Assembly (NCBI GenBank): GCA_035457005.1
Contig: DATICB010000001.1
Location: 3,246-67,245, forward strand
Direction: 5' to 3'
Length of the DNA: 64,000 nt
Source: Patescibacteria group bacterium
Lineage (GTDB): Bacteria; Patescibacteriota; Microgenomatia; Levybacterales; UBA12049
The notes beneath the pieces were generated by a model. It worked only from the letters and a program-made list of their open reading frames with translations. It did not search any database and had not been told where the DNA came from. Of this stretch, positions 1 through 64,000 are shown one piece after another. The position numbers and the translations under genes were made by a program. Positions within the stretch are counted from its first letter, which is position 1; each line of letters begins with the position of its first letter.

Positions 1-1
1 A

Positions 2-679
2 CTTACTTTTTTTGAAGTGGATAAGAGAAATGTGTCATATCAAAGAAATTTTGGTGCAAAAAAAGGAAAAGGCCAATATTTTGTGTTTCTTGATGCAGAC
101 ACCAGAATTCCGAAAGATTTTACCTATCAATTGCAGCATGCATGCTTCCAGAGAAAGTTTCAGCTTGTTTTGCCAACCATTGCGTGGGACGACAAAAGTA
201 GAAAAGGAAAAATCCTTATGTCTATTGTGAAATCCTTTATTCGCGCATCACAAGTGTACGGGAGGCCACTCGCAACAGGCGGCAATTTTGCAATAGAGAG
301 ACATTTATTTGAAAAGATTGGCGGATTTAATGAAAAAGTATTTATTTCTGAAGACCATGACATAATCAGGCGTGCATACGAAGCAGGAGTTAAGGCAAAA
401 ATAGTCAAAAATGTGAAAGCCATGTTGTCGCTTCGACGATCGGAAGTCGAGGGTGATATGATGCTTATTTACAAACATGTTGTCGGATTTTTGGCATACA
501 CAGTTGCACCCAGTGAAAAAGCGTTGCAGAAAAAATTATTTGAATACGAAATGGGAGGCCAACGATATTTGGAAAAAGGACCTAGAAAAAGTGGTTCAAA
601 GAAAAATATTGAGTATTTGCGACAGCTTCTTCAGTTAAGTAGTATTTTGGTGATTCTTCGGTATTTCCAACGCTTCTAG
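2..679 (+). CDS. glycosyltransferase family 2 protein, C-terminal part (5' end lies outside the window)
   Basis: The reading frame is open to the window edge. GAKKGKGQYFVFLDADTRIP resembles the GT2 DxD region, and the C-terminal part looks like a GT2 fold. Confidence 0.55.
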   Translation, partial: LTFFEVDKRNVSYQRNFGAKKGKGQYFVFLDADTRIPKDFTYQLQHACFQRKFQLVLPTIAWDDKSRKGKILMSIVKSFIRASQVYGRPLATGGNFAIERHLFEKIGGFNEKVFISEDHDIIRRAYEAGVKAKIVKNVKAMLSLRRSEVEGDMMLIYKHVVGFLAYTVAPSEKALQKKLFEYEMGGQRYLEKGPRKSGSKKNIEYLRQLLQLSSILVILRYFQRF

Positions 680-723
680 GCGTAAGCTTCGAATTTTGAT
701 ACAATATGCATGCTTGCAATAAA

Positions 724-810
724 TTGCAGCATTAGGCATGCTTGCTGCATAAGAATCGGCCTCCGCCGATGCTACTGTAAGAATGCCTAACGGCAAAGCA
801 GTAAGTAAGT
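724..810 (+). promoter_or_regulatory. putative promoter plus structured region upstream of tRNA-Cys
   Basis: TTGATA-18-TAAATT. Nested inverted repeats: TTAGGCAT...ATGCCTAA encloses ATCGGC-CTCC-GCCGAT. Confidence 0.25.
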
Positions 811-886
811 GGCACGATGGTGAAGTGGTTAACACAGCTGTTTGCAAAACAGCCATGCGCCGGTCCGAATCCGACTCGTGCCTCCA
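811..886 (+). tRNA. tRNA-Cys(GCA)
   Basis: 7-bp acceptor stem GGCACGA/TCGTGCC. Anticodon stem GCTGT/ACAGC with loop TTGCAAA. U73 discriminator, typical of tRNA-Cys. CCA is encoded. One C-A mismatch in the T stem. Confidence 0.8.
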
Positions 887-913
887 AATGTCATCCTGAA
901 CATAGCGAAGGAT
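887..913. repeat. hairpin-unit repeat, variant R3 (GTCATCCTGAacatAGCGAAGGATC)
   Basis: Directly abuts the tRNA-Cys 3' end. Same unit as 19400-19426, 34743-34770 (reverse complement) and 40575-40600. Confidence 0.6.
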
Positions 914-959
914 CTAATCAAAATCAATAGATTCTTCGTTCTTCATTGAAGAACTCAGA

Positions 960-1442
960 ATGACAAGCAGTGGAACTATTTTTATGGAAGGAAGATCACC
1001 AGAAATTTTGTCTCAGAAAACAGAAGCAACAGATCAGGGATTTAGTGAAAAAAGGGCTGCAAGAATTACCGAGGGAAAACAAGCAGATAATTCACAATTA
1101 TCCAAAAGAAAACATTTGCCCGAACCCAAACAAAAGCCTGTCAGGACAAGTAGAACCGATAACGGGCAAGTAAAGCCACTCAAAAGGGCTGCACGAGTAG
1201 AGCCGTCTCTTAAAGAAAAACTTCTTGCTGCCTATAGTGATAATGCAAAGGCAATAGGAGAGATGGCTACAAGCCTTACTGTTCTGTCAACATCTTCAGT
1301 TGAGGCAGCAGCAGAATTGATGACGGCAATGCGGACAAAACAAAAACTGCAGGAGCAGCTTCTTAATGCGTTGGAGGCAGAAAGTAAAGGTGAGTTGACA
1401 GAAGACACTCTTCCCAAAGAGCTACAAGATTTGATAAAATAG
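960..1442 (+). CDS. hypothetical protein (charged, low complexity)
   Basis: 160-aa ORF with no recognisable motif. Confidence 0.35.
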   Translation: MTSSGTIFMEGRSPEILSQKTEATDQGFSEKRAARITEGKQADNSQLSKRKHLPEPKQKPVRTSRTDNGQVKPLKRAARVEPSLKEKLLAAYSDNAKAIGEMATSLTVLSTSSVEAAAELMTAMRTKQKLQEQLLNALEAESKGELTEDTLPKELQDLIK

Positions 1443-1515
1443 GGTTTAGCAGTGCTTAGGGCATAGGGCAAAGAAAAAAATCTTAGCTCTTCGCGCTAAG
1501 CTCTTTGCATCAAAA

Positions 1516-1562
1516 GGGTAGCTAGTTCAGCGGCAGAACGGTCGCCTGAGGCGACAGGTGCA
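1516..1562 (+). pseudogene. 5' portion of tRNA-like gene X (acceptor 5' strand, D arm, 15-nt anticodon arm, variable region)
   Basis: GGGTAGC TA GTTC AGCGGCA GAAC G GTCGC CTGAG GCGAC AGGTG. The anticodon arm is 2 nt shorter than canonical (5-nt loop). The segment AGCGGnAGAACGGTCGCCTGAGGCGACAGGTGCA is repeated at 1886-1919. Confidence 0.55.
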
Positions 1563-1578
1563 ATAATATATAAACAGT

Positions 1579-1821
1579 ATGTTCTCTGTTTATGTATTGA
1601 AAAGCTTAGCAAACGGTAGGTTATACACAGGTTCTACAAATAATGTAGAAAGACGACTAAGAGAACATAATGCAGGACAAACAAAATATACACGATCAAC
1701 AAGGCCATTCGTGTTAATCTACCAAGAGGTCTATGACACAAAGGTAGAAGCAATTAGAAGAGAAAGATTTTTAAAAACAGGAAAAGGAAGGGAATTATTA
1801 AAACAGATTTTGGGCATTTAG
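1579..1821 (+). CDS. GIY-YIG nuclease family protein (YhbQ/UPF0213-like, 80 aa)
   Basis: VYVLKS..GRLYTGST.NVERRLREHN is a GIY-YIG core. The stop codon overlaps the first bases of tRNA-Ile. Confidence 0.75.
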   Translation: MFSVYVLKSLANGRLYTGSTNNVERRLREHNAGQTKYTRSTRPFVLIYQEVYDTKVEAIRRERFLKTGKGRELLKQILGI

Positions 1822-1886
1822 TTCAGCGGTAGAACGCTTCTCTGATAAAGAAGAGGTGGATGGTCCGACTCCATCAGTGCCCACCA
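1812..1886 (+). tRNA. tRNA-Ile(GAT)
   Basis: Acceptor GGGCATT/AGTGCCC (one G-U pair). D arm GTTC AGCGGTA GAAC. Anticodon stem CTTCT/AGAAG with loop CTGATAA. T arm GATGG TCCGACT CCATC. CCA encoded. Confidence 0.8.
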
Positions 1887-1942
1887 GCGGTAGAACGGTC
1901 GCCTGAGGCGACAGGTGCATGGTCCGACTCCATGGCTACCCA
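1886..1942 (+). pseudogene. 3' portion of tRNA-like gene X (D loop through acceptor 3' strand)
   Basis: AGCGGTAGAAC G GTCGC CTGAG GCGAC AGGTG CATGG TCCGACT CCATG GCTACCC A. The acceptor 3' strand pairs perfectly with GGGTAGC at 1516. No CCA encoded. Confidence 0.55.
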
Positions 1943-1950
1943 CAGGAAAA

Positions 1951-2190
1951 TTATAGTGATCCACTGCGAGAAATTCGCCTATCACAACCTTTACACTTAC
2001 GACTTCCTCCACGGGTAATGCCACCAGGAGTATCTAATCTATTAAGTTCACATGGTGCCTGTGAGTCACCTGACCCTGTTGCTGGATCGACAACAACACG
2101 ATCATAAATTCCTGTTTTTGGATTTCTTGTTGTGGTTGCTAGTCCTTGTTCTGGTGGCAATCCTCTTATTGGACAATCTGGTGTGGACAT
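1951..2190 (-). CDS. small Cys4 Pro/Gly-rich protein, paralog 1 of 3
   Basis: Shares ..DCPI.., S.D.SAPC and a C-terminal CxxC(D/R)R with the two neighbours. GC-richer than surrounding sequence. Confidence 0.55.
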   Translation of the reverse strand: MSTPDCPIRGLPPEQGLATTTRNPKTGIYDRVVVDPATGSGDSQAPCELNRLDTPGGITRGGSRKCKGCDRRISRSGSL

Positions 2191-2218
2191 AAAATAAGTA
2201 ACTTTAAAAATAAAAAAA

Positions 2219-2464
2219 TCAATTCCTTGGTCTTACTGATCTTCTGCATGCAGCACACTGTGGTGGTGTAGGTCCACCTCTTTGCATTTGCTCTATTGCG
2301 CAAGGTGCGCTTGGGTCTGGAGATGCATGTGGTGGTCTTGGTCCAAGAGTTGCTCGTTGTCCTCCTGCAGTCACGTCAAGTGTTCTATTATCTCCTGCTT
2401 GTGGTGCTGGACATTCGCTATAAGACATAGAAGGTATTATATGGTGGTAATTGAAAATTGGCAA
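2219..2464 (-). CDS. small Cys4 Pro/Gly-rich protein, paralog 2 of 3 (start may be the internal Met, MSYSEC)
   Basis: SPDPSAPC ... QCAACRRSVRPRN, paralogous to the neighbours. Confidence 0.5.
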   Translation of the reverse strand: MPIFNYHHIIPSMSYSECPAPQAGDNRTLDVTAGGQRATLGPRPPHASPDPSAPCAIEQMQRGGPTPPQCAACRRSVRPRN

Positions 2465-2476
2465 GAGGGAATTATG

Positions 2477-2728
2477 TTAGTTGGTATCAATTGGCATAGT
2501 TGTTGTCGTAATTTCTCTGTGGCAGCGACGACATGACGAAGATCTTGTTCCTGTGGGAGTATCTGCAGCTGGAATAGGAATCTCTGTTGCTCTGCAAGGA
2601 GCAGATAGATCTGGACTGCCAGATGGAGAAGTCCAACGAACTCTTGTTCGTTTTTGTGGTCCAACAATGTCTAATTGCCTTACGCCTAGTCTCTCAATCT
2701 GATCTATCCCACAGTCCTGTCTTGGCAT
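2477..2728 (-). CDS. small Cys4 Pro/Gly-rich protein, paralog 3 of 3
   Basis: MPRQDCGI ... SPDLSAPC ... SCRRCHRE, paralogous to the neighbours. Confidence 0.55.
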   Translation of the reverse strand: MPRQDCGIDQIERLGVRQLDIVGPQKRTRVRWTSPSGSPDLSAPCRATEIPIPAADTPTGTRSSSCRRCHREITTTTMPIDTN

Positions 2729-2735
2729 AGTGATT

Positions 2736-3098
2736 TTATTTTACTTCGTTAAATTTCCCATCCAAGAGGATGTAAAAAAGGTCAACTTTTAAATGTGGAT
2801 ATTTTGCCAAAATAGTTTTTTTGGCTTTTAGTAAATCTTCTGCATGGCGCTCAGGTGTAGATTCTGCACCATATGCACCACAATTTTCATGATGCATCAG
2901 GACAACTTGTTTAATGTCATGAAGTTTAACACAAAGATCTATTTGCTTCATGACTGTGTCAAGCTCTTTTGACCCGCCTGCATAGCCGACATAATCAAAT
3001 GTTTTGTCACCAAAATTGTCATCCAACCATTTTCTAATAAATTTTTGAAATCTAAAGTCAATGCAGCTAACGACCAATGCATCACATGTGTGTGCCAT
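2736..3098 (-). CDS. short beta-carbonic-anhydrase-like protein (120 aa)
   Basis: CxDxR (VVSCIDFRF) and HxxC (MHHENCGA) motifs with beta-CA-like spacing, but the protein is much shorter than a canonical beta-CA. Confidence 0.4.
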   Translation of the reverse strand: MAHTCDALVVSCIDFRFQKFIRKWLDDNFGDKTFDYVGYAGGSKELDTVMKQIDLCVKLHDIKQVVLMHHENCGAYGAESTPERHAEDLLKAKKTILAKYPHLKVDLFYILLDGKFNEVK

Positions 3099-3202
3099 AG
3101 GGAATTATTATACGCCTGATTTTTTTGTTTGACAAGAATTTTGTCAGGATTTGGTTTTGTACATTTCAAGCACTTGACAGGAAAACGTGAGAGTATGGTA
3201 GT

Positions 3203-3511
3203 ATGATGATACTCATGCAGGGGAGTCTCCACACAAGTACCAAAGAATGTCTACAAAAAGATTTCCAAACTGTTGCCCGTCAAGTTGCTCGTAAACGGAA
3301 AAGACCTGTATCTTATTTAGCTTTTGCAAAGCGTACCACACATGGGTACGCTTTTTTTGAATCTATCCAGGAAGAGGTATGGGACATGCTTCATAAAATT
3401 GCAAAAACAGTACACAGTCTTCATCCGGAATATGAATTTTCATTGGTTGCTGATGTCTGTTCGGATATGGCAAACAGCATTGATTTTTCTCCAATATCAT
3501 CAGAAATATAG
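3203..3511 (+). CDS. hypothetical protein
   Basis: 102-aa ORF preceded by TTGACA-17-TAGTAT; no recognisable motif. Confidence 0.25.
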   Translation: MMILMQGSLHTSTKECLQKDFQTVARQVARKRKRPVSYLAFAKRTTHGYAFFESIQEEVWDMLHKIAKTVHSLHPEYEFSLVADVCSDMANSIDFSPISSEI

Positions 3512-3529
3512 TCTTGCTATAATACTTCC

Positions 3530-4279
3530 ATGTTGGTCAAGGCATATAAAACAAGAAAAGTTGTGTCAGGAGACGACTTGTTTACTATTCTGAAAGAAAG
3601 TCTGCCGAAAGAATTGCCAGAAAAATCCATAGTGGCAATTTCATCGAAAATTATTGCACTGTGCGAAAGTAGGATTGCTAATCCTCAGGATATGGGCAGA
3701 GACGAATTAGCAGAAAAAGAAGCAGAGTATTATTTGCCTCGAGAAACAAATCCTTTTGGCGTTATGGTAACAATAAAAAATAATGTCATGGTTGCATCGG
3801 CAGGAATTGATCAATCGAATGCACATGGCATGTATGTTTTGTGGCCAGAAAATGTGCAGGCTTCTGCCAATAGCATCCGTCAGCAGATAGCAAAGAGCAA
3901 AGGGCTAAGAGATATAGGAGTGATTGTGACAGATAGTAGATTGTCGCCACTTCGATGGGGAGTAACTGGTGTTTGTTTGTCGCATAGCGGTTTTGAGGCA
4001 ATAAGAAGCTATATTGGCAAGCCCGATGTGTTTGGTAGACTACTTCAAGTAGAAACAGTCAATGATGCAGACAGCATTGCTGCGGCAGCAGTAAGTGTGA
4101 TGGGGGAAGGGTCCGAGCAAACACCACTCGCGATTGTTTCGGACATTCCTTATATTGTTTTTACCGACAAAAATCCAACTCCCAAAGAATCACTCGTCAG
4201 CATGATTGATATGAATCATGAGGTGTTTACGCCTCTTCTTACCGCAGCCCCTTGGAAAAAAGGAAAGGGAGGAAGATAA
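3530..4279 (+). CDS. CofE-like gamma-glutamyl ligase family protein (F420-0:gamma-glutamyl ligase homolog)
   Basis: ISSKIIALCESR, SAGIDQSN, GVIVTDSRLSPLRWG..G.CLSHSG and AAAAVSVMGEG match CofE signature blocks. Confidence 0.7.
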   Translation: MLVKAYKTRKVVSGDDLFTILKESLPKELPEKSIVAISSKIIALCESRIANPQDMGRDELAEKEAEYYLPRETNPFGVMVTIKNNVMVASAGIDQSNAHGMYVLWPENVQASANSIRQQIAKSKGLRDIGVIVTDSRLSPLRWGVTGVCLSHSGFEAIRSYIGKPDVFGRLLQVETVNDADSIAAAAVSVMGEGSEQTPLAIVSDIPYIVFTDKNPTPKESLVSMIDMNHEVFTPLLTAAPWKKGKGGR

Positions 4280-4288
4280 TCCTTTATT

Positions 4289-4894
4289 TTACTGGGCGGA
4301 GGGTGTGCCAACTGTGGGCGTTGTGGATGGTGTTATGGTTATTGTATAGTCTGTTGTTTTTTTCAAAACTGATTCTATAATTCTATCTGCAGTCACCGCT
4401 GTTTTGGGTAAAAAGCTTATGGTTGTTGTTCCGGAAAATGTTGGGCTAACAGTATAGAAAAGGAGTGCAACAGTGCCTGTTCCTTTTTTGCCGGGCAAAT
4501 CAATTTGCTCAGTGAGTGCGTAAGAAATTCTGCCGCCAATTGTATCGATTGTATTAATCAAAGGACTCGGCTGCTGAAAAAAATCGCCGGGAGTAATAGT
4601 GACATTGGTCAGTGCTTGCGGGTCGTAGGCAAACTCGAGTTGTACTGAGTTGACGACATTGTCACCAGTGTCTATATGGACAGCAAGCGTTTGTTGGGTA
4701 AGTTGGGACGAGCTAGACGCATTTGCTGGGGTAATAGTAAGAGTGGTATGTGCATTAACCGATACTGGGGTTGGTGTTGGTTGTTGCGCTGGTGTTTGTT
4801 TTTTCTGATAAGGCGTTGAGACAAGTGCAAGATACAAAAGACCACAGGTGAGAAGAAAGAGAAAAAGAATTAACGCGAGCGTTTTTTTACTCAT
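4289..4894 (-). CDS. signal-anchored cohesin-like domain protein
   Basis: N-terminal TM segment. VQLEFAYDPQALTNV resembles the cohesin YDP..L motif. Paralogous to 62321-63328. Confidence 0.55.
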   Translation of the reverse strand: MSKKTLALILFLFLLTCGLLYLALVSTPYQKKQTPAQQPTPTPVSVNAHTTLTITPANASSSSQLTQQTLAVHIDTGDNVVNSVQLEFAYDPQALTNVTITPGDFFQQPSPLINTIDTIGGRISYALTEQIDLPGKKGTGTVALLFYTVSPTFSGTTTISFLPKTAVTADRIIESVLKKTTDYTITITPSTTPTVGTPSAQ

Positions 4895-4942
4895 AGCTGA
4901 TCTTTCTAGACTACACTAGTTTGTCTTTTTTGACAAGCAAAA

Positions 4943-7243
4943 TTAGTCTCCCGTGCATTTATTATTTGTTTGACCGCATGCGGTTACCAAGCTTCTCACC
5001 CATAAATTATAATTGAATGACCACTCATCGCCGGTTGTTCCTCCGTCTGGATAATCAAAGAAGTTCATAACATCGCCACAGGTAAATGTAATCGTCTGAT
5101 TTCCTGACACCATAGATTGTGGTGTTGTTGGATTTTGATTGCGACACGTTCGCAAAATATTGTAATCAAGTCCATTAATAACGTCATCTTGTCCCAAATT
5201 GCCTGTCCTGCCATCGACAATATCTCCCGGCAGAGGATAGACAGTAACGGTATTGGCAACACCAGAAGTAAGGGATATTTTTTCACCTTTACTACTGCTT
5301 TTACGTGCAAAGGCTTTGAGGAATTGAGGCACGCCAATATACACACGAAATTCTTTGGCAGTGGTGTAGGGAAGGACGCCAACATTAATAGGACTACTCA
5401 CAAACAGTCCAGTTGAGGAGTTATACGTGAGCGTTGTAGTTGTCCTGGTAGACGCATTGCCGCTTTGGTCAAAAATAACCACTCCTACATTGTTGCGGGT
5501 CTGATGGGCTGGATTTTTATTCTCAAAGTCCCCTGTCCCAATTCCTGGTAATTTGACATTTAGGGTAACTGTTGTTGTTTTACAAACAGTTGTTGGGATG
5601 TAGGTAGTTGGGCTGCTGTATGGACCGGTACAGGTATTGGTTTGTACTTTGTACGCTGCACCAAAGTTTTTTGCATTACTGTCATAACAACTTGTTCCCA
5701 AACTTCTGCTTGCTTTTAAGGATGAAGAAACAGTAAAAGCAGTACTTGTTGAGGAAGTGTTGCACTCATTGTATTCATCTTTCCCACTGACATCTCTGTG
5801 GAACCACCAATCAAGAATGTATTTGGTTGCACCACTTTTTGCCTTCACATTTGCCTTCACCCCAGCAAGTGTTGTCCCCGAGCAAACAGGGGAGAGGACA
5901 AGATCTGATTGTGCCGGCTTATCAGTACAGACATTAGGAGTATTTGATGTAAGCTGTTGTTGTTTTGGGTCGGCTTTGGTTGGGTCGTAGGGAGCACAGC
6001 AGGTATAATTTGATCCTTTAGCACATTTATAGGTAGGGTCTGCCTTTGTCCCTGCTTGGCAGGATGTTTGACACGCATCTGCGGTCTTGTATACTGTCTC
6101 ACAAGATGGCGCTGGAGCTGGTGTTGAGGTGGGAGCTTTGAGAGTTGGGTTTTGGGAGGCCACATAGCAACATTTTATATTCACACCGACACTTGCCATA
6201 CAGCCACTACTATTAGTGATTTCATGTGAACCACTCACCCCTAAATCTTGTTGAACCATCGTGCTACAGGGAATGGGTTGTATATTTGGACAGGTACCTG
6301 CTATTTGTGTAGCTATGTTAAATGGATCGAAGTATGGAGAACAAAAATTGACCATTACTGGGGACCATTGGTGAGAATAGGCACTTCCAGTAAATACGGC
6401 AGGGTAGTAACAGATGCCTTTCTCTGTTGCGCCATTTACAGTTCCACTACAAGAGTTTGCACCAGATGGAAGAGGCGCAGCTGTTGGGGTAGGGGTGATG
6501 GTAGGCTTGCCAGGGATACAACATTTTGCCACTGGAGTTCCTGGCAACGAGGTACTACAGGCACTTTCATTCACCGAAGATTCTGCTGCACCACTTGTGT
6601 TAGTCAAAGCGTCACATGAGGGGAGTGCTGTAGAATTGTTTGCTTTTGTTGCTACGTTTTTAGGGTTATTTGTATAGGTAGAGCCATAATTATTATGATA
6701 ATAACAAAGTCCATTATTTGTTGGTCCACAAGATTTTGCTGCATAAACTGTCCCATCAGACCCAGTTACTGGTACAGATTTTGGAGTAGGAGCGGCTTTG
6801 GGAGCAGTGTAGCCACATTTCCCATCTTGGTAATGACAGTTTGCTTTTGTTGTATAGGTACTGCATGTATTGCCACTAACATCACATATTTGCTGTCCTA
6901 CACATTGGCTATACTGCGTGTAATTATGGCAGTCTCTTTTTGCAAGGCAGCAAATATTACCAGATTTAGTAGGACATTCAGTGGTTTTAGCAGTGTAAAT
7001 ATCTGCACAATTCTCTGCAGATGTACAGAACGCTCCAGTTGCAACAGTTGAACATGTAACGGTGGTTGTACTTCCACCACCACCTTCAACCATGGCATGT
7101 TGTTGGGTGTTGGTTTGTTGGGGCAAGACTTGGACAGTCACAATAGTCCCGACAATCAAAATAAGGACAAGAAGGACTCCAAGGGTTCGGGAGTGAGTGG
7201 GAGAAAAAAGAAAGTTTTTTAGCTGTTGTAATTTTTCTTTCAT
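4943..7243 (-). CDS. large secreted Cys/Thr/Asn-rich protein (766 aa) with a C-terminal dockerin-like segment
   Basis: N-terminal TM anchor and about 60 Cys. C-terminal DDVINGLDYNIL resembles a dockerin Ca-binding repeat. Confidence 0.55.
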   Translation of the reverse strand: MKEKLQQLKNFLFSPTHSRTLGVLLVLILIVGTIVTVQVLPQQTNTQQHAMVEGGGGSTTTVTCSTVATGAFCTSAENCADIYTAKTTECPTKSGNICCLAKRDCHNYTQYSQCVGQQICDVSGNTCSTYTTKANCHYQDGKCGYTAPKAAPTPKSVPVTGSDGTVYAAKSCGPTNNGLCYYHNNYGSTYTNNPKNVATKANNSTALPSCDALTNTSGAAESSVNESACSTSLPGTPVAKCCIPGKPTITPTPTAAPLPSGANSCSGTVNGATEKGICYYPAVFTGSAYSHQWSPVMVNFCSPYFDPFNIATQIAGTCPNIQPIPCSTMVQQDLGVSGSHEITNSSGCMASVGVNIKCCYVASQNPTLKAPTSTPAPAPSCETVYKTADACQTSCQAGTKADPTYKCAKGSNYTCCAPYDPTKADPKQQQLTSNTPNVCTDKPAQSDLVLSPVCSGTTLAGVKANVKAKSGATKYILDWWFHRDVSGKDEYNECNTSSTSTAFTVSSSLKASRSLGTSCYDSNAKNFGAAYKVQTNTCTGPYSSPTTYIPTTVCKTTTVTLNVKLPGIGTGDFENKNPAHQTRNNVGVVIFDQSGNASTRTTTTLTYNSSTGLFVSSPINVGVLPYTTAKEFRVYIGVPQFLKAFARKSSSKGEKISLTSGVANTVTVYPLPGDIVDGRTGNLGQDDVINGLDYNILRTCRNQNPTTPQSMVSGNQTITFTCGDVMNFFDYPDGGTTGDEWSFNYNLWVRSLVTACGQTNNKCTGD

Positions 7244-7251
7244 CGCTATTC

Positions 7252-7330
7252 GTCATTGCGAGAAGTTCTTTTTAAGAACGACGCGGCAATCTCATACCAA
7301 AAAAGATTGCTTCACTACGTTCGCAATGAC
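7252..7330. repeat. R1 palindromic hairpin-pair element, intergenic copy
   Basis: Termini GTCATTGCGAG ... CGCAATGAC with inner GCAATC/GATTGC. Confidence 0.7.
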
Positions 7331-7503
7331 GTAGGACACGCCTTCATTTAGCATAAGAAAGTTTTCAGGGTATAGCAAGAGGCATTTGCAGTACTGTTGT
7401 CCTTGATTTCCCTCGCCCTTGCGGGAGAGGATAGGGTGAGGGGAAAGTAGTAGGGATGAGGTTATATTGACACCCAAGAGCGTCTCAGTGCTATACTGAG
7501 GGT

Positions 7504-7845
7504 ATGCAAAAGAATAAGGTGACGCCAGTTACATTGGATGCAATAGAACAGCTTTTGGAACGAAAGCTGCAAGAAGGATTGCAAGAGCAGAATAAAGAAC
7601 TCCGGAAAGTTATTCAAGAAGAAATAGAATTTTCTGAAGCAAGAACGGATATAAAGCTGGTGAAAATGGAGCAGAGAATTGATGACAACGCAAAGAAGTA
7701 TAGAGATGATGTGTTAACCAGAATGGACGAAACAATGGGAGAGCTGGAAACGATTCGTCAAGAACAACTTCTCACAGGAAATCAGGTAACAGCTCATGAA
7801 GAGAGAATTGCCAAATTGGAAAAGCTTCAAGGCGTTACCTCATAA
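7504..7845 (+). CDS. hypothetical coiled-coil protein
   Basis: 113-aa ORF rich in E/K/Q with heptad-like pattern. Confidence 0.4.
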   Translation: MQKNKVTPVTLDAIEQLLERKLQEGLQEQNKELRKVIQEEIEFSEARTDIKLVKMEQRIDDNAKKYRDDVLTRMDETMGELETIRQEQLLTGNQVTAHEERIAKLEKLQGVTS

Positions 7846-7911
7846 GAACTGCATAAGATGGATCTACTTTGTCATCTTTTAAAAAACAAAAGTTAATGTT
7901 AGACTTTCTCT

Positions 7912-8481
7912 GTGATTCTTTCTGACAGAGACATTAAAAAAGCCCTTCAAGAAAAAAGAATTGTCATTACCCCAAAGCCTGATTTAGCAATACAGCTGGG
8001 GAGTTGTTCGGTTGATCTGCGTTTGGGCAATGCGTTTCGCGTATTTGATCATTCGCGTTTTCCTTTTATTGATCCGTCGAAAAAAGATTTTAGTAACGAA
8101 ATAACCAAAGAAGTTGTTGTAAAAGATGGGACAAATTTTATTATGCAGCCAGGGGATTTTGTTTTGGCAGTATGTCTTGAGAATGTAAAAATTCCAGCAG
8201 ATTTAATGGGGCGGTTGGAGGGACGTTCATCCCTTGGCCGTTTGGGATTGGTTGTCCATTCAACAGCATCTACTTTTGATGCCGGGTGGGATGGGAAGCC
8301 TGTTTTGGAATTGGGGAATTTGGGAAGAATGGCAATTTCTCTGACTCCTGGCATGCGTATTTGTGCCATGACATTTGAGCAGCTGAGTAGTCCTGCAGAG
8401 ACGCCCTACACGAATAAAAAATTTGCAAAATATAAATTTCAACAAAAGCCGGAAGAAAGCAAAATCCACGAGGAAAGATAA
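7912..8481 (+). CDS. dcd: dCTP deaminase
   Basis: GTG start. MILSDRDIKKAL..VDLRLGN..GRSSLGRLGL matches Dcd along its length. Confidence 0.8.
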   Translation: MILSDRDIKKALQEKRIVITPKPDLAIQLGSCSVDLRLGNAFRVFDHSRFPFIDPSKKDFSNEITKEVVVKDGTNFIMQPGDFVLAVCLENVKIPADLMGRLEGRSSLGRLGLVVHSTASTFDAGWDGKPVLELGNLGRMAISLTPGMRICAMTFEQLSSPAETPYTNKKFAKYKFQQKPEESKIHEER

Positions 8482-8482
8482 G

Positions 8483-9022
8483 ATGATTTTAGGACCGAAA
8501 AAATTATTAGAATTAGTGAGTTCAGCTAAATTGGTAGAGGGTTTGTCAGAGCGTGAGCTTACCAATCCCGAAGGTGCAGGATTTGATTTGCGACTAGGAG
8601 AGGTGTACACAATTTCTGGCGATGCATTTTTGGGCGAAACTCACAGAAAAACAGCAGACATAGAGTTAGTTCAAAGTTATGATGCAAAAGAACCTCGTTC
8701 TGTCGTTATTAAGCCAGGAGACTTTGTATTAGTTAAGACAATAGAATCAGTGAATATGCCAAACAATCTGACGGCATCTATTACTCCTCGTTCAACAACG
8801 TATCGTTCAGGTTTGATGCTTCGTACAGGCAATGTGCCACCGGGCTACTGTGGAGGACTTACATTTGGTCTAAAAAATGAAGGACCAATTGAGGTAACAA
8901 TAGAAATGGGTGCTCGGTTTGTCCACATCCAATTTAGCGAAGTTTTGGGGGAGGGGAATATGTATCGTGGTCAGTGGCAGGGAGGAAGAGTTACTGCAAC
9001 AAAAAAAGAAAAACAAGTGTAA
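8483..9022 (+). CDS. dCTP deaminase/dUTPase superfamily protein (second tandem copy)
   Basis: FDLRLGEVY ... SITPRSTTYRSGLML resembles the Dcd/Dut fold. The start was taken at the internal Met, MILGPKK. Confidence 0.6.
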   Translation: MILGPKKLLELVSSAKLVEGLSERELTNPEGAGFDLRLGEVYTISGDAFLGETHRKTADIELVQSYDAKEPRSVVIKPGDFVLVKTIESVNMPNNLTASITPRSTTYRSGLMLRTGNVPPGYCGGLTFGLKNEGPIEVTIEMGARFVHIQFSEVLGEGNMYRGQWQGGRVTATKKEKQV

Positions 9023-9366
9023 TGAAATTTACTAAAAAAAATCTTTCAGAAATTCCACTTGAAGAAGCGCATGCGGGAAGCGGTTCTCGACAAATGCTTT
9101 TTACTCCTGGTTCTGCCAAAAGTACTAAATGGGAAGCAGTTACAAAAGGATTTTTGCCAGCAAGATCGCAATTTGATTGGCATGATCACAAGGATACGGA
9201 TGAAATGTTTATTGTTCTACGCGGAACGGGAAAGTTTTATTGTGAAGATACAGAAGTAGACTATAAAGCAGGGGATGTCATTTTAGTCAGAGCAAATACA
9301 AAGCACAAAATTCTGAACGATGGGAAAGAAACAACAGAAGGATTTTTTATTAGAATTAAGGTATAA
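9022..9366 (+). CDS. cupin domain protein
   Basis: WHDHKDTDEMFIVLRGTGKFY..AGDVILV is a cupin two-motif pattern. The start overlaps the previous stop (TAATG). Confidence 0.55.
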   Translation: MKFTKKNLSEIPLEEAHAGSGSRQMLFTPGSAKSTKWEAVTKGFLPARSQFDWHDHKDTDEMFIVLRGTGKFYCEDTEVDYKAGDVILVRANTKHKILNDGKETTEGFFIRIKV

Positions 9367-9420
9367 ATTCTCTTTGTGGTGTCTTGTCAAAAAATATATT
9401 TCGTGTTACTTTAAATCACA

Positions 9421-10472
9421 TGCCAACCTCTCAAAAACACGCTGAATATCAATATTTAGATCTTCTGAAAGAAGCACTCAAAGACGGGATTATTAAAATA
9501 GACCGAGGGACAGATATAAAACTTCATAGTTTGTTTGGTCGACAGACACGCTACGATTTATCGCAAGGATTTCCACTGCTCACAACAAAAAAAGTGTACT
9601 GGAAGGGAGTCATTCACGAGTTGTATTGGTTTATGTCAGGGCAAACAAATATTAAATATTTAGTTGATAATAACGTGCATATTTGGGACGACTATCCGTA
9701 CAAAATATATAAGACAAAAATGAGTCAGCATCATTCTGTCATTGCGAGCGAAGCGAAGCAATCTAATAAAAATAAGATTGCCGTGTCGTCTTCGACTCCT
9801 CGCAATGACATTATTTTAACAAAAGAAGAATTTATAGAAAAAATAAAGACAAATAATACGTTTGCCAAAAAATGGGGAAATCTGCCAAGAATTTATGGAG
9901 AAATGTGGCGCAAATGGCCTACCAAGACAGGCCGAACAATAGATCAGCTTGCATGGGTTTTACAGGAAATGAAAGAAGATCCTGATGCAAAAAACCTTAT
10001 TGTCACCTCGTGGAATCCAGAATATATGTATACCATGGCGACTTACGAAGACGCGAATAGGTTTCCAATTTGCCACAACATGTATCAAATCAGCAATCGC
10101 AATGGCTATTTGGACTTACAGCTGTATCAGCGCAGTGCAGATTTATTTTTAGGAGTGCCATTTAATATTGCGTCTTATGCGCTTTTGACTATGATTCTGG
10201 CAAAAATTGCAGGACTCAAGCCTGGTGTTTTTACCCATACATTTGGCGATGTGCATGTGTATGACGATCATGTCGCGGCAGTAAAAGAGCAATTAAAGAG
10301 AAAACCAAGACCATTCCCGAAAATTAAGTTTACTCATGATTTTAAAACGCTCGATGCGTTTCGACCAGAATACGTTGAATTAGTCAATTATGATCCATAC
10401 CCAACTATTAAAGCAGAATTGACTGTTGCAGGTGGACTTTTTGATAAAAAAACAGGGAAGATGGCAGGGTAA
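9421..10472 (+). CDS. thyA: thymidylate synthase ThyA with a ~50-aa small-domain insertion that contains an R1 repeat
   Basis: QYLDLL, IHELYWF, YGEMWRKW, LQLYQRSADLFLGVPFNIASYALL. An in-frame TTG at 9384 is also possible as the start. Confidence 0.85.
9738..9809. repeat. R1 element in frame inside thyA
   Basis: GTCATTGCGAGCGAAGCGAAGCAATC...GATTGCCGTGTCG...CTCGCAATGAC, translated VIASEAKQSNKNKIAVSSSTPRND. Confidence 0.75.
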
Positions 10473-10483
10473 AGATAAGATCT

Positions 10484-10759
10484 TTAGTGACCCCTTCTAA
10501 AAGCATGTACATACGCTCCTGCTGCTGCAGCAAGATCACGCATTGCTTGTGCATCTCTTTGTTGTGTATTTCTAGCATTGAATCCTACGCCCCTTTGACT
10601 TCCGATTGCACGACTAACATGCGTTCGGACGTGATGTCTTGTTGCTGCGTCTCCATGTCGACGCGAGCTGTCTAGCAATGGTGCTGCTGCTTCCCATCCC
10701 GCTCTGTTGCGGTCTATTAGCTGTTGCATTCCTTGCTCTAGTCTTTGTTGAATTGTCAT
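10484..10759 (-). CDS. hypothetical Arg/Ala-rich protein (GC-rich ORF)
   Basis: 91-aa ORF; coding strand uncertain because a + strand ORF overlaps it. Confidence 0.25.
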   Translation of the reverse strand: MTIQQRLEQGMQQLIDRNRAGWEAAAPLLDSSRRHGDAATRHHVRTHVSRAIGSQRGVGFNARNTQQRDAQAMRDLAAAAGAYVHAFRRGH

Positions 10760-10823
10760 TATGTCTATAGTATATACCTTGTGTCAAGAGATGCTTGACA
10801 AAAATTGGACAAAATATTTCTCC

Positions 10824-10852
10824 TTGACATTACTGTGCGTAAACTCTATAGT
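10824..10852 (+). promoter_or_regulatory. sigma70-like promoter (TTGACA-17-TATAGT), probably leaderless
   Basis: The GTG start at 10861 lies 8 nt after the -10 box. Confidence 0.4.
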
Positions 10853-10860
10853 TTTTTCTT

Positions 10861-11085
10861 GTGTCAGACAGACGATTACCAATTTTTAGAGCATCTCAAG
10901 GACAGTGTGAAAATTTAGAAGCAAACGGGCATTGTGGATTAAGGCGACCAGTTCCTGGTTCTCAATTTTTGGGCACTCCACGTTACGATGGCCCTTTCCC
11001 AATGGATCCAGGTACAGGAGATTGCAATTTTAGAAATGAACCAGCATTTCAGCGACTTTGCCGTAAGTACAAACGAAATAATTAG
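10861..11085 (+). CDS. small Cys4 Pro/Gly-rich protein (possible distant member of the 1951-2728 family)
   Basis: 74 aa with 4 Cys. DPGTGDC is comparable to DPATGSGD..APC; basic C-terminus. Confidence 0.35.
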   Translation: MSDRRLPIFRASQGQCENLEANGHCGLRRPVPGSQFLGTPRYDGPFPMDPGTGDCNFRNEPAFQRLCRKYKRNN

Positions 11086-11354
11086 GCTTAAGAAAAATTA
11101 GCGCCTTTTTGCAGGTGATGGTGTTGGTTGGTTTTCTTGTGGCGTTTGTCCACTCTGACGACCAAGATCTCTCATCTGATCCGCTGTTGTTGCAGCTTTT
11201 TCTCTTCGAGCACCACGTCTTTTTTGACGCCAAAACTCTAAAACAGCGGCAATTACGTTTGGTTGGGAAGTTTGTCTTTGCTTTTCCATAATGGCTGCAT
11301 TGTAGATCCATCATGTTTATTTGTCAAATACAGAAATGTGATATAACTAAAACA

Positions 11355-11963
11355 ATGAAAATTTCAGCAATTGCAATTATTTCTAAAAATCGGGGATTGG
11401 GATTTGAGAATCATCTTCTTTTCCATATTCCTGGTGAGCTCCCACGATTAAAAGCAATTACCATGGGCCATCCAGTTGTTATGGGAAGAAAAACGCATGA
11501 GTCAATTGGGAGAATTTTGCCAGGAAGACTCAACATTGTTATTACCAGAAAAGGTGGAGAGGATGTGCCGGGTTTGCTTATTTTTGTTGACAGTTTGGAA
11601 AAAGCATTGGAGATTGCAAAAGAGAGTGAGGGAAAAAAAGTCAAAAAGTCTTCTTCGAGCAAGCAAAGCGAGTCGAGAAGTGAGTTGTCGACAAGCTCGA
11701 ACAAGAATAAGATTGCCGCGTCGGTCGCCAAAGGCGAACCTCCTCGCAATGACAACGAAGGCGAAATCTTTATCTTAGGTGGGGGACAAATTTTTGCAGA
11801 AAGCCTGTCAATAACAGATCGTTTGTATTTGACAATTGTTGATACAGAAGTACCAGCAGATACTTTTTTTCCAGACTACGAAAAAGAATTTACAAAAGTT
11901 ATTACTGAGGAGAAGAAAACAGATTGGGAATACCCCTACACATTTCTTACTTTAGAAAAATAA
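11355..11963 (+). CDS. folA: dihydrofolate reductase with a ~45-aa insertion built from R2 plus an R1 half
   Basis: ISAIAIISKNRGLG..LPRLKAITMGHPVVMGRKTHESIG, IFILGGGQIF. Confidence 0.85.
   Translation: MKISAIAIISKNRGLGFENHLLFHIPGELPRLKAITMGHPVVMGRKTHESIGRILPGRLNIVITRKGGEDVPGLLIFVDSLEKALEIAKESEGKKVKKSSSSKQSESRSELSTSSNKNKIAASVAKGEPPRNDNEGEIFILGGGQIFAESLSITDRLYLTIVDTEVPADTFFPDYEKEFTKVITEEKKTDWEYPYTFLTLEK
11651..11686. repeat. R2 element (CTTCTTCGAGCAAGC.AAGCGAGTCGAGAAG) in frame in folA
   Basis: Also present in recR at 38804-38836; translated SSSSKQSESRSE. Confidence 0.6.
11705..11752. repeat. R1 3' half-element in frame in folA
   Basis: AATAAGATTGCCGCGTCG...CCTCGCAATGAC, translated NKNKIAASVAKGEPPRND. 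Confidence 0.65.
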
Positions 11964-11967
11964 ACAC

Positions 11968-12981
11968 CTACTGTCTTTTCGACCGCCTGAGTCTTTCACT
12001 CATTGTTTTGGGCATGTTGCCAATGTATTCCTGCAAAAGTCCAAGATGCAACTTGCCTGCAGCTAAAATGTGTGCCTTCTGAAACGCTTTCTGCTGATTT
12101 GTTTGTGTCCAGTTCTGTGAAGTTAGCTCATCTGGGTTTTGTGTCATGTATTGGATAACTTCCATTTCTTGAAATGTCTCGACTTTTATGCCTCCCGCTG
12201 TCTTGGCAAGTGGCGGGTAGGTTTTGGCTGCCTCCAATTGATACTGCGCAAATCCTTCTGGCGTTGCTAAATAGGCAAGTTTTTCTGGATCGAGGAGCAC
12301 CACCATTTGTCGCACAGAGTATGCATCTCTGGATGTGTCACGCCTACTACTGTTGTGAATATAGGTTGCCATTTCAATAATGTAGGGAACAGACGGCCAA
12401 TTATTTTCTTGTGCCATTCGTGCAAGTGATGCAAATCGCTCTTGTACTGTTTCCATTTCCCGTCCTGCATGGACTCTCTCTGGTTTGCCAACTCTTTGAA
12501 AAACAATTTGGCCATCTTGAATGGTTGGTATTGCATTGACCTCGTCAAGGCCAACAATTGGATTGACTCTCCACCAATGGTGTTCTTTAAATCTTTCACG
12601 AATTGGGTGAGACCGTCTTTCGTTTCGTTGTATCTGTGCGGCAGAGAGCGCCTTGGACTTTGCATCCAGAAAAGGACTACCAGTATGCTGCTCCTCACCA
12701 ACCAATCGTCGAAGAGAAAGAGCGGGAAAATTTCTGCGAAAATCTTCTTCGCGAATACCATTATCACTAGCAATACCTGCAACATGGAGTCCAATCCCCA
12801 GTGAAAATTTTGTTTTCTTGGGCATATGGCGGACTGATTCTTGGATGAGTTCTTGCCTGGTTGCATCAAGAAGAGTGGTAAAGAGGATCGGGGCTTTTTC
12901 TGTGCGTGGTGAAATTGCAGTTTCGCTGCTTGGTAAGTGAGGATACGGTGGAGGGGTTGTCCCTGCTTCGATCCTTTTCAT
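11968..12981 (-). CDS. hypothetical protein (337 aa) at the distal end of the purine-salvage block
   Basis: Long ORF with no recognised motif. Confidence 0.5.
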   Translation of the reverse strand: MKRIEAGTTPPPYPHLPSSETAISPRTEKAPILFTTLLDATRQELIQESVRHMPKKTKFSLGIGLHVAGIASDNGIREEDFRRNFPALSLRRLVGEEQHTGSPFLDAKSKALSAAQIQRNERRSHPIRERFKEHHWWRVNPIVGLDEVNAIPTIQDGQIVFQRVGKPERVHAGREMETVQERFASLARMAQENNWPSVPYIIEMATYIHNSSRRDTSRDAYSVRQMVVLLDPEKLAYLATPEGFAQYQLEAAKTYPPLAKTAGGIKVETFQEMEVIQYMTQNPDELTSQNWTQTNQQKAFQKAHILAAGKLHLGLLQEYIGNMPKTMSERLRRSKRQ

Positions 12982-13116
12982 ATCACGTCAAAAAAATAGG
13001 TGTCATATATTTGTGCTGACGAAAAGGAGAGAAAATAGCGGAGAATTTTTGGAGTTCCATGACTTATTTTATTTGAAAGAGAGAATTCCTGTCAATAAGA
13101 TAATTTACTATGGGTA

Positions 13117-14175
13117 TTATTTTGATTGTTGGCTGAGTGATGTAGCAAGTTTAATGACCGCTGGAATAAGATAGCGCTCAGCAATTTTGCCACCAGACAA
13201 CACTTCTTCTGCATTTGTTGGATTGGGACTTGCGACATTATTTCGCCTGAGACTTTCTTTTGTTGGAAATTCAGGACGAGAAATAATATTGGTTGCAGCA
13301 GTAAGCCCAATCCAGGGAATTTTTCTGTCAAAACCGTTACTATCTGTAGATGGATCATTGTAATGCTGCATGACCATTGCCTCTGTGGCAAAGGACATGC
13401 CAAAAAGTTGCACCATGTCGGGATTTTGTTGAGAAAGCGCTGGATACATGCCATTTGCAATATCGCCTCTGCCCTCGTAGAGCGGCGCATTGATTGCCAT
13501 CGTATAGATGCCAAGATGCAGATTGTTGGCGGGAATTGTGTCTTCGAGTAGTGCAAATAGGTGCGGATCTGCAGTGTCTGCTTTTCCGGGGAATCGTTGT
13601 CCAAGTCTATCATCATTTGGTCCAATCAGTGGATTGACGCCGTTTTGATTGACATAGTCAACATCCACCACAACATCGCCAACATGAACATTGCCATTAT
13701 CCAATGCGCCTGCTGCATTGGTTGTGACGAGCCAGTTAATTCCCAAGCCTTTGGCAACGCGAAGGGGAGCGGTGATCATCTTTAATTGTTGCGGAGAATA
13801 ATCGGTATCGTACATATGGGCCCTTCCGGTCATAATGCCAACTTCCTGACCACCAATATCGGCAATCACCAACTCTTTTCCATGTCCTGGCGCTGTCGGG
13901 ACAAACCAATGGGGGATTTGCTCCATGGGGATTTTGTCGTGAATGGTTATGTCTGGTGAATCTGCAAGTCCTGCTAACCCTGACCCACACACAATCCAAC
14001 CATCGAGTGTTTTTCTGCCAATTTTTTCTTGCAAACGATTTTCCAGAAACGTTTTGCTTTCGACCAATTGCTCATAATATCTCTGTTGCTCGGCTCTGCC
14101 AATTTCCTGCTGAAGCCCTACGTTAAAACGCTCGCGTGCAATAGTTTTGGCTCTTGATGTTTTTCTTTCGCTCAT
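13117..14175 (-). CDS. purine nucleoside phosphorylase / MTAP family protein
   Basis: GSGLAGL, GRAHMYD, LVTTNAAGAL are PNP/MTAP family-1 motifs. Confidence 0.7.
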   Translation of the reverse strand: MSERKTSRAKTIARERFNVGLQQEIGRAEQQRYYEQLVESKTFLENRLQEKIGRKTLDGWIVCGSGLAGLADSPDITIHDKIPMEQIPHWFVPTAPGHGKELVIADIGGQEVGIMTGRAHMYDTDYSPQQLKMITAPLRVAKGLGINWLVTTNAAGALDNGNVHVGDVVVDVDYVNQNGVNPLIGPNDDRLGQRFPGKADTADPHLFALLEDTIPANNLHLGIYTMAINAPLYEGRGDIANGMYPALSQQNPDMVQLFGMSFATEAMVMQHYNDPSTDSNGFDRKIPWIGLTAATNIISRPEFPTKESLRRNNVASPNPTNAEEVLSGGKIAERYLIPAVIKLATSLSQQSK

Positions 14176-14723
14176 ATAGTTGACCAGTCTACTATACCAA
14201 GTTGTCTTAATTTTTTCTTTGCTTCTTGTAATCCGAATTTTTCTATAAATGCTGCTTTTGTTTCTCTTAATTCATATGGCAAGATGATCCACCCATTTAA
14301 TTGTTCCTCATAAAAATGAGGAACATATTTTGTCCGTGGTTTTATGTACAAAGAGGCAGTGATAAACGACATTACGTTTGATTCTTTGAGATACGCAGTT
14401 GCACGGAGAAATGTTGCGCCGGAATCAGCTAATTCGTCAACTAAAAGGATTTTTTCATTGGTAAATTTCTTAGAAAGCAGGTGCGTAATTACCGGAGTTT
14501 TTTGTTGGTCAAAATTTTTATATGACTCAATAGTAATAAAGGAAATTCTTGCGTCAAGGATGTCTGAAAGAATTCGACTTAAAACAATACCTCCTCTGGC
14601 AATCGCAATGATTTCATCTATTCTTCCATATTCATCGCGAATTTTTTTTGCAAGAGAAATTGCATCTTTTTCATATCTTTGCCAAGAAATAGGAATAAAT
14701 TTTTTTGTAGCTTTTTTATTCAT
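14172..14723 (-). CDS. purine phosphoribosyltransferase
   Basis: ILLVDELADSGATF is a PRPP-binding motif. Confidence 0.7.
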   Translation of the reverse strand: MNKKATKKFIPISWQRYEKDAISLAKKIRDEYGRIDEIIAIARGGIVLSRILSDILDARISFITIESYKNFDQQKTPVITHLLSKKFTNEKILLVDELADSGATFLRATAYLKESNVMSFITASLYIKPRTKYVPHFYEEQLNGWIILPYELRETKAAFIEKFGLQEAKKKLRQLGIVDWSTI

Positions 14724-14976
14724 TAGCTATTTGTAAATGAAAATTCCCAAAAGGGATACGTACTAATCCGTCCCAGGGCGTTATTACTGCTCCATCAATA
14801 TCTGCCGATCCATGTGTTTGACGAACCGATGGGTTGTTGGTAATTGTTTTGCTGTGTTTTCCTCGCCGAAGCGTTACAGTCGTTGGGCGATGCGCATCGT
14901 GAAGCACATGTTCCCTTGTTGCAGGAATACCGTTGATTGTTGTACCAGGAGGAATATCGTGAATTCTCGTTGTCAT
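14716..14976 (-). CDS. hypothetical protein (86 aa from the internal Met, MTTRIHD)
   Basis: Fills the gap exactly between the LOG stop and the PRT start, with short overlaps, so it is probably part of the operon. Confidence 0.4.
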   Translation of the reverse strand: MTTRIHDIPPGTTINGIPATREHVLHDAHRPTTVTLRRGKHSKTITNNPSVRQTHGSADIDGAVITPWDGLVRIPFGNFHLQIANE

Positions 14977-15842
14977 CTCCTTCGTGTATGTTGGCCAATT
15001 GTCTTGTCCCAATATTCATATCCTTGCCGAATTATCCCTACTATCTCGGGGACTGTTGCTGCATAGCGCACTTGCAGATCATCAAACCGTATCAATGGGT
15101 CTACTCCTTGTTTAATACGTTCTTCATACATCATTTTGTGAAAATCTTCAATGGTTTTTTTCCAAAAAGGATGAACAATAATAGGATATTCTGGTTCTAG
15201 ATGATGTGATTGCTTTAGCTGCATAACCATAATCAATTCAAGTGCTGTGCCAATACCACCAGGACCAAAGTATGCTGCATGGGACATATCAATCATTTCC
15301 TGAATTCTTGTTGTGTATTCAGTGTGCTCGTGGTAACTGTCGAGGTTAGGATCTGCTGCTTCTTCGTAGGGAAGCCTAATGCTAACGCCCAAAGTTCTTG
15401 AATTAATATTGCCTGGTAGCGCATCCTCTCGAGCACGTCGTGCGCCAAGTGCTGCGGCACCCATAATACCCGGTCCTGCGCCATTGATAATATCAACACC
15501 AAGTTCTTTTACTAATTCATGAGTGAGTTCTGTGGTAAATTGGTATTCCGGTGAATTCGGATTAATGCGTGCGCTTCCTGAAACCATGACTCGATAGTGT
15601 GTTGCAAGCTCATGGTGAAGAAGCTCTCTCCGTGCGCTGTTATATTCTCTACCTTTTTGCAGCACGCGTTCTCTTGCGCGCCTCCCATCGCCACGATGGA
15701 GACGTATAATACCCTGTGCTGCTTGGCTTTGTAGCTGGTCTAGCACCTCTGTTCTTGTTGATGTATACTTTTTTGCTTCATCAATTTCTGTCTCTGGAAT
15801 TCGGTGAGATCTGTGGAAAAGACCCTCTCTTATTTTTGTCAT
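14973..15842 (-). CDS. LOG family protein (nucleotide 5'-monophosphate nucleosidase / Rossmann TIGR00730-like)
   Basis: GAGPGIMGA and GPGGIGTALEL motifs. Confidence 0.7.
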   Translation of the reverse strand: MTKIREGLFHRSHRIPETEIDEAKKYTSTRTEVLDQLQSQAAQGIIRLHRGDGRRARERVLQKGREYNSARRELLHHELATHYRVMVSGSARINPNSPEYQFTTELTHELVKELGVDIINGAGPGIMGAAALGARRAREDALPGNINSRTLGVSIRLPYEEAADPNLDSYHEHTEYTTRIQEMIDMSHAAYFGPGGIGTALELIMVMQLKQSHHLEPEYPIIVHPFWKKTIEDFHKMMYEERIKQGVDPLIRFDDLQVRYAATVPEIVGIIRQGYEYWDKTIGQHTRRR

Positions 15843-15943
15843 GGTGTGTATTGTAAAAAAATAGAGGTAAGGTGTCTGTTCTGAGCAGAACGAGAAGATA
15901 GTTCTGAAAAGAACGCAGGAATTGTTCTACAGAGAACACATTC

Positions 15944-16585
15944 TTAAAGAAGCACGATCCTCTTAGGAGATATGATAATTTTTTTCTCCTTTTGCAGTAT
16001 ATGTAAAACTTCAGTCACCCGGGGTCGAGTTGCGCCAACAATTTGAGCAATCGTTTCGTGAGAAAAAAGCAGGATATTATTTTCTGAAAGCCGGGAAAGA
16101 AATTGCAGGATGTGATATGTCCTGTCGTAAAGATTATTGCCAAGACGAAGGCCTTGCAAGTGATTAAATTCCCTTAGTTTGGCAAGAATAATTTCATACA
16201 TATTCTTCCAAAGCTGTGGATTGTCTTGCAGTAGGGAGAGCATATCTTTTTTGTAAAGTATCAGCATATGCGAAAGATGCAATGTTTCAATAGTTGCGCT
16301 TGCTGGTTTTCTATCCAAATCCATAATACCCAGATAATTATCTTTTCTTTCATATGCCAGGAAAATTTCGTTACCTTTTTCCGTAGTCTTATATATTTTA
16401 ACTGTTCCATTGAGAATAAGGAAAATCTTGTCATTTATTTCATCTTCATGGATCAGATGATACCCTGCATGAAAGGCTTGTATTCTTGCTTTTTGAGCTA
16501 ATTTTTGCAGTTTTTCCTTATCGAGGCCGCGAAAAAGAAAGGAGGATTGAAGAATTGCGAGAATATCCTGATTGTCACTCTCCAT
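15944..16585 (-). CDS. Crp/Fnr family transcriptional regulator
   Basis: cNMP-binding-like N-terminus and a C-terminal HTH (TIAQIVGATRPRVTEVL). Confidence 0.7.
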   Translation of the reverse strand: MESDNQDILAILQSSFLFRGLDKEKLQKLAQKARIQAFHAGYHLIHEDEINDKIFLILNGTVKIYKTTEKGNEIFLAYERKDNYLGIMDLDRKPASATIETLHLSHMLILYKKDMLSLLQDNPQLWKNMYEIILAKLREFNHLQGLRLGNNLYDRTYHILQFLSRLSENNILLFSHETIAQIVGATRPRVTEVLHILQKEKKIIISPKRIVLL

Positions 16586-16681
16586 AATAAATTATATAAC
16601 CTGTAGTATAAGTTGTCAAGCGCTATTTATTCTGTTCCGCAGGGAACTGAAAAAGGTTTGTCAATAAAGTAAGCTGTTGCT

Positions 16682-16981
16682 GTGTCAAACATTACAGAAA
16701 CACCTGAATTTAGGGAAAACAGACAATTCGTCAGAGATATGATCCCCATTTTTAGAGGGAGTATGGAACGAGGAGAAATGACGTGGGAAGAAGTTGTCGC
16801 TGCTACAAAAGGACTCCGCAGGCAATTTCAATTTAATCGGAATGGCCAGGCAGAACGAGTCAGGCCAGTAGAGCCGATGGTTCCTTCAATTGAAACGATC
16901 CGTGCGTACGAAGCAGCAAGGAACAGACAAGAGTGGGATGAAGTACATCGACAAATAGCAAGACGACGAAGACATTGGTAA
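16682..16981 (+). CDS. hypothetical protein
   Basis: GTG start, 99 aa, Arg-rich C-terminus. Confidence 0.35.
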   Translation: MSNITETPEFRENRQFVRDMIPIFRGSMERGEMTWEEVVAATKGLRRQFQFNRNGQAERVRPVEPMVPSIETIRAYEAARNRQEWDEVHRQIARRRRHW

Positions 16982-17041
16982 TTTTTACCCATCTCGCCTC
17001 TTTACAATTTTCACAGTTTCAGTACAATACCTACTGGTATT

Positions 17042-19390
17042 ATGTATCAACGATTTGGAGAGAGTGCACTGCCGAGAGTGATTAATCATATTGTTTCTCC
17101 TGTTAAAATTCCACCAACGCTCCTTTTTGCGACACGAAATCAAAATAAACTGCGTGAATACCAAAGAATATTAAAAAAGCCTGTGGAAGGAATTGATTTA
17201 AAGGTGCCAGAAATTCAGGACAGCGATCCGCTCAAAGTTCTTTCTGAAAAAGCAAAAACAGCCTATGCAATTCATGGAGGACCAATTTTTGTTGAGGACA
17301 CAAGTTTTACGCTTCCAGAGTTGGACAACATGATTGGGCCGTATGCAGACAACGAAACAAGCTCGCGTGCCAAGCTTGCAGCAATTTGTCGCATGTTTGA
17401 CACAACGCATAAAAGGGAAGCGATTGTTGTAGTTGGTATTGCGCTTTTTGACGGACGCGAAGTGTATATGTGGGTAGGAAAAGTGTCTGGCACTGTTGCT
17501 GCCTCGCCGTTAGGCAGTAATGGATTTGGATTTGATGCAATTTTTATTCCAAAAGGAGCGAAAAAAACATTTGCCCAAATGACGGATAGTGAAAAAGATA
17601 GTTATAGTCCTCGAAAAAGTGCGCTTTTGGATTTAGTAAAAAACCCTCCAAGCTTAGCTGAGCCTATTTTCCAACTGCAAGAGCCGTCAGTATTTCAAAC
17701 AAATAGAATCAGAAAAGAAGAAATAGCAAAAAGAAACGCATTACAATTTGCCTTTAGCATGGAATCTTTGGAAAAAGCCCGTTCAGCAGGTTTAGCTCGA
17801 GCAACAAAACCAAATGTCAAATTGGAAGTAAGTACTTATGCGCCATTTACTGAGGTATTGCACTACAATGGCGCAGTAAGGGAATATACTGTTGATCCAA
17901 AATCTGCATCAATGGGACTTGTTCTTCTCACAGAAGTAGATTTAAAAACAGTGCCTGATAAAGGGAAAAAACGAGCTATAAGACTTGCAGTCAGTGACAC
18001 TGGCAATCCTCTTTTGTATCAAATGGGGCCAAAGGCGATGGAAATTGTCTTGGCTGCACGAGCAGCTGAGTATTTAGATATGCACTCAGCAGATATGCAC
18101 CAACACGTACGCGATTTGTTGTCTGGAAAAATACAGCATGTATCGCGAAGCAGTACCAGATCTTCTGTTTTGGAAGAAGTGTTGGGAATGTTTGTCAAAA
18201 CAGATGAGAAAGGCGTGCATAAAATTATTCATGGAGCAAGTACAGCAATTGCAACAAAAGAATTAGGATACAAAAGATTATCGAGCGGAGGTATTTTAAG
18301 CAGAAAACAAGCTGCAAAAGGACTTTTGATGAGAGGACCAGATGGCGTGGTTTCGAGTTTGTATTCATACGGCGGTATGCCGCCAACAACAGGGAGTCGC
18401 GACAGTATTGTGACAGCAGCAATGTCTTTTATGCGGGCATGGATTCCAAGAAACGGCGTGTTTGCAGGAAATTTTGCAAGACAACTCCAGCTTTTTAAAC
18501 AAGCAAAAAAAGCAATTATCGGCTTTGGTTTGCCAAAAGACATTGAAAAGCAGGTAATTTCCCAAATCGGGATTGCAGTTGGCTGTGACAATCCTGTTAG
18601 TATCGCCAGAGATGTGAAGAAATTTGCTCTGCTTGGCGGACATGCTGCAAGAATTTATACAACCAATCCAGATATACGAATTATTGAAACAGCAAAAGCA
18701 ATTCGAAAAGCAACGGGCCCGAATTTTCTTTTGTGTGTTGGGCCGGTGACTGATTACGAGCAGGCTGTTCGTCTAAAAAAAGAAGCACAGGTACACATGT
18801 TTTTAGTAGGTCATGGTGGAGGAGAAAATTGTACGTCCCTTACTGCAGGCGGTGCAGCAAATTCAATAGAACTTCTGTATCAACTCTACCTAGATCCACT
18901 GTTTAATGACTGCATTATTGGTTTGGAAGGTGGGACTGGGACAACCATTGGTGCGCTGCTACCACTTTTGGATGTTATTTCTTTGAATAAACGTGGTATC
19001 GGCGGATTCGAAAGCACACAGGGATTGTATGCATTAAAAGCGCGCAACGGCAAAGAAGAGCCAGTTATTCCGTATCATGGATCAGCCAGTGCTGCAACGC
19101 AGTTGATTGAAGCATACATGAGCCCAGAGATTGCAAAAAAAAGATTGGGGCCAGATGGTATTGTGCGGGCAGTTGAGGGAAAAGTAAATTACATTGTGCT
19201 CAATGACGCAGTGAGGAGTAATGTAAGCGCAATCCGGGAAAATAGAGCCATTGCAGGACTAGCGTTAGCTGATCAGCAGTCTTTGTCTATATATCAACTG
19301 CGCGAAAGAGTGAAAAAGTTAGGACATAATCATGTGGGTATTTCTGCTGCATCAAGTGTTGTCGCTAACGAACACAGGAGTGGGGTATAA
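17042..19390 (+). CDS. fusion protein: N-terminal non-canonical purine NTP pyrophosphatase (RdgB/Ham1 ITPase) and C-terminal IMPDH/GMP-reductase-like TIM-barrel domain
   Basis: ATRNQNKLREY, FVEDTSF and GFGFDAIFIPKGAKKTFAQM..SPRKSA are Ham1 motifs. VGPVTDYEQAVRL...VGHGGGENCTSLTAGG...GLEGGTGTTIGALL resembles the IMPDH catalytic-Cys loop and phosphate-binding region. Confidence 0.6.
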   Translation: MYQRFGESALPRVINHIVSPVKIPPTLLFATRNQNKLREYQRILKKPVEGIDLKVPEIQDSDPLKVLSEKAKTAYAIHGGPIFVEDTSFTLPELDNMIGPYADNETSSRAKLAAICRMFDTTHKREAIVVVGIALFDGREVYMWVGKVSGTVAASPLGSNGFGFDAIFIPKGAKKTFAQMTDSEKDSYSPRKSALLDLVKNPPSLAEPIFQLQEPSVFQTNRIRKEEIAKRNALQFAFSMESLEKARSAGLARATKPNVKLEVSTYAPFTEVLHYNGAVREYTVDPKSASMGLVLLTEVDLKTVPDKGKKRAIRLAVSDTGNPLLYQMGPKAMEIVLAARAAEYLDMHSADMHQHVRDLLSGKIQHVSRSSTRSSVLEEVLGMFVKTDEKGVHKIIHGASTAIATKELGYKRLSSGGILSRKQAAKGLLMRGPDGVVSSLYSYGGMPPTTGSRDSIVTAAMSFMRAWIPRNGVFAGNFARQLQLFKQAKKAIIGFGLPKDIEKQVISQIGIAVGCDNPVSIARDVKKFALLGGHAARIYTTNPDIRIIETAKAIRKATGPNFLLCVGPVTDYEQAVRLKKEAQVHMFLVGHGGGENCTSLTAGGAANSIELLYQLYLDPLFNDCIIGLEGGTGTTIGALLPLLDVISLNKRGIGGFESTQGLYALKARNGKEEPVIPYHGSASAATQLIEAYMSPEIAKKRLGPDGIVRAVEGKVNYIVLNDAVRSNVSAIRENRAIAGLALADQQSLSIYQLRERVKKLGHNHVGISAASSVVANEHRSGV

Positions 19391-19399
19391 AGTTGTTGA

Positions 19400-19426
19400 T
19401 GTCGTCCTGAGCAAAGCGAAAGGATC
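19400..19426. repeat. R3 hairpin-unit repeat (GTCGTCCTGAGCAAAGCGAAAGGATC)
   Basis: Intergenic, upstream of glyA. Confidence 0.55.
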
Positions 19427-19780
19427 TTATTCTTTACATTTTCTTGTACTTTTGCACCGGCAAAAGATACCAAAACTCTTTGTCAATCTTTTTGGTTCTT
19501 TCATAACCGAAAGAACCAAAGGTTTTCGTCGCAATCTTGTTTTGTGCTTTCGCCATTTACTCGTTCTTCGGGGGATTTCACCCCTTCCGACAATTTGTCG
19601 GAATCCCCCTGAATCGCTCACTCATTGCTCATGCACAAAACTGCAAGGCGACAAAGAAAGACCATTTTTCATGCAGTCACTGCGAACTGCCGATTGAAAT
19701 AATTTGTGTTTTCTTTTGTTCTATTTTGTTGTGGAAATTGCTACTTGTTTCACTTTTCAAACTCTTCTATAGTGAGTCTC

Positions 19781-21106
19781 ATGAGTGCGCTTAAAAAGAC
19801 AGACTCGCAGATTTACGAGCTTATTAAGGACGAGGAAAAAAGACAAAAAGATGTTTTGGAAATGATTCCCTCGGAAAATTATACATCTCGAGCTGTTATG
19901 GAAACATTAGGATCTGTACTTACCAATAAATATTCAGAAGGATATCCACGCAAAAGATATTATCAAGGCAATGAAGTCATAGATAGTGTCGAAGAGATTG
20001 CTCAAGAACGCGCCAAAAAATTATTTGGCGTACCATATGTTAATGTCCAGCCCTATTCTGGCAGTCCTGCGAATGCAGCAATCTATATGTCTATTCTTAA
20101 GCCTGGACAAAAACTGATGGGACTAGCCCTGGCTCATGGAGGACACATTACCCATGGGCTGGAAGTCGTTGGATTTTCTGGAACATTCTATAAAACAGCT
20201 CATTACACAGTCAATAAAAAAACTCGACAATTGGATTATGACGAAGTAGAAAGGCAGGTTTTGGCAGAAAAGCCAGATCTTCTTATTTGTGGATTTACCG
20301 CATATTCACGAATTATTGATTGGGCAAGATTTCGAAAAATTGCCGATAAAGTTGGATGTTTTCTTATGGCAGACATGAGTCATATTACTGGCTTGGTTAT
20401 TGGCGGGGTGCATCCTTCTCCTGTTCCCTATACTGATGTTGTTATGACAACAACACATAAGACACTCAGGGGTCCGCGGGGTGCGATGATTATGATTACG
20501 GACAGAGGCATTAAGAAAGATGCTGAATGGCCAAGACGACTCAACACTGCTGTTTTCCCAGGTCTTCAGGGTGGCCCACACGATAATCAGACTGCAGCAA
20601 TAGCAGTTGCTCTCAAAGAAGCGGCAACTCCTGCATTTAAAAAATATGCAGAGCAAATTGTTAAAAATGCCCGGGCTCTTGCAGATGGACTGATGGCAAG
20701 AGGGTACGAGGTAGTGTCTGGCGGAACGGACAATCATTTGGTTTTGGTAGATTTACAAAATAAGAAAATGAGTGGGAAAATCGCAGCAGAGGCACTTGAG
20801 GCAGCGGGAATTATTTTGAATTATAATTTGGTGCCATATGACCCAATGCCGCCAATGTACACGTCTGGTATTCGCATGGGAACACCCGCATTGACTACAC
20901 GAGGATTAAAAGAAATTCAAATGGAAAAAATTGCTGATTGGATGGATAGAGCACTTCGTGAAGTGAATGGATTTGTTTTGTCAGACAATAAAGATGAACG
21001 GACAGAGCAAATGAAAAAGTATCGATTGGCAATTGCAGAAAATAAAAATTTGGCAAAAATTGCGCAAGAAATTAAACAGTTTATTACCAAATATCCAGTG
21101 CCATAA
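19781..21106 (+). CDS. glyA: serine hydroxymethyltransferase
   Basis: EMIPSENYTS, TTTHKTLRGPRGAMI and other SHMT signatures. Confidence 0.9.
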   Translation: MSALKKTDSQIYELIKDEEKRQKDVLEMIPSENYTSRAVMETLGSVLTNKYSEGYPRKRYYQGNEVIDSVEEIAQERAKKLFGVPYVNVQPYSGSPANAAIYMSILKPGQKLMGLALAHGGHITHGLEVVGFSGTFYKTAHYTVNKKTRQLDYDEVERQVLAEKPDLLICGFTAYSRIIDWARFRKIADKVGCFLMADMSHITGLVIGGVHPSPVPYTDVVMTTTHKTLRGPRGAMIMITDRGIKKDAEWPRRLNTAVFPGLQGGPHDNQTAAIAVALKEAATPAFKKYAEQIVKNARALADGLMARGYEVVSGGTDNHLVLVDLQNKKMSGKIAAEALEAAGIILNYNLVPYDPMPPMYTSGIRMGTPALTTRGLKEIQMEKIADWMDRALREVNGFVLSDNKDERTEQMKKYRLAIAENKNLAKIAQEIKQFITKYPVP

Positions 21107-21345
21107 AAACTCTTCTTGACGGGTTTAGAAAAATTCATGTATAGTATTTTCCATGAGATGGAGACCAAATGGAACACATAGAGTAAGAAGAGGAATTGCT
21201 GAACCAAATGTTCATGCTGGGCCCGTTGAGACTCGAGCAATTTTGGGAAGACCCACCTCAAAGAGAAAGAAACATCAGCAAAGAGTGGAGAAAAGTCGCG
21301 CACATGATCCCGAACAGGGTGGAAGACGAGAAGAAGAGTAGAACT

Positions 21346-22386
21346 CTATTTATATGGAGTTGCATGCTCCCAGCCACCCAGAAACCACTCTTGAAGTAGC
21401 CTACGATACTGCGGATTTTTGGAAAGCAGCACTACTTCTGCATCTCCACCAACAACCATGTCATCAACAAAATTCGAAGAGCCAGTGAGTGCCAAATCAT
21501 CAATAAGCAGCGTCTTGGCATGGGTAAAATGTTTGGAGTTGGTGTATTCACGCACATCTATTCCTGCATTAATAAATGGTCTTGTCCAGTGATTGGGAAA
21601 ATATCGAAATCGAAAATCGTTAGACGTTTTATAATCAGGAATAAGAAGGCGAACATCAAGATTGGGGTTTTGTTTTTTGGCCAGAATAAGCGCATCTTTA
21701 ACACGGTGTGAATCAAGATACGATGTTTCCATCCAAATTCTTTCTTTTGCATTGCCTATTTCTTTGATAACACGGTCAATAATAGTATCTGTTTTTTTGC
21801 TGTCGAATAGCATTTCTGTACCATCTTTTGCATCAAGGACATAATGCGAAGATCCATTATTTGTACCTTCCCATGTTTTTTGAAAATCCGCAGCAAGCAC
21901 TTCTACTGGCTGTCCAGTGGTGCGCATTATATAATCCCGCCACTTGAGAAATCTTCCTGACACATTGCTACCACCAATATAGCCAACTTCTTGGTTTGTC
22001 CCGGCATCTATAGCAACAATTTTTTTATGGTCTCGTCTTAAGGGATTAAGACTGTCTTTTTTCTGACGCGCGTGTTTGACTTCTATTTTCAGCCCTTCTT
22101 TTTGTAACTTAGTGAGTCTGCGAAATTCGCGTCTGGACGCAAATGGAGCATGAATATTGCCAATATGATCAACAACAATTCGCACGTGCACATTTCGTCT
22201 TGCTGCTTCTTCGATTTCTCTAAAAATGGGTTGTGTTGTTTTGTCGGACTCAAAAACAAAAAATGCAAGATCAACACTTTTTTCTGCTTTTCCAATATCT
22301 GCTGCTAACTGGGAATAAAACACTGGTTGTGATTCAAGTAGTCTAAAAGGTGCTCGTGGTTGTTTTGTGGGAAGCCGATCTGCCAT
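21346..22386 (-). CDS. phospholipase D family protein (cardiolipin-synthase-like, two HKD motifs)
   Basis: HKKIVAIDAGTNQEVGYIGGSN and HAKTLLIDDLALTGSSNF. Confidence 0.7.
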   Translation of the reverse strand: MADRLPTKQPRAPFRLLESQPVFYSQLAADIGKAEKSVDLAFFVFESDKTTQPIFREIEEAARRNVHVRIVVDHIGNIHAPFASRREFRRLTKLQKEGLKIEVKHARQKKDSLNPLRRDHKKIVAIDAGTNQEVGYIGGSNVSGRFLKWRDYIMRTTGQPVEVLAADFQKTWEGTNNGSSHYVLDAKDGTEMLFDSKKTDTIIDRVIKEIGNAKERIWMETSYLDSHRVKDALILAKKQNPNLDVRLLIPDYKTSNDFRFRYFPNHWTRPFINAGIDVREYTNSKHFTHAKTLLIDDLALTGSSNFVDDMVVGGDAEVVLLSKNPQYRRLLQEWFLGGWEHATPYK

Positions 22387-22491
22387 AGCTAACCCAGCAG
22401 TATAGAGTATTTTCTAAAAAATTCAATGTGGATGGGTGTTGCATAACTTTGTGCTTGTCAATTGTAAATAAATACTGTAAAATATCTCCTT

Positions 22492-22686
22492 ATGGCAGAA
22501 CAAAAGTTCGGAGACGATTATACAGGTAGCCCACAGCATTGGGATGATTATGGTGTGGAACCATCCACTCCAGAACCTGCTCGCCCTGCACCAACACCAA
22601 GACGATTGACTCCAAAACAACAACAAGAAGCTAGGAGAGCAGCAACAAGTCTTCCACCGCCTAGATCTACAGGAAAACAGAAATAA
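22492..22686 (+). CDS. hypothetical small Pro-rich protein
   Basis: ORF only. Confidence 0.25.
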   Translation: MAEQKFGDDYTGSPQHWDDYGVEPSTPEPARPAPTPRRLTPKQQQEARRAATSLPPPRSTGKQK

Positions 22687-22745
22687 ATCTTCAAACGAAT
22701 TAAAAAAGTCGTATAAAGATAAGAAATAATGTTTTCACATTCTTC

Positions 22746-22958
22746 TTGACGAAAAAGTTATTCAATGGCTATAATCGCTCCATGACAAAAGGACAGGCTA
22801 GGACAGGAAATGGAAGGCGCTACAGGAGGCCACATGGTAAACCCAAGGAAGAGCTAGACGAAGAGGGAAATGTAATTAAAAGAGGAAGGTTCCGTAGTGG
22901 GCGTATCGACCTTAAGCAAGAAAGGCAGTGGGAGCGGAATCCAGAACAAGAAGAGTAA
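22746..22958 (+). CDS. hypothetical small basic protein
   Basis: ORF only. Confidence 0.25.
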   Translation: MTKKLFNGYNRSMTKGQARTGNGRRYRRPHGKPKEELDEEGNVIKRGRFRSGRIDLKQERQWERNPEQEE

Positions 22959-23098
22959 GGTTCTTGTTTTTCTCTAACGAGCCTGGTATAATACTTCTAT
23001 CCCTTCGTCGCTAAAGCTATGGAAGGGCAAGCAAACATATCTAGCAACATAATCCTTGAAACTTCAAGCTAGATAGGTGAACAAAGGATTATCATTGT

Positions 23099-23962
23099 AT
23101 GAAATCAATTACACTCGAAGAACTTCTTGAAGCCGGTTGTCATTTTGGCCACCAGGTTACCAGACAAAACCCAAAAGCGCGGGAATTTGTTTTTGAACAA
23201 AGAGACAATATTCAAATTATTGATCTTGGGAAAACAAAAGAAGGTTTGGAAGAAGCAGCATCTTTTCTTTTGAAAACAGCACAAACTCCTGAAAGTACTC
23301 TTCTTGTTGTGGGTACAAAAAGACAGGCAATTCCCCTGATCGAAGAAACTCTTGCAGGACTTCCGGAAGAAGTAAGAAAAAGCATGTTTACTGTTACCAA
23401 AAGGTGGATGGGTGGAACACTGACCAATACAGTAGCAATTTCTCAAAACTATGAAAGATTAAAAGAAATCAAAGAAAAATTGCATAGCGATGAGTGGAAA
23501 CAAAAATACACCAAACGAGAATTGGTTCTTTTTGAAAAAGAAATGCAAAAATTAGAAGCATATTATGGCGGCATTGTGGATATGAAAAAAATGCCAGCAG
23601 CACTTTTTGTTATTGATACACACACAGAAGATTTGGCGGTAAAAGAAGCAAACAGAATGGGAATTCCTGTTGTGGGTATTGTTGACACGAATGCAGATCC
23701 AGATTTAATTGATTACGTTATTCCAGCCAATGATGATGCAGTTGGAAGTCTTAAGCTTCTTATTGGCTATATTTTTAGTGCATGGGTAGAGGGAAAAACA
23801 GGAGTAAGTGCAAAATCAGAAGGCTTAAATCCCAAATCTCAAGAAACAAAAGAGAAAAAAGAGGAAAAGGAAAGTTCTACAGAGCAGAATTTAGAGAAAA
23901 AAGAGAAATCTGCTAAAAAAGCAAAATCCTCCTCTGGAGGAAAAAAAGAAAAGAAAGGATAA
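23099..23962 (+). CDS. rpsB: 30S ribosomal protein S2 with a K/E-rich C-terminal tail
   Basis: GCHFGHQVTRQNPK, IIDLGKT, FVIDTHTEDLAVKEANRMGIPVVGIVDTN. Confidence 0.9.
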   Translation: MKSITLEELLEAGCHFGHQVTRQNPKAREFVFEQRDNIQIIDLGKTKEGLEEAASFLLKTAQTPESTLLVVGTKRQAIPLIEETLAGLPEEVRKSMFTVTKRWMGGTLTNTVAISQNYERLKEIKEKLHSDEWKQKYTKRELVLFEKEMQKLEAYYGGIVDMKKMPAALFVIDTHTEDLAVKEANRMGIPVVGIVDTNADPDLIDYVIPANDDAVGSLKLLIGYIFSAWVEGKTGVSAKSEGLNPKSQETKEKKEEKESSTEQNLEKKEKSAKKAKSSSGGKKEKKG

Positions 23963-23965
23963 AAT

Positions 23966-24047
23966 AAATTAACCTAATTATCTAATTGACCTAATTAACC
24001 TAAATATTTTTAGAAATTAGAAATTAGAAATTAGAAATTTTCAGGTT
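23966..24047. repeat. AT-rich intergenic element: (A)ACCTAATT x3 followed by TTAGAAA x4, ending TTTCAGG
   Basis: A near-identical architecture recurs at 41056-41179 upstream of nadE. Confidence 0.6.
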
Positions 24048-24500
24048 ATGGTACTTGATTTAACACTTCTTAAAAAACTTCGCGAAGAAACAGGCATTTC
24101 TATTTCTCAATGTCGACAAGCTTTGGAAGACGCAAATGGTGACTACGAGAAAGCATTAAAAGTCTTAAAAGAGCAAGCAGAAAAAACAGCAGCAAAAAAA
24201 GCAGACCGCGAGACAGGACAGGGAATTGTTGAGACCTATGTTCATGGTGGTGGCAAAATTGGCGTTATGGTAATGCTTTTGTGTGAAACAGATTTTGTTG
24301 CTAAAACAGATGAATTTAAGCATTTAGCCCACGAAATTGCTATGCAAATTGCAGCAATGGATCCAAAAGATGTAGAGGATTTGCTCAAACAAGAATTTAT
24401 TAAAGATCCATCAATGACGATTGAAAAAATGGTAAAAGAAGCAATTCACAAAACAGGAGAAAATATTGTCGTTAAGAAATTTGACAGATTTGCTATATAA
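24048..24500 (+). CDS. tsf: elongation factor Ts (short form)
   Basis: LLKKLREETGISISQCRQALED ... TDFVAKTDEF. Confidence 0.85.
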   Translation: MVLDLTLLKKLREETGISISQCRQALEDANGDYEKALKVLKEQAEKTAAKKADRETGQGIVETYVHGGGKIGVMVMLLCETDFVAKTDEFKHLAHEIAMQIAAMDPKDVEDLLKQEFIKDPSMTIEKMVKEAIHKTGENIVVKKFDRFAI

Positions 24501-24507
24501 TATATTT

Positions 24508-25059
24508 ATGGATCCTATCCCACAAGAAGCCTCTTCACAAATGCAGAAAGTTTTGGAACTTCTCAAACATGATTTAGCAACGATTCGTACGGGTCGCGCA
24601 GTACCTAGTCTTGTTGAAAATATTGTTATTAATGCGTATGCAGGGTCGGCAAAATTAAAAGTTATTGAGCTAGCAACAGTTGCTGCAACAGATACGCAAA
24701 CACTTGTCATTACACCGTTTGATCATGCGACAATTCATGAAATAGAAAAAGGTATTCAAGAAGCAAATATAGGAGTAAGTCCGGTGATTGATAGTACGCT
24801 TATTCGTATTACCTTGCCACCATTATCGACAGAAAGACGACAAGAGTTGATTCATTTAATGCGTCAAAAATTGGAAAACGGCAAAATTCTTCTTCGACAA
24901 TCTCGACAAGATGCAATGAATAATTTGAAGAAAAATGCCAGTCTTTCAGAAGATGAATTACGAAGATTGGAAAAAGAAGTGCAAGCAGTAACCGATAAAT
25001 TTATGGCATCTGTTGAAACATTGGGCAAACAAAAAGAAGAAGAACTCCTACAGATATAA
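24508..25059 (+). CDS. frr: ribosome recycling factor
   Basis: LKHDLATIRTGRA, ITPFDHATI, PPLSTERRQELIHL. Confidence 0.85.
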   Translation: MDPIPQEASSQMQKVLELLKHDLATIRTGRAVPSLVENIVINAYAGSAKLKVIELATVAATDTQTLVITPFDHATIHEIEKGIQEANIGVSPVIDSTLIRITLPPLSTERRQELIHLMRQKLENGKILLRQSRQDAMNNLKKNASLSEDELRRLEKEVQAVTDKFMASVETLGKQKEEELLQI

Positions 25060-25092
25060 AGCTTAGAGCAAAGAGCATGGGGCACAGAGTAC

Positions 25093-25443
25093 ATGTTTAG
25101 ATTTGAAACATTAACTATTTGGCAAGATGCTCGTGAATTCTCCAAAGATATTTATTTTCTCACTAAAAAATTTCCAAAAGGTGAAATGTTTAGTTTAACA
25201 AATCAACTTCGCAGAGCTGTAAATTCTATTGGAGCAAATATTGCCGAGGGCTCTGCAAGTTCTAGTTCAAAAGATTTTGCGCACTATCTTGATATTTCAG
25301 TAAAATCACTTTACGAAACAATTGCTCATTTGCAAATAGCTGAAGATCAAAAATATATTTGTTCAAAAGATAAAGAAGTACTTTATGAAAAAGCAGATAT
25401 TCTTGCACGAAAAATCAGATCTTTTCGAAAAACTTTACTCTAG
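25093..25443 (+). CDS. four-helix-bundle protein (23S rRNA intervening-sequence protein family, TIGR02436)
   Basis: FETLTIWQDAREFSKDIYFLTKKFPKGEMFSLTNQLRRAVNSIGANIAEG. Confidence 0.75.
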   Translation: MFRFETLTIWQDAREFSKDIYFLTKKFPKGEMFSLTNQLRRAVNSIGANIAEGSASSSSKDFAHYLDISVKSLYETIAHLQIAEDQKYICSKDKEVLYEKADILARKIRSFRKTLL

Positions 25444-25484
25444 TAGTTATTTCAATTAGAATATAAAATATTGCTCAGAGCTCT

Positions 25485-26624
25485 ATGCTCTCTGCACAAT
25501 GCTCTATGCTCCTGACTATTATTTCTTTTCTTCTTGTCCTCACGGTTTTGGTTTTGGTACATGAGCTGGGACATTTTCTTACTGCAAAATTTTTTGGTGT
25601 AAAAGTAGAAGAATTTGGATTTGGATTTCCTCCAAGAGCATGGGGCAAAAAAATTGGTGAAACTATCTATTCACTGAATTGGTTGCCAATTGGTGGGTTT
25701 GTAAAATTATATGGAGAAGACGAAGCTGGTGGGGGAAGTATAAAAATCTCAAACCCCAAATTGCAAATCTCACAAAAAGATGCGAAGCGGGCATTTTTTG
25801 CACAACCTGTTTGGAAACGGTTTGTTATTGTATTTGCTGGCGTTTTTATGAATTTTGCGCTTGCAACTGTTTTGTTAACGTACTTGGTTGGTGCACAGGG
25901 AATACCAGCTGCAGGAAAGGATGTTGTTGTTGCAGAGGTTGTGCACAATACACCTGCTGAAAAAGCAGGACTTAGGCAAGGGGATATCGTGTTGCAGGTA
26001 GATAATCAGAAATTAGCATCACCAGATCAACTTATTTCCTACACCAAAACACATCAAGGCAAACAGATTAGTTTGGTTGTTAAAACAAAAGACAATAACG
26101 TCAAAACAATTTTCGTGACACCTCGTGTGCATTATCCAGCAAATCAAGGAGCAATGGGTATTGCGGTTGGCAGCAATGTTGTCGTAAGACGTTTTGCTTG
26201 GTACCTCTGGCCATATGTTGGGCTGAGAGAAGCATTATCGCAATCATGGCTTATTCTTGCGGGATTAGGACAACTCTTGGCGCAATTATTCACAAAAGGA
26301 CAGATTCCACAAGGACTGGCAGGACCCGTTGGTATAGCGCAAATTACTGGACAATTTGTGCAGATGGGTGCAAATGCAACGCTTTCTCTTGTTGCGCTTC
26401 TCTCTTTAAATTTAGCAATTCTTAATGTATTGCCAATTCCCGCACTTGATGGAGGAAGACTTTTCTTTATTGTGTATGAGGCAATTTTTAGACGGAAAAT
26501 TTCGCCAAAATACGAAGGGTACGCGCATGCTATTGGTATGGCATTTCTCTTAGCACTCATTGCATTAATTACATTACACGATATTATCCGCATAGCAACA
26601 GGAGGATCAATTCTTCCTAAATAA
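25485..26624 (+). CDS. rseP: RIP metalloprotease RseP (M50 site-2 protease with PDZ)
   Basis: HELGHF, PDZ-like middle region, LNVLPIPALDGG. Confidence 0.85.
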   Translation: MLSAQCSMLLTIISFLLVLTVLVLVHELGHFLTAKFFGVKVEEFGFGFPPRAWGKKIGETIYSLNWLPIGGFVKLYGEDEAGGGSIKISNPKLQISQKDAKRAFFAQPVWKRFVIVFAGVFMNFALATVLLTYLVGAQGIPAAGKDVVVAEVVHNTPAEKAGLRQGDIVLQVDNQKLASPDQLISYTKTHQGKQISLVVKTKDNNVKTIFVTPRVHYPANQGAMGIAVGSNVVVRRFAWYLWPYVGLREALSQSWLILAGLGQLLAQLFTKGQIPQGLAGPVGIAQITGQFVQMGANATLSLVALLSLNLAILNVLPIPALDGGRLFFIVYEAIFRRKISPKYEGYAHAIGMAFLLALIALITLHDIIRIATGGSILPK

Positions 26625-26651
26625 AACCTGTGGAGTGAGAAAACAGTATAT

Positions 26652-27350
26652 ATGAAAATTCTTCAAATTTCAGATTTCCATAACGCAGTGGAAAAAGCAA
26701 AGGATATTTTGTACGAAAAAGTGGATAGAAAAACAGTTTTGTTTCTCTCAGGTGGCGCAACACCAAAAAGTTTGTATACACAACTTGCAAATGAAAAAAT
26801 TATCCACCCTGCTGCTGTTGGATTAATAGACGAAAGATATGGGAAAAAATTTCACGAAAAAAGTAATGAGCTGATGATAAAAGAGACGGGATTTTTACAT
26901 TATTTGTCATCTGCCACTATTCCTTTTTACCCGATCTTGAATAAAAATTTTTCCCGAGAAAAAACAGCAAAGGCGTACGATAAAACAACACGCGATTTAT
27001 TTTTTCATTTCCCAAAAAGTGTTGCGATAATGGGAGTTGGGGCAGATGGTCATACATCAAGTATTATTCCCAATAGAAAAGATTTTATTGACCCAATGTT
27101 TGCAGAAGGAAAAAAACAATTATTTGTTGGGGAACTTAATGACACAAAATCAGACTATAAAGAAAGAATTGGCATGACATTTGCAGGGTTATCACTTATT
27201 GATTATTTTATTGTTTTGCTTTTTGGTAAGGAGAAGAAAAAAGCATTACAGAAAATGTTCGACGAGGGGTCTTTGGAAGAAATACCTGCACGTTTTTTTA
27301 CCCAGCAAGCTTCAAATAATACTATTATTATTACCGATCAAGAGATTTAG
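26652..27350 (+). CDS. pgl: 6-phosphogluconolactonase
   Basis: LSGGATPKSLY, MGVGADGHTSSIIPN. Confidence 0.75.
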   Translation: MKILQISDFHNAVEKAKDILYEKVDRKTVLFLSGGATPKSLYTQLANEKIIHPAAVGLIDERYGKKFHEKSNELMIKETGFLHYLSSATIPFYPILNKNFSREKTAKAYDKTTRDLFFHFPKSVAIMGVGADGHTSSIIPNRKDFIDPMFAEGKKQLFVGELNDTKSDYKERIGMTFAGLSLIDYFIVLLFGKEKKKALQKMFDEGSLEEIPARFFTQQASNNTIIITDQEI

Positions 27351-27397
27351 CGAAGAAAAGTTCTTGTTTCTCTGCAAAGATGCAGTAGAATATCATT

Positions 27398-28828
27398 ATG
27401 GATTCGCCGTTTATTTTTATTCTTTTTGGAGCAACAGGGGATCTAGCAAAAAATAAATTAATTCCTTCACTGTTTACATTATTTAAGAAAAAAAAGTTGC
27501 CGGAAAATTTTTACATATTTGGTTTTGGGAGACGTGAAATAACAGACACAGACTTCGCTGCATTTTTTCCAGAATTTGCTCTCGATTCTTTATGGACTGA
27601 TTTTGCCAAGCATTTGCAATATCAACAAGGATTTTTTGATGAAGCAAATGGTTACATGCAACTTGTTGAAAAATTACAAAAAATAGACAAACAAATGGGC
27701 GCATGTGTCACTCGCATTTTTTACTTAGCAACACCGCCAAATAATTATGATGCTATTTTAGATAACTTAGTCAGTTCTAGGCTTTCAGAAGGATGTGGGC
27801 AAGGCAGTAGTAAATGGACGCGAATTGCCATTGAAAAACCGTTTGGAAAAGATTTACAAACAGCAAAAGCATTGGATGAAAAATTAGCAAAAAATTTTGA
27901 AGAAAGACAGATCTTTCGAGTCGACCATTATTTGGGAAAAGAGACATTGCAAAACTTACTTGTTTTCCGTTTTGCTAATGGTATTTTTGATCCTATCTGG
28001 AATAAAGAATATATTGATCATGTACAAATTACCTGGAATGAGAAAAAAGGAATAGGGACGCGGGGAAAGTTTTTCGATGGCGTCGGCATGCTTCGGGACG
28101 TTGGACAAAATCATCTTATGCAACTTATTGCTGCTGTTGCAATGGAAATGCCGCGAAGTTTTTCTAGAGAAGGTGTCCGAGATGCCAGGTCACAAGCAAT
28201 AAAAAATATTAGCTGTATCGAGCCAGACGAAGTTGCATCGCGAGTTGTGAGAGGACAATACAAGGGGTATCTTGATGAAAAGAATGTTGCATCAAATTCT
28301 TCAACCGAAACATTTGTTGCAATGAAATTTTTTGTTAATTCAGAAAGATTTGCTCATATACCGTTTTATGTGAGAGCAGGAAAAGCGATGGGAGACAATA
28401 GTGTGCAAATTCATATTGTTTTTAAACAAACGTGCCACATTCTCTTTAAAGAAATTGGTTGTCCAGAAGAGGGAAATGTGTTGACTATTCGCATACAGCC
28501 AAATGAAGGAATTTCACTTAAAATTATTGCGAAAACACCAAGTACGCACTTGTCGTTGCAACCGGTAGATATGCATTTTACCTACAATGAGTCATTCGGA
28601 ACAAAAGGGTCTGATGCATACGAAAAAATTCTTACAGATATTATGACAGGAGATCAAATGCTATTTAATCGGTCAGACGAATTAGAGGCATCATGGACAT
28701 TTATTGAAAAAATTATCAAAGGATGGGAAAAATCAGGCGAGAAAATTACGTCATACGCGGTTGGTTCTGCTCGTCCTGATGCAGCAGATGCACTGATCGA
28801 AAAAGACGGAAGAAAATGGATAGAGTAA
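27398..28828 (+). CDS. zwf: glucose-6-phosphate 1-dehydrogenase
   Basis: LFGATGDLAKNKLIPSLF, RVDHYLGKE. Confidence 0.9.
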   Translation: MDSPFIFILFGATGDLAKNKLIPSLFTLFKKKKLPENFYIFGFGRREITDTDFAAFFPEFALDSLWTDFAKHLQYQQGFFDEANGYMQLVEKLQKIDKQMGACVTRIFYLATPPNNYDAILDNLVSSRLSEGCGQGSSKWTRIAIEKPFGKDLQTAKALDEKLAKNFEERQIFRVDHYLGKETLQNLLVFRFANGIFDPIWNKEYIDHVQITWNEKKGIGTRGKFFDGVGMLRDVGQNHLMQLIAAVAMEMPRSFSREGVRDARSQAIKNISCIEPDEVASRVVRGQYKGYLDEKNVASNSSTETFVAMKFFVNSERFAHIPFYVRAGKAMGDNSVQIHIVFKQTCHILFKEIGCPEEGNVLTIRIQPNEGISLKIIAKTPSTHLSLQPVDMHFTYNESFGTKGSDAYEKILTDIMTGDQMLFNRSDELEASWTFIEKIIKGWEKSGEKITSYAVGSARPDAADALIEKDGRKWIE

Positions 28829-28839
28829 TTTCGTAATCT

Positions 28840-28868
28840 TGATTTTTGTAAGACAAATAGCTACTATA
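28840..28868 (+). promoter_or_regulatory. putative promoter TTGATT-17-TACTAT
   Basis: The -10 box lies about 7 nt before the leader-peptide ATG at 28874. Confidence 0.3.
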
Positions 28869-28873
28869 AAATT

Positions 28874-28987
28874 ATGAATGATCGCGTTTTAGTTACTAAT
28901 AATTATTCGCCCAACAAAACCTCCTAGATTTTTGCTGGGAGATTTTGCGTACTCATGTTGTAGACCTCCCAGCACGGGAGGTTTTTT
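28874..28987 (+). promoter_or_regulatory. attenuator-like leader: 17-codon ORF (MNDRVLVTNNYSPNKTS) overlapping three mutually exclusive hairpins and ending in a terminator
   Basis: Hairpin 1 is CCTCC..GGGAG. Hairpin 2 is CTGGGAG(28935-41)..CTCCCAG(28966-72). Hairpin 3, the terminator, is CCTCCC-AGCAC-GGGAGG followed by TTTTTT (28965-28987). Confidence 0.45.
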
Positions 28988-29020
28988 AGTGGGATACCAT
29001 GTAGTTTTGTGTTTACATGT

Positions 29021-29093
29021 GTCACGGTTGGATAGCTCTTTGAGCATTCAACGTGACCCTGTTAGATGCGAAGCTATCTAACAGGGGAGGTGA
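29021..29093 (+). promoter_or_regulatory. conserved bipartite 5' leader (hairpin A, hairpin B, GGGGAGGTG SD), copy 1
   Basis: A is GTCACG-GTTGGATAG..CATTCAA-CGTGAC. B is CTGTTAGAT-GCGAAGC-TATCTAACAG. Then GGGGAGGTGAAAAAATATG. Confidence 0.55.
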
Positions 29094-29099
29094 AAAAAT

Positions 29100-29423
29100 A
29101 TGAATCCAATTATTTGTACAATTTGTCAAAAAACAAATCATTTACCGGAAAAACAAGTTATTGTTATGGCAAATTTTGCACAGAAGTATCAAGCAGAAAG
29201 AGCGTTATTTGATATTCAAAAATCACACATTGCTATTGTCTGGCAGAGAATTTTTGTCCGGTCAGATTTTATAACACTTATTTTGTCATTGCATGGCATA
29301 AAAGATATTGTTCATCTGCAAAGTCTTTACATTGAAAGTATGTGTCAAAATAATAATGCATTAACAATTGATGTTGTTTCGCAAAAAGTACATCAAGAAA
29401 AATTATTGTCTGCTTTGAGCTAG
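29100..29423 (+). CDS. hypothetical protein (107 aa)
   Basis: ORF with a strong SD. Confidence 0.45.
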   Translation: MNPIICTICQKTNHLPEKQVIVMANFAQKYQAERALFDIQKSHIAIVWQRIFVRSDFITLILSLHGIKDIVHLQSLYIESMCQNNNALTIDVVSQKVHQEKLLSALS

Positions 29424-29469
29424 TTTTATCTCTTGTTTTAGAGAAAAAAAGTGTGTAGTTTTAATAAAT

Positions 29470-30444
29470 ATGCTAATTGGTTTTCTCGGACTTGGGAAAA
29501 TGGGTGGCCGAATGGTGAGTAAATTATTGCAAGGCGGACACGATGTTGTGGCGTGGAATAGGTCGATAGACGTTTCAGAAGAATTTGTCAAACAATATGC
29601 TTTGAGCAAAGCGACCAGCCTGCCGGCGCGGCAGGGAAGTTCCCACATTCGTTCGAATAATATCTCCCTTGTTAAAAATATTTCTGATTTTGTTTTATTA
29701 AAAAATAAACCTCATGTTTTTTGGTCAATGGTTCAATATGGAGAACCGACCAAACAGGTTCTTTTGCAACTTCTTACTACTGCAGAAAAAGGTGATGTGG
29801 TTATTGATGGGGCAAATTCTTTTTACTTGGATACACAAAAACAGTACGAAGCATTTACTAAAAAAGGGATTCACTTTTTGGGAATTGGTGTAAGCGGGGG
29901 AATTCTGGCACCAGTCAATGGATTTCCTCTCATGGCAGGGGGATCAGAGACAGGATATAAAAAAATCCAACCAATTCTTGATACACTCAGTAAACCACAT
30001 GGAGGTCATGCGTATTTTGGGAAAGGCGGAGTTGGACATTTTATTAAAATGGTTCACAACGGCGTGGAGTACGGGATGATGCAAGCAATTGGTGAGGGAT
30101 TTGGTGTTTTGGAAAAGGGACCGTATTTGTTGGATTTGGAAAAAGTTGCAGATCTTTGGACAAAAGAGACAATTGTTTCTGGGTTCCTCATGGATTGCGC
30201 AAGAGATGCATTGGTAAAAGATCCACAACTTGCCAAGACGGCAGGATTTATAGAAGAAAATGGGGAAGCAAAATGGACAATTGCATTGGCAAAAAAGCTA
30301 CGGGTTCCAATTGAGATTATTGAAGCTTCATTACAATTTAGACAAAAATCACAAAAAAGTTTGATTATCCAAAAGTCATTTGCTGCAAAAATGGTTGCCG
30401 CCCTCAGACACGAATTTGGTGGACATAAGACAAAGGAGAAATAA
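29470..30444 (+). CDS. gnd: 6-phosphogluconate dehydrogenase (decarboxylating), short form, with an insertion after the Rossmann fold
   Basis: GFLGLGKMGGRM, HFIKMVHNGVEYGMMQAIGEG. Confidence 0.75.
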   Translation: MLIGFLGLGKMGGRMVSKLLQGGHDVVAWNRSIDVSEEFVKQYALSKATSLPARQGSSHIRSNNISLVKNISDFVLLKNKPHVFWSMVQYGEPTKQVLLQLLTTAEKGDVVIDGANSFYLDTQKQYEAFTKKGIHFLGIGVSGGILAPVNGFPLMAGGSETGYKKIQPILDTLSKPHGGHAYFGKGGVGHFIKMVHNGVEYGMMQAIGEGFGVLEKGPYLLDLEKVADLWTKETIVSGFLMDCARDALVKDPQLAKTAGFIEENGEAKWTIALAKKLRVPIEIIEASLQFRQKSQKSLIIQKSFAAKMVAALRHEFGGHKTKEK

Positions 30445-30636
30445 ATGGCCAACAAACCTAAGGAGTATGGTGTTGCACCCGATTCTCCACGAACGCAGGA
30501 TAGTGTTACTAGAAGAATAGGAGAATTAGGTGATGCAACACGGCGGAGAGGTTTGGACATTTATTCCTTTTTAAGACTCCGTCGATTGGGGCAAAAAATT
30601 GATAATGGTGATTACCATGAGGACAGATTTCATTGA
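30445..30636 (+). CDS. hypothetical small protein
   Basis: ORF only. Confidence 0.25.
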   Translation: MANKPKEYGVAPDSPRTQDSVTRRIGELGDATRRRGLDIYSFLRLRRLGQKIDNGDYHEDRFH

Positions 30637-30660
30637 CAAAAAACGTTTTATGTATATAAT
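30633..30660 (+). promoter_or_regulatory. consensus sigma70-like promoter TTGACA-16-TATAAT driving the T-box leader
   Basis: Exact consensus hexamers. Confidence 0.5.
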
Positions 30661-30852
30661 AACTGTAACGCGTTGTGGGTATCCCGCCCAATTTGTTCTT
30701 GGAAAGAGAACACGCTGACTGCGATGAGCAGATCCGAGCCACTCTCGTAAAAAGTGAAAGGTGAGTTCGAAAGAATTTACGAAGCAAGGTGGTACCACGA
30801 TTTACCTCGTCCTTGTTAAGCAGATTTCTGTTTAATGAAGACGAGTTTTTTA
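30661..30852 (+). ncRNA. T-box leader (tRNA-sensing riboswitch) upstream of proS
   Basis: AAGGTGGTACCACG at 30786-30799 matches the T-box AGGGTGGNACCGCG core. Terminator CTCGTC...GACGAG TTTTTT at 30806-30851. AGAGA and a candidate CCG specifier lie upstream. Confidence 0.65.
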
Positions 30853-30877
30853 TTGTAAAATTTGATACGATTACATT

Positions 30878-32590
30878 ATGAAATATTCACAGTTACCATT
30901 TAAGACAACAAAAACAATTGCAAAAGATTTGCAGTCAAAAAATTCACGTCTTCTTACTCAGGCTGGCTACATTCATAAGGAAATTGCAGGGGTATACACG
31001 TTTTTGCCTCTTGGACTGCGAGTTTTGAATAAAATAGAAGCGATTATTCGTGAGGAGATGGATACGATTTCTGCAGAGCTTTTTATGCCTTCATTGGCAC
31101 CAATTGCTCACTGGGAAAAAACAAAACGATTCCACAGTGTTGATGTGCTCATGAAGACAACACCTGCAAATGAAAAAGCCAGACTAAAAAACGATACAGA
31201 ATATGTCCTGAGCCCAACACACGAAGATATGGTCACACCGCTTGTGCAAGAATTTGTCCATTCATACAAAGATTTACCAGTTGCGGTGTATCAAATTCAA
31301 ACAAAATTTAGAAACGAGCCTCGTGCAAAATCAGGACTACTGAGGTGTCGTGAATTTCGTATGAAAGATTTGTATTCATTCCACATGAACGAAGAGGATT
31401 TAAAAAGATACTACGAAATTGTAAAAGAAGTATATTTTCGAGTTTTTGAAAAATTAGGTCTTAAGCATGGACTATTTCTTACCTTAGCATCTGGTGGTGA
31501 TTTTACGAAAGATTACTCGCATGAGTTTCAGGTTGTCTGTGATGCTGGGGAGGATATTATTTTCCATGTAAAAAGCAAAAATCTTACCTTTAATCGCGAG
31601 GTTGCGCCAAGTATGGCGCCAACTATGGATCAGCACGATGAGGAAGAAAAACCACTTGCCGAAATAGAAGGTGTTGGCATGATTGGAGTAGAAGAGGTGG
31701 CAAAACACATAGGAATTACTGTTGAGCAAACAACAAAAACACTTCTTTTTGAAGATGAAAATCACCATATTATCGCGGCAACAGTCAGGGGTGGATATGA
31801 CGTGAACGAGGAGAAATTGCAAAAAATTGCAGGAGTCGGCTCGCTTACTTTGGCTTCTGCAGAAACAGTAAAGAAAGTTACTGGTGCAGAAGTTGGGTAT
31901 GCGGGACTTCTGAATTTACCAAAAGACGTAAAAATATTTATGGATGAATCACTGAAAGGAAGACGTAATTTTGAAATGGGAGCAAACAAAACAGGGTTTC
32001 ATTCAATGAATGTTAATTTTGGAAGAGATTTACCAGAACCAGAGACATTTTACGATCTTAAGACTGCCAAAGAAGGCGACAAATATCCTGAAACAGGTGA
32101 AGTATATGAAGTGTATAAAGCAGCAGAAGTTGGTAATATTTTTCCACTCAATGTAAAATTTTCCGAAAGCTTTGGGTTTACCTACATAGATGAAAAAGGT
32201 CAAAAAATGCCAATTTATATGGGAAGTTACGGTATTGGCCCATCCCGAGTTATGGGAGTAATTGTTGAGAAGTTTGCCGACGAAAAAGGGCTTATTTGGC
32301 CTCATAATATTGCACCGTATACGGTTCATCTCATCTCCCTTAACGCACATGATAAGGCAGGCATGTTGTACAAAACGTTGGAGCAAGAAGGAGTCGAGAT
32401 ATTTTATGATGACCGCGGTAATGCGTCTGCTGGAGAAAAATTTGCAGATGCAGACCTTATGGGTATGCCGGTTCGTTTAGTTATTAGTGGCAAAACAGGA
32501 GACAGTGTTGAATGGAAAGAGCGGGGTAAAGAAAATAGTGAGTTGATAAGTGTTGAAGAAGTAATTACCCGTTTAAAAAGAGCTCATTGA
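30878..32590 (+). CDS. proS: prolyl-tRNA synthetase
   Basis: Class II aaRS motifs FRNEPRAK..REFRMKDLYSF and a C-terminal anticodon-binding region. Confidence 0.85.
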   Translation: MKYSQLPFKTTKTIAKDLQSKNSRLLTQAGYIHKEIAGVYTFLPLGLRVLNKIEAIIREEMDTISAELFMPSLAPIAHWEKTKRFHSVDVLMKTTPANEKARLKNDTEYVLSPTHEDMVTPLVQEFVHSYKDLPVAVYQIQTKFRNEPRAKSGLLRCREFRMKDLYSFHMNEEDLKRYYEIVKEVYFRVFEKLGLKHGLFLTLASGGDFTKDYSHEFQVVCDAGEDIIFHVKSKNLTFNREVAPSMAPTMDQHDEEEKPLAEIEGVGMIGVEEVAKHIGITVEQTTKTLLFEDENHHIIAATVRGGYDVNEEKLQKIAGVGSLTLASAETVKKVTGAEVGYAGLLNLPKDVKIFMDESLKGRRNFEMGANKTGFHSMNVNFGRDLPEPETFYDLKTAKEGDKYPETGEVYEVYKAAEVGNIFPLNVKFSESFGFTYIDEKGQKMPIYMGSYGIGPSRVMGVIVEKFADEKGLIWPHNIAPYTVHLISLNAHDKAGMLYKTLEQEGVEIFYDDRGNASAGEKFADADLMGMPVRLVISGKTGDSVEWKERGKENSELISVEEVITRLKRAH

Positions 32591-33303
32591 GAAAGAAATG
32601 GGAGAGAATACCCAAAGAATTTTACCCAAAACACTGCATAGACTACTAAAAAAGCAAAAGCACCAAAAATAAGAATCAGCGGAGAAAATCCTTTCCCTTT
32701 TACTTTTGCAGCTGCAACAGGACTTCCGCCATTACCTATTTTTATTGTTTCTGTTTCATGAGGAACAATATGCGGCATGCTCATTGTTGCACTCATAGAA
32801 TCCATAGGAGAAGCATTTGTTGGCGTTGGAGTTGTAGGTGTTGCTGTTTGCGCATCATCTGTTGTTGGCGTCATAGGTGATGGAGGAGTCGGCTCAGAAG
32901 CAGGTATTGGATTACCAGGGAGTGTTATGGGCGTGTCCATAGAGGGACTTGTGGGAGGTGTAGATGGCGGCGTTGGCATTACTGGTGTTACGGGGTTGTC
33001 TGCCGGCATTTCTGGTGCAGATGGCATTGTTGGACTTTGCATAGGGTCTGCCGGTGTTGGGGAAGGCATAGTAGGCGATGGTACTGGCGTCGGTTCTGCT
33101 GGTGAAATAGGCGGTGTCTGAGAAGCAGGGTCCTGCGTTGGTGTTGTCGGTGATGGTGAGGTAGGTGTTTGAGAAGGTGTTGCGGAAAGATTTGTCCCCA
33201 TAACACGGTCGTAGACTTCTTGTAATTTGGGGTCTAGTGGTTGATTGCTGTTTTGTTTGGGATCCATGTATACATAATCTCGAATCTTATACTCGTTTGT
33301 CAA
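32584..33303 (-). CDS. Pro/Thr/Ser-rich protein with a C-terminal TM anchor
   Basis: Low-complexity PT-rich ORF with a C-terminal hydrophobic helix. Confidence 0.5.
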   Translation of the reverse strand: MTNEYKIRDYVYMDPKQNSNQPLDPKLQEVYDRVMGTNLSATPSQTPTSPSPTTPTQDPASQTPPISPAEPTPVPSPTMPSPTPADPMQSPTMPSAPEMPADNPVTPVMPTPPSTPPTSPSMDTPITLPGNPIPASEPTPPSPMTPTTDDAQTATPTTPTPTNASPMDSMSATMSMPHIVPHETETIKIGNGGSPVAAAKVKGKGFSPLILIFGAFAFLVVYAVFWVKFFGYSLPFLSQ

Positions 33304-33368
33304 GTTTCAACTTGTTTACCTTTTAATCCAGAGCGCATAAGACTTGGGCTATTTGCTATAATTGCATT

Positions 33369-34286
33369 ATGCACGTTATTATTACCCACGCATCTCCTGA
33401 CTGGGACGCAATTGGTTCTGTTTGGATTTTAAAGCGATTTTTGCCAGGATGGGAGAATGCAAAAGTGGAATTTGTCCCGGCAGGTAATCGGAGCCCACGC
33501 GTTTTACGAAAAGAAAAAGAAGCAGATACACAAGTCGTCGTAGAATCTGATGACACAAAAATAATTCACGTCGATACTGGGCTTACTCCTTTAGATCATC
33601 ATCAAATTTATGATACCAATGTCTGTTCAACAAGTAGATGTTGGGACTATGTTGCCCGCGAAAATCCCAATCTTCATGCAACAACATCGGACACAAAAAG
33701 AGACGATAAAATTGTTGCGATGGAGCGAATCGTTAGCTACATTGTTGCGCTGGATCATTTTCAGGAAATTTTTTGGCCAGACGCTGGATCTGACATTCAC
33801 GAGTTTAGTCTCTATGGCATTTTAGAGGGAATGAAGGGACTTCATCCTGACGATGATGACTATTTTGTGAGTTGGGGAATGGATATTTTGGATGCAATGC
33901 TCAAACGATTTGAGAGCAGAGTTTGGGCAGAAAAAGAAATTGCAAAAGGGAAAGAATTTAGTACGAAGTGGGGAAAGGCAATTGCGATTGAGACAATCAA
34001 TGATAGTGTGATTAAGCTTGCGCAAAAAATGGGATATGTTGTGGTTGTCAGACGTGATCCGCGAAAAGGATATGTGCGAATTAAAGCAGTTCCATTTAAA
34101 GAAGGGGTGACTCCAAATGTTAATTTAAGCCTTGTGCATAATCAGCTCGAAAAAATGGATCCAGAGGCAACGTGGTTTCTTCATGTCTCCAATAAAATGC
34201 TTCTTAATGGCACGCCAAAAAACCCAAAAATGGTACCAACAAAACTTTCTTTAGAGCAGATTGTTTCGGTTTTGGAAAAGATATAA
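33369..34286 (+). CDS. DHH family phosphoesterase (NrnA-like)
   Basis: ITHASPDWDAIGS and LTPLDHHQ motifs. Confidence 0.65.
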   Translation: MHVIITHASPDWDAIGSVWILKRFLPGWENAKVEFVPAGNRSPRVLRKEKEADTQVVVESDDTKIIHVDTGLTPLDHHQIYDTNVCSTSRCWDYVARENPNLHATTSDTKRDDKIVAMERIVSYIVALDHFQEIFWPDAGSDIHEFSLYGILEGMKGLHPDDDDYFVSWGMDILDAMLKRFESRVWAEKEIAKGKEFSTKWGKAIAIETINDSVIKLAQKMGYVVVVRRDPRKGYVRIKAVPFKEGVTPNVNLSLVHNQLEKMDPEATWFLHVSNKMLLNGTPKNPKMVPTKLSLEQIVSVLEKI

Positions 34287-34288
34287 GT

Positions 34289-34363
34289 GTCATCGCGAGT
34301 TTGCCTGCTGGCAACGTGGCGATCTTTAAAAGATTGCTTCGTCACTACGTTCCTCGCAATGAC
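34289..34363. repeat. R1 element, intergenic copy filling the gap between DHH and HIT
   Basis: GTCATCGCGAG...GATTGCTTCGTCACTACGTTCCTCGCAATGAC. Confidence 0.7.
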
Positions 34364-34370
34364 AAAATCT

Positions 34371-34694
34371 ATGGATAGCTGTATTTTCTGCAAAATTGCG
34401 AGTCATATTGAACCCAAAAGCTTTACTTACGAAGACGAAGACATTATGGTTTTTCCAGACACGCATCCTGTTAAGCCTGTTCATCTTCTTATTGTTCCTA
34501 AAAAGCACTATAAAGATTTCATAGAGCTTAGTGACGCTGTTTTGTGGAATAAGATTCGGGAAGTTGCCCAGAAACTTGTTGGTCAGTTTGATCTAGCAGA
34601 TAAAGGCTTTCGCATCTCAATTAATGGCGGTGGGGCACAAAAAATTGACCATTTGCATGTTCACCTCATGGGACCAATGGGAAAGATGGTATAA
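34371..34694 (+). CDS. HIT family protein
   Basis: HLHVHLMG histidine triad. The start was taken at MDSC, downstream of the repeat. Confidence 0.75.
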   Translation: MDSCIFCKIASHIEPKSFTYEDEDIMVFPDTHPVKPVHLLIVPKKHYKDFIELSDAVLWNKIREVAQKLVGQFDLADKGFRISINGGGAQKIDHLHVHLMGPMGKMV

Positions 34695-34742
34695 GGAAAA
34701 GTGTTGTGGAATTTGTTTTACATAGCTTTTTTAGCGAGACAG

Positions 34743-34770
34743 GATCCTTCGTTTCACTCAGGATGACATG
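34743..34770. repeat. R3 hairpin-unit repeat, reverse orientation
   Basis: CAGGATCCTTCGTTTCACTCAGGATGAC. Confidence 0.55.
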
Positions 34771-34794
34771 AATTTGTTTATAATTATACAAAAT

Positions 34795-34826
34795 CATGTC
34801 ACTTTTCCACATTTTTGTGATATAAT
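34795..34826 (+). promoter_or_regulatory. extended -10 promoter (TGaTATAAT)
   Basis: TGATATAAT at 34818-34826, upstream of the rpsU leader. Confidence 0.35.
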
Positions 34827-34848
34827 TAACCACGCTACATAACAAAGG

Positions 34849-34925
34849 GCCACAGTTAGATAGGCTGAGGCCATCTAGCGTGGTTCCATTGGATGCTCCA
34901 AGGAGCTATGCAATAGGAGGAGGTG
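34849..34925 (+). promoter_or_regulatory. conserved bipartite 5' leader, copy 2 (upstream of rpsU)
   Basis: A is GCCAC-AGTTAGATAG..CATCTAGC-GTGG. B-like is TTGGATGC..AGCTATGCAATAGG. Then AGGAGGAGGTG. Confidence 0.5.
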
Positions 34926-34937
34926 TTTATTTAATTT

Positions 34938-35138
34938 ATGGTAATTGTCGTAAAACAACCAGGTGATTCGGATGATGCAGTCATTCGAAAATTTACAAAA
35001 AAAGTAATGGATGCAGGTATCGTTCAGCAAGCAAAGCGTTTGCAATTTTACCTAAAGCCTTCAGCCGCACGTGCACAAAAAAAGCAAGATAATAGAAAAG
35101 CACGACTCCTGAAAAAGTCCATCAAAGCAACAATATAA
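34938..35138 (+). CDS. rpsU: 30S ribosomal protein S21
   Basis: 66 aa; RKFTKKV..AGIV..KR..FY.KPS..R..K S21 pattern. Confidence 0.75.
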   Translation: MVIVVKQPGDSDDAVIRKFTKKVMDAGIVQQAKRLQFYLKPSAARAQKKQDNRKARLLKKSIKATI

Positions 35139-35524
35139 TGAATGATGTAAGCGTTTTGTTATTTGTCGAAAGCAGATACAAAGTTAACCGCCGTCGCATA
35201 CGAAGAGCTGTTGAAAAAGTGTTGTATGATCAGCATGTTGCAGGCCCCGTAGAGGTAAGTATTGCGATTATTGGCGACCGCAAAATGCGCGAATTATCCA
35301 AAAAATACAAAGGCGAGGATAAAACGCGAAACATTCTGAGTTTTTCTTTGGCAGAGGGGAGTCCAACAGTATTGCCAACAGATAAACTCCGCCTTGGCGA
35401 TATTGTTATTTCGTATCCATATCTTATTAAAGAAGCAGCGCAATTTGATGAATTGGTCGACGATCGCATGGACATGCTTGTTAGCCATGGTATGTTGCAT
35501 CTTTTGGGCGTTCACCACGAATAG
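35138..35524 (+). CDS. ybeY: endoribonuclease YbeY
   Basis: HGMLHLLGVHHE metal-binding motif. Confidence 0.8.
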   Translation: MNDVSVLLFVESRYKVNRRRIRRAVEKVLYDQHVAGPVEVSIAIIGDRKMRELSKKYKGEDKTRNILSFSLAEGSPTVLPTDKLRLGDIVISYPYLIKEAAQFDELVDDRMDMLVSHGMLHLLGVHHE

Positions 35525-35584
35525 AAAAGACAGAGTTTGTTCCATTTCCAATTGTGTGCTTTTGTAGTATTCTAGGAAAGCTTT

Positions 35585-37072
35585 ATGGTCTTCTATAGAA
35601 AATATCGATCACAAACAATCGCAGAGCTCGACAGCCCCAAATTACGCGAAACTCTCTATGCTGTTTTATCTCAGAAAGAGATCCCTCACGCATTTCTTTT
35701 TACCGGACCAAAAGGTTTGGGCAAGACATCAACCGCTCGCATTATTGCGAAAGTGCTTAATTGTACCGCGACAAAACGCGACGGCATTGAGCCGTGTAAT
35801 ACATGCGACCAGTGTGTGTCGATTACCAATGGGAATAACATTGACGTGTTGGAAATTGATGGTGCATCCAATCGTGGCATTGATGAAATACGCGATTTAC
35901 GGGAAAAAGTTAATTTAGCACCGTCGAGTGCAAAAAAGAAAGTGTACATTATTGACGAAGTTCACATGCTCACAACCGAGGCATTTAATGCGCTGTTAAA
36001 AACAATTGAAGAGCCACCAAGTCATGTTGTTTTTATTTTCGCCACAACAGAGCCGCAAAAAGTGCCAGCAACTATTATTTCTCGCTGTTTTCATGTACGT
36101 TTGGCAAAAGCAACGAAAGAAGAGCTTGTTCATGCGCTCAACCGAATTGTAAAAGGTGAAAAATTGAGTATTGAGCCAGGCGTTTTGGACGCAATTGCGG
36201 AAATGGGTGATGGTGGATATCGTGATGCAACAAAGATTTTGGAAGAATTGGTCGCACTTTCTCAAGGCAAAAAAATAACACAAGAATTATTTGAATCTCT
36301 ATTTAAAACAGCACATATAACATCGTTTGTTCAAAAATTTCTGCAGCATGTTGCAAAAAAAAATGCGAAAGAAGCATTGGCTGTTTTGCAGGCTTTATCG
36401 GACGAAGGGACTGATGTTAAATTATTTTTATATCAAGTGTTGGTTGCGTTACATGAGGAATTTTTGCAGTTGGCAAGTAAGGCTGATTCAGATTCATTCT
36501 TTTCACTGACCGATTTGCAGCTCTTGCTGCCTCTTTTGGAAGATGCGTATCAAGAAACAAAATATGCCGTTATTGCAAGCTTGCCATTAGAATTGGTAGT
36601 TGTGCAGTATTGCTCATCGTCCGTTGTTCCTGGAGACCAAGCGACTCCAGAATCTCAAGAAAAATCTTTAAGCCAGGATGATAATAGTAAAAAGTCAGGT
36701 TTGACTATGCAGGACATGCTTAAAAAAGAGCAAATAATAAAGGTAAATCAGGTGCTGCATCCTGTGAAGCCTGAAGAAAAAAAGAAAGCTGAGAGCACTC
36801 ATGTCCAGGAAAATTTACCAAAAGACGTAAAAGACGCAAGTGTTCTTATGGAAAATCTTATTTATAAAGTAAAACCATACAATCATTCTGTTGCGGGAGT
36901 CTTGCGAGGATGTGCTATTGCATCTAGGACTGATGAATCAATTGTTTTTGCAACCGCATACGCATTTCATAAAGAAAAATTGGAAGAGCAAAAAATTAAA
37001 GAAATTCTCCAGCAAGTTGTTCGCGAGGTAACTGGTAAAAATTTGAAGGTAATGGTAGAATTGAAAAAATAG
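35585..37072 (+). CDS. dnaX: DNA polymerase III subunit gamma/tau
   Basis: FLFTGPKGLGKTSTARIIAK, CNTCDQC Zn module, IIDEVHML. Confidence 0.85.
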   Translation: MVFYRKYRSQTIAELDSPKLRETLYAVLSQKEIPHAFLFTGPKGLGKTSTARIIAKVLNCTATKRDGIEPCNTCDQCVSITNGNNIDVLEIDGASNRGIDEIRDLREKVNLAPSSAKKKVYIIDEVHMLTTEAFNALLKTIEEPPSHVVFIFATTEPQKVPATIISRCFHVRLAKATKEELVHALNRIVKGEKLSIEPGVLDAIAEMGDGGYRDATKILEELVALSQGKKITQELFESLFKTAHITSFVQKFLQHVAKKNAKEALAVLQALSDEGTDVKLFLYQVLVALHEEFLQLASKADSDSFFSLTDLQLLLPLLEDAYQETKYAVIASLPLELVVVQYCSSSVVPGDQATPESQEKSLSQDDNSKKSGLTMQDMLKKEQIIKVNQVLHPVKPEEKKKAESTHVQENLPKDVKDASVLMENLIYKVKPYNHSVAGVLRGCAIASRTDESIVFATAYAFHKEKLEEQKIKEILQQVVREVTGKNLKVMVELKK

Positions 37073-37089
37073 CAATGCATTTAGTGATT

Positions 37090-37161
37090 GCTACAGTTAG
37101 ATAGTCCTTTGGACATCTAGCGTAGCCCCGTTAGATGCAAAGCTATCTAACGGGGGAGGTG
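37090..37161 (+). promoter_or_regulatory. conserved bipartite 5' leader, copy 3 (upstream of ybaB)
   Basis: A is GCTAC-AGTTAGATAG..CATCTAGC-GTAGC. B is CCGTTAGAT-GCAAAGC-TATCTAACGG. Then GGGGGAGGTGAA. Confidence 0.55.
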
Positions 37162-37172
37162 AATTACTGATT

Positions 37173-37457
37173 ATGTTTAATCCATTTCAACAATTAGGAG
37201 ATTTAAAGAAAATGCGCGACCAGGCAATGCAAATTCAAAAAGCGCTGCAAGCCGAGCAAATTACTGTAGAAAAATCAGGTGTTACTGTTGTTATGACAGG
37301 AGATCAGAAAGTTGTTTCTATTTCGAGTAACGGAAGATCGGACAATGACATTAAAGATTGTCTAAATGAAGCAATTAAAAAATCTCAAGAAATAGCAGCA
37401 AAAAAATTAGCACAAATGGGTGGCGGTTTGGGTGGGCTTATGGGAGGAGGCAATTAA
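37173..37457 (+). CDS. ybaB: nucleoid-associated protein YbaB/EbfC
   Basis: Length and pattern (central beta region, Gly-rich tail) fit YbaB; position between dnaX and recR. Confidence 0.7.
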   Translation: MFNPFQQLGDLKKMRDQAMQIQKALQAEQITVEKSGVTVVMTGDQKVVSISSNGRSDNDIKDCLNEAIKKSQEIAAKKLAQMGGGLGGLMGGGN

Positions 37458-37463
37458 GCGAAA

Positions 37464-38399
37464 ATGAAGATTTTTTCAGGAAGTGCAAGTCGAGCGTTGA
37501 CAGAGGAAGTAGTGAAAGTCATGAATATTCCACTGTCTTTAATTGATGTGCATGTTTTCCCAGATGGAGAAAGGCGAATCCGCATTCACGACAAAGTGGT
37601 TGGGAAATCAACAGCTGTTATTCAGACAGCATCAACTCCAGTAGACACCAACTACATGGAGCTTTTTTTTATTGTTGATGCACTCAAGCGGTCTGGTGCA
37701 GAATTTGTGACTGCAGTCATTCCATATTTTGGGTATCAGAGACAAGATCACGTTTTTCGCGATGGAGAGGCTGTTTCTTTGGAAGTCGTTATTCACATTT
37801 TAGAAAGTTTAAAAGTAGATAGAATGGTGAGTTTGGACATGCATTCTAGTCGAATTCCTGATTTATTTAGTATTCCTGTTGGGCATTTATCTGCATTACC
37901 TCTTTTTGCCGAAGAAATTAGAAAACATAAATGGAATAATACCGACACTGTTTTAGTATCTCCAGACACAGGAGGCATTGGCAGAATTAAAAAATTATCA
38001 ACACTTCTAGAGGACATGCCGTATGCTGTTTTGGAAAAAGTTAGAGATTTATCATCTGGTGCAATCTCTATTGCAGATATCGAAGAAGGGTCCTTGCGTG
38101 GGAAAAAACGTGCAATTTTGGTTGATGACATGATTTCCTCTGGTGGAACGATTATTATGGGCGCGTCTTTGTTGGCAGCACAGGGAATAGAGGAGATTTA
38201 CGTTTTTGCGACACATCCTGTTTTTTCACATGACGCGCCGGACAGGCTGCAAAATTCTGCAATTAAAAAAGTGTATGTAACCGACACAGTTGCTGTTGCG
38301 CAAGATAAGCAATTTTCTAAATTAGAAGTATTGTCTGTAGGTACGTTGATTGCAAACGAACTCAAACATCCAACCGCATCTAACGATCCATTGTTGTAA
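37464..38399 (+). CDS. prs: ribose-phosphate pyrophosphokinase
   Basis: FSGSAS, FPDGE, VSPDTGGIGR, ILVDDMISSGGT. Confidence 0.85.
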   Translation: MKIFSGSASRALTEEVVKVMNIPLSLIDVHVFPDGERRIRIHDKVVGKSTAVIQTASTPVDTNYMELFFIVDALKRSGAEFVTAVIPYFGYQRQDHVFRDGEAVSLEVVIHILESLKVDRMVSLDMHSSRIPDLFSIPVGHLSALPLFAEEIRKHKWNNTDTVLVSPDTGGIGRIKKLSTLLEDMPYAVLEKVRDLSSGAISIADIEEGSLRGKKRAILVDDMISSGGTIIMGASLLAAQGIEEIYVFATHPVFSHDAPDRLQNSAIKKVYVTDTVAVAQDKQFSKLEVLSVGTLIANELKHPTASNDPLL

Positions 38400-38405
38400 T
38401 AGCCT

Positions 38406-39077
38406 ATGAAAATTCCACGAGCAGTACAAAATCTTATTGAGTCGTTTGAAAAACTGCCTGGCGTTGGGCCAAAGTCTGCTCAGCGGCTTACGTTTTATTT
38501 ACTGCATGTCCCACAAGGCGAATTGGATACCTTTGCAAAAAGCCTAACAGAGCTAAAAACAGGCACCAAATTGTGCTCTATTTGCATGTCAATTGACGAA
38601 ACAGACCCATGCTCAATTTGCTCGGATGGCCTTCGGGATCACGCAACAATTTGTGTTGTCGAGCAGCCTTTGGATGTCTTGGCTTTGGAAAAATCAGGAA
38701 CCTATAAAGGAATCTATCACGTGCTACACGGGAGAATTGATCCACTCAATAATTTGGGGCCAGATGAGATTTATGTGGGGAAGTTATTCGACAGGATAAA
38801 AAATTCTTCTTCGAGCAAGCCTAGCGAATCGAGAAGTCTTGAGGAAAGTTCTCGACTTCGCTCGAACGAGAACACTCATATTAAAGAAATAATTCTAGCT
38901 ACCAATCCTACCATGGAAGGCGAGGCAACAGCAATGTATATTACCAAACAATTAAAAGCATTAGGTTTTGCTGGTGCTATAACAAGAATTGGAAGAGGTT
39001 TGCCGGTTGGTGCGGATTTGGAATATGCAGACGAAATTACTTTGCAGCGCGCTATGGAAGGCAGAAGCGAAGTATAA
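38406..39077 (+). CDS. recR: recombination protein RecR with an in-frame R2-derived insertion
   Basis: LPGVGPKSAQRL, C-x2-C...C-x2-C zinc finger, Toprim region. Confidence 0.85.
   Translation: MKIPRAVQNLIESFEKLPGVGPKSAQRLTFYLLHVPQGELDTFAKSLTELKTGTKLCSICMSIDETDPCSICSDGLRDHATICVVEQPLDVLALEKSGTYKGIYHVLHGRIDPLNNLGPDEIYVGKLFDRIKNSSSSKPSESRSLEESSRLRSNENTHIKEIILATNPTMEGEATAMYITKQLKALGFAGAITRIGRGLPVGADLEYADEITLQRAMEGRSEV
38804..38875. repeat. R2 element plus palindromic extension, in frame in recR
   Basis: TTCTTCTTCGAGCAAGCCTAGCGAATCGAGAAG..., translated NSSSSKPSESRSLEESSRLRS. Confidence 0.6.
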
Positions 39078-39138
39078 CTGCTCAAAATTTTCCTCCGTAA
39101 AAAGCATAATGCTAATTTTCAGATTAACTTGATCTACT

Positions 39139-39525
39139 TTGGAGTATTTTGTTCTATTGATAGAAAAACAATTTTTTCGTAACATGCTTGTTATGAGTCT
39201 ATTTGGTGGACAACAAGATCCAAATGCAAAAAGAAGAGCACAGCGAAGAGCTGGAGTAAAAGCTGCTTTAGAAGCAGAGCGCTCGCGAGTAAGAGCAGCT
39301 GATGAATTAGCAACGCAGCATGCTGATGAAGCACAAAGAAATCTTTGGGCAGGTCTTATGCTGGAAGGTGTACGTGCTGGCATACCAGTAGGAAGACAGC
39401 AACAAGAAGAAATTACAGCAGCAGAAAGAAGAGGTGCGGAAGGGACATTGGGTGCAATGGAAAGAATGAGAGTTGGTAGTAATGGTAACGGGCAAAATGG
39501 ACAAAATGGACATCACGAGCGTTAA
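39139..39525 (+). CDS. hypothetical Arg/Gln/Glu-rich protein ending in a NGQNG tail
   Basis: GC-richer ORF, compositionally similar to 39739-40224. Confidence 0.4.
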   Translation: MEYFVLLIEKQFFRNMLVMSLFGGQQDPNAKRRAQRRAGVKAALEAERSRVRAADELATQHADEAQRNLWAGLMLEGVRAGIPVGRQQQEEITAAERRGAEGTLGAMERMRVGSNGNGQNGQNGHHER

Positions 39526-39551
39526 TTGTACAATGGTGTATTTTTTCAATT

Positions 39552-39572
39552 CTCCCGTAAGGGAGTTTTTTA
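39552..39572 (+). terminator. rho-independent terminator CTCCC-GTAA-GGGAG plus T-run
   Basis: Perfect 5-bp GC-rich stem followed by 6 T. Confidence 0.6.
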
Positions 39573-39738
39573 TTGGTTTTACTCTTTTGGGTAAAAGACA
39601 TATTACCGGTCTAACATATTTTATTCTTTATTTTATAGAGATGTTCTTTTGTATGGAAAAACGGAAAATTTACTAGGCCGAAATAACTTCTTTATAGGAC
39701 TATTTTAAGTATTGACAAAATAGGTAAGATAGATTAAA

Positions 39739-40224
39739 ATGTGTTTTACTATGAGCGAAACATTTGGTCAAAATGGAAGATCCTCAGTAAGAGTTGTTGC
39801 ATCCGGACTACCACGTCAGAGTCATGATATAGTGGTTACGCCTTCAACAATAGGAATTTCAGAAGAAACTGCAGAAGTATTACGACAACAGGGCGAACAA
39901 AGATTAGCCGATCGATTAGCAGAGCAGAGGAGACAAGAAGAAGTAGAGAGGCAGCATGCAGAAGAAATAAAAGGACTACAAGCACAGGTAGCAGATCTTC
40001 AGAGATGGCCAGATGCGCATGCACTAGCACGACAAATGGAAGCAAACAGCGGCGCGCGTCAAACTGATCCAACTGATTCTATTTCCACCTGGCATTTAGA
40101 ACACGATAAAGGTCTAGAGACTGCAAGAGAGCATGGTCTGAGAAGAGTACCCAGTGCTGATGCAACAAAAGGCAATGGAAATGGAGATGGTAATGGGAGA
40201 AGAAGATGGTTGAGAAGAAAATAA
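39739..40224 (+). CDS. hypothetical Arg/Gln/Glu-rich protein ending in a NGNGDGNG tail
   Basis: Similar composition, tail and terminator to 39139-39525. Confidence 0.4.
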   Translation: MCFTMSETFGQNGRSSVRVVASGLPRQSHDIVVTPSTIGISEETAEVLRQQGEQRLADRLAEQRRQEEVERQHAEEIKGLQAQVADLQRWPDAHALARQMEANSGARQTDPTDSISTWHLEHDKGLETAREHGLRRVPSADATKGNGNGDGNGRRRWLRRK

Positions 40225-40250
40225 AACATAAATTGTTGAGATCGATAATG

Positions 40251-40272
40251 CTCCCAATAGGGAGTTTTTTTA
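40251..40272 (+). terminator. rho-independent terminator CTCCC-AATA-GGGAG plus T-run
   Basis: Same architecture as the terminator at 39552-39572. Confidence 0.6.
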
Positions 40273-40377
40273 TGGCTCTGCAAAGCAGAATATTAGAACA
40301 CGCTTTGGTAAAAGATAATTCTTAATATGTTTCGCATGATTCTGGACAAGGCAGAATGACAAAGGTACAATACTTCA

Positions 40378-41055
40378 ATGAGAATCGGTGTGTTTGGCGG
40401 CAGATTTGATCCAATTCACAATGGTCACTTGGCTGTTGCGAAAGAAGTTTTGAAAATGGGTAAAGCAGACGAAGTGTGGTTAAGTATAGAAAATCAGCAC
40501 CAGTGGCGGCCAATTATTGCAGCAGCTAATGATAGAAAAAAAATGGCAGAATTGGCAATAGATTCAATTACAGATGTCATCCTGAGCAATGCGAAGGATA
40601 TATATTCTTCGGCTATGTCTCAGAATGACAAAAATAAGATTGCCGTGTCGCCTGAGGCTCCTCGCAATGACATCCAAAATAATTTTAAAGTAGATATGAC
40701 GCCGGTTGAGCTGGGTGGGACAACAGAAACAATACAAGTCGTTAGGCAGTTGCGAAAAAAATATCCAGAGCATGAATTTATTTTCATTGTTGGGTCGGAT
40801 CAATTGCCAACATTTCATAAATGGTCACACTGGGAAGATTTAAAAAAAGAAGTGCAATTTTTAATTGTTACCAGAAAGGGCTCGCCTTTGGATAATATTC
40901 CTAAAAATGCTTCTGTTATTACCGATCCAACATACGAACCACTCGATGACAGCGCGACGCGAATACGGGAATTTCTGCATGTTGGTACATCTATCTCTGG
41001 CCTTGTCCCAAAAGCAGTGGAGGAGTATATTAAAGAGCACAAGCTGTACCAGTGA
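40378..41055 (+). CDS. nadD: nicotinate-nucleotide adenylyltransferase with an in-frame R3 unit and R1 half-element insertion
   Basis: GVFGGRFDPIHNGHL. Confidence 0.85.
   Translation: MRIGVFGGRFDPIHNGHLAVAKEVLKMGKADEVWLSIENQHQWRPIIAAANDRKKMAELAIDSITDVILSNAKDIYSSAMSQNDKNKIAVSPEAPRNDIQNNFKVDMTPVELGGTTETIQVVRQLRKKYPEHEFIFIVGSDQLPTFHKWSHWEDLKKEVQFLIVTRKGSPLDNIPKNASVITDPTYEPLDDSATRIREFLHVGTSISGLVPKAVEEYIKEHKLYQ
40575..40671. repeat. R3 unit (40575-40600) plus R1 3' half (40631-40671), in frame in nadD
   Basis: GTCATCCTGAGCAATGCGAAGGAT ... AAAATAAGATTGCCGTGTCG...CTCGCAATGAC, translated VILSNAKDI...DKNKIAVSPEAPRND. Confidence 0.7.
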
Positions 41056-41179
41056 AATTAACCTAATTCACCTAATTAACCTAATTTCTAAATAAGCACC
41101 AATAAATCAAATTTTAGAAATTGGAACTCAGGAATTATTTAGGTCAATTAGAAATTAGAATAATTAGAAATTTTAGGAT
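41056..41179. repeat. AT-rich intergenic element (ACCTAATT repeats ... TTAGAAATT repeats ... TTTTAGG), second copy
   Basis: Shares ordered blocks with the element at 23966-24047. Confidence 0.6.
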
Positions 41180-42007
41180 ATGTTTGACTTAGATTACACA
41201 AAAAAAGCACAAGAAATTCAGGATTGGATTGCCACAACAGTGCGTAGTGCAGGATTTGAAAAAGTTATTTTGGCAGTGTCTGGTGGTGTGGACAGCGCTG
41301 TATCGCTTAGTCTAGCAGTAAAGGCATTGGGAAAAGAAAATGTGTACGCAGTACTTTTGCCATATGGAACATTAAGTTCGGCTTCACTTGAACATGGAAA
41401 ATTGGTTGTTGAGTCTGCTGGTCTTCCAAAAGATCATGTGTTTGTCCGCGATATCCAATCAGGAGTTGATAAGCTATGGTCTGTCATTGCGAACGAAGCG
41501 AAGCAATCTGATACAAATGACGAGATTGCCGCGTCGCAAGCTCCTCGCAATGACACTTCAATTCGCCGAGGCAATATGATGGCAAGAGTGCGCATGATAT
41601 ATTTATTTGATTTGGCAAAAAGCTTGGGGGCGTTAGTTGTTGGAACAGAAAATAAAAGTGAGCATTATTTGGGCTATTTTACGCGTTTTGGAGACGAAGC
41701 ATCGGACATAGAACCAATTCGATCGTTATACAAAACACAAGTGTGGGAAATGGCAAAAAGCTTGGGAGTTCCGAAAGAAATTATCGAGAAAAAACCTTCT
41801 GCAGGGCTTTGGGAAAATCAATCAGATGAAGGAGAATTTGGTTTTTCTTATACAGATGCAGACAAAGTGTTGTATTTTTCTTTTGAAGAAAAAAAATCTC
41901 AAGAAGAAATAATTGCCTTAGGGTTTGATAAAAAATTAGTAGAAAATGTCTTGGGCTTTGCTCGCAAAAATGATTTTAAACACCACGTTCCATACATTTT
42001 TGAATAA
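41180..42007 (+). CDS. nadE: NH3-dependent NAD+ synthetase with an in-frame R1 insertion
   Basis: VILAVSGGVDSAV, RRGNMMARVRM. Confidence 0.85.
   Translation: MFDLDYTKKAQEIQDWIATTVRSAGFEKVILAVSGGVDSAVSLSLAVKALGKENVYAVLLPYGTLSSASLEHGKLVVESAGLPKDHVFVRDIQSGVDKLWSVIANEAKQSDTNDEIAASQAPRNDTSIRRGNMMARVRMIYLFDLAKSLGALVVGTENKSEHYLGYFTRFGDEASDIEPIRSLYKTQVWEMAKSLGVPKEIIEKKPSAGLWENQSDEGEFGFSYTDADKVLYFSFEEKKSQEEIIALGFDKKLVENVLGFARKNDFKHHVPYIFE
41483..41553. repeat. R1 element in frame in nadE
   Basis: GTCATTGCGAACGAAGCGAAGCAATC...GATTGCCGCGTCGCAAGCTCCTCGCAATGAC, translated VIANEAKQSDTNDEIAASQAPRND. Confidence 0.75.
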
Positions 42008-42008
42008 T

Positions 42009-42165
42009 GTCATTGCGAGGAGCGTAGTGACGAGGCAATCTTATAAAATACTTTTGTATATATCTTCAAACAAAATAATTTCTAGAGAACACAAATTCAG
42101 TATAAGATTGCCACGCTTCGCTCGCAATGACAACATAATTTTAGGCAATCCATTGCAATGACAGA
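42009..42165. repeat. R1 element, expanded intergenic copy, plus a terminal fragment
   Basis: GTCATTGCGAGGAGCGTAGTGACGAGGCAATC ... GATTGCCACGCTTCGCTCGCAATGAC, then GGCAATCCATTGCAATGAC. Confidence 0.7.
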
Positions 42166-42193
42166 GTAGTTTTTTTGTGCTAGACTGGGAAGC

Positions 42194-42784
42194 ATGAGTG
42201 ATGGAGCTTCTGGAAATGCATTTGGCGATGCGTTGGAGTCAATGGCTACCAACACCAAAAAAGCAATTGGTGGAACATTAGCCGATTTTACTAAGTCTGC
42301 AACAAATCAGGTAAAAGGAAATAGTAGTGTTTCAGGAAGCTTTACTCCAGGTGCATCGCAGCAGTCACAAAATCCTGCACCAGAGGCAGGCAAGCAAGCT
42401 TTGCAAGGCGGAGATTTATTTAGTCCAGACATGATGCCCAAACCCCAAATCTCAAATTCCAAATCACAAGGATCTATTCCTCAACCTCTGACGGTAGCTG
42501 GACAACAATTAGCACAAAACCCTGATGCAAAATCGCCGGAAGAGGCAAAACATATTCAAGAGATAGAAGCAGAACTCCGAAGTATGCATCAAGCATACTA
42601 TCAGGATTTTGCAGCAAAAGCAGAAGGACGGGATAGGAAAACCCAAATAGAAGTGCAAGAAAAAGCTCAAGACGATAGAGCACAACAAATGGAAGACTTG
42701 CAGAAAAAAGAAGAGAAAAAACAAGAAGATAGGTCTGTTTTTCAAGCAAAACGCGCAGCAGAAATTAAGGGAGGAATGGGATAA
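42194..42784 (+). CDS. hypothetical Gln/Glu-rich protein
   Basis: ORF only. Confidence 0.4.
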   Translation: MSDGASGNAFGDALESMATNTKKAIGGTLADFTKSATNQVKGNSSVSGSFTPGASQQSQNPAPEAGKQALQGGDLFSPDMMPKPQISNSKSQGSIPQPLTVAGQQLAQNPDAKSPEEAKHIQEIEAELRSMHQAYYQDFAAKAEGRDRKTQIEVQEKAQDDRAQQMEDLQKKEEKKQEDRSVFQAKRAAEIKGGMG

Positions 42785-42901
42785 TCCTTATCATTCCTGA
42801 CCTGATCAGGCGCCGCTACAGAGTAGCTAGTACTCTGAGGGGTAAGTCTATATAAATAAGGAACTAGATCCCGCATCAAGTGCGGGATGACATGCTATAT
42901 T

Positions 42902-44287
42902 ATGAAAATTTATAATACACTGAGCCGTTCAATCGAAGAATTTATTCCACAAAATCCACCGCAGGTGAGTATGTATTCCTGCGGACCAACAGTCTATGAC
43001 TATCAGCATATTGGTCACATGAGACGATATGTTGGTGACGATGTCCTGATTCGTGTTTTGCAATCCAATGGTTATACAGTGCATCATGTGATGAATATTA
43101 CAGATGTTGGACACTTGGTAAGTGACTCTGACACCGGCGAGGACAAAATGGAGAAGGGTTCGAAGAAATTTGGGAAATCAGTGTGGGAAGTGGCAAAAAT
43201 GTTTGAAAATCAATTTAAAGATTCTTGCCGTTTACTTAATATTGTTTTACCTCATGGAGACAATTTGATGCATGCAACAGATTATATTAAAGAGCAAATC
43301 GAATTAGTAGAAACTCTGGAAGAAAAAGGCTACACATACAAATTAGAGGATGGAATTTATTTTGATACCTCTAAATTTCCAGATTATTTTAAGCTGTCCC
43401 GTCAAAACCCGGAGGAATTAAAAAAAGGAGCACGGGTGGAATTTATTGAAGGAAAGAAGAATGCAGCGGATTTTGCATTGTGGAAATTTTCTCCAAAAGG
43501 AGAAAAACGGCAAATGGAATGGGATAGTCCATGGGGAATTGGCTTTCCTGGATGGCACATAGAATGTAGCGCAATGTCTATGAAAGCACTGGGTCGGACA
43601 CTAGATATTCATACAGGTGGCATTGATCACATTGCGATTCATCACACGAATGAAATTGCACAGAGTGAGTGTGCGACAGGTGTTCAGTTTGTACGTTATT
43701 GGGTGCACCATAATTTTTTGGTTGTAAATGGAACAAAAATGAGCAAATCATTGGGGAATTTTTATACGGTTGAAGACGTAAAAGCAAAAGGATACGACCC
43801 ATTAAGTCTTCGCTACTTATATTTGCAAACCCATTATCGACAGGAAATGAATTTTACGTGGGAAGCACTGGAAGGAGCACAAAAAGCATATAAAAAATTA
43901 GTTGAAGAAATTGCTTCTTGGGATGCGCCTGCAGTTGGCTGTGCAGAATACGAAGAAAGATTCATGACGGCAGTCAATGATGACATGAATATGTCAAAAG
44001 CGCTGAGTATTGTGTGGGAATTGGTAAAATCCGACTATCCAACATCGGCAAAAGCAGAAAGCATGAAGCGTTTTGATGAAATTTTAGGTTTACAACTATT
44101 CGAGAAGGCAAAAGAGAAAGAAAAGGCAGTGGAAGTTCCTGAAGAAGTACAAAAATTACTTGCCGAAAGAGAAACATTTCGAAAATCAGAAGACTGGGTA
44201 GCATCGGATGAGTTACGCAAAAAAATAGAAAGTTTGGGTTTTGCTGTTGCAGATAGCAAAGAGGGTTCAAAAGTTGTAAGAAAATAA
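42902..44287 (+). CDS. cysS: cysteinyl-tRNA synthetase
   Basis: CGPTVYDYQHIGHMR (HIGH), KMSKSLGN (KMSKS). Confidence 0.9.
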   Translation: MKIYNTLSRSIEEFIPQNPPQVSMYSCGPTVYDYQHIGHMRRYVGDDVLIRVLQSNGYTVHHVMNITDVGHLVSDSDTGEDKMEKGSKKFGKSVWEVAKMFENQFKDSCRLLNIVLPHGDNLMHATDYIKEQIELVETLEEKGYTYKLEDGIYFDTSKFPDYFKLSRQNPEELKKGARVEFIEGKKNAADFALWKFSPKGEKRQMEWDSPWGIGFPGWHIECSAMSMKALGRTLDIHTGGIDHIAIHHTNEIAQSECATGVQFVRYWVHHNFLVVNGTKMSKSLGNFYTVEDVKAKGYDPLSLRYLYLQTHYRQEMNFTWEALEGAQKAYKKLVEEIASWDAPAVGCAEYEERFMTAVNDDMNMSKALSIVWELVKSDYPTSAKAESMKRFDEILGLQLFEKAKEKEKAVEVPEEVQKLLAERETFRKSEDWVASDELRKKIESLGFAVADSKEGSKVVRK

Positions 44288-44381
44288 TTGTATTTTGTCT
44301 GATTTTCGTCAAGTACTATCCAAATATATTCTCCATACTACTTTTATTCGGTTTGTTTTTCTTTAAAAGAAAGGAGGTACT

Positions 44382-44567
44382 ATGATTGGGGAGACCGATG
44401 AAGAAATTGTGGCAAGAACACCTACAGTAAGTTTTGTCACCAGACTTTTGCAAAGAAGGTTGCAAAAAATGGAAGCGGGAAAAATTGTGGAGAATGGATC
44501 AGGCTCAGATGGTTCTGTAAAAGCAGCAGGAAGTCAAGACAGGCCGGGAAAAAGAAGACAAGCATAA
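44382..44567 (+). CDS. hypothetical small protein
   Basis: Strong SD AAAGGAGGT 7 nt upstream of the ATG. Confidence 0.4.
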   Translation: MIGETDEEIVARTPTVSFVTRLLQRRLQKMEAGKIVENGSGSDGSVKAAGSQDRPGKRRQA

Positions 44568-44621
44568 GCCAGATGGTCTCAGTGATTTCACATTCTTATT
44601 TATTTCTGCAATAATGAGAAG

Positions 44622-44963
44622 GTGGATAATTCACAATTTGTCTGTCCTGTGTGCGGGAGTATAACTGCTCCAGATGATGTCTTTTGCAGTCACTGCGGGA
44701 CAAAATTAAATAGAGTTGTTGCAATTGGTTGGGTGAGACAGATCTGGATTTACTTTGTCAGCTTTTTTCTGCCGCCATTTGGGCTTATTTGGACATGGAA
44801 ATATCTTCGTTCGGACAAACCACCTCTTAAAAGAATTGGGTGGATTTCGCTTCTTCTTACTGTTGTTTCAATTATTCTCACCGCTTGGGTGACTGTTGGA
44901 TTTTTTCAGGGAGTATCGAGTCAAATTAATTCTGTAAGTAATTATTCTAATTTGGGATTATAA
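44622..44963 (+). CDS. zinc-ribbon membrane protein
   Basis: CPVCG..x14..CSHCG followed by two predicted TM helices. Confidence 0.5.
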   Translation: MDNSQFVCPVCGSITAPDDVFCSHCGTKLNRVVAIGWVRQIWIYFVSFFLPPFGLIWTWKYLRSDKPPLKRIGWISLLLTVVSIILTAWVTVGFFQGVSSQINSVSNYSNLGL

Positions 44964-44966
44964 AAG

Positions 44967-45203
44967 TTAATTTCTTCGTCCTCGACACTGTCCTCTTTGA
45001 GCCACTGCAATCACACTAGTTGCAATTTGTTCGGTGGTTGGAGTGCTGCCATCCCTTGGTTGTGCTCGAATAACGCCTTCTGTATAGCAATTTCGTGAAA
45101 GACCTCTAACACAGACAGAACCAACACAGGCACCAAATGTTGTTGGTGTTGTTGTGTCATCACTCCAGATTGTTGCTGGACCCTCCTGCGTTGCGTATGC
45201 CAT
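44967..45203 (-). CDS. small Cys4 protein with Arg-rich tail (possible distant member of the 1951-2728 family)
   Basis: 78 aa, GC-richer, ends QCRGRRN. Confidence 0.3.
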   Translation of the reverse strand: MAYATQEGPATIWSDDTTTPTTFGACVGSVCVRGLSRNCYTEGVIRAQPRDGSTPTTEQIATSVIAVAQRGQCRGRRN

Positions 45204-45303
45204 TGAAGCATTATATAAGAGTCCTATATTTATTTCAATACATATTGTATTTGCATTGCAGTTTTGACTTGACCTGGTTTTCTTTTCATGAAATAGTTAT
45301 GGT

Positions 45304-45744
45304 ATGGTCAAGCTGCCGAAATCTCTGACAAGAGTTACTTCATTTTCCAAGCTTGTTGCGCTTTTTGTTATTTTGGGATTTTTGCTCGGCGCATTTTATG
45401 CAGGAATTCTTTTCCAGAAAAATTACGGCTCTTTGTCGTTAGGATTAGCTCCAACACCAACGCCTTTTGCATCCGATGAAAATGCATGCACATCAGACAG
45501 TGATTGTGTGTTGGCAGATTTGTCTTCGCAAGGACTTTGCTGTCCCAATACCAAGTGTGCTGATTTTTCTCAAGAATCAGTGAGAGCAGTGAGTAGCGCG
45601 TGGCTCACCAATCACACCTTTAATCAGTGCAAGGGAAGAATGTGTCCGATGATTATGGTAATATGTACAAGAAATATTACCGAAGAAAATAAACACTACA
45701 ATGCGAAATGTATTTCTCATGTTTGTACTAAAGTGCGAAGTTAG
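45304..45744 (+). CDS. signal-anchored Cys-rich secreted protein
   Basis: N-terminal TM segment and about 12 Cys in the ectodomain. Confidence 0.45.
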   Translation: MVKLPKSLTRVTSFSKLVALFVILGFLLGAFYAGILFQKNYGSLSLGLAPTPTPFASDENACTSDSDCVLADLSSQGLCCPNTKCADFSQESVRAVSSAWLTNHTFNQCKGRMCPMIMVICTRNITEENKHYNAKCISHVCTKVRS

Positions 45745-45791
45745 AAAAGCCTTGTAATTCTTTTTGACATAGCATCACCAGATGCCTATAA

Positions 45792-46610
45792 TTGCTCCTT
45801 GTGGAACATATTACCGTTGCTTGTACTTCTGATTGGCATGTGGGGAGCCCCAATATAAAAGGGGATTTTCCCTCAGAGGAAGAATTAAGGGAGTCTTTGA
45901 GGAGAGCCCTTGAGGAAAATGTGGATGCCTATATCCTTGCTGGCGATATAGTACATAGGGGTTCGAGCAAAGCCGCAAATTATGCGGTGGAGATTATTAA
46001 GCCATTTATAGAACAGGGACTTACCGTGATTGCCATCAATGGAAATCATGACCTTGATCGTGGTACTGATACGTCTGTAGTAAGTACTATTTTTAGTGCA
46101 AATGGGATTACCATGCTGGAGGGAGAATCCTATCTACTGCAAAGCAAAGACGAAAAGCGATCACTGACGATTATTGGTGTCAGTGCGGAAACAGGACAGA
46201 AGAATAATCAGTGGTGGCAACACCCTGAGGGAAAAGAAAAAGGGTGGGAGGCTGCGCTTGCAGCAGCAACCCCGCATGTTGCAGATTTACAAAGAGAACT
46301 GGAGCAGTCGCAAACAGAACAGGTGCTGTTAGTAACGCATAGGGGGATTATTGCAGAGACAGTTGGCACTGCAGCACGAAGAGGTGAAAAATTTTCTCCC
46401 CAGGTGGCTCAATTTGCGCCAATCATTAATGAATTTGCAAGGCGCGGTAAGGAAATTACCGTGGTGCATGGGCACGATCACACAACAGGGAGTGAATGGG
46501 AAGGATTCCCAGAGGGGACAACAGAAGCAGGGGTTTTGGTGTACAATGTAGCAGCCCCTGTCAGAAGGCGCTTGGGGCGTTCTCTTGAAAAGCGGCTAGT
46601 TTTCCCATGA
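45792..46610 (+). CDS. metallophosphoesterase (calcineurin-like)
   Basis: DWHVG, ILAGDIVHRG, GNHD. Confidence 0.7.
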   Translation: MLLVEHITVACTSDWHVGSPNIKGDFPSEEELRESLRRALEENVDAYILAGDIVHRGSSKAANYAVEIIKPFIEQGLTVIAINGNHDLDRGTDTSVVSTIFSANGITMLEGESYLLQSKDEKRSLTIIGVSAETGQKNNQWWQHPEGKEKGWEAALAAATPHVADLQRELEQSQTEQVLLVTHRGIIAETVGTAARRGEKFSPQVAQFAPIINEFARRGKEITVVHGHDHTTGSEWEGFPEGTTEAGVLVYNVAAPVRRRLGRSLEKRLVFP

Positions 46611-46624
46611 GCGAGGAGATAAAT

Positions 46625-46912
46625 CTATTGTAGCCCCACGCAATCAATTTTTGGAAAAGCACCTCTTATATACCCCCAAAATGTATCGGACGTTTTGCTA
46701 GAAAATTTGCCATATTTTCCGCCCTCTGACTGACTGCAGAGCATATTTTCGTACCGCCTAATTATTTTTAATACGTCTTCGCCCAATTCATTTAAGTGAG
46801 TCTGAAATTTTTTTGCATCCAAAGCATATTGATCGTGAACAATTTTAAATGCGTCAAACAAATCTTTATGATTTTCCATCATGTCGTGAAAGTATTGCTG
46901 TGATTTTGTCAT
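46625..46912 (-). CDS. hypothetical protein
   Basis: ORF only. Confidence 0.35.
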   Translation of the reverse strand: MTKSQQYFHDMMENHKDLFDAFKIVHDQYALDAKKFQTHLNELGEDVLKIIRRYENMLCSQSEGGKYGKFSSKTSDTFWGYIRGAFPKIDCVGLQ

Positions 46913-46977
46913 AGTGTATGTTTGTTATGAAAATAAAGTATAGCAACGAAAGAGTGAGTCGATCAAGGGGGTGAAAA

Positions 46978-47355
46978 TTAACTAAATTGTGCAGCAAATT
47001 GGTCTGCTTCGTTTTCTTGTCGTTGAATTGCTTGTTTGGTCTGTTTGACAAAAATATTATTTTTATGTTTTAAAATAACATGGCCAATTTCGTGTGCAAT
47101 AGACCAATGAATTTGTTCTTCATCCTGATTGAGGAGATCGTCACTTAAAAAAATAAGATGTTGGTCAAGCAAGTCGTTACCTGTAAAAACAAATCCCCAT
47201 GCATCTTCCATAGAGCCGACAAACCAAACATATTTTGTAATATATTTTTGCATCTCATCGGGGAGGCGGGAAGTGACTATGCAGACTTCTTCTTTTAGTC
47301 TTTTGGTGCCAACCAATCTTCCACCAAACGCTTTGCGGATTTCCAGTGGTGTCAT
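46978..47355 (-). CDS. ImmA/IrrE-family Zn metallopeptidase-like protein (DUF955-like)
   Basis: HEIGHVILKH HExxH motif in the ImmA-like context WSIAHEIGHVIL. Confidence 0.5.
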   Translation of the reverse strand: MTPLEIRKAFGGRLVGTKRLKEEVCIVTSRLPDEMQKYITKYVWFVGSMEDAWGFVFTGNDLLDQHLIFLSDDLLNQDEEQIHWSIAHEIGHVILKHKNNIFVKQTKQAIQRQENEADQFAAQFS

Positions 47356-47389
47356 GGATAAATTATATCATGGAAATTTTTGATACCTC

Positions 47390-47998
47390 TTGACAGAAGT
47401 AAAAAAGTGTGTGCATGATAGACATGGTATGCTTCATAAAATCATTAAAAAGGTTGGTCCGGAGCTTCATATTTTTTTGAATGCAACAGTTCTTCTTTTT
47501 TGCATAGTCTTGGTGTTAGCAGTTGTTGTTCTTATTTTTAAACATGAAAAATTAAAAGCAGCAATGTATTATTTTGCCAACCAAGCAGCAATTGCGTCTA
47601 AGCAGCGATATATTGGCGCAGATGCAACAGAAGATGCGCAAATGTTGGCAACAACTTTGGCAAATGTTCCAGCAGGGAAAGTCTTGTTTGATGACAAAGA
47701 AAATTTACAACGTGTTGTTTCTCTTTTATCCAGACAAACAGGACGCGACATTGTCGTAATGGATACACATCAGACCATTTTGGCAGATAGCATCGCCGCT
47801 AATGTAGGAAAGACATATGCTTTTGGCAATGGCGTTGATGCAGCAACCATAAAAGATGGACAACCAAGAAGATTTATGGAAGAGAGTGCAGACTATCCAG
47901 GTGGTGTGGATGAAGTTGTTGTCGCAGTAAAAGATAGCGCGGGAAAAATTGTTGGAGCAGTAATCATGTCTACATCTCATATCTTCAACGATAACTAA
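47390..47998 (+). CDS. signal-anchored hypothetical protein
   Basis: Single N-terminal TM helix followed by a soluble domain. Confidence 0.45.
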   Translation: MTEVKKCVHDRHGMLHKIIKKVGPELHIFLNATVLLFCIVLVLAVVVLIFKHEKLKAAMYYFANQAAIASKQRYIGADATEDAQMLATTLANVPAGKVLFDDKENLQRVVSLLSRQTGRDIVVMDTHQTILADSIAANVGKTYAFGNGVDAATIKDGQPRRFMEESADYPGGVDEVVVAVKDSAGKIVGAVIMSTSHIFNDN

Positions 47999-48001
47999 GC
48001 A

Positions 48002-48625
48002 ATGAACAATAAATGGTTGTGGGCTATTGTTGGTATTTTAATCCTTTTTCTTGTTGGTGCATTTGCATATTATAAATTAGCCCTCAAATCTTCAGCGCCA
48101 ACCACAGTAGGAGAAAAACCCACTAGCGTTGTTGCTTCTATTCAGGATGCTCTTGCTAAAAATATGTCTTTGCAATGTCAATTTAGCTCAGATGATGGAA
48201 TTGCAACAGTGGCATACATAAAATCAGGCTCTATTAGAGCAAACACGAGTGTTGGTACAGCAAACGAAACAAACATGATTATGAAAGATAAAAAAATCTA
48301 TTTCTGGAAAACAAATGAAAAAACAGGAACACTTATGGCACTACCGAGTATTACCCTAACGCCTGTTCCACAAACAACAAAAGCAACAAGTTCATCTGAG
48401 CAGTCAAGTGATAGTTCGAATGTGCTTTCGATGTTAGAAAAATTTAAAGATGCGTGTAAAGTTGCTAGCATTGCAGATTCACTTTTTGTCCCACCAGCAA
48501 GTGTTACATTCCGTGACATGTCTGACATGATGAAACAAACAATGCCATCTGGAGCACCGACGGGAATGAGCCAACAAGATATTCAAAAAATGATGCAGCA
48601 ATATGCTACCCCCACAGGATACTAA
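48002..48625 (+). CDS. signal-anchored hypothetical protein
   Basis: Single N-terminal TM helix followed by a soluble domain. Confidence 0.45.
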   Translation: MNNKWLWAIVGILILFLVGAFAYYKLALKSSAPTTVGEKPTSVVASIQDALAKNMSLQCQFSSDDGIATVAYIKSGSIRANTSVGTANETNMIMKDKKIYFWKTNEKTGTLMALPSITLTPVPQTTKATSSSEQSSDSSNVLSMLEKFKDACKVASIADSLFVPPASVTFRDMSDMMKQTMPSGAPTGMSQQDIQKMMQQYATPTGY

Positions 48626-48679
48626 TCCACAGATTGTTGGTGTGTTCTCAAGTTTTACTGAGTAGGTTATAATGGATAT

Positions 48680-49255
48680 ATGCAGGTAGAAAAAATAAAA
48701 CGCGGTATTAAAAAATTTGCAAGAGTACGACTGCAAAAAATTCACCTAGATTGGATTGTTGGTATTTTATCTATCCCTGTATTAATAACTGCAATTGTTA
48801 TTAATTGGAGCAATCTTTCAGCCAAACATACAACAACAGTGCCAGCGACTCCATCGCCTCAGGTGATTATTGTTCCGCAAAATAATACAGGGGTTGTTCC
48901 AACATCTTCAACATGCATCAAAAGTGTTGGTCCAATTACAATTTCCTCGCCAACAGAAGGAGAGATTGTGAGCGATAATCCAGTTTGTATAACCATTGAT
49001 TACTCTGATCCTACATATTGTTCGGTAGTGTGGTCGTATCGCATTAATGGTGGTTCGTGGTCTGATTTTAATAATACCAGCCCCTGCTTATATAACTTGC
49101 CAAGTGGACAGGTAAGCGTTAATCTTCGGGTCAACAGCACTGTTTCATCCGATCAAAAATCTCTGACTCGAACCTTTACCTATACCGGATCAAATACTAT
49201 AACTACCACAGTGACACCAACACCAACAAATTCGGCTACATCTTCTGCGCACTAA
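48680..49255 (+). CDS. signal-anchored hypothetical protein (Thr/Ser-rich C-terminus)
   Basis: Single N-terminal TM helix. Confidence 0.45.
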   Translation: MQVEKIKRGIKKFARVRLQKIHLDWIVGILSIPVLITAIVINWSNLSAKHTTTVPATPSPQVIIVPQNNTGVVPTSSTCIKSVGPITISSPTEGEIVSDNPVCITIDYSDPTYCSVVWSYRINGGSWSDFNNTSPCLYNLPSGQVSVNLRVNSTVSSDQKSLTRTFTYTGSNTITTTVTPTPTNSATSSAH

Positions 49256-49326
49256 CATTGTTCTTTTAGCCTCGGAAAAATGTATTAACTTGAGATTCAA
49301 GATTGCCAGTGCTATACTATCAGCCT

Positions 49327-49698
49327 ATGGATGAAGAAGGCGGAGACAAAAGTAAATTAATTATCGGCATTGTTGTCGCAGTGATTATTCTTATTATTGG
49401 TTTTTTTGTTGTCAGAGGATTTTTAAGTAAAAAACCAACATCGCAAAAAACAGAGTCACTTCCATTTGTAGGAAAGACATCACCAACACCATCTGTTTTA
49501 CCAACACCTCTTCCAACAAAGGAGCAAACAACAAGTTCGTCAGGGTCTACAATATACAACACAACCAATGGTTCAACTTATTATTACTATCAATCACAAT
49601 CCAGCTCACAGTCAGATCAATCACAAAATCAAAATAGTGACTCGCAGTCTCAGTCACAAACGCTTCCTAACGGCATGACACAAAATCAAAATCAATAA
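49327..49698 (+). CDS. signal-anchored Ser/Gln-rich protein
   Basis: TM helix followed by low-complexity SQ repeats. Confidence 0.4.
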   Translation: MDEEGGDKSKLIIGIVVAVIILIIGFFVVRGFLSKKPTSQKTESLPFVGKTSPTPSVLPTPLPTKEQTTSSSGSTIYNTTNGSTYYYYQSQSSSQSDQSQNQNSDSQSQSQTLPNGMTQNQNQ

Positions 49699-49765
49699 AA
49701 TACCTCTTGGTATATAGTTTTCTTATTTTTCATCTTGACGTCATTTTTTTACCTTATTATGATAA

Positions 49766-50215
49766 TTGCATATGAAAAAAATTATCATTGGAGTTGTTGC
49801 GCTTGGTCTTATTGGCGCAGCAGCTTTTTTTCTTCGAAGACACTCAGACGATGAGACAATTCTTGGAGTACCAACACCAACGTTGGGTTTAACGCATGCC
49901 ACTCCAACGCCATCTTCCGCATCAGCTACATATAAAGATGGTGCGTATACAGGAGAAACAGTAGAAACAGATAGGGGATACGGACCAGTCCAAATTAAAG
50001 CAGTTATTAGTGGCGGAAAAATAACGGACATTATTTTCTTGCAGATGCCAAATTTACCTGGTCATACGACAGAAGTAACAGCATTTTCACAGCCCCTTCT
50101 TAAAGAAGAAGCAATTACTGCACAGAATGCTTCTATAGATACAGTGAGTGGCGCAACGCAAACAACAGAAGCATTTGAAAAATCATTAGCATCTGCGTTG
50201 GCGCTCGCAAAATAA
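49766..50215 (+). CDS. FMN-binding domain protein (NqrC/RnfG-like FMN_bind), signal-anchored
   Basis: YKDGAYTGETVETDRGYGPVQIKAVISGGKITDI...IDTVSGATQTTEAF; the T in SGAT is the usual flavinylation site. Confidence 0.65.
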   Translation: MHMKKIIIGVVALGLIGAAAFFLRRHSDDETILGVPTPTLGLTHATPTPSSASATYKDGAYTGETVETDRGYGPVQIKAVISGGKITDIIFLQMPNLPGHTTEVTAFSQPLLKEEAITAQNASIDTVSGATQTTEAFEKSLASALALAK

Positions 50216-50221
50216 CTCCCT

Positions 50222-50971
50222 ATGCGTCAAACAAAACTTCTTATGGGAATGCCCATAACAATTGAAATTGTCGACGACACTGTTTCAGAAAAAGATATTA
50301 AATCAATTTTTACTTTTTTTCAAGAAATAGATAATCGCTTTAGTACCTATAAAAAAAACAGTGAAATTTCAAAATTTAATAGGGGAGAGATTTCAGAAAA
50401 AAAATTGTCAAAAGACATGAAAAAAATATTTGCACTTTCTGAAAAAACAAAAAAAGAAACAAATGGATTTTTTAATATACAAAAGTCAGACAGGACAGTT
50501 GATCCATCGGGTTTGGTAAAGGGATGGGCAATTTGGAAAGCATCAGTGTTAGTTGGAAAAAAAGGTTTTCAAAATTTTTATATTAATGCAGGAGGGGATG
50601 TGCAAGTTGTTGGGTTAAATAAAGAAAAAAACCCATGGAAAATTGGTATAAAAAATCCATTCAATGAAAATGAAGTTATCAAAGTTGTTGGTCTAATCAA
50701 CAAAGGTATTGCTACGAGCGGAACCTATATTCGCGGCCAACACGTGTATGACCCTCATAATCCAAATTCAATACTTCAAGAAATCGTTAGCATGACTGTT
50801 ATCGGAAAGAATGTCTACGAAGCAGACCGTTTTGCAACTGCTGCACTTGCGATGCAAAGAAATGGAATTTATTTTCTTGAGAGACAGAAAGGTCTTGAAG
50901 GATATATGATAGATAAGAAAGGAATTGCGACATACACATTGGGATTTGAAAAATATGTTTCGTCTTCTTGA
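50222..50971 (+). CDS. ApbE-family FAD:protein FMN transferase (short form)
   Basis: GGDVQVVG, IATSGTYIRGQHVYDPHNP match ApbE signature blocks. Confidence 0.6.
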   Translation: MRQTKLLMGMPITIEIVDDTVSEKDIKSIFTFFQEIDNRFSTYKKNSEISKFNRGEISEKKLSKDMKKIFALSEKTKKETNGFFNIQKSDRTVDPSGLVKGWAIWKASVLVGKKGFQNFYINAGGDVQVVGLNKEKNPWKIGIKNPFNENEVIKVVGLINKGIATSGTYIRGQHVYDPHNPNSILQEIVSMTVIGKNVYEADRFATAALAMQRNGIYFLERQKGLEGYMIDKKGIATYTLGFEKYVSSS

Positions 50972-52472
50972 CAGCTTTTTGGACAGTATTACCATGTACC
51001 GACTAACACTGTATGTGTTAATTGGATTAGTAAGTGGGGCAGTGGTCTTTTCTTTTTTTGGCATTCTTTCTTATTCACCAACAGGAATTTTGATCACTTG
51101 TTTGGTTCTTATTGGTAGCATGTGGATTGCGAATAAGCTTTTTGCATTTTTTTTGAAAGTGCCAACAAATGTTGAGTCTGTTTATATTTCTGCACTTATT
51201 CTTTCGCTTATTCTTTCGCCGGCTAAATCAACCCAAGAAATGCTTTTAATTATCGTAATAGGTTTTCTTGCTGTCTTATCAAAATTTCTTCTTTCAATAA
51301 GAAAAAAACATATTTTTAACCCAGCTGCAATTGCTCTAGTTATCAGTGGATTTTTTTTGCATTACTATGCAAGTTGGTGGATTGGCACTGCAATCATGCT
51401 GCCTTTGGTAATAATTGGTGGATTTTTGATTGTAAAAAAATTGCAAAAAACAATACTTGTTGTATATTTCCTTTTAGGTGTTTGTGCTGTAACAGCAATG
51501 TTCGCTCAGATTAGTGGTATCTCAATTGCTAGTAGTTTGTACTCGCTTTTTTTTGATAGTGCAATTGTTTTTTTTGCAACAATTATGCTCACAGAGCCGC
51601 TGACTGCACCACCAACAAAAAAATTACAAATAATGTATGGCGCACTCGTTGTCTTTCTTATTGATCCACATGCTCATGTGGGCAGTATCTATTCAACACC
51701 AGAATTGACTTTGGCTGTTGCTAATATTTTTTCCTATATTGTGAGTCCAAAGCAAAAACTTATTCTCAAACTGAAAGAAAAAATACACATTGGCATGGAC
51801 CAAATTGATTTTGTTTTTACCTCTCCAGAAAAAATAATATTTACGCCAGGACAATATATGGAATGGACATTGCAACATCCTCATACAGATAGCCGCGGGA
51901 ATAGGCGGTATTTTTCACTTGCGTCGTCTCCAACTGAAGACACGATTCGATTAGGTGTTAAGTTTTATTCACGTGGCAGTAGTTATAAAAAAGCACTTCA
52001 CGCATTTTCTGATCACGAGATAATTGTCGCTGGGTCACTTGCAGGGGATTTTACATTACCAAAAGATACAAAGAAAAAATTAGTTTTTATTGCTGGGGGG
52101 ATTGGCATAACACCTTTTCGGAGTATGACAAAATACCTTATTGATAGAGGAGAAAAGCGGGATATTGTTTTACTTTATTCCAATAAAATAGAATCGGAAA
52201 TTATGTACGAAGACATTTTTGCAATGGGACGTTCGATTGGGGTTACAGCTGTGTATACCTTGACCGATATAGACAATTTACCACCGCATTGGAAAGGAGA
52301 GACAGGTAGAATAAGTACAGACATGATTAAAAATAAAATTCCGGATTTTAAAAATAGGGAATTTTATCTTTCCGGACCGCACGATATGGTGACACGATTT
52401 GAGGAAACTTTACAGCAAATGGGGATTCATCAGTCACAAATTAAAAAAGATTTCTTCCCTGGATTTGTCTAA
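50955..52472 (+). CDS. membrane oxidoreductase: polytopic N-terminal domain plus C-terminal ferredoxin-NADP-reductase-like FAD/NAD(P)-binding domain
   Basis: About 6 TM helices. RRYFSLASSP is the FAD RxYS motif; GGIGITPFRSM is the NAD(P)-binding motif. Start uncertain (in-frame ATGs at 50925, 50955, 50994). Confidence 0.6.
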   Translation: MFRLLDSFLDSITMYRLTLYVLIGLVSGAVVFSFFGILSYSPTGILITCLVLIGSMWIANKLFAFFLKVPTNVESVYISALILSLILSPAKSTQEMLLIIVIGFLAVLSKFLLSIRKKHIFNPAAIALVISGFFLHYYASWWIGTAIMLPLVIIGGFLIVKKLQKTILVVYFLLGVCAVTAMFAQISGISIASSLYSLFFDSAIVFFATIMLTEPLTAPPTKKLQIMYGALVVFLIDPHAHVGSIYSTPELTLAVANIFSYIVSPKQKLILKLKEKIHIGMDQIDFVFTSPEKIIFTPGQYMEWTLQHPHTDSRGNRRYFSLASSPTEDTIRLGVKFYSRGSSYKKALHAFSDHEIIVAGSLAGDFTLPKDTKKKLVFIAGGIGITPFRSMTKYLIDRGEKRDIVLLYSNKIESEIMYEDIFAMGRSIGVTAVYTLTDIDNLPPHWKGETGRISTDMIKNKIPDFKNREFYLSGPHDMVTRFEETLQQMGIHQSQIKKDFFPGFV

Positions 52473-52528
52473 GGCATTTGATTTTCTCTGTCAAAACGCT
52501 ATGCTACAAAGGGGAGGTGAATTTTTAA

Positions 52529-52723
52529 TTGAGAGAATACACATTTATTTGCCCACTAGAAGGATGCGGTACGGTTTTGTCTATCCATGCAGATAATGCA
52601 GATCAGGGGCAAACACTGCTGACTGTAGAGGCAGAAAAGCATTTACGAGAAGTGCATCCAGATATTCACAAAACGCACGAAGAAGTTGCTTTGGATATTA
52701 AGTCACACATGCAGGAGAAATAA
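52529..52723 (+). CDS. DUF1059-like small metal-binding protein
   Basis: TTG start. MREYTFICPLEGCG..EAEKHLREVHP resembles DUF1059. Preceded by GGGGAGGTGAA. Confidence 0.45.
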   Translation: MREYTFICPLEGCGTVLSIHADNADQGQTLLTVEAEKHLREVHPDIHKTHEEVALDIKSHMQEK

Positions 52724-53140
52724 CTACTGTTTCTTCAGTTCAAGATTAAACGGTGCATCAATAGGTTTTGCATTTATATCAAGCATTTTTACCGCAGCTA
52801 CGTTAATAATTTGATAATAAGATGTCATTGATCCACTTTTTAATTGCAAAACCTGCATATGGTTTTTTTCCATTTGCTGCCATGTACCCTTTTCGGTAAA
52901 AGGTGCGCCGCGATCAATATATAAAGACTGTAATGTATAGGTATGATTGCCATTAAGTGTGAGTGTTGTTTTAATTCCCGCACAGTCTGCGCAGGGAAGT
53001 GTCCCCGAATAAACAGTGACCGAAGTGTATTGAAGGTAAAATCCAAATGCAAAAATCACAAGAAGAGCAGCTACTACATAGAAAAATCGTACAAAATGAA
53101 AAAACTTGAATTTCCTTATATGTTTTGATTGGCTGGACAT
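52724..53140 (-). CDS. NlpE N-terminal-domain-like protein
   Basis: YSGTLPCADCAGI motif after an N-terminal TM segment. Confidence 0.55.
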   Translation of the reverse strand: MSSQSKHIRKFKFFHFVRFFYVVAALLVIFAFGFYLQYTSVTVYSGTLPCADCAGIKTTLTLNGNHTYTLQSLYIDRGAPFTEKGTWQQMEKNHMQVLQLKSGSMTSYYQIINVAAVKMLDINAKPIDAPFNLELKKQ

Positions 53141-53305
53141 ATATTCATCAAATCACAGATAAAAGATGAATGTAAAGTCCCAAGATGTCTTTGGGACTTG
53201 CTGCCAAGGAAAGTATTTGGCTTGGCGAAAAAGAAAAAGCAGTCAAATAGCTCATAGGAATTTATTAGTTGTTTCTTTTTTGTAAATATTGATACAATCA
53301 AATCA

Positions 53306-54490
53306 ATGCTTAAAGAAAATCGGAACTTACTTATTATTGCCCTCATTGCTCTTGTTAATATGCTAGGGTATGGCATAGTTATTCCGATTTTGTATGCATA
53401 CTCCAAACATTTCGGATTGTCTGATTTTCAAAATGGCCTTCTTTTCGCCTCATTTTCTATTTGTCAATTCATTGCAACACCCATTATTGGAAGAATGTCG
53501 GATAAATATGGAAGACGTCCGTTGCTTTTAATCTCCATTACCGGGACGGCAGTTTCTTTTCTTCTTATGGCATTTGCACAAAATAGCCTTTGGCTTTTTG
53601 CGGCAAGAATGCTTGATGGGATAACTGCGGGGAATATTCCTGTTGCATTTGCGGTAATTTCTGATTCAACAGAAGTGAAAGACAGGCCTCGTGCGTTTGG
53701 CATTGTCGGTGCTGCATTTTCTTTTGGGTTTGTCTTCGGGCCTGCCATATCGGCTCTTACTCTTGGACTTGGTAGCAGTGTTCCGTTTCTTTTTGCTGCG
53801 GCAGTAACGATTATTGCAATTGTACTCACCGCATTATATTTACCAGAAACAAATAAACATCGTGGGGAAGTGTCACGCAAAAATTTGTTTGACTTTTCGC
53901 ACTTATGGCATGCGCTTTTTGATCCAAATATCGGGTCAACCTTTGTTATTTCCCTTATCTACTTCTTGGCTTTTTCCTGCGCAATTATTTACGGATTCCA
54001 GCCGTTTACCATGCATGTCTTGCATGTAAGCGCACAACAAAATGCTATCCTTTTTACTTTGTTTGGTGTCGTGGGTCTTATTTCCCAGACATTCCTGGTG
54101 CAGAGATTTGCAAAAATGTTTGGTCAGAAAAAAGCGTTCGCTATTAGTTTTTTATTGACAGCAATTGTTTTTTTCGTTATGTATTTAGCAAAAACACTGT
54201 ACTTTTTCGTTGGCGTTTCGCTTATCTTAGGCTTTGTTAACAGTGTTGCCCAGACACTGATTCCTTCAATTTTATCGCAGGAAGCAGACGCAAAGTCCCA
54301 AGGATCGATCATGGGATTAAATAGCTCGTATCAAAGCATTGGAATGATTATTGGCCCAATTCTCGGCGGTTTTGTTGCAACGATTGCTGTTCCATTGCCA
54401 TTTTTAATAGGAAGCATTCTCGCCATGATTTGTTTCTTCTTGGCCGTAAGAATTATTACCCACAAAGAAGCAAAAGAAACAGCTTTCTAA
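53306..54490 (+). CDS. MFS transporter
   Basis: 12 TM helices; GRMSDKYGRRPLLL MFS motif A. Confidence 0.8.
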   Translation: MLKENRNLLIIALIALVNMLGYGIVIPILYAYSKHFGLSDFQNGLLFASFSICQFIATPIIGRMSDKYGRRPLLLISITGTAVSFLLMAFAQNSLWLFAARMLDGITAGNIPVAFAVISDSTEVKDRPRAFGIVGAAFSFGFVFGPAISALTLGLGSSVPFLFAAAVTIIAIVLTALYLPETNKHRGEVSRKNLFDFSHLWHALFDPNIGSTFVISLIYFLAFSCAIIYGFQPFTMHVLHVSAQQNAILFTLFGVVGLISQTFLVQRFAKMFGQKKAFAISFLLTAIVFFVMYLAKTLYFFVGVSLILGFVNSVAQTLIPSILSQEADAKSQGSIMGLNSSYQSIGMIIGPILGGFVATIAVPLPFLIGSILAMICFFLAVRIITHKEAKETAF

Positions 54491-54915
54491 GGTCTATCGT
54501 CTGGAGCAATAACGACTACATTATCTGTTCTGTCTGGGGTTACAATCAATGTTCCACTTGGACCATCTCTTCCTCGTAAATCTGGACGCGGTGTCTGTCG
54601 TGGGCCATTGGTTTGGGCAAACGCATTCAAAAGTTGATGAACGCCATGAGGAACATTAATTTCAACAATTCTTCTGCCTGATCTTGTTGGGCGAGTTGGA
54701 AAAGGCTCTTCACCAGCTCTTTCCATGTTGCCAATTCGCGAGTCAACTTCTGTTTGGCCTACACCAAAGAGGCGACGGAATGCACCAACCGACATTCTTC
54801 CTCCAATGGGCCAGCTTTGTCTTCTTGCACCCCGTGATCCGTCGGGATTTCTGCCATATTCAATGACCACATGCACATAATAACACAGGATAGTCTCTGT
54901 TCTAAATATAATCAT
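54487..54915 (-). CDS. hypothetical Arg/Pro-rich protein (GC-rich ORF)
   Basis: ORF only. Confidence 0.25.
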   Translation of the reverse strand: MIIFRTETILCYYVHVVIEYGRNPDGSRGARRQSWPIGGRMSVGAFRRLFGVGQTEVDSRIGNMERAGEEPFPTRPTRSGRRIVEINVPHGVHQLLNAFAQTNGPRQTPRPDLRGRDGPSGTLIVTPDRTDNVVVIAPDDRP

Positions 54916-54925
54916 TAGGAGTTTA

Positions 54926-55657
54926 GTGCTGACAGCAAAGAGAATAACACTAGCAGGAGAAATTTGTTATACTTTTTATATGGTCGAAGATAAAGAAGAG
55001 AAAAAAATATCTGGAGAGTTGGGGAGTCTGATTAGTCAGGATAGAGTCTTAAGTTTTTCAGATGCTGTTTTTGCATTTGCTGCAACACTTCTTGTTTTAA
55101 AAATAGACTTACCCCAAATTGTACGGTCGCAAATTAGCACACAATTTTTTGCTGCTTTTGTCACACTTTGGCCGCAATATTTGGCAAACATTATTAGTTT
55201 TTTGGTTATTGGGTATTATTGGCTTAATCATCATGCCATTTTTGGAATGGTTAAAAAATATAACACAACTCTTGTTTGGTTAAATTTACTCTTTCTTATT
55301 TTTCTCTCTTTCTTGCCGTTTCCGGTTGATTTATATGGTGATTTTCTTACAACACCAATTGTTGTTGTTTTTTACAGCGCAAGTTTGGCAGTTGTTGGAC
55401 TCCTTCTATTTCTTATTTGGTGGTATGCAAGCAGAAATCATAATTTAATTAATGAAAAAATGTCTACACATGAAATAACATATTACAGTGCTCGAATGCT
55501 TTTAGCACCAATTATCTTTACGTTTTCTATTCCGCTTGTGTATATTCATCCAGCACTCACGCAAGTATCGTGGGTATTTATTTTAATTGGTATTGTTGCG
55601 TTGAATAGAATTTTTAAGAGAAAAAAACTTTCCGAAGTGGAGAAAGTCTCCTTGTAA
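54926..55657 (+). CDS. DUF1211 / TMEM175-like membrane protein (putative K+ channel family)
   Basis: RVLSFSDAVFAFAATLLVL signature helix. Confidence 0.6.
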   Translation: MLTAKRITLAGEICYTFYMVEDKEEKKISGELGSLISQDRVLSFSDAVFAFAATLLVLKIDLPQIVRSQISTQFFAAFVTLWPQYLANIISFLVIGYYWLNHHAIFGMVKKYNTTLVWLNLLFLIFLSFLPFPVDLYGDFLTTPIVVVFYSASLAVVGLLLFLIWWYASRNHNLINEKMSTHEITYYSARMLLAPIIFTFSIPLVYIHPALTQVSWVFILIGIVALNRIFKRKKLSEVEKVSL

Positions 55658-55658
55658 T

Positions 55659-56516
55659 ATGGTAGCTAGTGCTCTTTTTCTTTCCCTTTTTGCAACAATT
55701 TGTTTTGGAGCAGCAACGTTTCTTTCCTCAAAAAGTGCAAAAGACATGGGAAGTTTGCAAACACTCTTTTTCTTTCAACTTCTTGGGCTTCCCGCTGATT
55801 TATTGTTGCTGCCATTTGCACCACGTACTGTTCACATTGATTTACTACCGATTATTCTTGTCGGTTTGTATATGACAGTAAGTATGCTCGTGTGGTTTTA
55901 TGCACTGAAAGTTGGCAACGTATCTATTGTCTCTCCTGCAACAGAATCGTATTCGCTTTTGAGTGTTTTACTGGGAATTTTTTTCCTTCATGAATCAGTA
56001 GGAATACTAAAAGGGATTGGAATTATTTTGATATTTGTTGGCGTTTTGTGTATCGGGCTTAATTTTTCATCACTTAAAAAAAGCAAAAGAGTGGAGTTTT
56101 ATACGGGCATACCGCTTGCTTTCTTGTATGCAATACTTTTGGCAGTGTTTTATCTTTTTACAACATTTCTTGCCAGAACAGACGGGTGGTTTGTAACTGC
56201 ATTTGGACTTCGTGTTGTTATTATTATTGGATCTTTTGTTTTGCTTATCCTTCAGGGGAAAAGTTTTAAACAAATTTTTTCACATGTTCCATGGGCATGG
56301 ATAGGTGCTGCTGGATTTTTAGATGGACTGGGATTTTCTATTTTTACTTTAGCACTCACTTTTTCTCAGGTATCTTATGTTGCTGTTATTGCATCAACAC
56401 AATCACTTGTAACAGTATTTCTTGCTTATTTCTTTTATAAAGAACGACTAAAATTGTATCAAATAGTTGGTCTCGTTGGTGTAATCGTGGGGCTTATCTT
56501 CTTGCAGCTGCATTAA
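55659..56516 (+). CDS. EamA/DMT family transporter
   Basis: 10 TM helices, two EamA-like repeats. Confidence 0.65.
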   Translation: MVASALFLSLFATICFGAATFLSSKSAKDMGSLQTLFFFQLLGLPADLLLLPFAPRTVHIDLLPIILVGLYMTVSMLVWFYALKVGNVSIVSPATESYSLLSVLLGIFFLHESVGILKGIGIILIFVGVLCIGLNFSSLKKSKRVEFYTGIPLAFLYAILLAVFYLFTTFLARTDGWFVTAFGLRVVIIIGSFVLLILQGKSFKQIFSHVPWAWIGAAGFLDGLGFSIFTLALTFSQVSYVAVIASTQSLVTVFLAYFFYKERLKLYQIVGLVGVIVGLIFLQLH

Positions 56517-56941
56517 TTGCAGGTGCCATTGTAAAGTTTGCTGTCATCGCAAATTTTTCCGTTGGGGAGGGTGCATGTGGCATTTTTTATTGCAAACGTT
56601 TTGCCGCCAAGCCACGCACAATACTTTTGTTCAATGTTATCAAAGCCGGTTGTCTTGACTCCACCAACAGGGCAGTCGCCCCGGAAAAGCGCCCATTCTT
56701 CACATTGCATGTTGTCGCCAAAATCACAAAGACCATACTCATTGCCGTTGGGAAGTTTTTTAATAGAAAGTGTCCCGCCAACTTGAGAGCAATTAACTGA
56801 TGCTGGATTTGCAAGTGTTGTTGTTGGAGTTGGCACTACACGGGAAATGGTTGGAGCATAGACTGTGTGCCAAGTGACGAGCAAAAATCCCATGACTACA
56901 ATACCAGCAAGAAAGACAATAACAATAATTACTTTAGTCAT
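56513..56941 (-). CDS. DUF333 domain protein, membrane-anchored
   Basis: NPASVNCSQVGG...GLCDF..CEEWALFRGDCP repeated-Cys pattern. Confidence 0.5.
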   Translation of the reverse strand: MTKVIIVIVFLAGIVVMGFLLVTWHTVYAPTISRVVPTPTTTLANPASVNCSQVGGTLSIKKLPNGNEYGLCDFGDNMQCEEWALFRGDCPVGGVKTTGFDNIEQKYCAWLGGKTFAIKNATCTLPNGKICDDSKLYNGTCN

Positions 56942-56946
56942 ATTTT

Positions 56947-57465
56947 TTACCAGGCACTACTGGCAAAGACAGTGACATCTATTTTACAGGGACAAGAAAA
57001 TTGAAGAGGCTCATTTGAATTACTGCTTGAAGGTTGGGTTTTGTATGAAAAAAGGAGGAGTTGTTTTTTACCATCGTTGTCTTTAAGATACCCCCAGCTC
57101 GATGCTCCTGGTCCATCTGCTTCTAAATTGGTATCTGGTAAAAATTTACTGGTTGCTAAGCTATTTACATCTTCAAAATGTCCAAGCATTGGCTTGTCAC
57201 TCGTTATCTGTGCATGGATACTGAGTCCTGAAAGTGTGCCATAAAAAGTTGTTTGCGTATCTTTTGCAGGATGAGACCATGGTGCAGATGGGTACCAAAC
57301 AGCAGCGTCGACAAGTAAATTATATTCATATGTGTTGGTAAGAGGAGAGGGGAAAGGCACTGTGTGATTTAGGAAAAGTTTGTATCCTGCAAGCAAAACA
57401 ATAACAAGAAAGCATATAAAAAGAGAAAGTAAAAAATTGGAGAAATAAAATTTCTGTTTTGCCAT
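56947..57465 (-). CDS. signal-anchored hypothetical protein
   Basis: N-terminal TM helix. Confidence 0.45.
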   Translation of the reverse strand: MAKQKFYFSNFLLSLFICFLVIVLLAGYKLFLNHTVPFPSPLTNTYEYNLLVDAAVWYPSAPWSHPAKDTQTTFYGTLSGLSIHAQITSDKPMLGHFEDVNSLATSKFLPDTNLEADGPGASSWGYLKDNDGKKQLLLFSYKTQPSSSNSNEPLQFSCPCKIDVTVFASSAW

Positions 57466-57543
57466 ATATATAGTATGAAATAGTTTGCGGTTTGTTGCAA
57501 GGTATATCTTGATTCATGTCCACAAACGTGAAATAGTTAAGGA

Positions 57544-58128
57544 ATGAGGTGGTATTTTGTCTTCTTCGGTCTTGTAAATTTTATTGCACTTTTTGTTGCA
57601 TTTATTTTATCCCTCAATGTCATTGCTGACTACTTTAGCTATTTTACTGTACTGAGCAATATTCTGGTTACGGGAATTTTTCTGACTATTGGACTATTTG
57701 GATTTAAAAAAATGAAAAAGAGTAGATTTATCTCTATCTTTTATGGCGCGTCTGTTTTATATATGGGCATAACTGGCATTGTCTATTGGACTATTTTGCA
57801 CGGAGGCAAGCAGCTAACAACCGATGTTGAATGGATTACGTTGGTGTTGCATGGACTTATGCCAATTGCTGTTGTTGTAGGATGGATACTAATTTCCAAA
57901 CACTACACGTGGAAGCATATTTTGTCCTGGCTTTTATTCCCATTTTTCTTTGTTATCTATACGCTGATTCGTGGATTTTTTGTCCACTGGTATCCATACC
58001 CATTTCTTAATCCTTCACTTGTTGGATACGAAGGGGTTGTTATCTGGACTTTTGGTATCCTGACAGGAAGTTTTTTTGTAGGACTTTTTCTTTTACTTCT
58101 TGGAAAAGTTTCATGGAAGCACTTGTAA
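57544..58128 (+). CDS. polytopic membrane protein, hypothetical
   Basis: 6 predicted TM helices. Confidence 0.5.
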   Translation: MRWYFVFFGLVNFIALFVAFILSLNVIADYFSYFTVLSNILVTGIFLTIGLFGFKKMKKSRFISIFYGASVLYMGITGIVYWTILHGGKQLTTDVEWITLVLHGLMPIAVVVGWILISKHYTWKHILSWLLFPFFFVIYTLIRGFFVHWYPYPFLNPSLVGYEGVVIWTFGILTGSFFVGLFLLLLGKVSWKHL

Positions 58129-58366
58129 AATAATTTTTCTCATCTTTTGAATACGTGTACTTTTTTACCCGCAGTTGTATACTGAAGATATTGTATCTGT
58201 ACTGTTTGGAAAAATACAAAAATAAACAGAGAAAACAAAACATTAAAAAACGGCTTCAGAATGAGTTGAATGTGTATGACGTAAATAAATTTATCAATTG
58301 GTGCTTTACTTGTTGTGGTGGATAGTAATAAAAGAGCGATATGTATTTTTGTTACAATAATATGAA

Positions 58367-59869
58367 ATGAATAAATATTTTTTTTCAATAAAAATTGTAA
58401 CATTTTTTTTACTTTTTGTAAGTTTGGTCTCAAGCGGATGGGAACCTTTTTTCTTGCATGGCCCACACTTGGTGAAAGTGTATGCTACAGCCCCACTTCC
58501 TGCATATCGTGCGACTGGTGCGTTTACTGCCGGAACAGGCGCCATAACACCCCCTTTTCCCGCAGGTATGCAGGCAGATGACGTATGCTTGCTTGCTGCC
58601 AGTTCAGAAAATCAAGCAATTACACTTTCCAGTGCTCAAGGTTTTGCAGAGGTTCCGACATGGTCTCCCCAAAGTGCAGGTACCGCCGCGACCGATCCAG
58701 GATCACGTTTGGCTCTTTTTTGGAAACGAACCGTTGGTGGAGATACTGCGCCAACGGTTGCAGATTCGGGAAATAATACAGAAGGAGTGATTCATTGTTT
58801 TTCTGGGGTAGTGAACACAGGGAATCCATGGGATACAGGTGCAGGTGGCAATGATAGTGCTGCTAATGATACAACAGGTACTATCCCGGGCGCTACGACC
58901 ACAACAGACAACGATTTAGTGGTCTTGGTTATATCAACAAGTAACAATCTAACTGCATCAACAAATTGTTCTGGCTGGGCGAATGCAAATTTGGCCGCCA
59001 TTACAGAAAGACAGGATAATAGCAATACCGTAGGTCTTGGTGGTGGGTCTTGCATGGCAACGGGAACAAAAGCTACAGCGGGTTCGTACACAACAACTAC
59101 GGTAACTATGTCGGCAACAACATTCAAGGGCGCAATATCCTTGGCTCTTAAGCCACCACAGCTGTCAACCGTTACGACACAAGCTGCGTCAAGCATAAAG
59201 GACACAACAGCAATAGCAAATGGCACTATTACGGCAACAGGTGGAGGAAATGCTGACGAGGAAGGCTTTGTCTATGACGCGACGTCACACAGTTTGCCAG
59301 GAAACGTTGCTCCAGGGTCTTCTGGGTATGCTAGCTCGGCACAAAACATAGGGAGCTTTGGTGCCGGTGCGTTTACGACAAGCTTGACTGGATTGAGTGG
59401 CGCAACGACTTATTTCGGCAGAGCTTATGCGCACAACTCAGCGGGATATAGCTACGGTGGGGAGGTCAGCTTTACAACCGGTATAATTTCTGTTTCGGTT
59501 TCAGACGGAGTTATAGCATATGGACTTATTGCGCAAAACGTATCGAAAGACACCACTGCAAGCGGATTAAATGACACGCAAACAGCAACCAACAATGGGA
59601 ATATTGCAGAAGACTTTAATATTAAGGGACAAGACAGCTCTTGTCCATGGACACTTGCTTCAAGTACAGCTACGGACCAATATAAGCATGAATTTTCGAT
59701 AAATAGTGGAAGTAATTGGACTGCGCTTACAACAAATTATCAGTCTTTAGCAAGTAACATTGCATCGAATGGGACACAAACATTTGACTTACGTCTGACA
59801 ACCCCAACAGGGACAAGCTGTTTTACACAACAATCAGTAGATGTAACTATTCAAGCAGTCGCTCATTAA
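58367..59869 (+). CDS. secreted Thr/Gly/Ala-rich surface protein; C-terminal ~130-aa domain paralogous to 60532-61029
   Basis: Signal peptide. The C-terminus ISVSVSDG...TQTFDL..TQQSVDVTIQAVAH is about 60% identical to the downstream protein. Confidence 0.6.
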   Translation: MNKYFFSIKIVTFFLLFVSLVSSGWEPFFLHGPHLVKVYATAPLPAYRATGAFTAGTGAITPPFPAGMQADDVCLLAASSENQAITLSSAQGFAEVPTWSPQSAGTAATDPGSRLALFWKRTVGGDTAPTVADSGNNTEGVIHCFSGVVNTGNPWDTGAGGNDSAANDTTGTIPGATTTTDNDLVVLVISTSNNLTASTNCSGWANANLAAITERQDNSNTVGLGGGSCMATGTKATAGSYTTTTVTMSATTFKGAISLALKPPQLSTVTTQAASSIKDTTAIANGTITATGGGNADEEGFVYDATSHSLPGNVAPGSSGYASSAQNIGSFGAGAFTTSLTGLSGATTYFGRAYAHNSAGYSYGGEVSFTTGIISVSVSDGVIAYGLIAQNVSKDTTASGLNDTQTATNNGNIAEDFNIKGQDSSCPWTLASSTATDQYKHEFSINSGSNWTALTTNYQSLASNIASNGTQTFDLRLTTPTGTSCFTQQSVDVTIQAVAH

Positions 59870-59875
59870 AAAAAG

Positions 59876-60499
59876 ATGGCAAAAAATTTTCTTCAAACAT
59901 TTTTTATAGAAAACGGTACAAAGGAAATTGTTGCAAAAGGCGAGATGATAATCCGCATTGAAAAATCTCCACAGAGCATTTTTTTTATTGAAAAAGGACA
60001 TGTGGGGGCATATATTGGTCAAGAAAATCAACTGCAAGCAATTTATCGAAAAGGGGATATGTTTCCTTTCTCTCACCATGTTATGTATTCCAGTGTCTAC
60101 TATGCAATGACGGAGACGATTTTGCGCATACTGCCATCAAAGCGCCTATATAATCTTGTCGAAAAAGATAATCGGATAGCGCGGGATTTGGTACACGTAT
60201 TAATTGAAAGAGCCGATCTTTTGAAAGACCGGCTTACTATTGTCACTACACGTACAACATATTTTCGTGTTATTCAATGGATTTTATTTGCAGGTATGCA
60301 CTTTGGAAAACAAAAAAGAAAAGTTTTGGAAATATCTCTTATTGCTACACAACAGGAATTGGCAAATGCACTTGCAACAACACGCGAGACAATTAACAGA
60401 ATATTTTCCAAACTCGAAAAAAAGGGTCTTATCCGCACAGACCAGGAAGTATTGCGAATTCCATCAATAAAAAATTTACAAAAAGAAATTTCCTCTTGA
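59876..60499 (+). CDS. Crp/Fnr family transcriptional regulator
   Basis: cNMP-binding-like domain plus HTH (LANALATTRETINRIFSKL). Confidence 0.65.
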   Translation: MAKNFLQTFFIENGTKEIVAKGEMIIRIEKSPQSIFFIEKGHVGAYIGQENQLQAIYRKGDMFPFSHHVMYSSVYYAMTETILRILPSKRLYNLVEKDNRIARDLVHVLIERADLLKDRLTIVTTRTTYFRVIQWILFAGMHFGKQKRKVLEISLIATQQELANALATTRETINRIFSKLEKKGLIRTDQEVLRIPSIKNLQKEISS

Positions 60500-60531
60500 C
60501 AAGACATGTGATATATATCACTATAAATTAT

Positions 60532-61029
60532 ATGAGATTTCTTTTCATTGTTTTTTCTATTGTCGTTGTGTCGCTATTTGGTTTTGTCTCTTTTGCGCAA
60601 GCAGCAACAACGGCATCGGTTGCAGCAACAGTTACTGTTCAAAATATTTCCGTGAGTGTTTCGGATGGATCGGTAACATATGGTACATTAGGGGTTAATT
60701 CATCTGCTGGAACAAATGGATCAGACACTCAAACAGCAACCAACAATGGTAATGTTGCAGAAGACTTAAATATTAAAGGACAAAATAGCGCAACATGGAC
60801 ACTCGCAAATTCTGCAGCATCAGATGCCTACGTCCATCAGTTTTGTGTTGCAACCTGCGGGTCAGCACCAACAAATTACACAAAACTAACAACTGCATAC
60901 CAAGCACTTGCGACGAATATCGCATCCAATGGAACACAAACATTTGATTTATATATTACGACTCCAACATCGTCCTCGAGCTTTACGCAACAATCTGTTG
61001 ACGTAACTGTGCAAGCAGTTATACACTAA
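60532..61029 (+). CDS. small secreted surface protein (SCPU/WxL-like beta-domain; paralog of the 58367 C-terminal domain)
   Basis: Signal peptide. Shared ISVSVSDG, TQTATNNGN.AED.NIKGQ, WTLA, TQTFDL, TQQSVDVT.QAV.H. Confidence 0.55.
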   Translation: MRFLFIVFSIVVVSLFGFVSFAQAATTASVAATVTVQNISVSVSDGSVTYGTLGVNSSAGTNGSDTQTATNNGNVAEDLNIKGQNSATWTLANSAASDAYVHQFCVATCGSAPTNYTKLTTAYQALATNIASNGTQTFDLYITTPTSSSSFTQQSVDVTVQAVIH

Positions 61030-61071
61030 ATCCCTTGCGATAGGATTTGCAATCCTGTATGATCTAGCCAA

Positions 61072-61686
61072 ATGAAGAAATTCCTCTTTTTATTATTATC
61101 TCTTGCACTTTTTCTTCCCGCGTCAGCATTTGCACGAATTGGCGTCGGCGTTGGTATTGGAAAAATTGTTGTTAATCAACAGTTGCGTCCAGGAATTATT
61201 TATGACTTACCTCCACTAACCGTTATTAACACAGGAGACACAACAACAAATTATCAAGTTGCAGTAACATTTAATCAAAGACAGGCGCAAAAATTTCCAA
61301 AAGCAGATTGGTTTATTTTTTCACCAGATAAATTTCAGCTAGCTCCCGGAAAAGTACAGCGAGTCGATGTAAAAGTAAATTTGCCGCTTATGATGGAGCC
61401 AGGGGATTATTTTGCATATTTAGAAGCACATCCTTTGGCTGTTGATAAAAATGGTGCAACAACAATTAATATTGCTGCTGCTGCAAAATTATACTTTACT
61501 GTTGTTCCGGCAAATATTTTCCAGGCAATGTATTACAAAACAAGCTCGTTTTGGGAACTTTACCAACCATGGACAACTGTTGTTGCAATCCTTTTTGTCT
61601 TTGTTGTTGTCGGGGTGTTACTAAAGAAATATGTTCATATTGAAATCAATATGAAACAAAAATCAACACCACCGCGCAATGAATGA
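61072..61686 (+). CDS. surface protein with N-terminal signal peptide and C-terminal TM anchor (DUF916-like topology)
   Basis: Signal peptide, beta-rich ectodomain, C-terminal hydrophobic helix then KKY. Confidence 0.5.
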   Translation: MKKFLFLLLSLALFLPASAFARIGVGVGIGKIVVNQQLRPGIIYDLPPLTVINTGDTTTNYQVAVTFNQRQAQKFPKADWFIFSPDKFQLAPGKVQRVDVKVNLPLMMEPGDYFAYLEAHPLAVDKNGATTINIAAAAKLYFTVVPANIFQAMYYKTSSFWELYQPWTTVVAILFVFVVVGVLLKKYVHIEINMKQKSTPPRNE

Positions 61687-62324
61687 AATATCTAGCAATT
61701 CTTTTTTCCGTGGCAGGATTATTATTAGTGCATAGACTTGTGTATGCATCGACTTCGTCATCGATTAACGCTACTATTAAATTAAGCGTCTGTGGTAATT
61801 TGGTCGCAGAAGGTGGGGAAGACTGTGATAATTCCGATTTAAAAGGAAAAAGTTGTACAGATTTAGGATATGGTGGAGGGAATTTGTCTTGTGATATAAG
61901 TTGCAGTTATAACACGAGTGGCTGCATTGCAGCAACACCTACGCCAACACCGACTCCCACGCCAACCCCAAGTGTTACACCTACACCAACGCCAGGTGCA
62001 CAAACAAGTTCAACAAGTGACGTTACGACAACGCCAACCAATGCACCAACAAATACGATAGTCTTTCCAACAATTCGTGCAAATGTGCAATCATTTTTCC
62101 CCAAGGCGCTGCAAGCGTTTGTTGGAGACAATGGTACAATAGCAGTAGTACAGCTCCATGCCGTATTGACACAATGGGTCAGTGGGTGGAAGAATTTTAT
62201 TCAGACCCAGCAAGACAGTCCGCAAAAAGGTGCTGCGATTGCAGCATCATCATGTGATGTTAATCAGGATGGGATTTGTGACATTTTGGATTTGTCGGTA
62301 TTACTATTTCACGTAACACAATGA
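61683..62324 (+). CDS. secreted Cys-rich protein with PT linker and C-terminal dockerin-like motif
   Basis: CDVNQDGICDILDLSVLL matches the dockerin DxNxDGxxDxxDxxxL pattern; (TP)n linker. Confidence 0.55.
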   Translation: MKYLAILFSVAGLLLVHRLVYASTSSSINATIKLSVCGNLVAEGGEDCDNSDLKGKSCTDLGYGGGNLSCDISCSYNTSGCIAATPTPTPTPTPTPSVTPTPTPGAQTSSTSDVTTTPTNAPTNTIVFPTIRANVQSFFPKALQAFVGDNGTIAVVQLHAVLTQWVSGWKNFIQTQQDSPQKGAAIAASSCDVNQDGICDILDLSVLLFHVTQ

Positions 62325-63328
62325 ATATATTAATATCCAGAACGCAAATTATTTTATATATTGCAATTTTTGCCGTTTCGTCATGGATTTTAATTCATGT
62401 CCTTAGTCTTCTTGGCGTTTTCTTAGCTCTGGCGTATCCTATTTGGTGGTTTTTTGCACCAAGACAAACAGTATGTCTTTTTTGTAGATCACGGGCAAAT
62501 GGTCAGATATGTCCACTGTGTCATCGAGTTATTTCCAAAACAGACAGTATGTCTCCCAAAACATTCTTCTCCGCACTTTTTAATGGTGGCATACTTTTTG
62601 CATTTTCTCTTGTGAGTATTGCGATTGTTGTTGTAGAAAGTCAATTTCTACATTTCTTAGGATTTCCACCAGCAAAAGCATCTGTCTCTTTTACTATTCC
62701 AACAGCAAATACGTATCGATTAGGTGAAATATTTCCTATGAAGTTGGCAATAAGCGGTGTAGATGTTCCAGTGAACACAGTCCAGGCAGATATTGCATAT
62801 GATCCACAAAAACTAGAAATTGTGAATATCTCAACAGAAAATTCTTTCGCAACCATTTTTATCCAAAAAGAAATTAATAATACTGTTGGATATGCACGAC
62901 TTACCGGTGGTCTTCCTAATCCCGGATTTTCGGGGAAAGATGGACTGTTTGGAACAGTGTACTTTAAAAGTAAACAGCCTGGCGTAACAGATGTGCGGTT
63001 TTTGCCAACAACTATGGTTTTGGCAAATGATGGGAAGGGAAGTGATGTCTTGAAAAATTTTGGGACTATTTCATACTTGGTCTTGCCAGAAAAAATATCT
63101 GATGCAGAGCAAGCGCAAGAAAATGGAAAAAATAACGTGCTTGGCGCAAGCACTAGTGGAACACAAATGATTTTCTACACAGACGAAGATGTTTTGGGAA
63201 GTAAAACAGCCGCGAAAGACAGTCTGCAGGTCAATTCATCCAAGCAATCCACTCCGGGATTTTTTGACGTTTTAGGATATGTGGACGGATTTATTGTTTC
63301 GGTTTGGCAAAAAGTACTGCATGTGTGA
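62321..63328 (+). CDS. membrane protein with Zn-ribbon-like CxxC pairs and a cohesin-like domain
   Basis: VQADIAYDPQKLEIV cohesin YDP..L motif; paralogous to 4289-4894. Confidence 0.55.
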   Translation: MNILISRTQIILYIAIFAVSSWILIHVLSLLGVFLALAYPIWWFFAPRQTVCLFCRSRANGQICPLCHRVISKTDSMSPKTFFSALFNGGILFAFSLVSIAIVVVESQFLHFLGFPPAKASVSFTIPTANTYRLGEIFPMKLAISGVDVPVNTVQADIAYDPQKLEIVNISTENSFATIFIQKEINNTVGYARLTGGLPNPGFSGKDGLFGTVYFKSKQPGVTDVRFLPTTMVLANDGKGSDVLKNFGTISYLVLPEKISDAEQAQENGKNNVLGASTSGTQMIFYTDEDVLGSKTAAKDSLQVNSSKQSTPGFFDVLGYVDGFIVSVWQKVLHV

Positions 63329-63391
63329 TAGACCTAGTTTTATTTTTTATTTCCTAATCTCACTAGTTATTTGTAATGAGAAAAGCGAGAG

Positions 63392-63817
63392 TTATGCTTT
63401 TGGTTGTCTTGGAGCAGGTTGGAGCATGCCGACATGATTGCCTTCAGTGTCGACAAAACTAACATATTTGCCAATTCCGGGAATATCATCAACTGTTCCA
63501 GGTCCTTTTGATCCACCTAATATTTTTCCGCGTGCTTCTTCTACCTTTTTTATGGAAGCATCGATATTGTCCACAGAAATTACTAAATGAGGGACGTCAA
63601 ATCCTTCTTTGTCTTGAAAATCAAAAAATCCTCCATTAATGGTTCCGGGGGTTTTGACCATATTATTTTCATCAACCTCGGAAGTTCCGGCGAGTAAATA
63701 ATTGGACATATCCTGACCAAGCATGCTCATTTTCCAGTCAAATGCTTTGGAATAAAAATCCGAGACTCTTTTTTTATCTTTTGCAGGCATTTCGAAATGT
63801 ACAACAGGGTCTGACAT
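63392..63817 (-). CDS. VOC (glyoxalase/bleomycin-resistance) family protein
   Basis: Two beta-alpha-beta-beta-beta modules; HFEMPAKD, GGFFDFQD, HLVISVDNID. Confidence 0.6.
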   Translation of the reverse strand: MSDPVVHFEMPAKDKKRVSDFYSKAFDWKMSMLGQDMSNYLLAGTSEVDENNMVKTPGTINGGFFDFQDKEGFDVPHLVISVDNIDASIKKVEEARGKILGGSKGPGTVDDIPGIGKYVSFVDTEGNHVGMLQPAPRQPKA

Positions 63818-64000
63818 GATTTAGTTATAGATTGTTTGTCATAAATAGTCAATCGCTTTCTTTCCTTACTTTATTTTCAGTAACTACTTTACGAATTTTT
63901 ACAATTAGTGCTATCATACATGTATGAAGGCCGTACAAATTAATTCTTATGGCAAGCCGGATGTTATTAAAGTAAACAACGTAGACGTCCCAAAGCTTAC

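Follow-up and report, generated by a model that had tools for sequence, protein, structure and literature searches.

REP, BIME and REPIN repeats are known from E. coli and Pseudomonas, where REP doublets are mobilised by RAYT Y1-HUH transposases. The subterminal hairpins of the IS200/IS605 elements, such as the imperfect palindrome CCCC-TAGC..GCTA-T-GGGG of IS608, are read as single-strand hairpins, and insertion takes place beside a short target that is read through base pairing with bases of the hairpin foot. In REP/REPIN-type repeats compensatory changes are common and inverted doublets are formed (PMC3116915). Very small dispersed repeats of cyanobacteria, the SDR, are cited in the same paper (Elhai et al. 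2008, cited in PMC3116915).

The window analysed here (the whole stretch of 64,000 nucleotides) contains three two-hairpin elements of ~66-70 nt each, at 29021-29086, 34849-34918 and 37090-37155. As the first-pass annotation had described, they precede the ORF at 29100, rpsU and ybaB with the hairpins in the same order, and their sequence agrees with that description. Every one of these doublets abuts a GGAGGTG Shine-Dalgarno (SD) sequence, which is followed by the start codon. The features of the window are the following:

28993-29084, + strand: segment that varies between strains (window: 28 nt and the doublet; strains L196 and L197: 58 unrelated nt)
29021-29057, + strand: hairpin A of copy 1, GTCAC-G-GTTGGAT-A-GCTC/TTT/GAGC-ATTCAAC-GTGAC (outer stem GTCAC/GTGAC, bulged G, 7-bp stem GTTGGAT/ATTCAAC, bulged A, inner stem GCTC/GAGC)
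29058-29086, + strand: hairpin B of copy 1, CCT-GTTAGAT-GC/GAA/GC-T-ATCTAAC-A-GGG
29086-29093, + strand: SD of the gene behind copy 1, GGAGGTGA, native and outside the repeat
29100-29423, + strand: conserved hypothetical ORF (ORF107) behind copy 1, ATG at 29100
34818-34826, + strand: extended -10-like TGnTATAAT read from the sequence, ~22 nt upstream of copy 2
34849-34884, + strand: hairpin A of copy 2 (rpsU), GCCAC-A-GTTAGAT-A-GGC/TGAG/GCC-ATCTAGC-GTGGT
34885-34918, + strand: hairpin B variant of copy 2, TCC-ATTGGAT-GCTCC/AA/GGAGC-T-ATGCAAT-A-GGA
34919-34925, + strand: SD of rpsU, GGAGGTG, native; rpsU ATG at 34938
37090-37126, + strand: hairpin A of copy 3 (dnaX-ybaB spacer), GCTAC-A-GTTAGAT-A-GTCC/TTT/GGAC-ATCTAGC-GTAGC
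37127-37155, + strand: hairpin B of copy 3, CCC-GTTAGAT-GC/AAA/GC-T-ATCTAAC-GGGG
37155-37162, + strand: SD of ybaB, GGAGGTGA, native; ybaB ATG at 37173
52497-52521, + strand: possible 5'-truncated remnant (unproven), GCTATGCTACAAAGGGGAGGTGAA before a 64-aa ORF

Hairpin B has the reverse-complement architecture of hairpin A, with a bulged A on the 5' strand of A and a bulged T on the 3' strand of B. The doublets, which occur in Woesebacteria/Patescibacteria, are two inverted units of ~28-35 nt. In each unit a C-rich/G-rich outer stem is followed by a 7-bp stem (GUKRRRU/AYYYMAC type, with GTTAGAT/ATCTAAC as prototype) that has a 1-nt bulge at either end, and then by a GC clamp with a free loop. 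The prototype of the whole unit is CCCC-GTTAGAT-GC..GC-T-ATCTAAC-GGGG. The 22-mer of hairpin B occurred twice against 0.00 expected. The 3' G-run of hairpin B in copy 1 continues into the SD; GGGGAGGTGAA, previously counted as a component of the repeat, lies outside it, the SDs being native to the genes. Hairpin B of the rpsU copy, previously taken as degenerate, is instead a well-paired variant with one G.G mismatch and is near-identical to hairpin B of the L033 doublet, which belongs to another genome. Hairpin A of copy 1 likewise matches that of the second L042 doublet, the modules thus forming a mosaic.

Minimum free energies of -34.7, -38.8 and -37.9 kcal/mol were obtained for copies 1, 2 and 3, with folding z-scores of -5.5, -4.7 and -5.4, respectively, against dinucleotide shuffles. 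The two hairpins appeared in the single-sequence prediction for copies 1 and 3 only, and the SD core was unpaired in the predicted minimum-energy and centroid folds of these two copies. The minimum-energy fold predicted for copy 2 departed from this arrangement and engaged part of the SD region in pairing; the two-hairpin fold of this copy rests on manual pairing, on the covariance-model match (70.4 bits) and on the covariation counts. The doublet covariance model matched exactly three sites in the 64 kb (E ~1e-13 to 1e-15), which are the window copies, so that all three sites of the first-pass annotation were recovered and none other. The compensatory changes listed there were correct. In a set of 13 copies drawn from several genomes, such changes affected 16 of the 26 base pairs. 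On the gene-sense strand of the 13 copies, 11 G.U and 0 A.C wobbles were counted (9:0 when only the SD-oriented copies are considered). In hairpin B, the 5' strand of the outer stem changes in concert with the nucleotides that open the SD region (CCC/GGG versus TCC/GGA). Conserved unpaired nucleotides were limited to two single bulges, the loops being free, and no SD-pairing alternative structure was kept across copies. No Rfam family matched the element, in agreement with the earlier remark that it is not a recognised leader. The two-hairpin structure is real. Because the element lies within predicted 5' UTR or intercistronic RNA, the folded form is most likely present in the transcript. Copy 3 sits within an operon, downstream of dnaX, and several doublet copies have a -10-like box 10-25 nt upstream; the TGnTATAAT upstream of copy 2 would put this doublet inside the rpsU 5' UTR.

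All 15 doublets found are situated in 5' leaders or spacers and read in the sense direction. For the 11 that abut an SD, this SD sets the orientation independently; for the other four it comes from small differences in model scores, and these scores favour the training orientation. These four neighbour a tmRNA 5' end (one), a cobalamin riboswitch (one) and an rRNA spacer (two). Thirteen of the 15 are fused to the G-run of the SD, tmRNA or riboswitch, and the remaining two share the spacer of one rRNA operon, at ~50-60 nt from the 3' end of 16S and the 5' end of 23S.

The single unit is much more widely dispersed. A hairpin-B pattern matched 114 loci in genome bins that bear ~20 different phylum-level labels; the pattern demanded neither an outer stem nor CCC, and 104 of these loci had an outer stem of 3 bp or more and 88 a CCC on its 5' side. 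There were several unit copies per genome, with 1-7 exact cores each. The 137 proteins neighbouring the pattern loci belonged to 150 different Pfam families, with no enrichment. Signs of insertion were found: 13 units are bordered by direct repeats (GTNAA type) 5 nt or more in length, versus 1.3 expected, and one unit interrupts an otherwise intact HepT gene, which after removal of 33 nt matches Pfam positions 1-119 of 120. In locus L055 the unit arms enclose an 84-nt insert, and the spacing of the TTAGAT-ATCTAA arms runs from 8 to >19 nt with compensatory inner stems. Besides its position inside a gene, the unit was seen next to T-runs, as a hairpin resembling a terminator, and other phyla carry it in both orientations. 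Neither a RAYT-like ORF (crude motif scan of the window and the loci) nor an autonomous element with the same arms nor a transposase was detected, and the window doublets showed no target-site duplication.

The window repeat shares with REP/REPIN repeats the short imperfect palindromes with a bulged base, an extragenic, multi-copy occurrence, inverted doublets, compensatory changes and new copies arising in or next to existing ones, as well as hairpins in single-stranded DNA or mRNA and a possible effect on mRNA stability. Unlike REPs, it has no GTAG/CGTC tag, no RAYT gene that we could find and far fewer copies; its core is shared across many phyla, whereas the REP core is species-specific, and its doublets lie 5' of genes, fused to the SD, whereas REPs are mostly at 3' ends. 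Single units are flanked by 5-bp direct repeats, which are not a product of HUH transposition. MITEs that act outwards on expression (Correia of Neisseria, RUP/BOX of Streptococcus, ERIC) resemble the window repeat in terminal inverted repeats, insertion near gene starts, target-site duplication (here at single units), co-transcription with the neighbouring gene and RNA hairpins, but they measure 100-150 bp against 28-35 bp for the unit and 66-72 bp for the doublet, in which the internal sequence is only a loop and for which no parent IS is known. SDR and the Rickettsia palindromic elements are likewise mobile palindromes of a few tens of bases that land in genes or structured RNAs with no obvious transposase, although sequence family and host range differ; we know of no description of an SD-abutting, oriented doublet form among them. 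The IS608 hairpin has the same CCCC/GGGG foot and T bulge on the 3' strand, but no tnpA/tnpB lies between or near the hairpins of the window, which are inverted and not in the same orientation. Finally, the ompA 5' UTR, the Bacillus 5' stabilisers and RiboJ-type insulators also have a stable hairpin just upstream of an accessible SD near the transcript 5' end, but these are gene-specific or engineered and not a dispersed family with a conserved stem sequence.

One important question is whether the doublet belongs to the genes that it precedes. It was absent upstream of ybaB in 79 of 79 related loci (YbaB 53-91% identical) and upstream of rpsU in 32 of 32. The ybaB SD GGAGGTGA is present in essentially all of the 79 loci, the relative with the 91%-identical YbaB reading TAA-GGAGGTGA-N6-ATG, and the rpsU SD GGAGGTGTTT is kept in relatives that have no doublet. 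Model R1 gave no copy in 273 kb of related DNA outside L115, a strain ~97% identical to the window in nucleotide sequence. The flanks of L196 and L197 are 98.8% and 99.7% identical to the window and the ORF107 site differs; strains L196 and L198 have the ORF107 SD and lack the doublet, and other relatives carry different palindromic inserts at this spot. The idea of a conserved leader of these genes was therefore abandoned, since the element is missing from all those ybaB and rpsU leaders and from the ORF107 site of a 99%-identical strain. Around gene starts, -10 boxes were enriched immediately upstream, with a box 4-11 nt before the start codon in 27 of 70 window genes (12% at random positions) and an SD core in 6 of 70 (versus 6%). 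The genome looks largely leaderless, the three doublet-bearing genes being among its few SD-led ones. Since most genes have no SD and a -10 box near the start, only SD-led genes would tolerate a sequence inserted between promoter and start codon. A partial copy had also been proposed at 52497-52520, before a gene labelled DUF1059. The likeness to the repeat held for only ~10 nt beyond the SD; the segment gave neither a covariance-model match nor a fold (z = +1.3), and the 64-aa ORF downstream matched no Pfam family, leaving that label unconfirmed.

It is conceivable, if rather unlikely, that the doublet is a portable functional 5'-leader RNA module selected in the transcript, for example a 5'-terminal stabiliser or insulator, a site at which an RNase specific for double strands processes the RNA, or a two-stem-loop RNA that acts, like put, on RNA polymerase; the put RNAs of HK022 have a similar size and two-hairpin layout. 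Such selection would explain the constant sense placement right before the next functional RNA, and the excess of G.U on the sense strand, the covariation of the B outer stem with the SD region and the upstream -10-like boxes also argue for it. However, the element is dispensable at ORF107 and absent from the orthologous ybaB and rpsU leaders, only two single bulges are conserved among its unpaired nucleotides, the unit also occurs in a gene, terminator-like and in both orientations in other phyla, and for four of the 15 doublets the sense orientation comes from scores biased to the training orientation. A post-transcriptional regulon, in which an RNA-binding protein would read the bulged GUUAGAU hairpins by the SD and co-regulate translation of rpsU, ybaB and ORF107, appears improbable. 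The conserved stem sequence and bulges with variable loops are as for a protein-binding helix, and the element adjoins the SD, but the genes are functionally unrelated, close relatives and a near-identical strain lack the element, and the same element precedes tmRNA, a riboswitch and rRNA spacers. In addition, the bulges of A and B are on opposite strands (A versus U), so that one RNA-binding site would not fit both, and the folds predicted for copies 1 and 3 leave the SD core free.

The two further suggestions of the first-pass annotation fared worse. There is very little probability that a dimeric transcription factor binds the TTAGAT-N-ATCTAA palindromes as a DNA operator: each doublet does offer four inverted-repeat half-site pairs near promoters, but their spacing varies from 8 to >19 bp (84 bp in L055), the intervening sequence is itself selected to pair through compensatory inner stems, a G.U pair is an A.C mismatch on the other strand and meaningless for duplex DNA, and copy 3 lies inside an operon. 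Scarcely credible is an RNA thermometer or SD-sequestering switch, to which the G-run of hairpin B overlapping the first SD bases and the predicted fold of copy 2 might point. Against it, neither the minimum-energy nor the centroid fold of copies 1 and 3 pairs GGAGGTGA, the hairpins, at ~-35 kcal/mol in total, are far too stable to melt in the physiological temperature range, and no SD-pairing alternative is conserved across copies.

The three elements probably represent a palindromic repeat of the REP/REPIN or MITE kind, non-autonomous, and not a gene-specific leader. As many phyla carry the unit at scattered sites next to unrelated genes, with signs of insertion, the covariation is as expected of a REP/REPIN-type repeat and does not demonstrate a dedicated riboregulator. 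The inverted-doublet architecture with compensatory changes fits the REPIN description (PMC3116915), and the SD left unpaired in the folds predicted for two of the copies, 1 and 3, supports the same reading. In Patescibacteria, two units in inverted orientation make the doublet, which would have been inserted, or recombined in, at short spacers outside translated sequence, immediately ahead of the G-run with which the next functional RNA begins, in the window the strong native SD of three SD-led genes. The doublets would then be transcribed and folded in the mRNA, leaving the SD free, and any effect on expression, such as protection of the 5' end from exonucleases or insulation of the SD from upstream sequence, may be a by-product or a later co-option rather than control specific to a gene. 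Spread would depend on an enzyme acting in trans, maybe a HUH/RAYT-like single-strand transposase guided by the CCC/GGG foot or, given the 5-bp duplications around single units, a DDE transposase.

Several observations count against a mobile repeat: the low copy number (3 per 64 kb here versus the hundreds typical of REPs), the failure to find a transposase, the lack of target-site duplications at the window doublets, and the strongly non-random placement together with the 11:0 wobble count. The biases in placement and wobbles suggest that either the RNA is under selection or the insertion mechanism is very specific, and they leave room for a genuine leader function.

Two adjacent hairpins are present at all three sites of the window where the first-pass annotation had described them. 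Each pair forms a doublet, in which hairpin A is followed by hairpin B in inverted orientation, and the three doublets (six hairpins in 64 kb) are all intergenic:

29021-29086: copy 1, before the hypothetical ORF107 (29100-29423); outer stem of hairpin A, GTCAC/GTGAC
34849-34918: copy 2, before rpsU (34919-35138); outer stem of hairpin A, GCCAC/GTGGT
37090-37155: copy 3, before ybaB; outer stem of hairpin A, GCTAC/GTAGC

In hairpin A, a bulged purine separates this copy-specific outer stem of 4-5 bp from a 7-bp stem (GTTGGAT/ATTCAAC or GTTAGAT/ATCTAGC), and a bulged A separates the latter from an inner stem, likewise copy-specific (GCTC/GAGC, GGC/GCC and GTCC/GGAC). Hairpin B follows with zero spacer and reads CCY-GTTAGAT-GC-loop-GC-T-ATCTAAC-(N)-GGG. 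Its architecture is the reverse complement of that of hairpin A, the bulged A on the 5' strand of A corresponding to a bulged T on the 3' strand of B. The terminal Gs of hairpin B merge into the Shine-Dalgarno (SD) sequence GGAGGTG, which occurs five times in the window, three of them at doublets, and the start codon lies 6-12 nt further on. Folding energies ranged from -35 to -39 kcal/mol (z = -4.7 to -5.5 against dinucleotide shuffles, three copies). In copies 1 and 3 the minimum-energy fold contained both hairpins and left the SD core unpaired. The minimum-energy fold of copy 2 is another structure, with part of the SD region paired in a very stable helix, and its two-hairpin fold is based on manual pairing, on the model match and on the covariation counts. 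A covariance model built on doublets and run on the window matched exactly these three sites. Hairpin B of the rpsU copy, previously regarded as degenerate, turned out to be well paired, as a variant (ATTGGAT...ATGCAAT) whose inner stem is longer. Neither folding nor the model supported a 3' half of hairpin B plus SD at 52497-52520, and the DUF1059 label given to the ORF there could not be confirmed, as this ORF has no Pfam match.

Covariation was analysed in an alignment of the three window copies and ten doublets from other genomes, counting the pairs of the two hairpins. Standard pairs occupied 98.2% of the cells and both sides had changed in 16 of the 26 base pairs, a covariation that none of 500 shuffles matched; when the 3' partners were slid out of register, pairing fell to about 35%. 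This confirms the covarying secondary structure proposed earlier. Read in the orientation of the downstream gene, the wobbles comprised 11 G·U and no A·C (9 and none, respectively, in the SD-oriented copies alone). A duplex-DNA site would not give such an asymmetry, which indicates that the hairpins matter as single strands, in the mRNA-sense strand. The rpsU doublet is preceded, at a distance of about 22 nt, by a perfect extended -10 box (TGnTATAAT, 34818-34826), and copy 3 is located between dnaX and ybaB; judged from these sequence features, the doublets are very likely transcribed. Inverted doublets with compensatory changes are also found among REPINs (PMC3116915), and hence covariation alone cannot separate the possible readings, nor is it by itself proof of a regulatory RNA among copies of a palindromic repeat.

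The view of the element as a conserved leader of these genes did not hold. Among 80 related loci obtained by a metagenome scan with YbaB (53-91% identical), 79 covered the ybaB upstream region and none of them had the doublet there; it was also missing from the rpsU leader in all 32 loci that include this gene. In the closest relative (YbaB 91% identical), the stop codon is followed by GGAGGTGA, six bases and the ATG. A model search of 273 kb of these relatives gave no copy except in L115 (L-numbers designate loci from other genomes or metagenomes), which is about 97% nucleotide-identical to the window and retains the ybaB copy. At ORF107, the doublet is missing from a near-identical strain represented by two contigs (L196 and L197), which match the window at 98.8% through 28992 and at 99.7% from 29085; between these points, 58 unrelated bases take the place of the 28 bases plus doublet found in the window. 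Presence or absence thus varies between related genomes at the ybaB, rpsU and ORF107 sites, and the conservation at orthologous positions that marks a cis-regulatory leader was not observed. The SD of all three genes was found also in relatives without the doublet. This indicates that the SD is native and lies outside the repeat, and the possibility that it forms part of the repeat was rejected.

ORF107 is a conserved hypothetical gene between zwf and gnd, with nine homologues (51-98% identity) and the same neighbourhood in L196 and L199; it matched no Pfam family, and exact-protein look-ups for S21 and ORF107 returned no record. More distant relatives carry different palindromic inserts at the doublet-1 site (L199/L200, at about 2870-2960; L198, at about 230-300). 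One of them is of the type gtcatcctgagcagagcgaaggatctc...gagattcttcacttcgttcagaatgac, likewise found flanking hairpin units of WOR-3 genome bins, and the other is a GCCGCGA...TCGCGGC hairpin. Another small palindromic element, located within coding sequence, was seen in recR (38406-39077), where a 72-nt in-frame insertion (38805-38876; …GCGAATCGAGAAGT…AGTTCTCGACTTCGC…) is absent from the 97%-identical L115, the RecR protein having 223 aa in the window and 199 aa in L115. Further repeats consist of the 9-mer AATTAACCT (3-4 times) followed by the heptamer TTAGAAA/AATTAGA (4 times); such tandem arrays lie at 23967-24039, 5' of tsf (24048), and at 41056-41172, 5' of the gene at 41180, and L199/L200 have similar TTAGAAA arrays. 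In a housekeeping neighbourhood, 25093-25443 encodes a 23S rRNA-intervening-sequence/four-helix-bundle protein (PF05635, E = 2e-33).

The dispersal of the single hairpin unit was analysed in species-representative genomes with a pattern that demanded the exact arms of hairpin B (GTTAGAT/ATCTAAC) and a free loop of 2-8 nt. It matched 114 stretches, often several per genome, against about 30 expected by chance (our own estimate, assuming uniform base composition). An outer stem of at least 3 bp was present in 104 of the 114 units and CCC immediately 5' in 88, neither being demanded by the pattern. The 7-bp stem and the bulge are common to genome bins with about 20 different phylum-level labels (Woese-, Sacchari-, Sung-, Kaiser-, Jorgensen-, Berkel- and Colwellbacteria, WOR-3, Ignavibacteria, Planctomycetes, Omnitrophota, Aerophobetes, Stahlbacteria, Cloacimonadota, Nitrospirota, Elusimicrobia and others), and viral contigs gave no match to the hairpin pattern. 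The 137 proteins flanking the 114 units included no transposase and represented 150 different Pfam families, none of them enriched. Some units precede T-runs, in a terminator-like arrangement.

Direct-repeat flanks of at least 5 nt, mostly GTNAA, were found at 13 of 112 single units, all in other phyla, as compared with 1.3 expected from flank permutation; the three window doublets show no target-site duplication. In L025 (3904-3936), a HepT (DUF86) toxin gene is split by an in-frame insert of 33 nt, which is made up of a unit and a TGAA duplication and contains two stop codons; without the insert, the gene covers Pfam positions 1-119 of 120 in one stretch. Translational bypass of this insert was considered and dismissed; it was read as a plain insertion, because only the commonest unit length is a multiple of three. 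Taken together, the dispersal, the direct-repeat flanks and the interruption of HepT point to a small mobile palindromic repeat. A parent insertion sequence with the same terminal repeats was not found, and the only insert seen between unit arms was a non-coding one of 84 nt in L055. In L010, L036, L048 and L026 (Saccharibacteria and unclassified bins) the unit sits inside a larger repeated structure, consisting of a covarying outer helix, TTCA, the unit, CGGGTAG and the returning helix strand; in these bins the unit may be nested in, or belong to, other repeat families.

Doublets scoring more than 55 bits occurred only in genome bins of Woesebacteria and other Patescibacteria, some of them labelled Gammaproteobacteria. 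This distribution, together with the divergent housekeeping proteins of the window, suggests that the window itself belongs to Patescibacteria, close to Woesebacteria. Their repertoire of 7-bp stems is small (GTTAGAT, GTTGGAT, ATTGGAT, GTGAAGT and GTGAGAT) and hairpins recur in mosaic combinations, hairpin B of the rpsU copy matching that of L033, and hairpin A of copy 1 matching hairpin A of the second L042 doublet. Eleven of 15 doublets are fused to an SD, with the start codon 5-12 nt beyond, and in all of these it is the CCC/GGG hairpin that lies nearer to the SD, the one with a 5-bp outer stem being the more distant. Of the remaining four, one immediately precedes a tmRNA gene, which it overlaps by 2 nt (L052 1363-1422), one immediately precedes a cobalamin riboswitch (L042 3312-3381), and two are in a single rRNA operon (L035 601-664 and 4490-4560), the first about 55 nt beyond the 16S gene and the second about 50 nt short of the 23S gene. 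For these four, which lack an SD, sense orientation was assigned from small differences in model score. None of the 15 doublets was found at 3' ends or in spacers between convergent genes. Near the 3' end of the L035 16S gene itself there appears to be an insertion of about 640 nt that includes a 201-aa ORF.

A TAnnnT box 4-11 nt 5' of the start codon was present in 27 of 70 window genes (ORFs of at least 100 aa), as compared with 12% of random positions, and an SD core in 6 of 70, against a 6% background. This composition suggests that the window genes are largely leaderless in expression. Examples of leaderless-type starts and the genes with a strong SD are as follows:

3098, minus strand: leaderless-type start
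3530: leaderless-type start
33369: leaderless-type start
40378: leaderless-type start
58367: leaderless-type start
rpsU: strong SD
ybaB: strong SD
ORF107: strong SD
prs: strong SD
44382: small ORF, strong SD
52529: small ORF, strong SD

Since the genome looks largely leaderless, insertion between promoter and start codon would be tolerable only at SD-led genes, and this explains part of the doublet-SD association. Neither the exact G-run fusion nor the constant orientation is accounted for in this way; both call either for insertion guided by pairing of a CCC foot with a GGG target, for which single-strand transposition of the IS200/IS605 type is a model, or for selection on the RNA.

The SD of rpsU (GGAGGAGGTG) is very strong for an SD-poor genome, and likewise in 32 of 32 relatives, a situation that may be analogous to the bS21/anti-SD autoregulation described in Bacteroidia. 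Directly 5' of the rpsU and/or ybaB SD, a second structured repeat of about 110 nt (CCGCC...ctattcgt.cacggctcacggagcg...GGCGG...aagaa.t.cta plus a hairpin) was found in L135, L191, L153, L124, L134, L157, L170, L185 and L186; L135 has nearly the same copy before both genes. This repeat had no Rfam match.

The element shares with REP/REPIN sequences a short (20-40 nt) imperfect palindrome, an extragenic location, multiple copies per genome, inverted doublets with compensatory changes (PMC3116915) and differences in presence or absence among related genomes. It differs from them in lacking a conserved GTAG/CGTC tag, the flanks being CCCC/GGGG or GTCNC/GNGAC; among the window copies GTAGC occurs in copy 3 only. 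No RAYT, the Y1-HUH transposase of REP/REPINs, was detected by a motif scan (HUH plus Y..NP) of the window and 195 loci, and no mobilising enzyme was found in the window or the loci. With regard to MITEs, single units in other phyla have direct-repeat flanks and one clean insertion, in HepT; the three window doublets have no such duplication, and a parent insertion sequence with the same terminal repeats was not found. In agreement with the earlier statement that this is not a known leader, Rfam 15 gave no family covering the element in the window and 35 loci at either gathering or permissive E-value thresholds, the only matches being to tRNA, tmRNA, rRNA and one cobalamin riboswitch. A full-text literature search returned nothing relevant on GTTAGAT/ATCTAAC or on Patescibacteria with RNA motif, REP or MITE. 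Integron attC sites have the consensus 5'-RYYYAAC ... GTTRRRY-3', with R'' before R'; the arms fit its letters, but in the opposite order (GTTAGAT ... ATCTAAC), and the units are much shorter, so that this candidate was rejected.

The best-supported reading, which we regard as probable, is that the doublets belong to a REP/REPIN- or MITE-like repeat family whose copies have spread into 5' spacers. According to the predicted folds of copies 1 and 3, the SD would remain accessible next to the transcribed hairpins, and generic effects, such as 5'-end protection or insulation of the SD, are the most plausible ones. The main rival holds that the doublet itself is a useful portable leader module; selection on the RNA, one of the two explanations called for by the G-run fusion and the orientation, would be in line with it, the absence from orthologous leaders would not, and we consider it unlikely. 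A protein-controlled regulon is poorly supported: the three genes of the window are unrelated and the element is dispensable in a near-identical strain. Equally, a DNA operator palindrome is poorly supported despite the symmetry of the arms, because the spacing of the half-sites varies from 8 to more than 19 bp and reaches 84 bp in L055. The fusion of hairpin B to the SD had led to the suggestion of an RNA thermometer, also poorly supported, as the predicted folds of copies 1 and 3 leave the SD core unpaired and the hairpins, at about -35 kcal/mol in total, are too stable to melt. Three other candidates were discarded: a promoter in hairpin B (TATCTA as -10) lacks the conserved final T and a -35 or TG element, and a promoter scan at hairpin B gave nothing; extended pairing to the 16S 3' end would place the pairable arm AUCUAAC on the wrong side of the SD; and a self-cleaving ribozyme lacks a conserved unpaired core.

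A more specific proposal is put forward tentatively, as possible though rather doubtful. The unit would be a cross-phylum, ultra-small (about 28 bp) mobile element producing 5-bp target duplications, and the Patescibacterial doublet a dedicated portable 5'-leader module, always in sense orientation and fused to the first Gs of an SD, tmRNA or riboswitch, or placed in rRNA spacers. It would arrive there by base-pair-guided (CCC:GGG) site-specific insertion, or be retained for 5'-end protection, processing, insulation or a put-like action on RNA polymerase.

If the reading as a repeat family that has colonised 5' spacers is true, these sites should be annotated as such and not be pursued as riboregulators. 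The stem and bulge shared across phyla, the tiny unit and the strictly oriented doublets of Patescibacteria are traits that merit a census. Patescibacteria have tiny genomes and uncultivated hosts, and to our knowledge almost no regulatory RNAs or repeats are known in them; such elements could serve as markers of strain variation, and could be a natural example of hairpin insulators before ribosome-binding sites.

Follow-up and report, generated by a model that had tools for sequence, protein, structure and literature searches.

The window (the whole 64-kb stretch of DNA analyzed) belongs to a MAG of the Patescibacteria, which are tiny and mostly uncultured. Six open reading frames, designated A to F, were confirmed between positions 58367 and 63328, all on the positive strand. 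Five of them form a surface-protein operon that is conserved across Patescibacteria, and the sixth, B, is a regulator gene inserted into it. The order of a large protein with a shared domain at its extreme C terminus, followed by the small protein C and then by D, E, and F, was found at about 80 loci in Microgenomates, WWE3, Dojkabacteria, and Parcubacteria. In Daviesbacteria, the same order was present with a homologue for every protein, and a Roizmanbacteria locus (L061) belongs to the same family. Among 83 related loci, E lies directly downstream of D in 79, and F follows E in 72.

Gene A (58367–59869, positive strand) encodes a secreted protein of 500 amino acids (aa) consisting of a signal peptide (aa 1–30), a head module (aa 31–268), an Fn3-like middle module (aa ~269–371), and a C-terminal pilin-like domain (aa 372–500; nt 59480–59869, including the stop codon). 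Gene C (60532–61029, positive strand) encodes a small secreted protein of 165 aa, which comprises a signal peptide (aa 1–24, with the mature protein starting at A25) and the pilin-like domain alone. The original prediction had put the last ~130 residues of A at about 60% identity to the whole of mature C. The level of identity was borne out, with 82 identities in 131 positions (63%; E=1e-38) between aa 374–500 of A and aa 39–165 of C, and the predicted common blocks ISVSVSDG, TQTATNNGN, WTLA, and TQQSVDVT.QAV.H all fall within the alignment. The coverage was overstated, as the match starts 14 residues past the predicted signal-peptide cleavage site of C. The alignment was obtained by composition-adjusted BLASTP, and the likeness reflects true paralogy rather than a common Thr/Ser composition. 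The C-terminal domain of A also matched positions 35–167 of the C-family profile.

No Pfam match was found in A, and no Pfam domain was found in the more than 511 homologues of C. The C family contains 1,311 cluster representatives, over which the sharing of the domain between small and large proteins is consistent. In all 54 large proteins of the related loci, the shared domain ends 0 to 4 residues from the C terminus, and it is likewise C-terminal in the large proteins among the best 150 of the 1,311 representatives. The heads of the large proteins are hypervariable and include DUF7483, BNR-like, and fn3 modules. The head of A itself was found in only 1 of the 54 and its Fn3-like module in 4; homologues of this head number 43 and occur alone or joined to fn3, PKD, or SASA domains.

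The mature N terminus of C, ATTASVAATVTVQN (aa 25–38; nt 60604–60645), is a putative donor strand. Its motif V-x-A-T-V-T-V-Q-N is nearly invariant (V, 95%; A, 98%; T, 94%; V, 98%; T, 98%) in the small proteins only: the strand is absent from A, and nothing conserved corresponds to it in the large proteins. When the structure of C was predicted with AF2, the shared domain formed a beta-sandwich, modeled with good confidence over aa 61–165, and pLDDT fell below 50 over aa 23–60. The most conserved stretch of the family (aa 25–60) is therefore the part that the AF2 monomer could not place. The best structural matches of the model, all of them weak, were to donor-strand-exchange pilins (Fim, Pap, Csu, CFA, TasA, and cannulae). 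We propose that C is the polymerizing major subunit and that A is a tip adhesin, which would accept a strand and has no donor strand of its own.

Gene D (61072–61686, positive strand) encodes a protein of 204 aa with both of the predicted membrane-targeting features, namely an N-terminal signal peptide (aa 1–21) and a C-terminal transmembrane (TM) helix (aa 167–187). Between them, the N-terminal segment RIGVGVGIGK, which is conserved and rich in Gly, is followed by one Ig domain of the PapD-like type (aa ~30–144) and by a conserved amphipathic helix (aa 149–163). We propose that D serves as a membrane-tethered chaperone.

Gene E (61683–62324, positive strand; 213 aa) follows, and its product has a signal peptide (aa 1–22), a conserved N-terminal beta-strand INATIKLSV (aa 28–36; nt 61764–61790), a Cys-rich DUF4215-like module (aa 37–81), and a Pro/Thr linker (aa ~82–124), which in Parcubacteria is replaced by Big_6/Big_13 Ig domains. 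The N terminus is thus Cys-rich and the C-terminal module, which ends in CDVNQDGICDILDLSVLL, dockerin-like, both as had been predicted; the latter scored 13.4 bits against Dockerin_1 (Pfam cutoff, 22.9), and orthologues at the same operon position scored 37.9 and 28.3 bits. The N-terminal motif of the E family, [IV]xAT[VI]K[IL]S[VI]CGN, forms an alternating strand that has the V-x-A-T-V core in common with C. On a donor-strand matrix built from C, the N terminus of E outscored other open reading frames with signal peptides, and just 38% of E proteins, which are not independent sequences, exceeded the 95th percentile of the controls. The likeness between the N termini of E and C is that of a short beta-strand pattern. 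We propose that E acts as a strand-donating terminator and a stalk.

Gene F (62321–63328, positive strand), whose first 4 nt are also the last 4 of E, encodes a polytopic membrane protein of 335 aa. An alignment spanning the whole protein shows 46% identity with the orthologue from Daviesbacteria. It contains a hydrophobic hairpin (aa ~8–46), a 2xCxxC zinc ribbon (C52/C55/C64/C67) that is predicted to be cytoplasmic and is present in 36 of 67 F orthologues, a TM helix (aa ~87–105), and an extracellular cohesin domain (aa 123–237; nt 62687–63031), the topology being deduced from the positive-inside rule. The expected cohesin assignment was confirmed by Pfam (32.4 bits; cutoff, 24.1). A paralogue had been placed at 4289–4894, and the homology of F to this 201-aa protein is real (34% identity over 129 aa, E=3e-7); the paralogue is encoded on the minus strand, the positive strand there being interrupted by stop codons. 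We propose that F provides the anchor in the membrane and that the E dockerin binds to it.

Gene B (59876–60499, positive strand; 207 aa), located between A and C, encodes the Crp/Fnr-family regulator that had been predicted there. Its cNMP-binding domain and winged HTH gave three Pfam matches, all above the gathering cutoffs: HTH_Crp_2 (53.3 bits, 2.7e-14), Crp (42.7 bits, 4.5e-11), and cNMP_binding (29.0 bits, 1e-6). B was missing from all 83 related loci, and L084, the closest relative, has it in the same place; judged by this distribution, the operon gained B by an insertion specific to this lineage. The 32 nt that separate B from C contain a CRP-type box, TGTGATATATATCACT (60507–60522, no strand assigned), a candidate operator for B situated 10 nt before the start codon (ATG) of C. 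Its core, GTGATATATATCAC (60508–60521), is a perfect 14-nt palindrome. The box is the only zero-mismatch occurrence of GTGAT-N4-ATCAC in the 64-kb window and has one mismatch to TGTGA-N6-TCACA. It is just preceded by a TTGACA hexamer (60496–60501). The box recurs unchanged in L084, where the bases that separate it from TTGACA are different. B probably controls C through this palindrome, to which it would bind. The 21-nt spacing between −35 and −10 elements around the palindrome does not make a good sigma-70 promoter, and promoter-like matches in the region were at background level. The original prediction did not extend to the phylum-wide conservation of the operon, the membership of E and F in it, or the lineage-specific insertion of the Crp gene.

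We consider it most likely, with about an even chance of being right, that the operon builds a strand-swapped adhesive fiber or stalk, which the pairing of a cohesin with a dockerin would fasten to the membrane. Assembly would proceed by beta-strand complementation as in chaperone-usher and Pam pili, without an usher. This model starts from the observed gene content, paralogy, synteny, distribution of the N-terminal strand, and fold resemblance, together with the family-level identities of the Crp, cohesin, and dockerin domains. From these we infer that strands are exchanged, that C polymerizes, which way the fiber is oriented, what D, E, and F do, and that B is the regulator. All five proteins would be exported by Sec, and membrane-held D would transiently cap the incomplete Ig fold in the pilin-like domains of newly exported A and C. 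A, with its variable head, C-terminal acceptor, and no donor strand, would initiate the structure and so take the tip position. Copies of C would then add on, each inserting its N-terminal strand into the previous subunit. E, which carries a similar strand and no acceptor domain, would fill the last groove and therefore terminate growth. Its Pro/Thr or Ig-domain spacer would cross the wall, and its dockerin would dock in the extracellular cohesin of F, tethering the whole structure. In this lineage, B would probably regulate the pilin gene. One locus (L078) has the order A-D-E-F; it lacks the small C and yet retains D, E, and F, which is consistent with direct binding of E to A. Counting against the model, many loci have no large protein within 7 kb. 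The single domain of D, the shortness of the strand pattern common to E and C, the poor promoter spacing at the palindrome, and the sequence and profile comparisons described below also speak against it.

A non-polymeric complex resembling the WxL clusters is an unlikely alternative, though one that deserves serious weight. Here, A and C would sit on the wall and on D through the shared domain, with D playing the part of WxLIP; A and C may receive a strand from D without any fiber being formed, and E and F would be an independent or accessory surface scaffold. WxL/Csc clusters of Firmicutes encode a small WxL protein, a large WxL protein, and WxLIP, which consists of DUF916, DUF3324, and a TM segment (PMC10599100, PMC9772566, PMC1534035). 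The three-part architecture and the topologies are identical to those found here, the shared domain invariably lies at the C terminus, the large proteins have variable binding modules as heads, and a strand of the membrane-anchored Ig protein is predicted to enter the shared domain. However, WxL domains are defined by two motifs (PMC9772566), whereas C has a single invariant W-x-L, and WxLIP has two Ig domains (PMC10599100), whereas D has one and lacks the NQIDKxxxYFDLK motif. The host is a member of the Patescibacteria rather than the Firmicutes, and the operon has a dockerin/cohesin pair instead of an LPxTG partner. The original prediction had guessed at these families; neither WxL (PF13731) nor SCPU (PF05229) matched at E≤1 among 36 C-family members, and neither DUF916 nor DUF3324 matched among 32 D-family members. 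Its outline of a surface cluster in which a small and a large protein share a beta-domain, and which also encodes a Crp regulator, an Ig protein with a TM anchor, and a dockerin/cohesin pair, stands; its family assignments gained no profile support. A WxL-like complex would also leave unexplained the nearly invariant N-terminal strand kept by the small protein only, and the presence of E, with its similar strand, and F as constant members of the operon.

Less probable still, the locus could be a Microgenomates version of the Pam operon described in CPR bacteria, with A and C corresponding to PamA/B/T, D to PamC/D, and nothing further new. Pam pili of "Candidatus Mycosynbacter amalyticus" (CPR/Saccharimonadia) are donor-strand-exchange filaments, experimentally shown and solved by cryo-EM; they are accompanied by predicted TM-anchored PapD-like chaperones and by a membrane anchor that donates a strand (bioRxiv 10.64898/2026.03.03.709456). 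Pam homologues are reported mainly from Saccharimonadia and Microgenomatia, and among the PamA homologues detected with a language model, one that has an N-terminal domain and a chaperone-usher-like C-terminal domain is from a Roizmanbacteria genome (bioRxiv 10.64898/2026.03.03.709456), the group that also contains L061. Both systems are CPR-specific, Sec-exported, and without an usher; in both, the C-terminal domain of the subunits resembles truncated-Ig chaperone-usher pilins, and a C-terminal TM helix retains PapD-like proteins at the membrane. In either model, the tip subunit (PamT; A) lacks a donor strand, and the terminator (PamR; E) both supplies an N-terminal strand and serves as the tether of the fiber. 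Their composition differs, in a comparison made by description and between filaments that have been seen and a locus known by computation. The major Pam pilins have two domains (39–55 kDa) and donate the interdomain linker, whereas C is a single domain of 140 aa (~14 kDa) that would donate its N terminus. Pam chaperones have two domains and D, the candidate chaperone, has one; PamR, which anchors the Pam pilus, has two FnIII domains and a TM helix of its own, whereas here the putative anchor is split between the dockerin protein E and the polytopic cohesin protein F. Cohesins and dockerins are not mentioned in the main text of the Pam paper (bioRxiv 10.64898/2026.03.03.709456). The C-family profile matched no PDB chain at E≤10 and the D-family profile only unrelated chains (E≥0.6), in a copy of the PDB sequences that may lack the Pam models 25PZ and 25QA.

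It is very improbable that the genes encode co-located, functionally independent secreted proteins, for example a cohesin scaffold alongside proteins of the S-layer or the wall, that do not assemble specifically with one another: no protein is functionally annotated, Ig-like folds are generic, and the interactions are putative, but the strict gene order across very divergent classes, the translational overlap of E and F, and the consistent domain sharing are hard to explain without a physical complex.

Besides Pam pili and WxL clusters, the chaperone-usher pili of Gram-negative bacteria are among the closest known systems, and they match the fiber model in the logic of the tip adhesin. Their pilins (Fim, Pap, CFA/I, and archaic Csu) are the nearest to the model of C, FimH and PapG combine a variable head with a C-terminal pilin domain lacking a donor strand as A does, and the fold of D is PapD-like. 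At the level of sequences and profiles, no significant relation to Fim pilins or FimC was found (hhalign probabilities, 0.3–2.5%; pairwise z-score, 1.0), and the motifs matched by eye, GVGVGxGKI in D to GVALGATRV in the chaperones and AAKLYF to RIKLYY, are statistically nonsignificant. Unlike chaperone-usher systems, this one has no outer membrane and no usher, and D is a membrane-anchored protein of one domain rather than a chaperone of two. We know of no chaperone-usher system with cohesin-dockerin anchoring. In that respect, the locus resembles non-cellulosomal cohesin-dockerin pairs: F carries a Pfam cohesin, the two genes are adjacent, and the orthologues of E have canonical two-repeat type I dockerins. 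It differs from them in containing no glycoside hydrolases or scaffoldins, in having the cohesin carried by a polytopic membrane protein whose zinc ribbon is predicted to be cytoplasmic, and in joining the dockerin just to a short strand, a Cys-rich knot, and a spacer.

Six consecutive open reading frames, designated A to F, occupy the positive strand at positions 58367-63328, and all six genes of the original prediction were recovered. These are A (58367-59869, 500 aa), B (59876-60499, 207 aa), C (60532-61029, 165 aa), D (61072-61686, 204 aa), E (61683-62324, 213 aa), and F (62321-63328, 335 aa). Gaps of 6, 32, and 42 nt separate A from B, B from C, and C from D, respectively. The D/E and E/F junctions are 4-nt ATGA-type overlaps (61683-61686 and 62321-62324), an arrangement suggestive of coupled translation of the three genes. 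Scans of the operon for promoters and terminators returned matches at the background level only, no inverted repeat was found upstream of A, and a hairpin 3' of C was not significant (z=-1.06).

B is indeed the Crp/Fnr regulator that it was predicted to be: the cNMP_binding, HTH_Crp_2, and Crp models all matched above the Pfam cut-offs, with weak similarity to FixK, PtrA, and Fnr in NCBIfam. The exact B protein is not on record elsewhere. The Crp gene is absent from all 83 examined related loci and is present at the same place in the closest relative, locus L084, whose C is 84% identical; thus, B is a recent lineage-specific insertion. Prediction of Crp sites returned a single perfect palindrome, which precedes C. 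Within the 32 nt that separate B from C is TGTGATATATATCACT, which departs from the CRP consensus at one position and has a perfectly palindromic 14-nt core. This CRP-type GTGATATATATCAC box is the only zero-mismatch GTGAT-N4-ATCAC match in the window, and it is identical in L084, even though the bases between it and the upstream TTGACA differ. The spacing from TTGACA to TATAAA near the box is 21 nt, which is a poor fit to a sigma-70 promoter. Overall, FNR boxes and CRP boxes occur in the window no more often than expected by chance, and only this one perfect palindrome stands out. We propose it as a candidate operator of B. A second near-match to the same pattern (GTGATGTTAATCAG, one mismatch) lies at 62254-62267, inside the dockerin-coding end of E and 54 nt before the start of F, and is probably a by-product of the CDVNQD codons.

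The paralogy between A and C was upheld. Residues 374 to 500 of A and 39 to 165 of C are 63% identical (E=1e-38), and the composition-adjusted statistics used rule out a mere sharing of Thr/Ser composition. C is 100% identical to a hypothetical protein from a "Patescibacteria group bacterium" MAG and has more than 511 homologues, none of them with a Pfam domain. The C-family profile was run with HMMER against all 1.84 billion cluster representatives and matched 1311 proteins at E<=1e-3, of which 780 reached E<=1e-10; the figure of 1311 is a count of representatives at 50% clustering. The best 150 of the 1311 matches displayed two architectures only: small proteins of about 170 aa, composed of a signal peptide and the beta domain common to A and C (the C-domain), and large proteins with this domain at the very C terminus. 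In 54 of 54 large proteins, the domain ended 0 to 4 residues from the C terminus.

Structure prediction of the shared domain, which accompanied the original prediction as a proposed check, yielded a beta-sandwich with good confidence for residues 61 to 165 of C (AF2, 36 sequences). Residues 23 to 60 had a pLDDT below 50, yet they include the most conserved residues of the C family. When the C model was compared to the whole PDB with Foldseek, the matches were almost exclusively subunits that undergo donor-strand exchange, among them FimA, CS20, PapE, FimF/G, CfaB, CsuA/B, PapA, Caf1, the TasA fiber, and CanA/X. Probabilities reached 1.0, but the E-values were weak (3.9e-3 at best) and the TM-scores were about 0.4. 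At the sequence level, neither FimA nor a FimA/I/F/G alignment gave a significant hhalign match to the C profile (probabilities of 0.3 to 2.5% for C and D), and PDB sequence searches with single proteins and family profiles returned nothing meaningful. The C-family profile matched no chain at all in a copy of the PDB sequences that may not include the Pam pilus models 25PZ and 25QA. TasA/camelysin had no Pfam or NCBIfam match among the six proteins, 36 C-family members, and 32 D-family members.

Small and large proteins differ in the segment that precedes the sandwich. Alignment to the C profile covered 76 small and 52 large family members. Directly after the signal peptide, the small proteins carry a near-invariant segment, t-a-t-V-t-A-T-V-T-v-Q-N, with V, A, T, V, and T conserved in 95%, 98%, 94%, 98%, and 98% of them. 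In the large proteins, homology begins only at [IV]S[VI]S[VI]SDG, and the residues before it are unconserved and belong to the upstream domain. C has the conserved N-terminal strand, and A lacks it. The upstream parts, or heads, of the large proteins vary. Among 54 large proteins, one shares the head of A and four share its Fn3-like module; other heads are DUF7483, BNR-like, fn3, or of unknown type. Only 43 homologues of the A head were found, stand-alone or fused to fn3, PKD, or SASA. The tip adhesins FimH and PapG combine a variable receptor-binding head with a pilin domain that accepts a strand without donating one, while rod subunits do both. Strand-less large proteins with variable heads follow the same pattern.

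Homologues of D number more than 825, and JGI names some of them "P pilus assembly chaperone PapD." Its model (pLDDT 77) consists of one Ig sandwich (residues 30 to 144), a conserved amphipathic helix, and a transmembrane helix. The C-terminal membrane anchor noticed originally was confirmed by both the model helix (167 to 187) and the hydrophobic segment (166 to 184). Matches to Pfam PapD_N were sub-threshold (15.4 bits versus a cut-off of 23; best family E-value of 0.0045) and occurred in 11 of 32 D-family members, none of which matched PapD_C. Alignment of the D profile to FimC with hhalign had a probability of 0.3%, and the D-family profile matched only unrelated chains (E>=0.6) in the same copy of the PDB sequences, which may not include 25PZ and 25QA. 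By eye, the mature N terminus of D (GVGVGxGKI) resembles the FimC A1 strand GVALGATRV, which contains Arg8, and its last strand (AAAAKLYF) resembles the G1 strand SRIKLYY, which contains Lys112. Because the pairwise D-FimC alignment was not significant (z=1.0 against shuffles), this likeness in R8/K112-like motifs is an eyeball observation and only a lead.

In the consensus of the E family, a signal peptide is followed by a conserved strand ([IV]xAT[VI]K[IL]S[VI]), a Cys-rich module (CGNxxxEGGEDCD..., weakly similar to DUF4215), a spacer, and, as the fifth part, a dockerin. Microgenomates have a Pro/Thr linker as the spacer, and Parcubacteria have Big_6/Big_13 Ig domains. The strand of E shares with C a V-x-A-T-V core and alternating hydrophobic positions, and E has no acceptor domain. 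When scored with a matrix built from the C strand, E N termini had a median of 0.5 bits, as opposed to -5.5 bits for 255 other signal-peptide-like open reading frames; only 38% of the E proteins, which are phylogenetically related, exceeded the 95th percentile of the controls. The dockerin assignment held for the family and less so for E of the window, which scored 13.4 bits against a PF00404 gathering cut-off of 22.9 and retains the second repeat, the first being degenerate. Orthologues in the same operon slot have two canonical repeats and scored 37.9, 28.3, and 22.1 bits, the first two exceeding the cut-off.

F contains the expected cohesin domain (PF00963, 32.4 bits versus a cut-off of 24.1; 24.7 bits for the Daviesbacteria orthologue). 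Ahead of this domain lie a hydrophobic hairpin, a basic loop that contains a 2xCxxC zinc ribbon (36 of 67 orthologues have the ribbon), and a third transmembrane segment; the positive-inside rule therefore places the cohesin domain outside the cell. From adjacency and co-conservation, the dockerin of E is predicted to bind the cohesin of F. F is also paralogous to the protein encoded at 4289-4894 (34% identity over 129 aa, E=3e-7), as proposed, with the correction that the latter gene is on the minus strand. This second cohesin protein (201 aa; Pfam Cohesin, 25.4 bits) adjoins a 766-aa Cys-rich secreted protein (4943-7243, minus strand) whose C terminus, DIVDGRTGNLGQDDVINGLDYNIL..., looks dockerin-like and has no Pfam match. 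The two may form another cohesin-dockerin surface pair in the same genome.

Elsewhere in the window, two genes of the folate pathway carry in-frame inserts: one at 9738-9812 inside a thyA-like gene (9384-10472) and the other at 11675-11760 inside a folA-like gene (11313-11963). They share 27 nt at 85% identity plus CTCCTCGCAATGAC and encode peptides of the form ...SNKNKIA.S...PRND..... An inverted repeat, GTCATTGCGAG...CTCGCAATGAC, borders the thyA-like insert. The inserted sequence resembles a small, palindromic element of the MITE type that entered in frame.

We evaluated how widely the gene order is conserved. In "Ca. Daviesbacteria" it is A' (365 aa)-C-D-E-F, each protein being homologous to its counterpart in the window (E, 35% identity; F, 46% over the full length). 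When one genome per species was searched with the D profile, 165 stretches encoding a relative were found; 80 of them were examined, together with three more loci. The examined loci came from Levy-, Davies-, Woese-, Collier-, Beckwith-, Ames-, Shapiro-, Roizman-, and Pacebacteria, WWE3, Dojkabacteria/WS6, several Parcubacteria classes, and "Ca. Microsyncoccus archaeolyticus." Profile searches of all locus open reading frames revealed the order large-C-D-E-F in essentially every untruncated locus, with sizes of 228 to 1592 aa for the large protein, about 170 for small C, about 205 for D, 180 to 530 for E, and about 290 to 350 for F. Parcubacteria-type loci (including L040, L043, L045, L050, L053, L054, L056, L057, L060, L062, and L064) have a longer E, in which Ig domains replace the Pro/Thr linker, and an added second cohesin membrane protein of about 580 aa downstream of F. 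The latter has a cohesin-like domain and Big_13 Ig domains between its signal peptide and a C-terminal transmembrane helix, together with a charged cytoplasmic coiled-coil tail. A natural minimal version of the operon is found in a cultured lineage, "Ca. Microsyncoccus archaeolyticus" PMX.50 (L078, 5503-11341), where the order is large (488 aa)-D-E-F-second cohesin protein and the small C gene is absent. This arrangement is expected if E caps A directly and C is an optional extender.

Patescibacteria (CPR) make up a large share of bacterial diversity, and most of them are attached to other cells. To our knowledge, little is understood of the machinery by which they attach, and the majority of their surface proteins carry the annotation "hypothetical." The operon is a phylum-wide unannotated surface-assembly operon and is among the most conserved unannotated surface-protein cassettes of Patescibacteria; no relevant publication on PapD, cohesin, or dockerin in Patescibacteria turned up in a literature search. 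We propose that A and C would be exported by Sec with incomplete Ig folds, held open by membrane-tethered D. A would nucleate the structure, copies of C would join by insertion of their N-terminal strands, and E would end growth by donating its own strand. The dockerin of E would then plug into the cohesin of F, with the E spacer spanning the wall. Patescibacteria have no outer membrane, and in such a cell an usher would be unnecessary. We infer each of these interactions from the parts list, the conservation patterns, and the resemblance in fold that were observed. An usher-free strand-complementation fiber or stalk with a cohesin-dockerin anchor is the most likely reading, and the full mechanism has in our estimate an even chance of being correct. 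If it is, five protein families without a Pfam family (E and F have only their dockerin and cohesin modules) would gain names and roles, the range of donor-strand exchange would widen to include a minimal version with single domains and no usher, cohesin-dockerin pairing would acquire a new role as a pilus anchor, and the heads of the large proteins would become candidate determinants of host specificity. With "Ca. Microsyncoccus archaeolyticus" as at least one cultured carrier, the idea is experimentally testable.

Judged by its published description, the closest known system appears to be the Pam pilus of "Ca. Mycosynbacter amalyticus," a report of which partly anticipates our purely computational model (bioRxiv 10.64898/2026.03.03.709456). 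Cryo-EM proved that Pam filaments form by donor-strand exchange between two-domain pilins that donate their interdomain linker; two-domain, membrane-anchored PapD-like chaperones, a strand-less tip (PamT), and an RbmA-like, membrane-anchored, strand-donating terminator (PamR) were predicted (bioRxiv 10.64898/2026.03.03.709456). This logic is close to that of our model, but the parts differ: in the operon, the putative pilin and the putative chaperone have one domain each and the candidate anchor is a dockerin/cohesin pair, in place of two-domain pilins, two-domain chaperones, and an RbmA-like membrane anchor. Cohesin and dockerin are absent from the main text of the Pam paper (bioRxiv 10.64898/2026.03.03.709456).

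Chaperone-usher pili, in which the N-terminal strand of a neighbor completes the incomplete Ig fold of each subunit, resemble the operon weakly in subunit folds and more closely in the logic of the tip adhesin. They differ from it in having an usher and a chaperone of two domains, and no sequence signal linking them to the operon was detected. Their periplasmic chaperone consists of PapD_N and PapD_C, whereas D has one domain and a transmembrane helix. Their usher resides in the outer membrane, and no large conserved usher-like gene was found in the operon of about 80 loci.

The original reading of the cluster as a Csc-type surface complex was right about architecture, but its family names were not supported. 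As in WxL clusters, a small and a large protein share a C-terminal domain, and D, like the WxL-interacting protein (WxLIP), ends in a transmembrane helix; strand insertion from WxLIP into WxL has been predicted for WxL/Csc clusters as well (PMC10599100, PMC9772566). However, neither A, C, nor any of 36 C-family members matched WxL (PF13731) at E<=1. The WxL domain has two conserved Trp-x-Leu motifs on adjacent strands, about 68 to 106 residues apart (PMC9772566), whereas C has one invariant W-x-L (W89/L91, NWTLG) and no second conserved Trp. Pfam and NCBIfam searches for DUF916 and DUF3324, which together with a transmembrane helix constitute WxLIP, had no match in the six proteins or 32 D-family members, and D has neither two tandem Ig domains nor the NQIDKxxxYFDLK motif. 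The small/large/Ig-transmembrane architecture is therefore common to both, while the profile, the two motifs, and the two domains are not. The SCPU (spore coat U) profile, PF05229, which was named as a further possibility, was not matched by any of the six proteins, the 36 C-family members, or the 32 D-family members. Sortase-dependent and type IV pili were rejected: C ends in ...VQAVIH with no LPxTG sorting signal, and its signal peptide is of the Sec type with A-x-A cleavage rather than a class III (G/FxxxE) prepilin peptide.

Set against these systems, the operon could, as a tentative and rather unlikely extension of our model, represent a third, undescribed class of donor-strand-exchange surface fiber found in many Patescibacteria classes. 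Such a fiber would be built from a single-domain pilin of about 14 kDa with a one-domain, membrane-tethered chaperone, and swappable tip heads would set the host or substrate of these episymbionts. Its base would be held by a strand-donating adaptor through a dockerin on a membrane cohesin rather than by an usher, a sortase, or a transmembrane helix of a subunit, which would be the first structural use of cohesin-dockerin pairing as a pilus anchor.
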